Positions 1 through 30,028 of a stretch of DNA of 30,028 bases are shown one piece after another; within the stretch, counting starts at the first letter, position 1, and the number at the start of each line of letters is the position of its first letter. Position numbers and translations under genes: made by a program. This DNA is from a virus (taxonomy: Duplodnaviria > Caudoviricetes): positions 1 to 30,028 of IMG/VR virus record IMGVR_UViG_3300035494_000035; one strand, written 5' to 3'. The notes beneath the pieces were generated by a model, which searched no databases, had not been told where the DNA came from, and saw only the letters and a list, made by a program, of their open reading frames with translations.

Positions 1-1064
1 ACACTATCAAGAACAACATTCATCGCTTCTTGTTTACCACCAAGGATACCACCTGGTCTACCTTTCTTGGTAATCTCATCTCCGAATATCATATCGGAAA
101 GTTTACCATATAAACCAAGTGCTGGGTCTTCTCCTCTTGATTTCTGCTCTTCTCGCTGTTGGGCGATTTGCTTATCGATGCCAATTTCAGAAAGCAAAGA
201 GCGACCCAATGCTCTCAATGGCATACCAGCAATACCCTGATTAAGCAATCTTTCAAAGAATCCACGCTGTTGACTGATTTGACCAGTTCTCAAGAACTCT
301 GTTTGTTGTCGAGTTGCTTCTAAGATTTTCTCTTGAACAGTTAAGCTCTTATCACGCCCAAACAGAACAGACCAAATAGTAGAACCAGTGAATTTTAACA
401 AAGCAATCGATGCTTGTCCTAATGTGTACCACACAGGCTGTCTTACAAACTGTCTCATACTAAGAATCAAAGAACTACCAATATCTTCTTCACTTTGTCT
501 AATTTTTTGTAAAGTTTCCAAAGTCTGAATGGTATATGCCGTATTCTCCCATTGATGTTTCCTAAGAACAGTCATATGCTCGTCATGTAATCGAATCTGA
601 CCGATTAATAAAGGCTCAACAATATCAGAATATGCATTAACCATATCCACTCTGAATGTGGATGCTCTCATTCTTGTGATTAGATTATCAAATGCAGTGT
701 TATCAATTTCTGCAATTGTGATACCATCGTCGAGATGTGAATGAACATCATCGAAATTATATCCCAAGTTTTTTATTTGATTATCTGAATAAGACTTAAT
801 GTTTTTATTATAGTCATCAAGATTTTTGTTTATTGATTTACTTTCTTCTACAAAGTCTTTGCTATAATCATTAGAATCAGTTAATGCTTCTAATTGTTTA
901 TGCTCAATTGCCTCAATATTATCTGAATACTCATCAAATCTTTTATTGGATAATAATGATGATGACATATCCTTAACTTTTGAAGACAAATCAGAGTAGA
1001 TGTCTCCACTTGTTGCTCGGTCTGTGGCTTTATAATACCCGTAGTTTACTATATCTTCAATCAT
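1..1064 (-). CDS. Large protein, N-terminal part only (runs off the window); possible tape-measure or baseplate-hub protein
   Basis: Not in the ORF track. Translated by hand from ATG at 1064 (GGGTGA upstream): MIEDIVNYGYYKATDRATSGDIYSDLSSKVKD...GFFERLLNQGIAGMPLRALGRSLLSEIG..., open to position 1. Helical character and position in the tail module suggest the function; the function is inference only. Confidence 0.5.
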   Translation of the reverse strand, partial: MIEDIVNYGYYKATDRATSGDIYSDLSSKVKDMSSSLLSNKRFDEYSDNIEAIEHKQLEALTDSNDYSKDFVEESKSINKNLDDYNKNIKSYSDNQIKNLGYNFDDVHSHLDDGITIAEIDNTAFDNLITRMRASTFRVDMVNAYSDIVEPLLIGQIRLHDEHMTVLRKHQWENTAYTIQTLETLQKIRQSEEDIGSSLILSMRQFVRQPVWYTLGQASIALLKFTGSTIWSVLFGRDKSLTVQEKILEATRQQTEFLRTGQISQQRGFFERLLNQGIAGMPLRALGRSLLSEIGIDKQIAQQREEQKSRGEDPALGLYGKLSDMIFGDEITKKGRPGGILGGKQEAMNVVLDS

Positions 1065-1081
1065 ATTATCCAATCACCCAA

Positions 1082-3148
1082 TTAAGAAATTGTACCAATC
1101 TTTTGTAAAACAATTTGTTCTGCATTTCTGTAGTAAGGAATATACTTACGAACCAGCAAGCCAGAAGACAAATCATATACATAAAAAGATGAAATGAGTT
1201 TAACTGGGTCAGAATTTTCATCATAGTTTGGATTCGGTTCAGTAACGTACCAAATCTCAAAATCAACTCGGTCAGCCAAACTATAACCAGCAACAAAATC
1301 AGCACGATAACGTGTGCCTCGCAAAAAGTTCTTGACACGATTCCAAATAGATGGTTTATCTGTTGGGTATACTACCTTGTCTTTGCGACCACTACTGATG
1401 ATTCTATCAAAGATGGTCGGTGCATATCGACCCATACGTGTTTCATCAGTATACTTGACAATCGTATTCATTAAAGTTGCTTGTAGTTTTTTGAAGTTGA
1501 TGGAATCTCTATCAGCTTCTTGTCTGATTTTAGAAACACGATTATTATAAGCAGGTTTACCAGTTTCATCAGCAATCTCACTAGCAAATTCATCAGCCAT
1601 TTGTTTTTGGCGAGAGAACTCAGTAATATCAAACTGTTCATTCACTGCTCTGGCTTTCTTAAAGGTGTCATTGACGCGACTTCTGTTCATTGGGTATACA
1701 TTATCAGCCGCACCAAAGAAATCGTCTTCTGCTGACTTCACACCGCCTTTAATCACATCATAGATATTCTGTTGAATTTGCTTGATGATTTCTTCGTACT
1801 CTTGTTTTGAAATTTTATCGGCTTGGAGTTGTTGTCTAGCTTTTTCGACTTTTTTCTCAACAGCTTCTTTTTCCCATTTTTTCAATTGTCGTACTTCTGA
1901 ACCAATCTTAACCTCCACATCTTTCATATCACGTTTTTCAAAGTCTGAAATGTTAAAAACATCACGCTTGATGTCTTTAATTTTCTTTTTGAATTCTTCT
2001 CGTTCTTTCTTTTTCTTTTCTGCTTCCTTTGTGGCCTTTTCTGCTTCTGCTTTTTCTCGTGCCAACATATCATCGGTTCGAGTGTCAATATCTTGACGCA
2101 TTGCTCTCAAGAAAGAGTCAACAACTGTTTTGTCGGTTGGATTTTGTAAGAATTCAACATCTTTTGGTGAGCGTTTAGCCAATTGCAAAAACAAAGACTT
2201 CATCACTTCTGCCAATGTCTTAGAACGCTTACTCAATTCTCCACCACGATGGTCATGTAGGGTGTATGTTGAATCAATGGTATTGAACCAAATCTCAAAT
2301 AAGAAGTTCTTATCAACTTGGTAGCCCATGATGAAGATTTTCTTCCACTTTCTACCAAGAAAACTGCCTTCTGATTTAAGACCAACGGTGTCTTTTTTCC
2401 AAAGTCTTAACCAGTTGAATAGTGATGGTTTAGGAATACGGCTCATATTTGAGTAGAATTCACCAGGAAATAACTCTTCCTTGTTGATACTGTCAATGAT
2501 TCTACCAGTTCTTGAACTGTCACGACCTCTTGTACCGAACAGAATGTCGTCTTTTTCTGGCTCTTCTTCAGACAATGAGCGTAAATATTCTTCTGGGTCT
2601 TCAAAGCCTTTCTCTTTTGCAATGGCATCCTTATCAACTTGTACAACATTACCTTCAACATAAGTCGGAACATCATTCAAGTTGTTATATTTCAATTCAG
2701 TAAAGAACTCATTTCGACCCATTCCATATGCAGGAGAATAGTCAAGCTTTAATGGAATGAGGTGTTTGTTGCCGAATGTTTTTGAGAAGTGAGCCGCCAT
2801 AGCTGTGACTTTCTCACCAGCAAGTTTGCTATGTCCTTGCTTGATGATTGATTCTGGTACACCAACGGCAACCAAAATATCACGATAGCTTTTATAATTG
2901 CTCAAGTCTGCATAGACATCCCAAAACTGTTTCCATGTTACAGAAAATTCTTCATAGTCATTTGTTGTTTTATTTAGAATCTTAAAGTTATATACACTTG
3001 GTGTGCTACCAGTCGATTCATTCAACAGAATATCAATTTTACTTTCAATCAGGGTTGCTTTTGATTCAGATAAAAGTTTACCTTCAGTTAAGAGACTAAG
3101 TAAAACTTCACCTGCATCATGTTCATTAATTTGATTCTTATAACTCAT
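1082..3148 (-). CDS. 688 aa hypothetical late protein with a coiled-coil centre and a duplicated domain; possible internal head protein
   Basis: Long ORF with its own TATAAATA promoter. N-terminus is rich in (I/L)-x-E motifs. Two copies of a GY-x7-FEIW motif. Confidence 0.7.
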   Translation of the reverse strand: MSYKNQINEHDAGEVLLSLLTEGKLLSESKATLIESKIDILLNESTGSTPSVYNFKILNKTTNDYEEFSVTWKQFWDVYADLSNYKSYRDILVAVGVPESIIKQGHSKLAGEKVTAMAAHFSKTFGNKHLIPLKLDYSPAYGMGRNEFFTELKYNNLNDVPTYVEGNVVQVDKDAIAKEKGFEDPEEYLRSLSEEEPEKDDILFGTRGRDSSRTGRIIDSINKEELFPGEFYSNMSRIPKPSLFNWLRLWKKDTVGLKSEGSFLGRKWKKIFIMGYQVDKNFLFEIWFNTIDSTYTLHDHRGGELSKRSKTLAEVMKSLFLQLAKRSPKDVEFLQNPTDKTVVDSFLRAMRQDIDTRTDDMLAREKAEAEKATKEAEKKKKEREEFKKKIKDIKRDVFNISDFEKRDMKDVEVKIGSEVRQLKKWEKEAVEKKVEKARQQLQADKISKQEYEEIIKQIQQNIYDVIKGGVKSAEDDFFGAADNVYPMNRSRVNDTFKKARAVNEQFDITEFSRQKQMADEFASEIADETGKPAYNNRVSKIRQEADRDSINFKKLQATLMNTIVKYTDETRMGRYAPTIFDRIISSGRKDKVVYPTDKPSIWNRVKNFLRGTRYRADFVAGYSLADRVDFEIWYVTEPNPNYDENSDPVKLISSFYVYDLSSGLLVRKYIPYYRNAEQIVLQKIGTIS

Positions 3149-3188
3149 TTTTCAGATACCTCTAGGTACAATAATCCATTTATGAAAG

Positions 3189-3196
3189 TATTTATA
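3189..3196 (-). promoter_or_regulatory. T4-type late promoter TATAAATA
   Basis: Exact consensus on the minus strand, about 40 nt upstream of the ATG at 3148 and just past a terminator. Confidence 0.75.
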
Positions 3197-3202
3197 AGAA
3201 AA

Positions 3203-3230
3203 AGAAAAGCTCCTTTAAAGGAGCTTTTCT
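3203..3230. terminator. Intrinsic terminator, likely bidirectional
   Basis: Perfect 28 bp palindrome AGAAAAGCTCCTTT|AAAGGAGCTTTTCT directly after the stop of the small ORF. Confidence 0.8.
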
Positions 3231-3376
3231 CAGAGGAGCCTTGGGCTTGGTGTGATGAACGGGTCTTTGTTGTTCAAATCTTTAGTGATATTATCAATAA
3301 AGAACTGAATACTCGTTACCGTCATGTTTCTGTATTCTGAAGGTTGAATTCTCAATATCTTAGAGAAATCATACAT
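3230..3376 (-). CDS. Small gp51-like baseplate hub assembly or tail chaperone peptide (48 aa from ATG)
   Basis: MYDFSKILRIQPSEYRNMTVTSIQFFI resembles the short S-E-x-x-x-M peptides that follow gp26-like genes. Overlaps the 3' end of the gp26-like gene and fills the gap to the terminator. Confidence 0.6.
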   Translation of the reverse strand: MYDFSKILRIQPSEYRNMTVTSIQFFIDNITKDLNNKDPFITPSPRLL

Positions 3377-4223
3377 ATTCTTCAAAATTAAATTGTACGG
3401 TTGGATTGAGAATGTCTTCGACTGAAAAGGGTAAGTCGAATGGCGTGACCTCACCACACGCACTACAAGTATGCTCTAAGCGTGTTTTTACACCATAAGC
3501 ATACTGTCTATGGAATTCTTTAATAATCGCCATCTCGTGTGCTGTAATGTTGTTTCCGACCCAATCAATCTTTGTGTCCAACATCATAGGCACACCAACA
3601 TCAATTGATAACACCAACATCAAATATTCATATCGATGTTGTTTGTTCTTGAGCATATACTTTTCGGCATTAAGTTCATCCCCCACAGTGTTAAGACGAA
3701 CTTTAACCTCTTCGCCATTTTTCAATGGAAGTGTGAACGCTCCAGTGAAGTTTTCTTTAGGGTCAACAACATCTAAGGCAGTTAAGTCGATATTATGCTT
3801 GTCTTCGTTGCCACAAGACCCACAAGTGATTTCTAGTGTCTTACGTGGACTGTAGTTGTTAGCCCATAGCCAGATAAGTGCATAATCCCTATCATGAACG
3901 CATAAGTTCTCATAGAACTCGCAATCCATCAATACAGACTTCAATACACCATTCAGGGTTCGTGCGTAGTTCTCAGCAGTGGATGATGCTAGAATCTCTT
4001 CATCCTTTGCCAACATATCACGATATTGAACTGATTCTGGATAACCAAATTGACCTTTTGATGGTAAGTCGAGAATGTTAGCGGGTTTAGGTGCTTTTAC
4101 ATCTTCATCAACAGGTGTATCAACCATTTTGGGTTTTGGTTTGGTAGTCTTTGTTTGCTTCTTTGGTGCTGTTGGTTTTTCTTCAACAGGGTCATCCACA
4201 AACATATTTTGTGTTGGTTTCAT
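3369..4223 (-). CDS. gp26: Baseplate hub subunit or assembly protein, T4 gp26-like
   Basis: LPSKG, MLAKDEEIL and DRDYALIWLWA motifs plus two CxxC pairs (CGSC, CSAC), as in the gp26 family. GAGGAG RBS. Confidence 0.75.
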   Translation of the reverse strand: MKPTQNMFVDDPVEEKPTAPKKQTKTTKPKPKMVDTPVDEDVKAPKPANILDLPSKGQFGYPESVQYRDMLAKDEEILASSTAENYARTLNGVLKSVLMDCEFYENLCVHDRDYALIWLWANNYSPRKTLEITCGSCGNEDKHNIDLTALDVVDPKENFTGAFTLPLKNGEEVKVRLNTVGDELNAEKYMLKNKQHRYEYLMLVLSIDVGVPMMLDTKIDWVGNNITAHEMAIIKEFHRQYAYGVKTRLEHTCSACGEVTPFDLPFSVEDILNPTVQFNFEEYV

Positions 4224-4250
4224 CTCTTTTCTCTCCTCTCACGATTTATC

Positions 4251-4964
4251 TTAAAATAAACTTTTCACTGCATTGCCCATTTTGGAAACAATATCTGCTA
4301 TTTCATTATTTAGTCCACCACCAAGATTACCTTTTCCAAATCCTGGCTTCCCTCTTCCGATGAAATCTCTCTGTGCATTATCAACTGCTTGTCTGATTTG
4401 GTGTGCAGGTATGATGTAATGCTCAACAGTATCACCAGTGAATGATACACTATACTGCATAATACCAGCAGATTCATACGAATAATTGATTGGTGATATA
4501 CCAGTAGGGAAATACCCAATGTATCGACTAAAATGAATGTCATCACCAGTAGAAGATAATCTCACAATCTTAATATCTCTTTTGTAAGCGGCTGGTGGAT
4601 AGTATAATCCATTACTATCAACTATAGAACTCATCCAACAGTTGAAGTAATCCAGTGTCAATCCATCTTCCATTTCATCAATCTTGATGGTGATGTTTCC
4701 AATGTCATTATGGGTTGCAGTGTAGAAGAAACTTGAATTAAGTGTGTTCTTCTTTGTTTCCAGTGTTGGATTTGGTGCTTCAATTGATGTGATTCTGCTT
4801 GATAGGTCATCCAACTCAGTTCCACTTCTCTGTTCACATGCACCAATTCTTGGATATGGACTATTTGCTGGTTGAACTAAAGATGGCAACTCAACTCTCC
4901 ACATATATTCCATTTGTGGGTTTTGTGTCTTCTTGCGCTCAACTGCTTTCAATATCTGAGACAT
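4251..4964 (-). CDS. Tail-tube-fold protein (gp19/gp54-like tube initiator paralog)
   Basis: NPQMEYMWRVEL, YFNCWMSSI, YKRDIKI, GYFPTGISPINYSY and YSVSFTGD motifs align with the neighbouring tube protein. 1 nt TAATG overlap with the upstream gene. Confidence 0.7.
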   Translation of the reverse strand: MSQILKAVERKKTQNPQMEYMWRVELPSLVQPANSPYPRIGACEQRSGTELDDLSSRITSIEAPNPTLETKKNTLNSSFFYTATHNDIGNITIKIDEMEDGLTLDYFNCWMSSIVDSNGLYYPPAAYKRDIKIVRLSSTGDDIHFSRYIGYFPTGISPINYSYESAGIMQYSVSFTGDTVEHYIIPAHQIRQAVDNAQRDFIGRGKPGFGKGNLGGGLNNEIADIVSKMGNAVKSLF

Positions 4965-5545
4965 TATTTCATTTCCCTTTTAGTAAAATGGAACATAACA
5001 TCGAATGTTAATTCACCAGACTCACCATAACTCAACGATGCTTCCGTAATCTCATATGGATAACACTTCTTGAATTTAAATGTTTGTGTGTTCAATAAAT
5101 TGCTATTATCTTTAAGATTCAGTGTTATGTCTCGGTAGTATGTCTCTGGCAGAGCTTTCAAATTCTCTTCACCATATTGACAAAGTTCAAACCAATCATT
5201 AAAGAATCGGTAAGCATCAAGTGCTTGGTTATCCCAAAACGTAACTCGGAAAATTCTTGGAGAAGTATCACGACCCGTATAAGAATACTCAACACCCGCA
5301 TGGTATCTCTTGATTGATTCTTGAACTCTCGGTGGGATTGCGGTTGCTTTGGCAAAGTATCTAAGATTTCTTCCCTTATTGCTACCTGTTTGTGGGTCAC
5401 TGAACTCAACCTCCCACATATAGGCACGCTGAATCTCTTGAGCAGATGACATCGCAATATCAACAACATCAGCAATTTGTCTACCCAAATCAGGACTAGC
5501 TCTTCTTAGTAATTCCTTACCCTTGTTTATGATTCCCAAATCCAT
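4964..5545 (-). CDS. Tail-tube-fold protein (gp19/gp48/gp54-like paralog)
   Basis: QRAYMWEVEF, GRDTSPRIFRVTFWD, YRFFNDW and CYPYEITEASLSY motifs. Start placed at ATG 5545 because of a GGAG RBS. Confidence 0.72.
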   Translation of the reverse strand: MDLGIINKGKELLRRASPDLGRQIADVVDIAMSSAQEIQRAYMWEVEFSDPQTGSNKGRNLRYFAKATAIPPRVQESIKRYHAGVEYSYTGRDTSPRIFRVTFWDNQALDAYRFFNDWFELCQYGEENLKALPETYYRDITLNLKDNSNLLNTQTFKFKKCYPYEITEASLSYGESGELTFDVMFHFTKREMK

Positions 5546-5570
5546 ACAAATCTCCAATTAGCATCAATAG

Positions 5571-5578
5571 TATTTATT
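5571..5578 (-). promoter_or_regulatory. Late promoter variant AATAAATA
   Basis: AATAAATACTATT lies between a terminator and the next RBS, in the same context as other late promoters here. Confidence 0.6.
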
Positions 5579-5584
5579 GGATAC

Positions 5585-5606
5585 AAAAAAGCCCCTAAAA
5601 AGGGGC
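5585..5606 (-). terminator. Intrinsic terminator after tail tube gene
   Basis: GCCCCT-TTTT-AGGGGC followed by T6 on the minus strand. Confidence 0.8.
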
Positions 5607-5637
5607 AAACTTCCAACTAGAAACTCAAAATTATTTA

Positions 5638-6141
5638 TTATTCTGCATAGTGCTCATCGTATGAGAAGGTCACTGCAATCTTAGCATGGTCACTTGCTGA
5701 ATAATCCAAAGAAATCTCACCGATAGAGGTAGGATATACTTTGGTCAAACGATGTGTACCAGAAAGGGTTGCAGAATCAGCCTTAAACATTTTGATGCGA
5801 AGTTCAGCCGCCAAAAGGCTACGATATGCACCGCCACCTAAAGTCTCATCCAATGCACCGTTAATCCAGTTATTGAAGAATGAATATACATTGCGGTCTT
5901 CATCATCATAGAAGTTTACGGTAACTGTATGAGGTGATGCATCACGCCCTGGATAGATTGTCTTACGACCTTTGAAGTTCACTTCAATAGTTTCAATTGA
6001 TTTCTCTGGAATAGAAACAGTCTCAACACGTTGAGTTAAGATTGGCTTAGTACCAGAAACAGTTGAACCTAGTAACTCAACTTCATACTCAAAAGCTCTT
6101 TGTGGATTATCCATACCACGAATATCATTAATAGTAGCCAT
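5638..6141 (-). CDS. gp19: Major tail tube protein, T4 gp19-like
   Basis: 167 aa with SIPEKSIETIEVNFKGRKTIYPGR, FFNNW, VYPTSIGEISLDY and VTFSYD motifs. Downstream of the sheath, with its own late promoter and terminator. Confidence 0.88.
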   Translation of the reverse strand: MATINDIRGMDNPQRAFEYEVELLGSTVSGTKPILTQRVETVSIPEKSIETIEVNFKGRKTIYPGRDASPHTVTVNFYDDEDRNVYSFFNNWINGALDETLGGGAYRSLLAAELRIKMFKADSATLSGTHRLTKVYPTSIGEISLDYSASDHAKIAVTFSYDEHYAE

Positions 6142-6176
6142 TATGCTCTCCGATTAATTTGGTTTATTTACTATAG

Positions 6177-6184
6177 TATTTATA
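6177..6184 (-). promoter_or_regulatory. T4-type late promoter TATAAATA for tail tube
   Basis: Exact consensus upstream of the tube gene RBS. Confidence 0.8.
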
Positions 6185-6195
6185 ACTTTCTTCAG

Positions 6196-6227
6196 AAATA
6201 AAAAAGCCCCAATTAAGGGGCTTTTTT
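6196..6227. terminator. Intrinsic terminator; 27 bp direct-repeat copy 1
   Basis: GCCCC-AATTAA-GGGGC with A and T tracts on both sides. 6196-6222 is identical to 7957-7983. Confidence 0.82.
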
Positions 6228-7884
6228 ATTTCTGCAAAGTAAACTTCAAAGAGCCTGAGTCATATACTCGAAAGAATCCGTGGTTATTCATGTTTTTGTG
6301 CTCAGATATATCTTGGTCAAAATTTTCCAAAATGTTTGGTAGTCTATGTTTCATTGCTTGGTAACGGCTTAATACCATTCCATTGCTATTATAATACAAA
6401 TAATTCGGAGGAGTATACCCTTCAAATGTGAATCCATTTTTAGAGTAAACATCACCATGACTATGCCCATAACTTGCAAATGTTTTAATCACATCCCATT
6501 CATTATTTTTTAAAAAGAATTTCAAAAGTTTACTAAACCCACCAACAACGTGTTTCGAAGTTGCGTACCTAGAAATTTCATATGTTTTGCTATTTTTTAT
6601 TTTTTGCATACAAAGCAAAGCAACCATCTCATCTCCGAAAAATAGTCCAATATTGGAGGTGCTTCGAATTTTTCCTTGCAAATGATTATTCTCTAAAAAT
6701 TCCATAGCCAATTTGGAAGGAATGTCGGCTTTAACTTTGCAATTTCTTGCGTAAACCTTATCTTTACTAATTCCCAATTTGTGACGTATCATTCGTTTGA
6801 TTATATCTTTTTTGTTACTATCATCCCACTCATGTTGCCATATATGCATCAACAGAATTCCACGTTCCATACAGGCACTTGATTTATTTTTGTGGTAATC
6901 CTTTTCCTTAAAATTTTCTGAGTGCCAGTATAGACCATTGAATTCTATCGCAAAATTCTTTTCTGGTATATAAATGTCTAATTCTTTCCCACCTAATACA
7001 TTCCTATCCGAAGTTTTTATAGTTAAGTCTGGGGAAATGTCTTTAATGAATTCAACAACTTCATTTTCTCCAATACTACTTTTTGTCGGTGAAGATAAAC
7101 CAAGCCTAGCCATTTTTGCATGGATAGGTGATACTGTATACCCCAATGCGCGTGATACCATCTTTGGATAAACCAGTTCTTCACACAACTGTTTAAACTT
7201 TTCATCATCTTCCCAAATGGATAATGCAGTGTTCGATTTTGTAAGTTTTGATTCGTGAGTTACCCCATATTGTTTTAGAAAATTTTTCTTTCGAGACTCT
7301 ACTACCTTCTCTTTTATTTGTGGGTCATTCATCGGGTGTCCGTCATATTTCTTAGCGAAGGTTTCCTTTATTTTATTTCTACATTCTGGTGTTGATATTC
7401 TCCACTCGCCATTCTGCGTTTTTAAGGATTTTTCTTTTATTTCATCAACTTGCATGACAGATGGTTTCCCATATTTTTTTAGTATAGCGTTCTTGTACTC
7501 GTTCTTTCCACTTTCTGTTCGCATATTGTGGTCGCCATATCTATCTATGGTTGTAGCTTTTCTCTTTTCTATTGTTTCGGAAGATTTTGAAGCACATAGT
7601 CTTGAACAAAAATCAGAAAAACGGTAAGAATCGTACACACCATTTTTATCTTCATTCTGTCTAATAGAAGAGTGAGACTTACCGCATTTTTTGCACAATG
7701 GCAATTCATTTATATCGTTCATGATGCAATAAATGCGAAATGTCGTGGTGACATTTTCTGGAAGAAATCTAGTGTAATCGTAAATTCTTTTTTTAATATC
7801 AGCAAGATTCTTGGATTTACCAAAACTTTTTCCTTCTGGGAATCCTAGTCTTTCTAACTCTTTTAATATTTCTTCTTTTTCCAT
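6226..7884 (-). CDS. Hef-like freestanding endonuclease (Zn ribbon, KYG repeats, Vsr/PD-(D/E)xK-like nuclease, Mom-like GNAT C-terminus), copy 1
   Basis: CKKC and CSRLC; repeated T-x-x-x-x-YG units; ELDIYIPEKNFAIEFNGLYWHS; C-terminal NHLQG, EISRY, GGFSKLL, TFAS, GDVYSKNGF. Inserted between sheath and tube. Confidence 0.8.
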   Translation of the reverse strand: MEKEEILKELERLGFPEGKSFGKSKNLADIKKRIYDYTRFLPENVTTTFRIYCIMNDINELPLCKKCGKSHSSIRQNEDKNGVYDSYRFSDFCSRLCASKSSETIEKRKATTIDRYGDHNMRTESGKNEYKNAILKKYGKPSVMQVDEIKEKSLKTQNGEWRISTPECRNKIKETFAKKYDGHPMNDPQIKEKVVESRKKNFLKQYGVTHESKLTKSNTALSIWEDDEKFKQLCEELVYPKMVSRALGYTVSPIHAKMARLGLSSPTKSSIGENEVVEFIKDISPDLTIKTSDRNVLGGKELDIYIPEKNFAIEFNGLYWHSENFKEKDYHKNKSSACMERGILLMHIWQHEWDDSNKKDIIKRMIRHKLGISKDKVYARNCKVKADIPSKLAMEFLENNHLQGKIRSTSNIGLFFGDEMVALLCMQKIKNSKTYEISRYATSKHVVGGFSKLLKFFLKNNEWDVIKTFASYGHSHGDVYSKNGFTFEGYTPPNYLYYNSNGMVLSRYQAMKHRLPNILENFDQDISEHKNMNNHGFFRVYDSGSLKFTLQK

Positions 7885-7908
7885 AAACCCTCCAATGATA
7901 ATTATATG

Positions 7909-7939
7909 TATTTATAGCCAATTAGAAGCAAAATGTCAA
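7909..7939 (-). promoter_or_regulatory. Hybrid promoter TTGACA-N17-TATAAATA
   Basis: Perfect -35, 17 nt spacer, and a -10 that is also the T4 late consensus. Confidence 0.8.
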
Positions 7940-7956
7940 GATACCTTTTGATATGT

Positions 7957-7983
7957 AAATAAAAAAGCCCCAATTAAGGGGCT
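7957..7983 (-). terminator. Intrinsic terminator after tail sheath; 27 bp direct-repeat copy 2
   Basis: GCCCC-TTAATT-GGGGC-TTTTTT on the minus strand. Confidence 0.82.
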
Positions 7984-8005
7984 AAAACCTAATCGAAGGT
8001 TTTTA

Positions 8006-9475
8006 TTATCCTAACTGAACACCAGTTGGGGTGATGATAGTAGAAATACGGATAAATTCTGCGGTGCGAGTTGGCTTCACATAAACATCAACCAACAATT
8101 GGTTGTTATCAATCACAAACGGTGTGTTCAATGTTTCTGATGTATCAACGAAGAACTCATACAAACCGCCTTGAATCTGTACGTTTTCCAAGAAAGATGA
8201 CAACAAGAAGTTGATGTTGTCGCGGGTTGATACAGTGTTAGGTTCAAATACAAATGGTTGCAATGCCTCAGACATGCGCTGATTAATCCATAGGATTGAG
8301 TTCACGACGTTGAAACGGTCAAGAGCACTTGCTTGTACCTGTAAAGTTTTTTGACCCCATACAACGGCACTAGCACCGCCATAAGTAGTAACAGGGTTTA
8401 TACCTGCGACATACAATTGGTCACGCTCACCTTCTGTCAATACTTTAGATACACCAAGTGCATTTGGAATAACACCACGCTGTAAACCAGCAGGCGCATC
8501 CCAGCGATTAGCAACTTCTACGGTGTACTCAAATACAGCCGCAACGTCACCAGATGGTGGAATTGTCACTTCTTTATCGTTATATTGGTCATAGATGCGA
8601 ATCCAACCGCCATACAGACCACCAAATTCGGTATTAGCCGCTAGGGTGTCTTTACGATAAGTAATCATTGCCGCAACGTCTTGAGCGGTGTCTTCTGGAA
8701 TATCCAAAATTGCAACAGCGTCTTTACGTGCTTCAGCAACAGCCAACATTTTTGTTTGAACTTCAGCAGATGCCCAACCAGCATTGATTAACAAGTTAGC
8801 AGGAACCGAGTTGGTGTTCAAGAAATCATCCCATGCAGTAACAATTGCACCAGAAGTAGGAGCAACAGTATCATCAGCACCACCAGACAATGTAATGTCA
8901 GTAGCAAAGTCATATGGGTCAGTTACAGCAGGGTTATCAGTAACACGGATATACAATGAACGACTATTGATTACATTTTCAATGAAGATGTTGTTACCGA
9001 AACCATTCTTAGCATTCGGGTCACGAGACACTTCATATTCTTCAACAACTTCGCCACCAACTTCAACGATAACATTGAATACACCAGCAGGTAAGTCAGC
9101 ATTCTCTTCCAATTTAACAACAATATCATTACCCCATGCACCTGGGTTAGCCGCATCAACGATTAAATGGTCTTCGGTATCAATACCGTCAGTCCAAGTT
9201 AATGTACCAGTAGCCGCAACTGCATCATTGATTACACGTTTAACAGATAAGATACCTGCACGGTTCAAAAAACGCAAAGCCGCATACATTGATGGATTAT
9301 CACTAGATGGAATACCATACAAGTCGATGAACTCTTTTGCCGATGTTACAGTAACAACATCAGTTGAACCTTTTTTAGATGAAATGACAACGCCACCAGC
9401 CAAAAGACCACCAGCATTGACAACGAAAGATTTGTCTACGATTCTATCATAGACTCCAGCACTAGCTCCGAACAT
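8006..9475 (-). CDS. gp18: Contractile tail sheath protein, T4 gp18-like
   Basis: AGVYDRIVDKS, NPGAWGN, PPSGDVA, WDAPAGLQRG, RDQLYVAGINPV, VWGQKTL, FVFEPN and VKPTRTAEFI motifs. Start placed at ATG 9475 (GGAG RBS). Confidence 0.95.
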   Translation of the reverse strand: MFGASAGVYDRIVDKSFVVNAGGLLAGGVVISSKKGSTDVVTVTSAKEFIDLYGIPSSDNPSMYAALRFLNRAGILSVKRVINDAVAATGTLTWTDGIDTEDHLIVDAANPGAWGNDIVVKLEENADLPAGVFNVIVEVGGEVVEEYEVSRDPNAKNGFGNNIFIENVINSRSLYIRVTDNPAVTDPYDFATDITLSGGADDTVAPTSGAIVTAWDDFLNTNSVPANLLINAGWASAEVQTKMLAVAEARKDAVAILDIPEDTAQDVAAMITYRKDTLAANTEFGGLYGGWIRIYDQYNDKEVTIPPSGDVAAVFEYTVEVANRWDAPAGLQRGVIPNALGVSKVLTEGERDQLYVAGINPVTTYGGASAVVWGQKTLQVQASALDRFNVVNSILWINQRMSEALQPFVFEPNTVSTRDNINFLLSSFLENVQIQGGLYEFFVDTSETLNTPFVIDNNQLLVDVYVKPTRTAEFIRISTIITPTGVQLG

Positions 9476-9501
9476 ATTTTGTTCTCCTTTTTTCAATTAA
9501 A

Positions 9502-10299
9502 TTAATCAGAATATTTCCAAAAATACCCATACGCAGATTTTGACCTCCCACTTAAACAGTTGGTGATGGCAGTTCCACGTTCTTTACCAAAAGAACTCGA
9601 TGCTTCTTTAATTGAATCGAATTCTTTTAATACTTCTCCAGTTTCCTTACATATCATCTGAACCTTTTTTGAACAAGGACTACCATTTTCGGTAATCCAA
9701 TCGTTTAGTCTCGATATGATGTTGTTATCTTTTGCGAATTTTCTTCGTTTCTCTCTGTATTCTTCTGAGGTGTAATTAGCTTTTAATGTGCCGTCTGGAT
9801 TCCTCAAATTTTTCTTTATGCGTTCTCTGGATTCAGCACTATGCTTCTTACCTTTAAATGGATTTTCATTATCCTCAAAGTATTTCTTTAGAGAATTTGA
9901 TATTTTTTCTCTTTGTTCAATCGGCATTACAAAAGACGGACAATCATCGGATTGTCTCCTAATGTTATAACCGTTATCATCAAAAGGGTTTAGCAACTTC
10001 ATGTAGTGTTCTTCTCTTTCAGAAAGTTCAGATTCATCGCAAAATTCCAAAACTGCAAAAACAAAGCTATCTACACCATATTTGTTCTTAGCATTTGTTA
10101 ATTTTGTTCCATTATATCGTTGATAATCTGGCTGATAGTGTTCCTTTAAACGATTTTTAAGTCTTCTGGTTTTACCAACATATATTTTTTGGTTTACCTT
10201 ATTGACCAGCAAATAGATTGCAGGGACGTTATCAAAAGATTTTCTCATGAAGTTTTCGTATGTTTTATACACATTGGATTCGTGAATGAACATCTTCAC
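9502..10299 (-). CDS. Freestanding GIY-YIG homing endonuclease (Seg-like) with NUMOD3/NUMOD1-type DNA-binding tail
   Basis: AIYLLVNKVNQKIYVGKT-x5-RLKEH, LSEREEHY, GYNI, NPFKGKKHSAESRERI and FDSIKEAS...ITNCLSGRSKSAYGYFWKY. AAGGAG RBS before GTG. Confidence 0.9.
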   Translation of the reverse strand: MKMFIHESNVYKTYENFMRKSFDNVPAIYLLVNKVNQKIYVGKTRRLKNRLKEHYQPDYQRYNGTKLTNAKNKYGVDSFVFAVLEFCDESELSEREEHYMKLLNPFDDNGYNIRRQSDDCPSFVMPIEQREKISNSLKKYFEDNENPFKGKKHSAESRERIKKNLRNPDGTLKANYTSEEYREKRRKFAKDNNIISRLNDWITENGSPCSKKVQMICKETGEVLKEFDSIKEASSSFGKERGTAITNCLSGRSKSAYGYFWKYSD

Positions 10300-10315
10300 T
10301 TCTCCTTAATATTGA

Positions 10316-10528
10316 TTATTCTTCAGATTGTTCAGCTTTCTTTGCCGAACGTGTTGAAGTTTTCTTTTGTTCAGGTTTCGTATCAATATCCTTAACACGA
10401 ATGCCCTCGTCTACACCAATCACTTCTTTGTCAGTTACAATGGATTGACCCCTCATTAGGAATTGAGTTGATTTATCCTTAAATGTAACCATACGAAGTT
10501 TGTCAGTCATGTTTGTATACTTTTTCAT
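10316..10528 (-). CDS. Small hypothetical late protein leading the sheath operon
   Basis: 70 aa ORF from ATG 10528 with a purine-rich RBS, downstream of a late-promoter-like GATAAATA. Confidence 0.65.
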   Translation of the reverse strand: MKKYTNMTDKLRMVTFKDKSTQFLMRGQSIVTDKEVIGVDEGIRVKDIDTKPEQKKTSTRSAKKAEQSEE

Positions 10529-10566
10529 ATCTCTCACTCTTGTTTTAGATTAAAAGTCTTCATAGA

Positions 10567-10574
10567 TATTTATC
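10567..10574 (-). promoter_or_regulatory. Late promoter variant GATAAATA
   Basis: 7/8 match to the consensus, about 40 nt upstream of the first tail-operon gene. Confidence 0.55.
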
Positions 10575-10597
10575 AAAATTCTACTAATTTCTCTTTA

Positions 10598-10642
10598 AAT
10601 GATAATGATTCTTGTTATTAAATGTTAATGATAATAATTATT
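10598..10642. promoter_or_regulatory. Tandem Fur-box-like sites
   Basis: 10601-10619 GATAATGATTCTTGTTATT (14/19) and 10624-10642 GTTAATGATAATAATTATT (16/19) versus GATAATGATAATCATTATC. Confidence 0.45.
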
Positions 10643-10659
10643 CCACTCATTAATCTTTT

Positions 10660-10814
10660 CATAAATCTAATAAAATAAATTTAAAATCTCAAATTTCCTT
10701 TACATAAAACTTAATAAAATCTAATAAAAATTCAATAAAATTTCGACAGCGAAGCATCACGCGCCCTAACTAAGACTAATACTCTTATACCATCCTAATA
10801 AAATCAACAACTTA
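10660..10814. other. AT-rich non-coding region with phased A-tracts, GCGAAGC mini-hairpin and IHF-consensus site; candidate replication origin
   Basis: ATAAAA at 10704, 10714, 10724 and 10735. AAATCTAATAAAA at 10663 and 10717. GCGAAGC at 10749-10755. AATCAACAACTTA at 10802-10814. Coding strand switches here. Confidence 0.4.
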
Positions 10815-10875
10815 CGAGTGATAAAAAATGAATGAATAATGACCATGAAACACACTAAATTGGACATGAAAAATG

Positions 10876-10904
10876 TTGACTTTTTGTGACATAAATGTTA
10901 GAAT
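10876..10904 (+). promoter_or_regulatory. Sigma70-type promoter TTGACT-N17-TAGAAT with extended -10 TG
   Basis: Near-consensus elements about 40 nt upstream of the gp55-like gene. Confidence 0.78.
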
Positions 10905-10942
10905 GATACATTGAAAAATAGAACCTAAAAAGAGGCTAAAGA

Positions 10943-11641
10943 ATGACAAAGAAGAAAAGTAAGAATTTTATTGAACCATCAGAGATGTTTACAGAGCTAT
11001 TGCAATGTTTAAAGAATGACCAGATGAGTGAAGAGTTGGGGAAAATGGTCATCTTGTTTTCTAAGAACTTAGTTAAGCATCGAAATTTTATTCGATATGG
11101 TCACATGAAGGATGACTTAATCAACACATCCATTCTTGGATGTACTAAATCATGGCACAAGTTCAGACCCATGAGAAATAAAGTCTTAAAGAGAGATGAA
11201 GAAGGTAAGGTGCTTGAATCTGAACGAGTGGAATGGGATGGCAAGATTGTTGACTATGATTACACAATTCATAACTCACCATTCAATTTCTTCACAACCT
11301 GTGCCAGGAATGAGATTCTCCAGTTTATCAAATCGTATCACTATAAGCAAAAGAACATTATGAATGAACTTCTTATTGAAGTGGGTGAAGAAGCTGACTA
11401 CGGTTATACAGAGATGATGAAAGCCAAGGAAGAAAAAGAACGAGAAGACGTGTATAATGAGAACGATGACGATGAATCAGTTGATGACATCGTAGAAATG
11501 GTACACGAAATGGACAAGCTAAAAGAAGAGCTTGGGGATGACATTGAACTTAATGACGATGACGAAACTGATAACGATGTGGATGTTGATGATGACATCC
11601 CAGATGAGAAGTTTGAAAAGAAATCACCATTTGGTTGGTGA
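10943..11641 (+). CDS. gp55: Late-transcription sigma factor, T4 gp55-like
   Basis: ELGKMVILFSKNLVKHRNFIRY, KDDLI, KF-x-P and SPFNFFTTCARN motifs with an acidic tail. Directly upstream of gp47/gp46. TATAAATA promoters occur throughout the window. Confidence 0.8.
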   Translation: MTKKKSKNFIEPSEMFTELLQCLKNDQMSEELGKMVILFSKNLVKHRNFIRYGHMKDDLINTSILGCTKSWHKFRPMRNKVLKRDEEGKVLESERVEWDGKIVDYDYTIHNSPFNFFTTCARNEILQFIKSYHYKQKNIMNELLIEVGEEADYGYTEMMKAKEEKEREDVYNENDDDESVDDIVEMVHEMDKLKEELGDDIELNDDDETDNDVDVDDDIPDEKFEKKSPFGW

Positions 11642-11666
11642 TTAAAATAATGGAGGAGGATGCTTT

Positions 11667-12695
11667 ATGAAGATTATTGTAATGGGCGATACACATTATG
11701 GCGAGAAATCGAATGACCCAAAATTCAATGGGTCATTGGTTGACTTATTTGAGTGGACAGTAGATATTGCCAAGGAAAGAAATATTGATACAATGGTACA
11801 TCTTGGTGATTATTATCACAACCGTAATGCTATCAATGTACAAACCATCAACTATGGTATTGATGGTGCTAAAATCTTGGCAGAGCACTTTGACCGAGAG
11901 AATGTCTATGTGCTATTAGGAAACCATGACATTTACTTCAAAGATAGACTAGACACCAACAGTCTTTCAATCATTGAGCCATATGTTACCATTGTTGATT
12001 CATTGACAGCCATTGATAATGTTTTATTAACTCCTTGGATTGTTGATGGTGAGCAATGGGATAAACTGGTCAAAGAGTCAAAGAAATATGATTTCCTTAT
12101 GGGACACTTTGAGTTCAATGGCTTCAAGATGAATGACTACTATGTGATGGAACATGGCAACAGTCATAAAGAATTGAAGAACTGTAAGAAAGTGTTATCT
12201 GGTCACTTTCATTCTCCACAAGTCATGGACAATGTTCACTATGTTGGAACACCTATCCCAACCACCATGTCAGAAGCAAATGAGCCACACGGAATCAACA
12301 TTCTTGATACTGAGACTGGAGAGTTAGAGTTTATTGAGTATACCAAGGTAAAGGTTATCTCGATTCCTTATACCGAGATTGAATCATTGGATGACTATGA
12401 CCCAGAATATACATCAGTTCGCATTGAGTTTCCTGATGATTTGGACGATGAGACACTAATCGGTGAAGTGCAAGAGTATCTGGCTGATAAGAAATTCGAT
12501 GAAGTTAAAATCAAATACAAAGGAAACAAAGCCAAGCAACTACTTGAATCTTCTGTTGAAACGATTGAAGAAGTGGAGAATATTGACTTGGTTGTTAAGA
12601 CATTCTTGAAGGATTGTTCAAATATCGATGGGATTGACAAAGAAGTTCTCCTAAAGTATTATGATGCGGCTGTTAAGAAATCGGAGGAAAATTGA
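11667..12695 (+). CDS. gp47: Recombination nuclease subunit, gp47 (Mre11/SbcD-like)
   Basis: Metallophosphoesterase motifs GDTH, HLGDYYH, GNHD, MGH and SGHFH. Confidence 0.93.
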   Translation: MKIIVMGDTHYGEKSNDPKFNGSLVDLFEWTVDIAKERNIDTMVHLGDYYHNRNAINVQTINYGIDGAKILAEHFDRENVYVLLGNHDIYFKDRLDTNSLSIIEPYVTIVDSLTAIDNVLLTPWIVDGEQWDKLVKESKKYDFLMGHFEFNGFKMNDYYVMEHGNSHKELKNCKKVLSGHFHSPQVMDNVHYVGTPIPTTMSEANEPHGINILDTETGELEFIEYTKVKVISIPYTEIESLDDYDPEYTSVRIEFPDDLDDETLIGEVQEYLADKKFDEVKIKYKGNKAKQLLESSVETIEEVENIDLVVKTFLKDCSNIDGIDKEVLLKYYDAAVKKSEEN

Positions 12696-14986
12696 TGATT
12701 AAATTTAAAAGTGTGGAGTTCTCGAACTTCATGTCATATGGTCAAGTTCCAACAAAGTTTGATTTGACAAAAAATGGAACAACTCTAATCATTGGGAATA
12801 ATGAGGATGTTGGTGATAAGGGTGGTAGTAGGAACGGAGCGGGAAAAACTCAGGTTCTACAAGCAATCCTATTTGGACTGTTTGGTAAAGGTATCGACAA
12901 GTTAAAGACAGACGAATACATCAACATCAAGAATGGTAAGAGGTTGGTGGTTGAGCTTATTTTTGAGAAAGGTGGTAAGGAATATAAAATCGTTCGTAAA
13001 CGTAAGCCAAACTCTGTAGAGCTATTCATTGATGGTGAAACAGTCACAATGGATACCATGAAGAATACGGATGATGTTATTTCTGAGATTATTGGTATGG
13101 ACTATGAGGTTTTCATGACCACATACTTCCTCACCCCTCACCGCGAAGCTTTTATGGCAATGTCACCCGCTTCACAGCGTTCTATGATTGAATCTATGTT
13201 ATCATTGGATGTTCTTGTTAAACGCTCAGAAGATTTGAAACTTATCAGAAAGGACTTGGAAGTTGACCTAAAAGTGATTGACCGTGACATTGAGAGTGCC
13301 AAATCTCGAAATCAAGATGTCGAAGCATCCATTGAAAGATTGAAACTAAAACAACAAGAGTTTGAACGCAACAAAGAGTCCACATTGCAATCGCTGAAGT
13401 CGAATCTTAAAGAGTTGGAATCAATTGATGTTGATGGTCTTCTTGATGAACTATCACAACAGGAAAAGAATAAAACTGACATCCAAGACTTGGAAGCGAA
13501 GAACAATGAGATTCTAAGTGAAATCTCTGAGTTAAAGCAATGTAAGCGAGAAATCGAATCACATATTTCAAATCTTAGAACCAAAAAAGAAGAACTTGTT
13601 GAGTTGATTGAGAAGTATGATGGATATGGTTCGAAATTTGATGGTAAGATTGAAGGGCTTCGTGATGCAATCAGTGGATACCAATCAGAAGAAGACTACA
13701 AAAGTCAAAATGAACTTTTCAAAGAAATCATTGAAGTTCGTGACTCGTTGGTTGATATGTTGAATGAGTTAGATGGTATCCATGACGAAATCAATCAATT
13801 GGGAACCAAAAAAGAATCACTAAAGAAAGAAGCAGAGACTTTGAAGAGTGGAGTTTGCCCAAACTGCGGACAAACTCATTACGATGATGAAAAATTGAGT
13901 AAGGTTGAAGAAGAAATCATCAAAATTGATGATAGTATCAAATCATTGAATAAAAAAGAATCAAATCTTGCCAAAGAAGCTGAGGAGTTGGAATCCGAGT
14001 TCGTTGCTATTCTGACTGACTATGATTACGATATGGATACAGACTTTGAGGGATTGATTGCTAAAAACAATCAAAACATCAATGAACTTAAACAATTGAC
14101 TTATGAGCTTAATACTCTACTCGATAACAAGGGTGAGAATCCATATGAAACTCAAGTACAGTCGATTATTGCCAAGTTTGGTGATGTATCCGACATAGCG
14201 AAGAAGATTGATGAAAGTGAAAAAGAATTAAGTGATATTGCTGATGAACTTTCAAAGCTAGAAGACAGTCAGTATGAGTATAACTCTCTGTTATCAAACT
14301 TAAAGGCTATCGAATATCCATTGTTGAAAGAATATGGTATTGTGAGCAAAACCCAAATTGATTCCTTAAAGGGTGATATTGATAAGTTGAAGAAAGACAT
14401 CAAGGAAACCAAAGCATCAAAGAATGTATATGATGAAGAAATCAAAGAAGCTCAGAATCTTTTGGTTGACACTGAGGCATTGACTGAAACTGGATATTTC
14501 ATTGAGAATGACATCAAACACGTAGGATACTTGATTAAGCTACTAACAGATAACAAGTCATTTGTGCGAAAGAACATTGTCGATTCATATATTCCATTTG
14601 TCAATAAAAAGATTTTGGAGTATACTGATAAGCTAGGGCTACCACACATTTGTTCAATCAACAGTGACTTATCAACTGATATTGAGTATATGGGCAAATC
14701 AGTTAGTTATTTTAACCTATCACAAGGTGAGCGTCTAAGACTTAATCTGAGTGTTAATCTGGCATTCCGTGATATGATTACTATGCTAGGTAAAGGCAGT
14801 AACATTTTGATGATTGATGAGTATATGGACTCTGCGTTTGATAACTCTGGTCTATGGCGTTCATTTAATCTTGTGAAAGAAAAAGCAGACAATGTTTTAA
14901 TCATTTCACACCGTGATGAGTTTAAGGAGTTCGTTGACAGAACAACAACCATCACAAAGAGAAATGGCTTCAGTAGCATTGAGTAA
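12695..14986 (+). CDS. gp46: Recombination ATPase subunit, gp46 (Rad50/SbcC-like)
   Basis: NFMSYG, Walker A NGAGKT, long coiled coil with CPNC zinc hook, LSQGER signature, Walker B ILMIDE and IISH. TGATG overlap with gp47. Confidence 0.93.
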   Translation: MIKFKSVEFSNFMSYGQVPTKFDLTKNGTTLIIGNNEDVGDKGGSRNGAGKTQVLQAILFGLFGKGIDKLKTDEYINIKNGKRLVVELIFEKGGKEYKIVRKRKPNSVELFIDGETVTMDTMKNTDDVISEIIGMDYEVFMTTYFLTPHREAFMAMSPASQRSMIESMLSLDVLVKRSEDLKLIRKDLEVDLKVIDRDIESAKSRNQDVEASIERLKLKQQEFERNKESTLQSLKSNLKELESIDVDGLLDELSQQEKNKTDIQDLEAKNNEILSEISELKQCKREIESHISNLRTKKEELVELIEKYDGYGSKFDGKIEGLRDAISGYQSEEDYKSQNELFKEIIEVRDSLVDMLNELDGIHDEINQLGTKKESLKKEAETLKSGVCPNCGQTHYDDEKLSKVEEEIIKIDDSIKSLNKKESNLAKEAEELESEFVAILTDYDYDMDTDFEGLIAKNNQNINELKQLTYELNTLLDNKGENPYETQVQSIIAKFGDVSDIAKKIDESEKELSDIADELSKLEDSQYEYNSLLSNLKAIEYPLLKEYGIVSKTQIDSLKGDIDKLKKDIKETKASKNVYDEEIKEAQNLLVDTEALTETGYFIENDIKHVGYLIKLLTDNKSFVRKNIVDSYIPFVNKKILEYTDKLGLPHICSINSDLSTDIEYMGKSVSYFNLSQGERLRLNLSVNLAFRDMITMLGKGSNILMIDEYMDSAFDNSGLWRSFNLVKEKADNVLIISHRDEFKEFVDRTTTITKRNGFSSIE

Positions 14987-14994
14987 AAGATAGC

Positions 14995-15034
14995 CCCCAC
15001 TAAATACTTCTTTTATTAGATAATTTTAGTGGGG
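14995..15034 (+). promoter_or_regulatory. RBS-sequestering hairpin overlapping a late-promoter-like ACTAAATA
   Basis: CCCCACTAAA (14995-15004) is complementary to TTTAGTGGGG (15025-15034), which carries the RBS of the gene starting at 15039. Confidence 0.65.
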
Positions 15035-15038
15035 TTTT

Positions 15039-15518
15039 ATGATTCTTGGTGTGGACCAATCTTTTTCGTGTACTGGGCTTTGTTTGTTTGATGGTAATGA
15101 GCACATATTCAGTACCACTCAAACAGTCCCAGACAAAGAAGATAAACTGGAAAAGTTTAAGAGGGCGAAATATATTGCCAAGGAAATCTCAGAACTTTGT
15201 ATGATACATGGTGTGACTGATGTTAGAATTGAAGGGTTAGCGATGGGTAAAGCCATCGGCAACAGTACAAGGGACTTAGCAGGACTTCAGTATGTCATTG
15301 TCAATGAACTGATGGAGAACCACCCAGAGACTTCAATCACCATCATCACACCAACAAGCCTGAAGAAGTTTGCGACAGGTAAGGGTAATGCTAAGAAAGA
15401 TGGTATGTTTGAATCTTTACCAGAGAACATTCAAGATGTGCTTATGGGATACCCAAAGACAAAAGGAAGATTTGACTTAGCCGATGCGTATTGGTTGGCT
15501 ATGTTCAAAGAAGAATAA
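15039..15518 (+). CDS. RuvC-like Holliday junction resolvase
   Basis: ILGVDQS, VRIEG, PTSLKKFATGKGNAKKD and DLADA; the acidic catalytic tetrad is intact. Confidence 0.87.
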   Translation: MILGVDQSFSCTGLCLFDGNEHIFSTTQTVPDKEDKLEKFKRAKYIAKEISELCMIHGVTDVRIEGLAMGKAIGNSTRDLAGLQYVIVNELMENHPETSITIITPTSLKKFATGKGNAKKDGMFESLPENIQDVLMGYPKTKGRFDLADAYWLAMFKEE

Positions 15519-15535
15519 ATAAAAATCACAATTTT

Positions 15536-15635
15536 TATAAATAAAGAGAAGGAGATTAGTTTTTAGCGTCCAAATCACTAAAAACAGGTGACGGGAAACC
15601 AGTCGCCACTTGTCACTCCTTCAATAGTATTTATA
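15536..15635. ncRNA. Candidate structured RNA (three-way junction) between convergent late promoters
   Basis: TATAAATA on + at 15536 and on - at 15628-15635. Closing stem GAAGGAG/CTCCTTC, hairpin GTTTTTAG/CTAAAAAC, and hairpin GGTGAC-GG-GAAA-CC-A-GTCGCC. Confidence 0.5.
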
Positions 15636-15657
15636 ACGATAAAATATAGGGAACCGA

Positions 15658-17418
15658 ATGAACCAATTAGAAATCGCAAAGAAATATGCAAAGAATGGGA
15701 TAGAAGTTTTCCCATGCAATCAAGACAAAGCTCCCATCACAAAGAACGGACACAAAAACGCCACCAGAGATATTCGTCAAATCGAAGCATGGTGGACTAA
15801 GCATCCTAATGCACTGATTGGTGCTCCTAACCAAACATTCACAATCATCGATGTTGACTGCTATGGTTTATGTGCCACTGGTCAGTTATTAACAGATAAT
15901 GCCATAAAACTTCTACACGAAGAGGGAATCTTCCGAGACGGTGTGATGAAAGTCAACACTGGTTCTGGTGGTATCCATTACTATTACAAGAAAAAAGAAG
16001 TAAAAAGGTCAACTAAGGTTTTACCAAACATCGACTTATTGAGTAATGGTGGATATTCTATTCTTCCCGACCAGAAAACCTATGTCTGCGAAACATCAAA
16101 TGAACCTTGGGAACAAATAAAACATCTCGAAGACTTGGATATGGTCAAACTGTCCATTCTTATTGATGAGAATGAGGAGTTCACCAAAGCCGCTACCTTA
16201 TTGAAGAAAGCATCCAAGGGCATGGTTTCTTATAGTAGACAATCCACAAAAGAGAACACCGCACCATCATTCACCGAGACTGAAAAGATGGAAACATTCG
16301 GTGACGGTTACAGAACATTCAATGACTATAAAGGAAATCAAGTAAAGTTTGCCTTTGAGAACAATGTGTATGAGAAGAATGAGAGAGTATACAAGTTCAA
16401 TCCAAATGCGAAGCTTCTGAACGAGAACAGAAAGTTCGTTTTAAGACGTGGTGAAACAACACAAGAAATGTTGATGTCTTTATTCTTCAATATTGAGATT
16501 CAGAAGATTGTTGGTGAGTATCTTGGATTGAATGTTCCGCATATCAATCACTCAACAAGACAACGCTCGATTCTACCTAATCACAATGATAGGAGACCAT
16601 CGATGTCTGTTCGCTGGGTTGATGGTAATCATTTGGTTGCTAGAGACCACTCGAACCACTTCAGTGATAAGTATAACCAAATCGACTATGATGTGATTCG
16701 ACTATACACCACACAAGTTTATAAAACTGCCACACCAAAATTCTCAACAGGTGAGAGAAATATGTGGTGGCTAAAGCTGTTATATGATGCGGGTGTGCTT
16801 GATGTGTCTGAGCTTGAATATAAGTTCCACTCAGAAGAATATGTTCACCACCTTAACGATTCAGAGAGAAGCGTATTAGAAGGCTATCGACTATTGACCA
16901 TGTTCAAGTCATCGTACAAGGAATATGATGGCTACACTGCATTCTCAGACAGATTCAGTTCTGGTTGGTGCAATGTATCAATCACATCAGCAAACAGAGC
17001 AAAACATTCCCTAATCGAACAGGGATTCATTGCTTTTGTTGATTCTGTGAACTGTGATAAGAATAATGAAAAATTTAACAGAAATGTGACAAGAGGTTTA
17101 AGACCAATCACAACCGAAGACAACTTCGATGAACTGATTCAGAAATCTTTTGAGAATGAGGAAGTATATCAATCAAACCGTAAAAAGCTGAAAGAAGAGC
17201 AAAAGAAAGAAGAATCAGAAGAAAAAGAAAATAAAAAGGTAGACATTGAAACCAAGTTGAAAAATGTTAAAATTGCTGGTGAAAAGTTTGCTACCCGTTT
17301 GAACAAAAAGAATAAAGTTGTTCACATTGAAGACTATATGATACCAAGTGAACAAAAACCAGATAAATACTATCATCAAGAACAACCACTTATGGTTAAA
17401 GGAGATAGAGACCCATGA
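15658..17418 (+). CDS. Bifunctional DNA primase/polymerase (Prim-Pol, AEP superfamily) with C-terminal winged-helix-like region
   Basis: YAKNGIEVFPC, KAP, NATRD, WW, IIDVD, TGSGGIHYYY and IDLLSNGGYSILP motifs. Later LPNHNDRRPSMSV and an HTH-like AFSDRFSSGWCNVSITSANRAKHSLIEQGFI. Confidence 0.85.
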   Translation: MNQLEIAKKYAKNGIEVFPCNQDKAPITKNGHKNATRDIRQIEAWWTKHPNALIGAPNQTFTIIDVDCYGLCATGQLLTDNAIKLLHEEGIFRDGVMKVNTGSGGIHYYYKKKEVKRSTKVLPNIDLLSNGGYSILPDQKTYVCETSNEPWEQIKHLEDLDMVKLSILIDENEEFTKAATLLKKASKGMVSYSRQSTKENTAPSFTETEKMETFGDGYRTFNDYKGNQVKFAFENNVYEKNERVYKFNPNAKLLNENRKFVLRRGETTQEMLMSLFFNIEIQKIVGEYLGLNVPHINHSTRQRSILPNHNDRRPSMSVRWVDGNHLVARDHSNHFSDKYNQIDYDVIRLYTTQVYKTATPKFSTGERNMWWLKLLYDAGVLDVSELEYKFHSEEYVHHLNDSERSVLEGYRLLTMFKSSYKEYDGYTAFSDRFSSGWCNVSITSANRAKHSLIEQGFIAFVDSVNCDKNNEKFNRNVTRGLRPITTEDNFDELIQKSFENEEVYQSNRKKLKEEQKKEESEEKENKKVDIETKLKNVKIAGEKFATRLNKKNKVVHIEDYMIPSEQKPDKYYHQEQPLMVKGDRDP

Positions 17419-17924
17419 CCCCTTTTACGCTTTACAAGATGCCAGTAGACATCCAGACATATGAGATAATCTCAAACTTCTGTACGGATTATAAAATCGA
17501 GAACGTGCCTAAGCGCGAGAATATGTATTTTGAAATCATCGGAGTTGAAGGACTCCATGCTCCTCAAAAAGTAGAAGCTGGTATTTCATATTTGGCTAAT
17601 GAACTTTACCTTGCTGAAGTCGAATCTGTTTCTGGTAACGGAACACTTCTAATGGTTGGTGCAACTTCTCCAGCCCTTGAAGAATTGGCAATGGAATATT
17701 ATGATGAGTTTGATGGTGAAGGTACGATTTCTGAAGAACCATCGGTATCAGTAATCATTTCGTATGACTACGAAAAAGGTAACGATGACTTAACATTCTT
17801 AGAAATGAAACTGAAAGAGTACACGAATGATGTGTTAAAGTTCTCAGAAATTAAGACACAATACACCACAGATGAAGACCTTGTTGACTTTATTTTGGAT
17901 GGTAGAGAACCAATTCAGAATTGA
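17415..17924 (+). CDS. Acidic protein resembling T4 57B/Acb1 (2H phosphoesterase fold) but lacking both HxT/S motifs
   Basis: TYEIISNFCTDYKIENVPKRENMYFEII and GTLLMVGATSPALEEL...VSVIISYDY parallel the 57B segments as recalled (LRVPNPVPREKIHSTI; STLVLVLDSEYL...PHITLSYNV). ATGA overlap with Prim-Pol. Confidence 0.5.
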   Translation: MTPFTLYKMPVDIQTYEIISNFCTDYKIENVPKRENMYFEIIGVEGLHAPQKVEAGISYLANELYLAEVESVSGNGTLLMVGATSPALEELAMEYYDEFDGEGTISEEPSVSVIISYDYEKGNDDLTFLEMKLKEYTNDVLKFSEIKTQYTTDEDLVDFILDGREPIQN

Positions 17925-17934
17925 TTTTCATATG

Positions 17935-18035
17935 AATCAATAGGTTAGGAAAATTGTCGAGTTTCAATAAATACTATTAAGGAACTCGACAAGGTTTTCA
18001 TCTCTCCCTCTCTTTCCATGTCGAGTCTCCTACCT
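17935..18035. other. Three-arm alternative-hairpin element with internal late promoter and IHF-consensus site; terminator, sRNA or micro-ORF
   Basis: Arms TTGTCGAGTT (17954-17963), AACTCGACAA (17983-17992) and TGTCGAGT (18019-18026). AATAAATA at 17966-17973. AATCAATAGGTTA at 17935-17947. Confidence 0.5.
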
Positions 18036-18559
18036 TATTTAGCTTTTCCTTCTTTGATGTCTTTCCAGTGATTTTGCCACTTAGTTCCTTCTTCTCGAAT
18101 CGCTCTGTCCCACTCAACTAAAGGTACAGACTCTTCCACTCGGATAAGAACGGTTTTGTATCTCCTTGTGATGTACTTAATAGCAGGTATTGCTCTTTTG
18201 AGCGAGTCATAATCAATAATCATTGGGAGATTTGATTTTATTCTAGCGGCATTGGATTTGAGGATAAAATTAATCACCGACTCCCGCATCTCAAGAGGAC
18301 AATACCCCAACTGGATGCCAAGAACGGTGTTATATGCTGGCTCGATTCTAAACGGGATTATAAGAGGGTCACGTTGATGCTCATATCCACCATAAAAAAT
18401 CTTGGTAAGATTACCAATCATCAATGTTTGGATTTTCTTCTTCGAGTATCCTGGTGTTTTGTATATGTCTGGTGAGATTGTACCAGGACCCACAAGAGTC
18501 GAATCGAATCCCTTATACAGGTCTAGTAATTCATCCCCAACATTTTTAATTATCGGCAT
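18035..18559 (-). CDS. gp2: DNA end protector protein, T4 gp2-like
   Basis: G-x-x-x-x-x-FY, DPLIIP, VLGIQLGYCPLEMR and I-x-RRY motifs match the gp2 pattern. Divergent from portal; GAGGA RBS. Confidence 0.65.
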   Translation of the reverse strand: MPIIKNVGDELLDLYKGFDSTLVGPGTISPDIYKTPGYSKKKIQTLMIGNLTKIFYGGYEHQRDPLIIPFRIEPAYNTVLGIQLGYCPLEMRESVINFILKSNAARIKSNLPMIIDYDSLKRAIPAIKYITRRYKTVLIRVEESVPLVEWDRAIREEGTKWQNHWKDIKEGKAK

Positions 18560-18591
18560 CACAAATCCTCATAGTAAATTATTCCTATGTA

Positions 18592-18611
18592 TATTTATTT
18601 TGATATAAATA
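18592..18611. promoter_or_regulatory. Back-to-back late promoters for gp2 (-) and portal (+)
   Basis: AATAAATA on - at 18592-18599 and TATAAATA on + at 18604-18611. Confidence 0.72.
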
Positions 18612-18654
18612 CAAGTAGTTAAAAGAATTCAATATATAGGGGGATTACCCACAA

Positions 18655-20193
18655 ATGAACGAAAATCTAATCGAATCCAAATGGAATCCCGTTTCATTGG
18701 GTAATGGCAACAAGAAACAGCCATACCAAATAAACAGCTATACGGTATCCAGCAATTGGTATAACAAGATTGTACAAAATGACGGCACACGTCTAAATCG
18801 TCTCAGAAATTATTACGATGCCGATAAATGTAACATCGAAATATCACGCGCACTTGATATTCTTGCTGAAGACATCTCATCAAGCAATGCAGACGATGAA
18901 GACCAATTCTATATCCATTACGAAGACGAAGATAAAGTCAAAAAGACTACCATCCGTCTTATGGGTGATGCCCTTAAACTTTGGGAAACCCGAACAGAAA
19001 TGGATATGGAGTTCTTTGAACGTGTCAGAAAAACACTTCAGTTCGGAGCCACGTTCTATAAAAAGAACAAAGACGGTACATTGACTGAACTATATCCTGA
19101 ACGAATGGTTGGCTATATCCTTGACGAAGATGACGAAAACTTTGTTACCCATTATCTATATGACCCAACCATTCAAAGGCTTGACCAAGCTGGTAGAAAC
19201 TTTAAAGCAAAATCAATCAACGGGTTCACGACTGTTAATGGTAGCACAAACAATGACAAGTATGAAACTTACTCAGTTGATGACTTATTGGTTCTTAAAG
19301 TTGGCAATCAACCATTCGGCACATCAATCATCGAGAAGGTATATGGGCTTTGGAGAACGATGAAGCTTATCGAAGACTCGGTTGTTATCTACCGTGTAAC
19401 TCGAAGCTATGAGCGTAGGGTGTATTACATAGATGTTGGTAACTTGCAAGGTGCTAAACGTGAACAGGCTATCGAACGTCAACGCATTAGACTTATGCAA
19501 AAGAACGCCAATCGTAAAGGCGAAATCACAACCGAATACGACCCCCACTCGATGGGGGAGGACCTCTTCATCCCGACAAATTCCACAGGCAAAGGCTCAA
19601 GAGTTGAGACTTTGCAAGGTGGTGGAACATTGGGTGAACTTACTGACTTGGAGTGGTTTTCCAAGAAGTTGGCGGCTGGTTTGCGAATTCCTCACTCGAT
19701 GATTGACACAGCAGACCAACAACAAACTCAATATTCGGATATGAGAATTGGTCAGCTATATGCAATCGAGTTGCGCTACATTTCGTATGTAAAACGATTC
19801 AAGCGCAGATTTGCAAAAGAACTGTTCAATCATTTCAAGTGGTTCGTCAATCAAAGACAGTTGGCATTCCCAGAGGAAGGCGTGTTCAGAATCAATGACT
19901 CAAACTCATTTGCTGATTATAAGCAGATTGAGCTAGACCAGTCAAGATTGAACGTATTCAACTCGACCTTACAAGTTATGAGTTTATCTAAGAAAGTGGC
20001 TCTACAGAAGTATTTGGGCATGACAGCCGAAGAATTGGCATATAACGAAGAAGAGAAGTTGTATGAGAAAGGCTTAACGGCTGAACAAATCAAAGAGATG
20101 CCACAAGAAGCCATCGACAATATTGTTTATGGTGATGGTAGACTTGGTAAGGAATACGGAATCGAAGCCGAAGACGGTGGAAGAGGTTGGTAA
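18655..20193 (+). CDS. gp20: Portal vertex protein, T4 gp20-like
   Basis: LIEDSVVIYRVTR, ERRVYYIDVGNL, EDLFIP, GSRVETLQGG and DLEWFSKKL...LRIPHS motifs. Confidence 0.95.
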   Translation: MNENLIESKWNPVSLGNGNKKQPYQINSYTVSSNWYNKIVQNDGTRLNRLRNYYDADKCNIEISRALDILAEDISSSNADDEDQFYIHYEDEDKVKKTTIRLMGDALKLWETRTEMDMEFFERVRKTLQFGATFYKKNKDGTLTELYPERMVGYILDEDDENFVTHYLYDPTIQRLDQAGRNFKAKSINGFTTVNGSTNNDKYETYSVDDLLVLKVGNQPFGTSIIEKVYGLWRTMKLIEDSVVIYRVTRSYERRVYYIDVGNLQGAKREQAIERQRIRLMQKNANRKGEITTEYDPHSMGEDLFIPTNSTGKGSRVETLQGGGTLGELTDLEWFSKKLAAGLRIPHSMIDTADQQQTQYSDMRIGQLYAIELRYISYVKRFKRRFAKELFNHFKWFVNQRQLAFPEEGVFRINDSNSFADYKQIELDQSRLNVFNSTLQVMSLSKKVALQKYLGMTAEELAYNEEEKLYEKGLTAEQIKEMPQEAIDNIVYGDGRLGKEYGIEAEDGGRGW

Positions 20194-20201
20194 AGATGGA
20201 T

Positions 20202-20229
20202 AGGGGCTAACACGCCCCTTACTTTATTT
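20202..20229 (+). terminator. Terminator between convergent portal and endonuclease genes
   Basis: AGGGGC-TAACAC-GCCCCT followed by a T-rich tract. Confidence 0.7.
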
Positions 20230-21864
20230 TTATTGTGGAATCATTTCAAACTTTAGTGAACCTGCATCATGGATTCTGACAAATCCATTCAAAGTCATAT
20301 TCTCATATTCGGTCATATTCTCATCAAATGTTTTTAACTTTTTATGAAGTTTGTGCTTCATAAACGAGGTTCTTGCATACCTAACTCCACCCTTCGAATA
20401 CCAATAATTTGGTCTTGTCATATTAACAAGGGCAAACCCATTCTTTTCATAAACATTTCCATTGCTATAGTCCAATGAAGCAAACGTAACAATCTTTTTC
20501 GGGTTGACCTGTTTGATAAAAAACTTAAGTAATTTTGAGAAACCGCCAACCACAGTACATGCAGTTGCAAATCTTACAATATCGAAACTACCGTCTTTTT
20601 GTTTCTTGACACTCATTGCTCCTACTAATTCATTATTAAAGTAAAGACCGTACACGATTTTTGCATTTATGTGTCCTTGTATGTGATTTTCGTTATATAA
20701 ATTAACTGCCAAGTCATTATTGATAACTCGAACATCACATTTTCTTGCATATATCTTTCTGTCGTGTTTGCCAAGTTTTGCTTTTATTTTTTTGATTACT
20801 ATGTCTCTTTTATAAATCCAATCATCTTCCCAGACATGAATTAAGCTATATCCATTCTGATGTGCAAGGATGCTTTTTTTCTGATGGAAAGTCTTTTCTT
20901 TAAAAATATCAGAATGCCAATACAAACCATTAAATTCGATAATAAGTTTTTTATCATGAACCACTATATCTGATTCTTTTCCATTAAGTATCTTCCTATT
21001 GTTATAATCTACATCAAATCCCCACGATTCAATAAGATTTCCAATCTCTGTCTCGTGTGCAGATACCGCTCCATTGTGAATTACATCAATTCCATATTTC
21101 TTTAAATAATCTTTATATGTTGTTGATGACACACCAATATCCTTCGATGCTATCTCTGTCGATTTGAAGTGCTCGTAATGTTCCTTTAAACGCTCAGAAT
21201 CGAATAAAACCTCTCTTGCACCATCATCATAGTGATTCTGCATTGGATGTCCATTATATTTCTTGTTCCAAGTTTCAAGTCTCTTTTTTGATATTGATTG
21301 GTTGAGCATTGGCGACAACACACCATGGTTCTTAACCCATGTTTCTTGGGCTTTCTTATATATTTCTCGTGATTGTAGTCCCCACTCAACCCCATGACGA
21401 GAAAGCATAGTTTTTTTGAATTCATCAATCCCATTATTGGTTTGTAAATAATATTCTGCACCATACCGCTCAAGCATGGTTTTGTTTTTCTTTTCCAATA
21501 GCTCTTTACTTTGTCCGCTAAACTCTACGCCATATCTCTCCATCATTGTCTTTCTTGTTCTCTCCATTCTACTGGAAGATTTATTTGAACATTCTTTGCA
21601 ACAACATTTAGACCACCCTGAGTAGTTGCCTCCGTATAATTTTTTTCTACTAAAAACATTTGGGTTTCCGCAAACCTCGCAAGTTGGTACGGATTCCCAC
21701 TGATTCTCGATGCATTGTAATCTTTGGATTAATTTAACTGAGTCTGGTAAAAATTCTGTGACACTTTTTATATCATCCATTAACTCTTTGTTGAATTTTA
21801 AGGTTCGACCATCTGGGAACCCCATGCTTTCCAGAGTTGCTAAAACATCTTCCATAGTTTTCAT
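20230..21864 (-). CDS. Hef-like endonuclease/Mom-like fusion, copy 2
   Basis: CEVC and CCKEC; TMMERYG-type repeats; ESDIVVHDKKLIIEFNGLYWHS; NHIQG, DIVRFA, GGFSKLL, TFAS, GNVYEKNGF. Antisense to the head operon. Confidence 0.8.
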   Translation of the reverse strand: MKTMEDVLATLESMGFPDGRTLKFNKELMDDIKSVTEFLPDSVKLIQRLQCIENQWESVPTCEVCGNPNVFSRKKLYGGNYSGWSKCCCKECSNKSSSRMERTRKTMMERYGVEFSGQSKELLEKKNKTMLERYGAEYYLQTNNGIDEFKKTMLSRHGVEWGLQSREIYKKAQETWVKNHGVLSPMLNQSISKKRLETWNKKYNGHPMQNHYDDGAREVLFDSERLKEHYEHFKSTEIASKDIGVSSTTYKDYLKKYGIDVIHNGAVSAHETEIGNLIESWGFDVDYNNRKILNGKESDIVVHDKKLIIEFNGLYWHSDIFKEKTFHQKKSILAHQNGYSLIHVWEDDWIYKRDIVIKKIKAKLGKHDRKIYARKCDVRVINNDLAVNLYNENHIQGHINAKIVYGLYFNNELVGAMSVKKQKDGSFDIVRFATACTVVGGFSKLLKFFIKQVNPKKIVTFASLDYSNGNVYEKNGFALVNMTRPNYWYSKGGVRYARTSFMKHKLHKKLKTFDENMTEYENMTLNGFVRIHDAGSLKFEMIPQ

Positions 21865-21896
21865 ATTATGTTACCTTTTTATAATGATGTTGGCAT

Positions 21897-21950
21897 ATTG
21901 TATATGTATTTATGAAAGTTGTCAACTTTTGATTCATCATAAATACATAT
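21897..21950. promoter_or_regulatory. Divergent promoter block: sigma70 TTGACA-N17-TACAAT and CATAAATA on -, CATAAATA on +
   Basis: -35 at 21920-21925 and -10 at 21897-21902 on the minus strand. 14 bp inverted repeat at 21902-21915 and 21937-21950. Confidence 0.72.
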
Positions 21951-21982
21951 GTTATTAACTTTTTAAATGAGGCAAATATAAA

Positions 21983-22501
21983 ATGGAAATGAAAGACAAG
22001 ATTAAGAATTTAATCAAAGAAGAAGTAAATCAACACATTCGGCCTAAAGAAGAACCATTGCATGAGTCTCTATTGGCGTTGGGTGCATTGGTAGTTGCTT
22101 TGGGTGCATCTTGGGGATGGTTGCGTGGATGGTTACAACGCAAATCAAAAGACACCATGTTGATGAAGTTTATGGAAACGTATGACCAATCTAAGGTGAT
22201 TGAGAAGCAGATTCCAGAACTACTTCGTAAGTTTAAACTGGTGAGCAACTTGCAAGACCTACAAGCGATTGAAAAAGAAGTTGACCGTGTTGTTAAAGAA
22301 TTATCACGAATGACATCAAAGGTTGATAAGTTTGTTGACAATACATATAAAGTTGAGCCAAACTGGTTTACTGAGATTATGGCACTTGACCCTAATCGTG
22401 AGAAGATGCGCTTGAAAAAAGAGTTGAAAGAGTTCATCGAAAAGATTGATGCTTCTTTTGAACTTGAAGCCGAAACCAAAAAAGATGCACTATTGGCATA
22501 A
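21983..22501 (+). CDS. Hypothetical head-cluster protein with N-proximal hydrophobic helix and coiled coil
   Basis: 172 aa; LIKEE and LHES precede LLALGALVVALGASWGWLRGWL. GAGG RBS and late promoter. Confidence 0.7.
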   Translation: MEMKDKIKNLIKEEVNQHIRPKEEPLHESLLALGALVVALGASWGWLRGWLQRKSKDTMLMKFMETYDQSKVIEKQIPELLRKFKLVSNLQDLQAIEKEVDRVVKELSRMTSKVDKFVDNTYKVEPNWFTEIMALDPNREKMRLKKELKEFIEKIDASFELEAETKKDALLA

Positions 22502-22505
22502 TAGA

Positions 22506-23147
22506 ATGTCTATTCTTAGAGAGTCAATACAATCTGAGATTAAGATGAATCGAGACCTGTTTGAGATGCAGATAGGTCTTGATACTTTGCTATCTAACCA
22601 AAATGTTCTACAAGAATGGAATATTGTCCAAGCATCAAAGAACTTGGCTAGAGGTATCAAAAACTTACCAAGCACGATAAAAGACTTACCAAATTATAGA
22701 ATGGTGATATTGAATGGTAAGGATGGTAAATGGTTTTTGACTAGAGACATGGGGAAGTTTGAAGCAGTATTCGTTGCCAATGATGGAACTGCTACATCTC
22801 AATCATATCCAGTGTCAGAGTTTGAGAATAAGGCAAAAGAAATTAACAAACAAGGTTATGAGATTGTAAGAGATTACAATGGCGTATATAAGGTTGTTAA
22901 ATGGTTTCTTTTGACTGGTGTTAAAAGAGGAACAGTTCAACTTTTGATTGGTGGCATTATTGCTTTGTTGGTTGGACTGGTTGCATTCTTTCCTTCTTTG
23001 GCAACCATCTCTATCCTTGGTACTACCATTGGTTCTCTTGCTGGTGTATTTGGTGCAACGGTTGCAATGAAGTTTGCTGGGATTGGTGTGATTAGTATTG
23101 CGGCTGGCAAAGTTGCAAAGAAAAAACTACATCCAGCAGTTTCTTAG
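22506..23147 (+). CDS. Hypothetical head-cluster protein with C-terminal Gly/Ala-rich hydrophobic hairpin
   Basis: Start placed at ATG 22506, 4 nt after the previous stop. LRES and LQE motifs near the N-terminus and a roughly 55 aa hydrophobic C-terminal segment. Confidence 0.7.
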   Translation: MSILRESIQSEIKMNRDLFEMQIGLDTLLSNQNVLQEWNIVQASKNLARGIKNLPSTIKDLPNYRMVILNGKDGKWFLTRDMGKFEAVFVANDGTATSQSYPVSEFENKAKEINKQGYEIVRDYNGVYKVVKWFLLTGVKRGTVQLLIGGIIALLVGLVAFFPSLATISILGTTIGSLAGVFGATVAMKFAGIGVISIAAGKVAKKKLHPAVS

Positions 23148-23156
23148 AAATACATG

Positions 23157-23180
23157 ACCCCTCAATCGAGGGGTTTTCTT
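23157..23180 (+). terminator. Intrinsic terminator
   Basis: ACCCCTC-AATC-GAGGGGT followed by TTTCTT. Confidence 0.78.
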
Positions 23181-23206
23181 TATTCCCTCCTTTTTTCTTT
23201 TTATTT

Positions 23207-23214
23207 TATAAATA
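23207..23214 (+). promoter_or_regulatory. Late promoter TATAAATA for prohead protease
   Basis: Exact consensus upstream of the RBS. Confidence 0.75.
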
Positions 23215-23247
23215 AATACATATACATTCTATAAAAGGGAAATAGAA

Positions 23248-23871
23248 ATGATTCTTATTGAGAACAATTTTGACGGAGTTCAGCGCATAGTCGAATCGGC
23301 AGATGGTAAGAAAAAGACTTATCTAGTCGGGACTTTCATGGAAAGCGAAACCCGCAACCGCAATGGTAGAATTTACGACAAGAAAGAAATCGAAGCGGCA
23401 GTAAACAAGATTAATGATGCGGCAAAGCTAAACCGCCACATACTATCACATTTAGACCACCCAAACCACTTAGACATCAAATTGGAAGATGTTGCAATGA
23501 AGTTGATGGAAGCTAAGATGGAAGGGAATCAGGTATGGTGTAAGGCGCAAGTTTTAGAGACGCTACCAAAAGGCCAGATTCTAAAAGGTCTACTTGACGA
23601 AGGAATCACCATTGGTGTTTCTTCTCGCGGTTCAGGACAAGTTGATGAATCAACTGGTCGGGTGAGAAACTTCAATTTCATTACTGTTGATGCAGTTGCT
23701 CAACCATCAGCAAACGCGTATCCAGAAACAATCCAAGAACAATTGGAATATTACAAGCGTGGTAATGTAATCGAAGATTTATCTGAAGCGGTTATTCATG
23801 ACCCAATGGCTCAACAATATTTCCAGCTTGAGATGAAGAAATTCATTAACGAAGTTTTATTGAAAAAGTGA
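23248..23871 (+). CDS. gp21: Prohead protease, T4 gp21-like
   Basis: NRNGRIY, HLDHP, PKGQILKGLL, IGVSSRGSG and DAVAQPS motifs, covering the His/Ser/Asp residues. Confidence 0.95.
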   Translation: MILIENNFDGVQRIVESADGKKKTYLVGTFMESETRNRNGRIYDKKEIEAAVNKINDAAKLNRHILSHLDHPNHLDIKLEDVAMKLMEAKMEGNQVWCKAQVLETLPKGQILKGLLDEGITIGVSSRGSGQVDESTGRVRNFNFITVDAVAQPSANAYPETIQEQLEYYKRGNVIEDLSEAVIHDPMAQQYFQLEMKKFINEVLLKK

Positions 23872-23879
23872 GAACAAAT

Positions 23880-24320
23880 ATGTCAGCGTTAAAAGAAGCA
23901 ATCAAATTTGATTTGAAGAGTGCTCGTTATAGTAATAGCCAAGATGATTCTAAATTGATTGGTTATTTTGTGAAAAGAACATTCGCAATCACAACACAAC
24001 TTCATGTGTATCACCTATTAACCAAAAACTACAATGTTCATGAAATTATTGGTGACTTGTATGAATCAATCCAATCTAATGTTGATGGGTTGGCTGAAGG
24101 GTATTTGGCTATTGGTGGTGAATGTGAAGGTACGTTTGAATCAGTAACTTTCTATGAATATGATTTCGGTCAGCTAATGGAACTCATCTTTGATTATAAG
24201 GATAGTATTGAAGAATCAATTGAATCTTTGGAGAGTGCTGAAGAAGAAGCAATCAAAGCAAAACTAATCAATATTCAAGAAGCGGTACACAAGGCTATCT
24301 ATCTACTTCAGATGGCTTAA
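23880..24320 (+). CDS. Dps/ferritin-like four-helix protein
   Basis: QLHVYHLLTKNYNVHEIIGDLYESIQSNVDGLAEGY follows the Dps pattern H-x-x-H...H-x6-Y...D-x3-E. Ends in KAIYLL. Confidence 0.75.
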   Translation: MSALKEAIKFDLKSARYSNSQDDSKLIGYFVKRTFAITTQLHVYHLLTKNYNVHEIIGDLYESIQSNVDGLAEGYLAIGGECEGTFESVTFYEYDFGQLMELIFDYKDSIEESIESLESAEEEAIKAKLINIQEAVHKAIYLLQMA

Positions 24321-24343
24321 AATAAATCAATTTGTTTAATTGT

Positions 24344-24351
24344 TATAAATA
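24344..24351 (+). promoter_or_regulatory. Late promoter TATAAATA for scaffold
   Basis: Exact consensus followed by CTATT. Confidence 0.78.
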
Positions 24352-24392
24352 CTATTGAAAACATAACATTAATTGTTTAGGAGAAATCAATT

Positions 24393-25211
24393 ATGAACCT
24401 TAAAGCGTTGATGGAAAGTGGTCTTTTGACTGCCGAATCAAAAGAAGTGATTGAAGAGCAGTTCAAGACTGCCCTAGCAATCAAAGAGAAAGAACTTGAA
24501 GAAAGCTTTGAAGCTAAGTTGGTTGAAGAGAAGGCTGGAATGTTGGATACCGTTATGGAAATGGTTGAAGAAGCTGTAGCTGACGAAATGCAATCAATCG
24601 CTGAAGAAGTTAAACACGCTCGTACCTTAGAAGTTCAATATGCTGAAAAGCTAGAAACTTTTAAAGAAGAGTACGCACAGAAACAAGACGAACAAATGAA
24701 AATCTTGGTTGCTGAATCTATTGCTGAAGAAATGGAAGCAATCCAAGAAGATATTGAAGCTGTTAAGAAGCATGAATTTGTCATGGAAATGTTTAACACC
24801 TTTAAATCATCTTATGAAAAACTTTTCGGTGCATCTGACATCAATGTTTATGATGAGCTTGAAGAAGCAAAATCTGAACTTGACCAGTTGAAGCGCGAAA
24901 AGAAAATCAATGAACTTCTTGAATCTGTGACTGGTAAGAAACGCCAAATCGCAGAAACCATTCTTGAATCTGTAGAAACTGAAAAACTTGACTCAAAATT
25001 TGAATCAATCAAATCAGTTCTTTTGGCAGAGTCTCAAGAAGACAAGCAAGAAGGCGAAGTGATTTCTGAATCTGAAGAACAAGATGCACCTAAAGGTACT
25101 GTTGTTCTTGAGAATGAAGAAGAAAAAGAAAAAGACGTTGTACAAGAATCAGCAGTTGACCCAATTGTTGCAAAACTTCAACGCTCTCTTAAAATCGCAA
25201 CCAAGCGTTAA
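24393..25211 (+). CDS. gp22: Prohead core scaffold protein, T4 gp22-like
   Basis: Glu-rich coiled coil with many hydrophobic-x-E-S sites, located between protease and major capsid genes. Confidence 0.82.
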   Translation: MNLKALMESGLLTAESKEVIEEQFKTALAIKEKELEESFEAKLVEEKAGMLDTVMEMVEEAVADEMQSIAEEVKHARTLEVQYAEKLETFKEEYAQKQDEQMKILVAESIAEEMEAIQEDIEAVKKHEFVMEMFNTFKSSYEKLFGASDINVYDELEEAKSELDQLKREKKINELLESVTGKKRQIAETILESVETEKLDSKFESIKSVLLAESQEDKQEGEVISESEEQDAPKGTVVLENEEEKEKDVVQESAVDPIVAKLQRSLKIATKR

Positions 25212-25235
25212 TTAAAAATAAAATTGAACAATTAT

Positions 25236-25243
25236 AATAAATA
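25236..25243 (+). promoter_or_regulatory. Late promoter variant AATAAATA for major capsid gene
   Basis: 7/8 match upstream of an AGGAG RBS. Confidence 0.55.
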
Positions 25244-25282
25244 TAATTGTAGATAATGAAAAACATCAATAATTAGGAGTTA

Positions 25283-26509
25283 ATGATGAGTGAATTTAAG
25301 AATTGGGGTGAATATAAATCAGCCCTGTTAGAAGGTTTGAACGACAAGCAAACTGCTATCCTTGGCGGCTTGATGGAAAATGTTCATAAAGAAAACTTGG
25401 AAGTTAAAGATGCACATAACACTGTTCTAGTTCAAGAAGCGGCTGAAGCTGGTTCTACTGGTACTGGTAACATCTCTCGCTTCGATATGATGTTTATGCC
25501 TTTGGTACGTCGTGTAATGCCTTCGTTGATGGCTATGGATTTGGTTGGTGTTCAACCTCTTCAAGCTTCTCGTGGCATCGTTCGCACCATCCGTCACCGT
25601 TACTCAGAAACAACTAACGATACCTCTGGTGGTACTCCTGTTGTTACTGCTAACGATGAAGCTTCTGGTATGAATGTCTATGACAAATACTCTAAGCTTG
25701 TTCTTGGTGGCGACTATGACGAAGTTGACGCTCTTGACCCATTTGCACAAACTGCATACCTAGAAGGTAATCGCGGTAAGCCAATGGATTTAGAAGTCGT
25801 AACTGACTCTGTTGAAACCATGTCTCGCAAATTGAGCGCGTCTTACTCTCTTGAGTCTGCTGACGACTTGATGGCTTATGACGGTCTTGACATCGAAGCT
25901 GAACTTTCTCAATCACTTGGTGATGAAATCCTTCGTGAAATGGACAGAGAGTTAATCAACGAACTTACCGCTTTGGCTGGCATCGTTGAATCTTTTGACT
26001 TCGCGGCTGTAGATGGTCGTTATGCTGGCGAAAAATTGGCGGCATTAACCATCGCATTGGATAACCTTTCTGGTCGTATCGCTATCGCAACCAAGAAAGC
26101 TGGTGCAAACTGGATGGTCGTTTCTCAAAAAATCTATACTGGTTTGAAAAATGCTTCTAACAGCACTTTCGTTCCAGCACAAGGTGAGCAGTTCGACATT
26201 TCATCTAGCTTGTTCGTTGGTACTCTAGCTGGTTCAGTTAAAGTGTATGTTGACCCATACCTAACCACTGATACCGTATTGATGGGTTACAAAGGTTCTG
26301 AAATCGACGCTGGTTTGATTTACACTCCTTACATCCCATTAAGCTCTTCTGGTGTTGTTCGCAACCCTGAAACTGGCGATTTCCGTGTAATGATGAGAAC
26401 ACGTTATGGCTTGTACAAAGCAACTGACCCTGCGAGGTCTTTAGGTACTGCACCTGACTACTATGCAACTTCTACAATCAGCAATATCAATCTCGGATTT
26501 ACTAATTGA
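25283..26509 (+). CDS. gp23: Major capsid protein, T4 gp23-like
   Basis: PLVRRVMPSLMAMDLVGVQP, SRKLSASYSLE, GLDIEAEL, EMDRELI, KVYVDPY, GYKGSEIDAGLIYTPYIPL and MRTRYG motifs. Confidence 0.97.
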   Translation: MMSEFKNWGEYKSALLEGLNDKQTAILGGLMENVHKENLEVKDAHNTVLVQEAAEAGSTGTGNISRFDMMFMPLVRRVMPSLMAMDLVGVQPLQASRGIVRTIRHRYSETTNDTSGGTPVVTANDEASGMNVYDKYSKLVLGGDYDEVDALDPFAQTAYLEGNRGKPMDLEVVTDSVETMSRKLSASYSLESADDLMAYDGLDIEAELSQSLGDEILREMDRELINELTALAGIVESFDFAAVDGRYAGEKLAALTIALDNLSGRIAIATKKAGANWMVVSQKIYTGLKNASNSTFVPAQGEQFDISSSLFVGTLAGSVKVYVDPYLTTDTVLMGYKGSEIDAGLIYTPYIPLSSSGVVRNPETGDFRVMMRTRYGLYKATDPARSLGTAPDYYATSTISNINLGFTN

Positions 26510-26534
26510 TTTGAGAACTGAGTAGAAACTGAGA

Positions 26535-26557
26535 AGCCCCTTAATTGGGGCTTTTTT
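26535..26557 (+). terminator. Intrinsic terminator after major capsid gene
   Basis: AGCCCC-TTAATT-GGGGCT-TTTTT; the same hairpin as at about 6200 and 7961, in inverted orientation. Confidence 0.85.
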
Positions 26558-26579
26558 GTGCCTGTAAGAAAATAAAAAT

Positions 26580-26610
26580 TTGACATAAAATTATTCATTT
26601 GGTATAAATA
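26580..26610 (+). promoter_or_regulatory. Hybrid promoter TTGACA-N17-TATAAATA
   Basis: Perfect -35, 17 nt spacer, and late consensus as -10. Confidence 0.8.
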
Positions 26611-26643
26611 CTTCTAAGTTATTATGAAAACAGGGAAACACAA

Positions 26644-28125
26644 ATGAATGACAAGGACATGTATAAAAACAAAGAATGGCTAGCTAAACAAATCAAAACA
26701 AAAAAATTACAAGAAATCGGAGAGATGTGTGGAGTTGGCAAACAGTGTATCAGTAAATGGGCTAAGAAGTTCGGCATCAGAGTAAAGTATAAGACCCCTC
26801 CCATAGAAAGTGATGGTATATATGCAAATAGAGAATGGTTAGAGAATGAGTTAAAAACCAAAACACACCAACAAGTAGCTGATGAGTGTGGGGTGACACA
26901 ATCTTTGATTACTAGATACGCAAAAAGATTCAAAATCGAAGCGAAGCACAATAAAGTTCCTGAAAACATTCAAGAACTTTTTGAAGATGTCGAAGAGTTG
27001 CAAAAAATATATGATACTATGACTTCAGAAGAGGTAATGTCTAAATATGGCGTTTCTAAAACTTATTACTACTCTAAGTTGAAAAAGCATAACATCGAAA
27101 AAACTAAAACACAAATAGACCCGTCTATTAAAGAGAAACTTATAGATAAGACGTGGTTACTATCACAATACGAAACAAAATCTACAGAGGTTATTGCGGA
27201 TGAACTTGGTGTTACTGGTAAAACAGTATGCATGGCGATGAAAGAGCATGGTATTGAATTTACATATGATAATAAAATCACGAAAGGTGTAGCAGAAATA
27301 GCGGATTACTTGGAAAGCCTTGGGGTGGAATATAAGTTGAATGATAGGACTATTCTATCCCCAAAGGAATTGGACATCTTTATTCCATCTTCCAATCTTG
27401 CGATAGAATATAATGGAACATTTTGGCATTCGGATGTGATTAAAAAAGAACAAAAGTACCATCAAAATAAATCATTGGGTTGTTATCATAAGGGAATTAA
27501 ACTACTCCATATTTGGGAGTATGATTGGACTAATAGAGAAAAACGAGATGTCATATTGAAAAAGATAAAGCATATGTGCGGTTTTGGTGAAAAGGTGTAT
27601 GCTAGAAATTGTGCGATTGCTGAAATCGGCAATAAGGAAGCAATAGATTTTCACAATAAAAACCACATACAGGGTGGAAAACATTCCAAACATAATATCG
27701 CGTTGAAATGTGATGATGAAATAGTAGCAGTTATATCAATTTCAAAATCCAAAGGAATACCTCTTGGCTTTGAAATTGATAGATTCTCCACAAGTAAATC
27801 TGTCATAGGTGGATTCAGTAAGATGTTGAGAGGGTTCACTGACAATAACGAATGGGGAACGATTAATACTTTTGCTTCGTTAGATTACGGATACGGTGAT
27901 ATGTATCGTAAATGTGGATTTGAAGAAGTAAAAATAACCAGACCAAACTACACATACCACAAAGGTAATATGAAGTTGAGCAGACAGCAAACAATGAAAG
28001 GGAATCTCCATAAGATTTTAGAAAATTTTGATGAGACTCTTAGTGAATATGAGAATATGATGAACAACGGGTTTATGCGGGTCTTCGATTCTGGAAGCGT
28101 TAAGTACACCCTGAACAAGAAATAA
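26644..28125 (+). CDS. Hef-like endonuclease/Mom-like fusion, copy 3, with four tandem HTH-like repeats
   Basis: Four repeats such as NKEWL...IGEMCGV...AKKFGI; ELDIFIPSSNLAIEYNGTFWHS; NHIQG, EIDRFS, GGFSKML, TFAS, GDMYRKCGF. Confidence 0.8.
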   Translation: MNDKDMYKNKEWLAKQIKTKKLQEIGEMCGVGKQCISKWAKKFGIRVKYKTPPIESDGIYANREWLENELKTKTHQQVADECGVTQSLITRYAKRFKIEAKHNKVPENIQELFEDVEELQKIYDTMTSEEVMSKYGVSKTYYYSKLKKHNIEKTKTQIDPSIKEKLIDKTWLLSQYETKSTEVIADELGVTGKTVCMAMKEHGIEFTYDNKITKGVAEIADYLESLGVEYKLNDRTILSPKELDIFIPSSNLAIEYNGTFWHSDVIKKEQKYHQNKSLGCYHKGIKLLHIWEYDWTNREKRDVILKKIKHMCGFGEKVYARNCAIAEIGNKEAIDFHNKNHIQGGKHSKHNIALKCDDEIVAVISISKSKGIPLGFEIDRFSTSKSVIGGFSKMLRGFTDNNEWGTINTFASLDYGYGDMYRKCGFEEVKITRPNYTYHKGNMKLSRQQTMKGNLHKILENFDETLSEYENMMNNGFMRVFDSGSVKYTLNKK

Positions 28126-28128
28126 AAT

Positions 28129-28159
28129 TTGACGTAAAATCATTCATTTGTTATAAATA
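28129..28159 (+). promoter_or_regulatory. Hybrid promoter TTGACG-N17-TATAAATA
   Basis: 28125-28159 matches 26576-26610 at 32 of 35 positions. Confidence 0.78.
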
Positions 28160-28190
28160 TAATCAACGGCGGCAAATATAGGAGAATCTA

Positions 28191-30028
28191 ATGTACGTTG
28201 ATTTCGAAGAACATAAGCATCTTAGTATTTCTGAGCTAAGGGAAGAATTGAATAATTTAACGATTGGTGTTCATTTTTATAAGAAAATGCCAAACATGGG
28301 TGAGGCAATTATTACTACAACTGCTTTCTTAGAAAATATATATAAAGATGTGGATATGAAGACCCGCATAGACTTTATCAGAAAGGGTTTCACCACGGAA
28401 TATGATTTGATTTGTCCAGTTTGTAAAACAAATCACTTATCAATTTCTGCCAAAAAACTATTCAACTCCACATGTGGAAGAAAATGTACCGATGAAATGA
28501 ATCGTGATAAAATCTCGAAATCCCATCGAAACAGAACAAAGGAAGAAATCGAGTTATCAAATAAAAAAAGGCAAGAAACTTGTGAGAAAAATTACGGCAC
28601 TAACAATGTTGCAAAGTTGTCCGAAACTATAGAAAAAGGAAAACAAACGTGCTTCAAAAGATATGGGAAGTACAGCCCATCCCAAGTTGAGGAGTTTAAG
28701 AAAAAAGCACAGGAAACGTGCAACGCCAACTTTGGTGTGCCAAATCCAATGATGTGCGGTGAAGTTGTTAAACGAAACATAGATACGGTAAGAAAGAATC
28801 ATAATGTAGATAATGTCTCTGAACTATCATGGGTAAAAGAAAAGAAAAAGAAAACATCATTGAAGAATAATGGGGCCGAGAACCCCATGCACAATGATGA
28901 AATAAAAAATAAAGCAATAACAAACGCACAAACTGCGATAAAAATGAATCACAATGTAGATAACCCAATTTTGGTGGAGGGAGCATTACAAAAACGAGAA
29001 CAAACTTATTTGGAAAATTGGGGAGAAACCCATGCACAAAAAACTGAACAAATGAGAGAGAAGAACCGACAACGCGCATACGACAGAATGGACGACACGC
29101 AGAAGCTTGCGTATGATATTTTGCGAAATCGAGAAGAGCTTGAAAAATGTTATAAAGAACATGGAATCGATTGGATTTGCGAGAAGTATCACATTGCATA
29201 CCAAACCGTATATAAACATCTAGGGGTTCTTGATATTGAGTTGAAAGGATTTGCCAAAATCTCTGAATCGGAAATGGAGGTATATAGATTCCTTACGGAC
29301 GACTTGGGAATAAAAAACATCATCCAAAGTAACAGAAAGCTATTGGGAAATCGCAGGGAAATTGATATGTTTATTCCAGAACTCAATATAGGCATCGAGT
29401 TTAATGGAGTATATTATCATAGTTCTAAATTCTTGGAAGACGACTACCACTATGATAAATGGGAAAAGGCAAAGCGAAACGGCATTCGACTTATACAGAT
29501 TTTTGAGGATGAATGGGAGTTTAATAAAGATTTGGTTAAGAAAAAGCTTAGTAATATTCTAAAATTAGACAATACTCCCTCAGTATATGCAAGAAAAACG
29601 GTGTGCGTTGAATTAACAAACCGAGAAGTGAAAGATTTTTTAAATAATAACCACATTCAGGGGGCTACTACAGGAACACATGTTTTTGGTCTGATGGAAG
29701 GTGATGAACTTGTTTCGGCTATGGTCTTTAAAACGGGTAGGGAATCTGGTGCTATAGAAATTGTCAGATTTGCATCTTCAAAGAGGGTTGTTGGTGGGTT
29801 TAGTAAAATCCTTAAACAATTTGTAAAATTGTATGGAGATCGATACACTATTATAACATCATTTGCAGATAAGAGATGGTCGGTTGGTGATGTATATTTG
29901 AAGAATGGATTCACCCATGTATATGACACAAAGCCAAGCTACACATATGTGGTAGGAATGACAAGACGACACAAATCTGGATTTAGAAAGAATAAATTAG
30001 AAAAAATGCTCAAAGACTATAATCCAGA
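28191..30028 (+). CDS. Hef-like endonuclease/Mom-like fusion, copy 4 (runs off the window)
   Basis: Not in the ORF track. Translated by hand from ATG 28191 (AGGAG RBS): MYVDFEEHK..., CPVC and CGRKC, TCEKNYG-type repeats, EIDMFIPELNIGIEFNGVYYHS, NHIQG, EIVRFAS, GGFSKIL, SFADKRWSVGDVYLKNGF. Confidence 0.8.
   Translation, partial: MYVDFEEHKHLSISELREELNNLTIGVHFYKKMPNMGEAIITTTAFLENIYKDVDMKTRIDFIRKGFTTEYDLICPVCKTNHLSISAKKLFNSTCGRKCTDEMNRDKISKSHRNRTKEEIELSNKKRQETCEKNYGTNNVAKLSETIEKGKQTCFKRYGKYSPSQVEEFKKKAQETCNANFGVPNPMMCGEVVKRNIDTVRKNHNVDNVSELSWVKEKKKKTSLKNNGAENPMHNDEIKNKAITNAQTAIKMNHNVDNPILVEGALQKREQTYLENWGETHAQKTEQMREKNRQRAYDRMDDTQKLAYDILRNREELEKCYKEHGIDWICEKYHIAYQTVYKHLGVLDIELKGFAKISESEMEVYRFLTDDLGIKNIIQSNRKLLGNRREIDMFIPELNIGIEFNGVYYHSSKFLEDDYHYDKWEKAKRNGIRLIQIFEDEWEFNKDLVKKKLSNILKLDNTPSVYARKTVCVELTNREVKDFLNNNHIQGATTGTHVFGLMEGDELVSAMVFKTGRESGAIEIVRFASSKRVVGGFSKILKQFVKLYGDRYTIITSFADKRWSVGDVYLKNGFTHVYDTKPSYTYVVGMTRRHKSGFRKNKLEKMLKDYNP

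What the first reader, a model, noticed from the sequence alone, without database searches (positions are those of the whole stretch)
15535..15636. Three-way-junction RNA candidate enclosed by convergent perfect late promoters
Seen: TATAAATA on + (15536) faces TATAAATA on - (15628-15635). Between them are a closing stem GAAGGAG (15548-15554)/CTCCTTC (15616-15622), a hairpin GTTTTTAG/CTAAAAAC, and GGTGAC-GG-GAAA-CC-A-GTCGCC with a GNRA loop and a G-U pair, which favours the + strand as the folded RNA. GTGAC can alternatively pair with GTCAC just before the closing stem, suggesting a switch. The ends form an imperfect inverted repeat (TTATAAATA-N4/5-GAAGGAG). I could not match it to a riboswitch or ribozyme I know. 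Inference: a structured leader or sRNA with an antisense partner controlling Prim-Pol, or a single-strand priming signal.
Basis: partly seen in the sequence, partly recalled or inferred. Interest (0 to 1): 0.7.

Follow-up and report, generated by a model that had tools for sequence, protein, structure and literature searches.

The report
Nuclease antisense cassette captured by Prim-Pol
This 100-base element belongs to a family of folded phage RNAs, not found in Rfam, that mostly sit in front of selfish DNA-cutting genes; here it sits in front of a DNA-copying gene instead, and it likely makes a small late RNA from the opposite strand whose loop is predicted to pair with that gene's ribosome-binding site and damp its translation.

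Summary
In detail: two facing TATAAATA boxes enclose a three-stem fold (z -6.4) in the ruvC/Prim-Pol gap of a T4-like phage related to Alishewanella phage Slickus01. A covariance model built from 10 other elements scores it at 48.2 bits on the minus strand (best of 84 anchor-matched decoys: 29.1). In the 30-member family, 12 of 14 pairs covary. One loop is complementary to the ribosome-binding site (RBS) of the gene behind it (permutation p<1e-5 in two sets). Of 28 other members, 23 precede homing nucleases. The window and its closest fetchable relative precede Prim-Pol, each loop matching its own RBS although synonymous sites are near saturation. Best reading: a late antisense sRNA cassette captured from a nuclease that damps Prim-Pol translation (0.55). 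No RNA data exist. The loop also fits a nuclease RBS elsewhere in the window slightly better. The GNRA hairpin is window-specific and the switch is unpopulated. The scan found this family before on other DNA (e1-5881731); my look-ups found no note on a Prim-Pol-linked form.

The parts
15628..15635 (-). Late-promoter box for the predicted small RNA; the RNA would start at G15622 (T4 spacing recalled, not tested)
   Evidence: a 13-nt stretch covering the box and the first transcribed base is identical in relative L011
15548..15622 (-). Predicted ~75-nt three-stem small RNA: P1 - GAC - hairpin 1 - hairpin 2 - UAA - P1', followed by a U-rich tail to about 15537
   Evidence: model R1 48.2 bits, E 1.2e-5, built without this sequence; covariation
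15548..15554 (-). P1 3' strand; pairs with 15616-15622 (7 Watson-Crick pairs; L011 also has a 7-pair P1, of different sequence)
15616..15622 (-). P1 5' strand
15585..15612 (-). Hairpin 1 in the family register (6 WC pairs, 1 G.U, 1 A.C at the family's non-WC position, plus the base pair C15612-G15585); 10-nt loop 15603-15594
   Evidence: this register lies 2.1-2.5 kcal/mol above the minus-strand MFE
15594..15601 (-). Anti-RBS 8-mer, predicted to pair with 15649-15656 of the Prim-Pol mRNA (8 contiguous pairs, 2 of them G.U)
   Evidence: duplex -11.3 kcal/mol; longest run among 12 family RBS windows
15559..15585 (-). Hairpin 2 (9-10 pairs with a U.G, 7-nt loop 15575-15569); its apex is the only part that differs in near-identical phage contigs
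15587..15607 (+).
15536..15543 (+). Late-promoter box facing Prim-Pol; its transcript would carry the complement of the small RNA as leader
15649..15660 (+). Prim-Pol ribosome-binding site and ATG (15658)
15658..17418 (+). Prim-Pol gene (586 aa; PF09250 at residues 7-141); syntenic in all related loci examined; predicted target
15039..15518 (+). ruvC-like resolvase, last gene of the gp55-gp47-gp46-ruvC run upstream
10876..10904 (+). Sigma-70-like promoter match (10 of 12, extended -10) ahead of gp55; possible source of early read-through mRNA for Prim-Pol
   Evidence: consensus match only (42 found vs 30 in shuffles)
26633..26639 (+). RBS of the free-standing homing endonuclease 26644-28125; 7 WC pairs with the loop; rival target in trans

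Best explanation
The element is a copy of a portable phage cassette with two facing late-promoter boxes, and it likely makes a ~75-nt three-stem RNA from the minus strand whose first loop is predicted to pair with the Prim-Pol ribosome-binding site and would lower Prim-Pol translation late in infection. SHOWN: family membership, covariation, strand asymmetry in the family, loop-to-RBS matching, and a nuclease behind most members but Prim-Pol behind this one. INFERRED: transcription from both boxes by gp55, a start at G15622, an end in the U-rich tail, pairing in vivo, and repression. INFERRED origin: a homing nuclease with its cassette landed in the ruvC/Prim-Pol gap, where 7 of 9 other relatives carry an ~88-aa ORF. 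The nuclease ORF was then lost and the cassette was kept on Prim-Pol.
For: Model R1 (10 members, window and L011 left out) gives window 48.2 bits and L011 51.9, both on the minus strand; the best of 84 decoys with the same anchors scores 29.1. Alignment A8 (30 distinct rows): 96.6% of cells paired, 12 of 14 pairs changed on both sides, slid controls 28-51%. G.U 16 vs A.C 5 on the minus strand in 12 members. One hairpin-1 position is G.U in 24 of 32 rows and never Watson-Crick. Loop vs own RBS: 6.2 vs 4.2 WC pairs in 12 members, and 6.7 vs 4.1 in 15 members found later by the model, including within one genome, 6.9 vs 4.3; 0 of 100,000 permutations reach these. Internal loop/RBS mismatches: 7 of G.U type, 0 of the reverse type, 4 transversions. 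The window loop pairs 8 nt with its own RBS (best of 12); the L011 loop pairs 7 nt with its own (best of 12); cross-pairing is weaker (-5.5 and -4.8 vs -11.3 and -7.8). Four-fold sites between window and L011 are near random (0.23-0.38 vs 0.28-0.30), yet both cassettes are intact. Near-identical contigs differ only at 15567-15577.
Against: There are no RNA data. Within the window the Prim-Pol RBS ranks 3rd of 26 for the loop (-11.3), behind the nuclease at 26644 (-12.4) and portal (-12.0); in L011's phage it ranks 4th of 17. In this copy hairpin 1 is more stable on the + strand (-12.1 vs -6.9) and has A.C, not G.U, at the family position. On the minus strand the family register is not the MFE, and the anti-RBS 8-mer is only 31-99% unpaired. 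The whole body folds better on the sRNA strand in only 8 of 12 members. The A-to-G bias between loop and RBS could come from selection for a G-rich RBS, and 3 of the 7 wobble cases are near-identical copies from one genome. Only 2 Prim-Pol-linked copies could be read. The model contains the promoter columns used in my searches, and A8 is fitted to the model's structure. The strain differences rest on two runs of one study at depth under 5.
Confidence: 0.55

Rival explanations
1. The minus-strand RNA is made, but its main targets are in trans: the free-standing nuclease at 26644 and other genes with a GGGAA-type RBS. Prim-Pol is a bystander or one of several targets.
For: The loop has 7 WC pairs with the RBS at 26633-26639 and the best duplex of 26 (-12.4); genes at 4964(-) and 23248 also score -10.7 and -10.1. 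The family normally serves nucleases. No other copy was found in the window or in G001, whose portal is identical.
Against: In the family the match is to the gene directly behind the promoter, even among copies in one genome. In L011 both loops match the Prim-Pol RBS (second hairpin -10.3).
Confidence: 0.15
2. The cassette is kept only as a late promoter and structured 5' leader of Prim-Pol, acting in cis on the + strand. The minus box is inherited from a lost nuclease.
For: The + strand fold is more stable here (z -6.4 vs -4.0). Dassa et al. report a nuclease hairpin left in front of a host gene part after nuclease loss (PMC2677866, passage).
Against: The + fold leaves most of the RBS open (15651-15660 are 84-99% unpaired; 15649-15650 are mostly paired). 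The minus box with the following bases is the best-kept part between window and L011. A loop identical to the RBS cannot pair with it in cis.
Confidence: 0.15
3. The minus promoter works by transcriptional interference or by long antisense read-through into ruvC, gp46, gp47 and gp55, shutting the early operon; the fold is secondary.
For: No canonical terminator was found between 11643 and 17008 on the minus strand. The boxes face each other 84 nt apart.
Against: This does not explain stem covariation or the loop-RBS match. A U-rich tail follows P1'.
Confidence: 0.1
4. It is a single-strand DNA priming signal or origin for the adjacent Prim-Pol.
For: It is adjacent to Prim-Pol, and it folds as DNA (z -4.9 and -4.7).
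Against: 23 of 28 other members precede nucleases; 9 of 10 related Prim-Pol loci lack it; G.U bias and RBS matching point to RNA.
Confidence: 0.04

Closest known systems
IS200 art200 antisense sRNA (PMC4513863; abstract and outline read)
   Same: sRNA encoded opposite the 5' UTR of a mobile-element enzyme gene; blocks translation initiation by base pairing.
   Different: Here the RNA does not overlap the RBS (it starts 27 nt short of it) and carries a separate anti-RBS loop. Both promoters are T4-type late boxes, the fold is a three-way junction, and this copy precedes a primase-polymerase.
Late promoter plus RBS-sequestering hairpin of T4/Aeh1 genes e, soc, 49, I-TevI, mobE (PMC3014915, passages)
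   Same: TATAAATA box and RNA structure in the leader of homing nucleases; control at translation initiation.
   Different: Those hairpins act in cis on the mRNA and hide the RBS. Here the leader holds a copy of the RBS, not its complement, and there is a second, opposing box. The review (2010) states that no small trans-acting regulatory RNA had been functionally characterised from T4.
5' UTR hairpins with TATAAATA ahead of free-standing GIY-YIG and Vsr-like nucleases (PMC2677866, passages)
   Same: Same gene context; one locus keeps the hairpin in front of a host gene part after the nuclease was lost.
   Different: Described as mRNA hairpins; 'antisense' occurs 0 times in the main text. I did not see Figure 4A or Supplementary Figure S4, so overlap with this family is not excluded.
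Plasmid counter-transcribed RNAs that limit a Rep protein (repABC, pT181, R1 CopA; recalled, search listing only)
   Same: Small antisense RNA from the leader of a replication gene.
   Different: The setting is a lytic T4-like phage with late promoters. A relative has a gp61-like primase beside its helicase, so Prim-Pol is probably accessory. No copy-number function is shown.
Nuclease-linked three-stem phage RNA family (earlier scan note e1-5881731, unchecked AI note)
   Same: Three stems between facing late boxes; loop matches the nuclease RBS. I rebuilt and tested such a family here.
   Different: This copy has no nuclease behind it.

Membership tests
Three-stem late-promoter cassette (defined here, model R1) | Facing ATAAATA boxes around a 65-85-nt body | tested here: met
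   partly by construction, since the search patterns used these boxes
Three-stem late-promoter cassette (defined here, model R1) | P1 - GAC - hairpin 1 - hairpin 2 - UAA/UUA - P1' on the strand opposite the gene | tested here: met
   48.2 bits vs at most 29.1 for 84 decoys; one extra U on each side of the junction
Three-stem late-promoter cassette (defined here, model R1) | Hairpin-1 loop complementary to the RBS of the gene behind the promoter | tested here: met
   8 contiguous pairs, best of 12 family RBS windows by length, second by energy; 3rd of 26 within the window
Three-stem late-promoter cassette (defined here, model R1) | Homing-nuclease gene directly behind the cassette (usual context, 23 of 28) | tested here: not met
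   Prim-Pol ATG follows 23 nt after the box, with no room for a nuclease remnant
Cis-encoded antisense sRNA (art200 / RNA-OUT / ctRNA type) | Own promoter opposite the target leader | tested here: inconclusive
   Perfect box, kept in L011; activity untested
Cis-encoded antisense sRNA (art200 / RNA-OUT / ctRNA type) | Discrete RNA expressed; pairing represses translation | not testable with these tools
   No RNA run among the listed holders
Cis-encoded antisense sRNA (art200 / RNA-OUT / ctRNA type) | RNA overlaps the target RBS by perfect complementarity | tested here: not met
   Predicted RNA spans 15622-15548; the RBS is at 15649-15656
T4-type RBS-sequestering hairpin (I-TevI, mobE, gene e) | RBS buried in an mRNA hairpin whose 5' arm holds the late promoter | tested here: not met
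   RBS mostly unpaired in the folded late leader; the stems lie downstream of the + box. A longer early transcript was not folded.
Any Rfam 15 family (riboswitch, ribozyme, c4, tRNA) | Score at or above the gathering threshold | tested here: not met
   0 matches in the window; only tRNAs in 12 member loci
ssDNA priming signal for Prim-Pol | Co-occurs with Prim-Pol | tested here: not met
   Absent at 9 of 10 related Prim-Pol loci; present at 28 loci without Prim-Pol behind it

The most novel reading that the evidence does not exclude
A T4-like phage lineage has domesticated the self-restraint module of homing nucleases: a late-sigma small RNA with a fixed three-way-junction scaffold and an exchangeable anti-RBS loop now switches off a conserved replication enzyme, replacing a small protein gene at that spot. 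It may also reach the phage's own nuclease genes in trans. That would make the family a natural programmable translational repressor of T4-like phages.
Probability: 0.35. Interest if true: 0.75.

Novelty: new variant of a known kind. Interest (0 to 1): 0.55.

Why it matters
A 2010 review of T4 post-transcriptional control says no small trans-acting regulatory RNA had been characterised in T4 (PMC3014915, passage). This family gives a directly testable candidate: loop and RBS change together across about 30 copies, so a loop swap and a compensatory RBS change test the mechanism at once. The Prim-Pol-linked copy would show a regulatory part moving from a selfish gene to a conserved phage gene, and it can be tested without expressing a nuclease. 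The score is held down because the scan already noted the family, no RNA has been seen, and only two Prim-Pol-linked copies could be read.

Tried and rejected
Rfam: nothing. blastn of the element and of L075 against phage records: only short chance matches, or none. Pattern with the window's own closing stem: 2 unrelated loci. Single-protein scans gave one new useful locus (L031) and no new Prim-Pol-linked copy; genome contigs gave no Prim-Pol relative. Hammerhead, HDV/theta, hairpin-ribozyme, tRNA-like and purine-riboswitch readings were compared by eye with recalled consensus and dropped: no catalytic core, wrong topology, no conserved loop-loop pairing. A UAA/GAN-type junction is a recalled resemblance only; the paper search found 0 occurrences of the term in the 8 papers listed. 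A CsrA-site reading was dropped because the match extends to 7-10 nt and some loops have no GGA. The 17-codon minus-strand ORF was dropped as not kept in L011. The exact complement of the hairpin-2 loop in gp47 (expected 0.0125 copies) was dropped because that loop differs in near-identical contigs. RNAcofold did not form the loop-RBS duplex; it cannot model kissing loops, so this counts neither way. No RNA holder was listed. Runs X3-X8 gave almost no cover of the element. A trimmed MAFFT alignment recovered only P1, so the model was built with promoter flanks. PF13155 found no primase in 4 relatives; this was a false negative, since PHROGs finds one. No PDB sequence match for Prim-Pol; the Atlas gave only leads under its bar, HTH/Rep_O-like; the AlphaFold job had not finished. 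Rows dropped: L254 (1 of 101 loci) not given; L265 and L268 (E above 0.01) left out of the family; L273 and L278 (no ORF called) and L266 (same hairpin as L263) left out of the n=15 test; start sites of L271 and L281 were miscalled there, which works against the result. The L191 P1 count is a parsing failure.

Full report
Setting. The window is part of a T4-like myophage: tail sheath and tubes, gp55, gp47, gp46, ruvC, portal, protease, major capsid protein, and five free-standing homing nucleases. The closest named phages are Alishewanella phages Slickus01 and Slicko01 (capsid 67% identical). The element lies in the 139-nt gap between ruvC (ends 15518) and a Prim-Pol gene (starts 15658).

Observation. 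TATAAATA occurs 10 times against 2.2 expected. The fold has z -6.4 on the + strand and -4.0 on the - strand. There is no Rfam match. The proposed switch pairing has probability 0.000 on the + strand.

Same locus in relatives. I read the gap in 10 related lineages. Seven carry a conserved ~88-aa ORF, two carry nothing, and one, L011 (Prim-Pol 55-58% identical), carries a similar element. L011 keeps the minus-strand box with the following bases and a 7-pair closing stem of different sequence. Window and L011 fall in one clade, 100/100, with P0002 and P0004, whose DNA I could not fetch. Four-fold degenerate sites of three neighbouring genes are near random identity between window and L011 (0.34, 0.23, 0.38 vs 0.28-0.30), so an unselected relic should have decayed, if the two copies share descent. 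Contigs from runs X9 and X10 match 15482-15635 and 15482-15761, with all differences (3 substitutions, 3 bases missing) inside 15567-15577, the apex of hairpin 2 (one study, depth under 5).

A family. Pattern scans gave 10 further distinct elements. On the strand opposite the gene they read: box, about 5 nt, P1, GAC, hairpin 1, hairpin 2, UAA, P1', box complement. A model built from these 10 alone finds the window at 48.2 bits and L011 at 51.9, both on the minus strand, and nothing else in 214 kb. The best of 84 loci that share the search anchors but were not members scores 29.1. In five virus records the model found 18 more copies, 15 of them in G006. It found none in 5 records of the Slickus group or in G001. 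Over 30 distinct rows, 96.6% of cells pair and 12 of 14 pairs show changes on both sides; slid controls pair at 28-51% (the alignment is fitted to the model and rows are related). Of the 28 members other than window and L011, 23 have a PHROG homing-nuclease hit directly behind them, from GIY-YIG, HNH and phrog_559 families. The other five are two unknown families, one truncated ORF, one without an ORF, and one terminase-like gene 119 nt away.

Strand. With strand-neutral scoring, enclosed G.U pairs outnumber A.C 16 to 5 on the minus-type strand (p 0.027 if independent, which they are not). One position of hairpin 1 is G.U in 24 of 32 rows and never Watson-Crick. RNAalifold gives all three stems on that strand and only the closing stem on the other. 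The window copy itself is less clear: 2 G.U to 1 A.C, hairpin 2 better on minus (-5.6 vs -2.6), hairpin 1 better on plus (-12.1 vs -6.9). The family register is 2.1-2.5 kcal/mol above the minus-strand optimum.

Loop and RBS. The lead came from an earlier scan note (e1-5881731); I tested it. Hairpin 1 pairs with its own gene's RBS better than with others': 6.2 vs 4.2 WC pairs for 12 members, 6.7 vs 4.1 for 15 of the 18 later members, and 6.9 vs 4.3 among 13 copies of one genome; 0 of 100,000 permutations reach these values. Internal mismatches between loop and RBS are 7 of the kind that gives G.U in an RNA duplex, 0 of the reverse kind, and 4 transversions; selection for a G-rich RBS could also give this bias. 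In the window, 15601-15594 on the minus strand pairs with 15649-15656 over 8 contiguous pairs; in L011 the loop pairs over 7, and its second hairpin also fits. Cross-pairing between the two is about half as strong. Against: inside the window the Prim-Pol RBS ranks 3rd of 26, behind the nuclease at 26644 and portal, and in L011's phage 4th of 17.

Mechanism. Prim-Pol mRNA can come early by read-through from a sigma-70-like site ahead of gp55 (relative L007 has such a site directly ahead of Prim-Pol) and late from the + box. Late in infection the minus box would make a ~75-nt RNA that starts at the closing stem (T4 spacing recalled) and ends in the U-rich tail. Its loop would bind the RBS, which is predicted mostly open, and block 30S loading. 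The RNA is also fully complementary to the leader, so how the two sites compete is open. Slickus01 has a gp61-like primase beside its helicase, so Prim-Pol is probably accessory, and damping it late is plausible. All steps from transcription onward are inferred. I put this at 0.55; trans targets 0.15, cis leader or relic 0.15, interference 0.10, DNA priming signal 0.04.

Known systems. It works like IS200 art200 (PMC4513863, abstract and outline only) and plasmid counter-transcripts (recalled), but the RNA does not overlap the RBS and reaches it with a copied loop. It differs from the cis hairpins of T4 genes e, I-TevI and Aeh1 mobE (PMC3014915, passages). Dassa et al. saw hairpins with TATAAATA ahead of free-standing nucleases, and one left behind after nuclease loss, with no mention of antisense (PMC2677866, passages; Figure 4A and supplement not seen, and they may show members of this family). 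Searches for a printed description returned 1, 0, 0 and 0 papers, and one search listed plasmid, repABC and sRNA-survey papers, none on phages by title; the library lacks most subscription journals. The scan's own notes describe this family and a related two-hairpin cassette in other genomes; look-ups for this sequence, for P0002 and for a Prim-Pol-linked form returned nothing.

Verdict. A real, conserved RNA element; a member of an uncatalogued nuclease-linked family; unusual in sitting on a conserved replication gene. New variant of a known kind, interest 0.55.

Noticed in passing
L059, L061, L066, L081, L125, L046 (around the pattern match); opposite sense in L103, L050: A different, two-hairpin element between facing ATAAATA boxes; one box is formed by the first codons of what look like GIY-YIG genes. 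No Rfam match for these loci and no match to model R1. It resembles the cassette in several earlier scan notes.
   Followed up: partly
window 17415-17924: This 169-aa ORF matches the C-terminal part of the single 683-aa Prim-Pol ORF of Slickus01, so the gene appears split in the window; L011 also has it as a separate ORF.
   Followed up: no
L003 6725-6991 and the same slot in L005, L006, L009, L014, L015, L016: Conserved ~88-aa ORF directly ahead of Prim-Pol, no PHROG hit for the L003 copy, not found in the window or L011. A possible Prim-Pol partner or regulator that the cassette replaced.
   Followed up: partly
window 7909-7939 (-), 26580-26610 (+), 28129-28159 (+): Three phrog_3339 nuclease genes have TTGAC(A/G) exactly 17 nt ahead of TATAAATA, a composite sigma-70/late promoter. 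None carries the three-stem cassette.
   Followed up: no
window 12437-12447: Exact 11-nt complement of the hairpin-2 loop (+ strand) inside gp47; 0.0125 copies expected. Post hoc, and the loop varies in close strains.
   Followed up: partly
window 15608-15555 (-): SD-like GAAGGAG, 6 nt, GTG and a 17-codon ORF inside the predicted RNA; not kept in L011.
   Followed up: partly
window 15567-15577 in runs X9, X10: The variant apex of hairpin 2, read from the difference table, shares 6 nt with the bases just ahead of the Prim-Pol start; in L011 the second loop also matches the RBS. Prim-Pol-linked copies may use two anti-RBS loops.
   Followed up: partly
G006 (loci L261, L263, L266, L269, L271-L282): One 213-kb virus record holds 16 copies of the cassette, all on the same strand; several sit on broken nuclease genes (L273, L277, L278).
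   Followed up: partly
L111 2501-2591, L106 around the pattern match: Other three-stem folds between facing late boxes; L111 (in a tRNA cluster) scores 32.2 bits, E 0.022; L106 (next to a GIY-YIG gene) has no match.
   Followed up: partly
L011 9146, L013 8586-8615, L016 5002-5032: Short face-to-face or overlapping ATAAATA boxes, between end-protector and portal genes in L011 and L013: facing late boxes also arise without an RNA between them.
   Followed up: no
window about 6190-6235 and 7985-8030: Long perfect hairpins (18 and 15 pairs) flank the nuclease gene 6226-7884; terminator-like.
   Followed up: no
window 4251-6141 and 9502-10537: Three tail-tube paralogues in a row; a GIY-YIG gene and a 73-aa ORF lie directly ahead of the tail sheath gene.
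   Followed up: no
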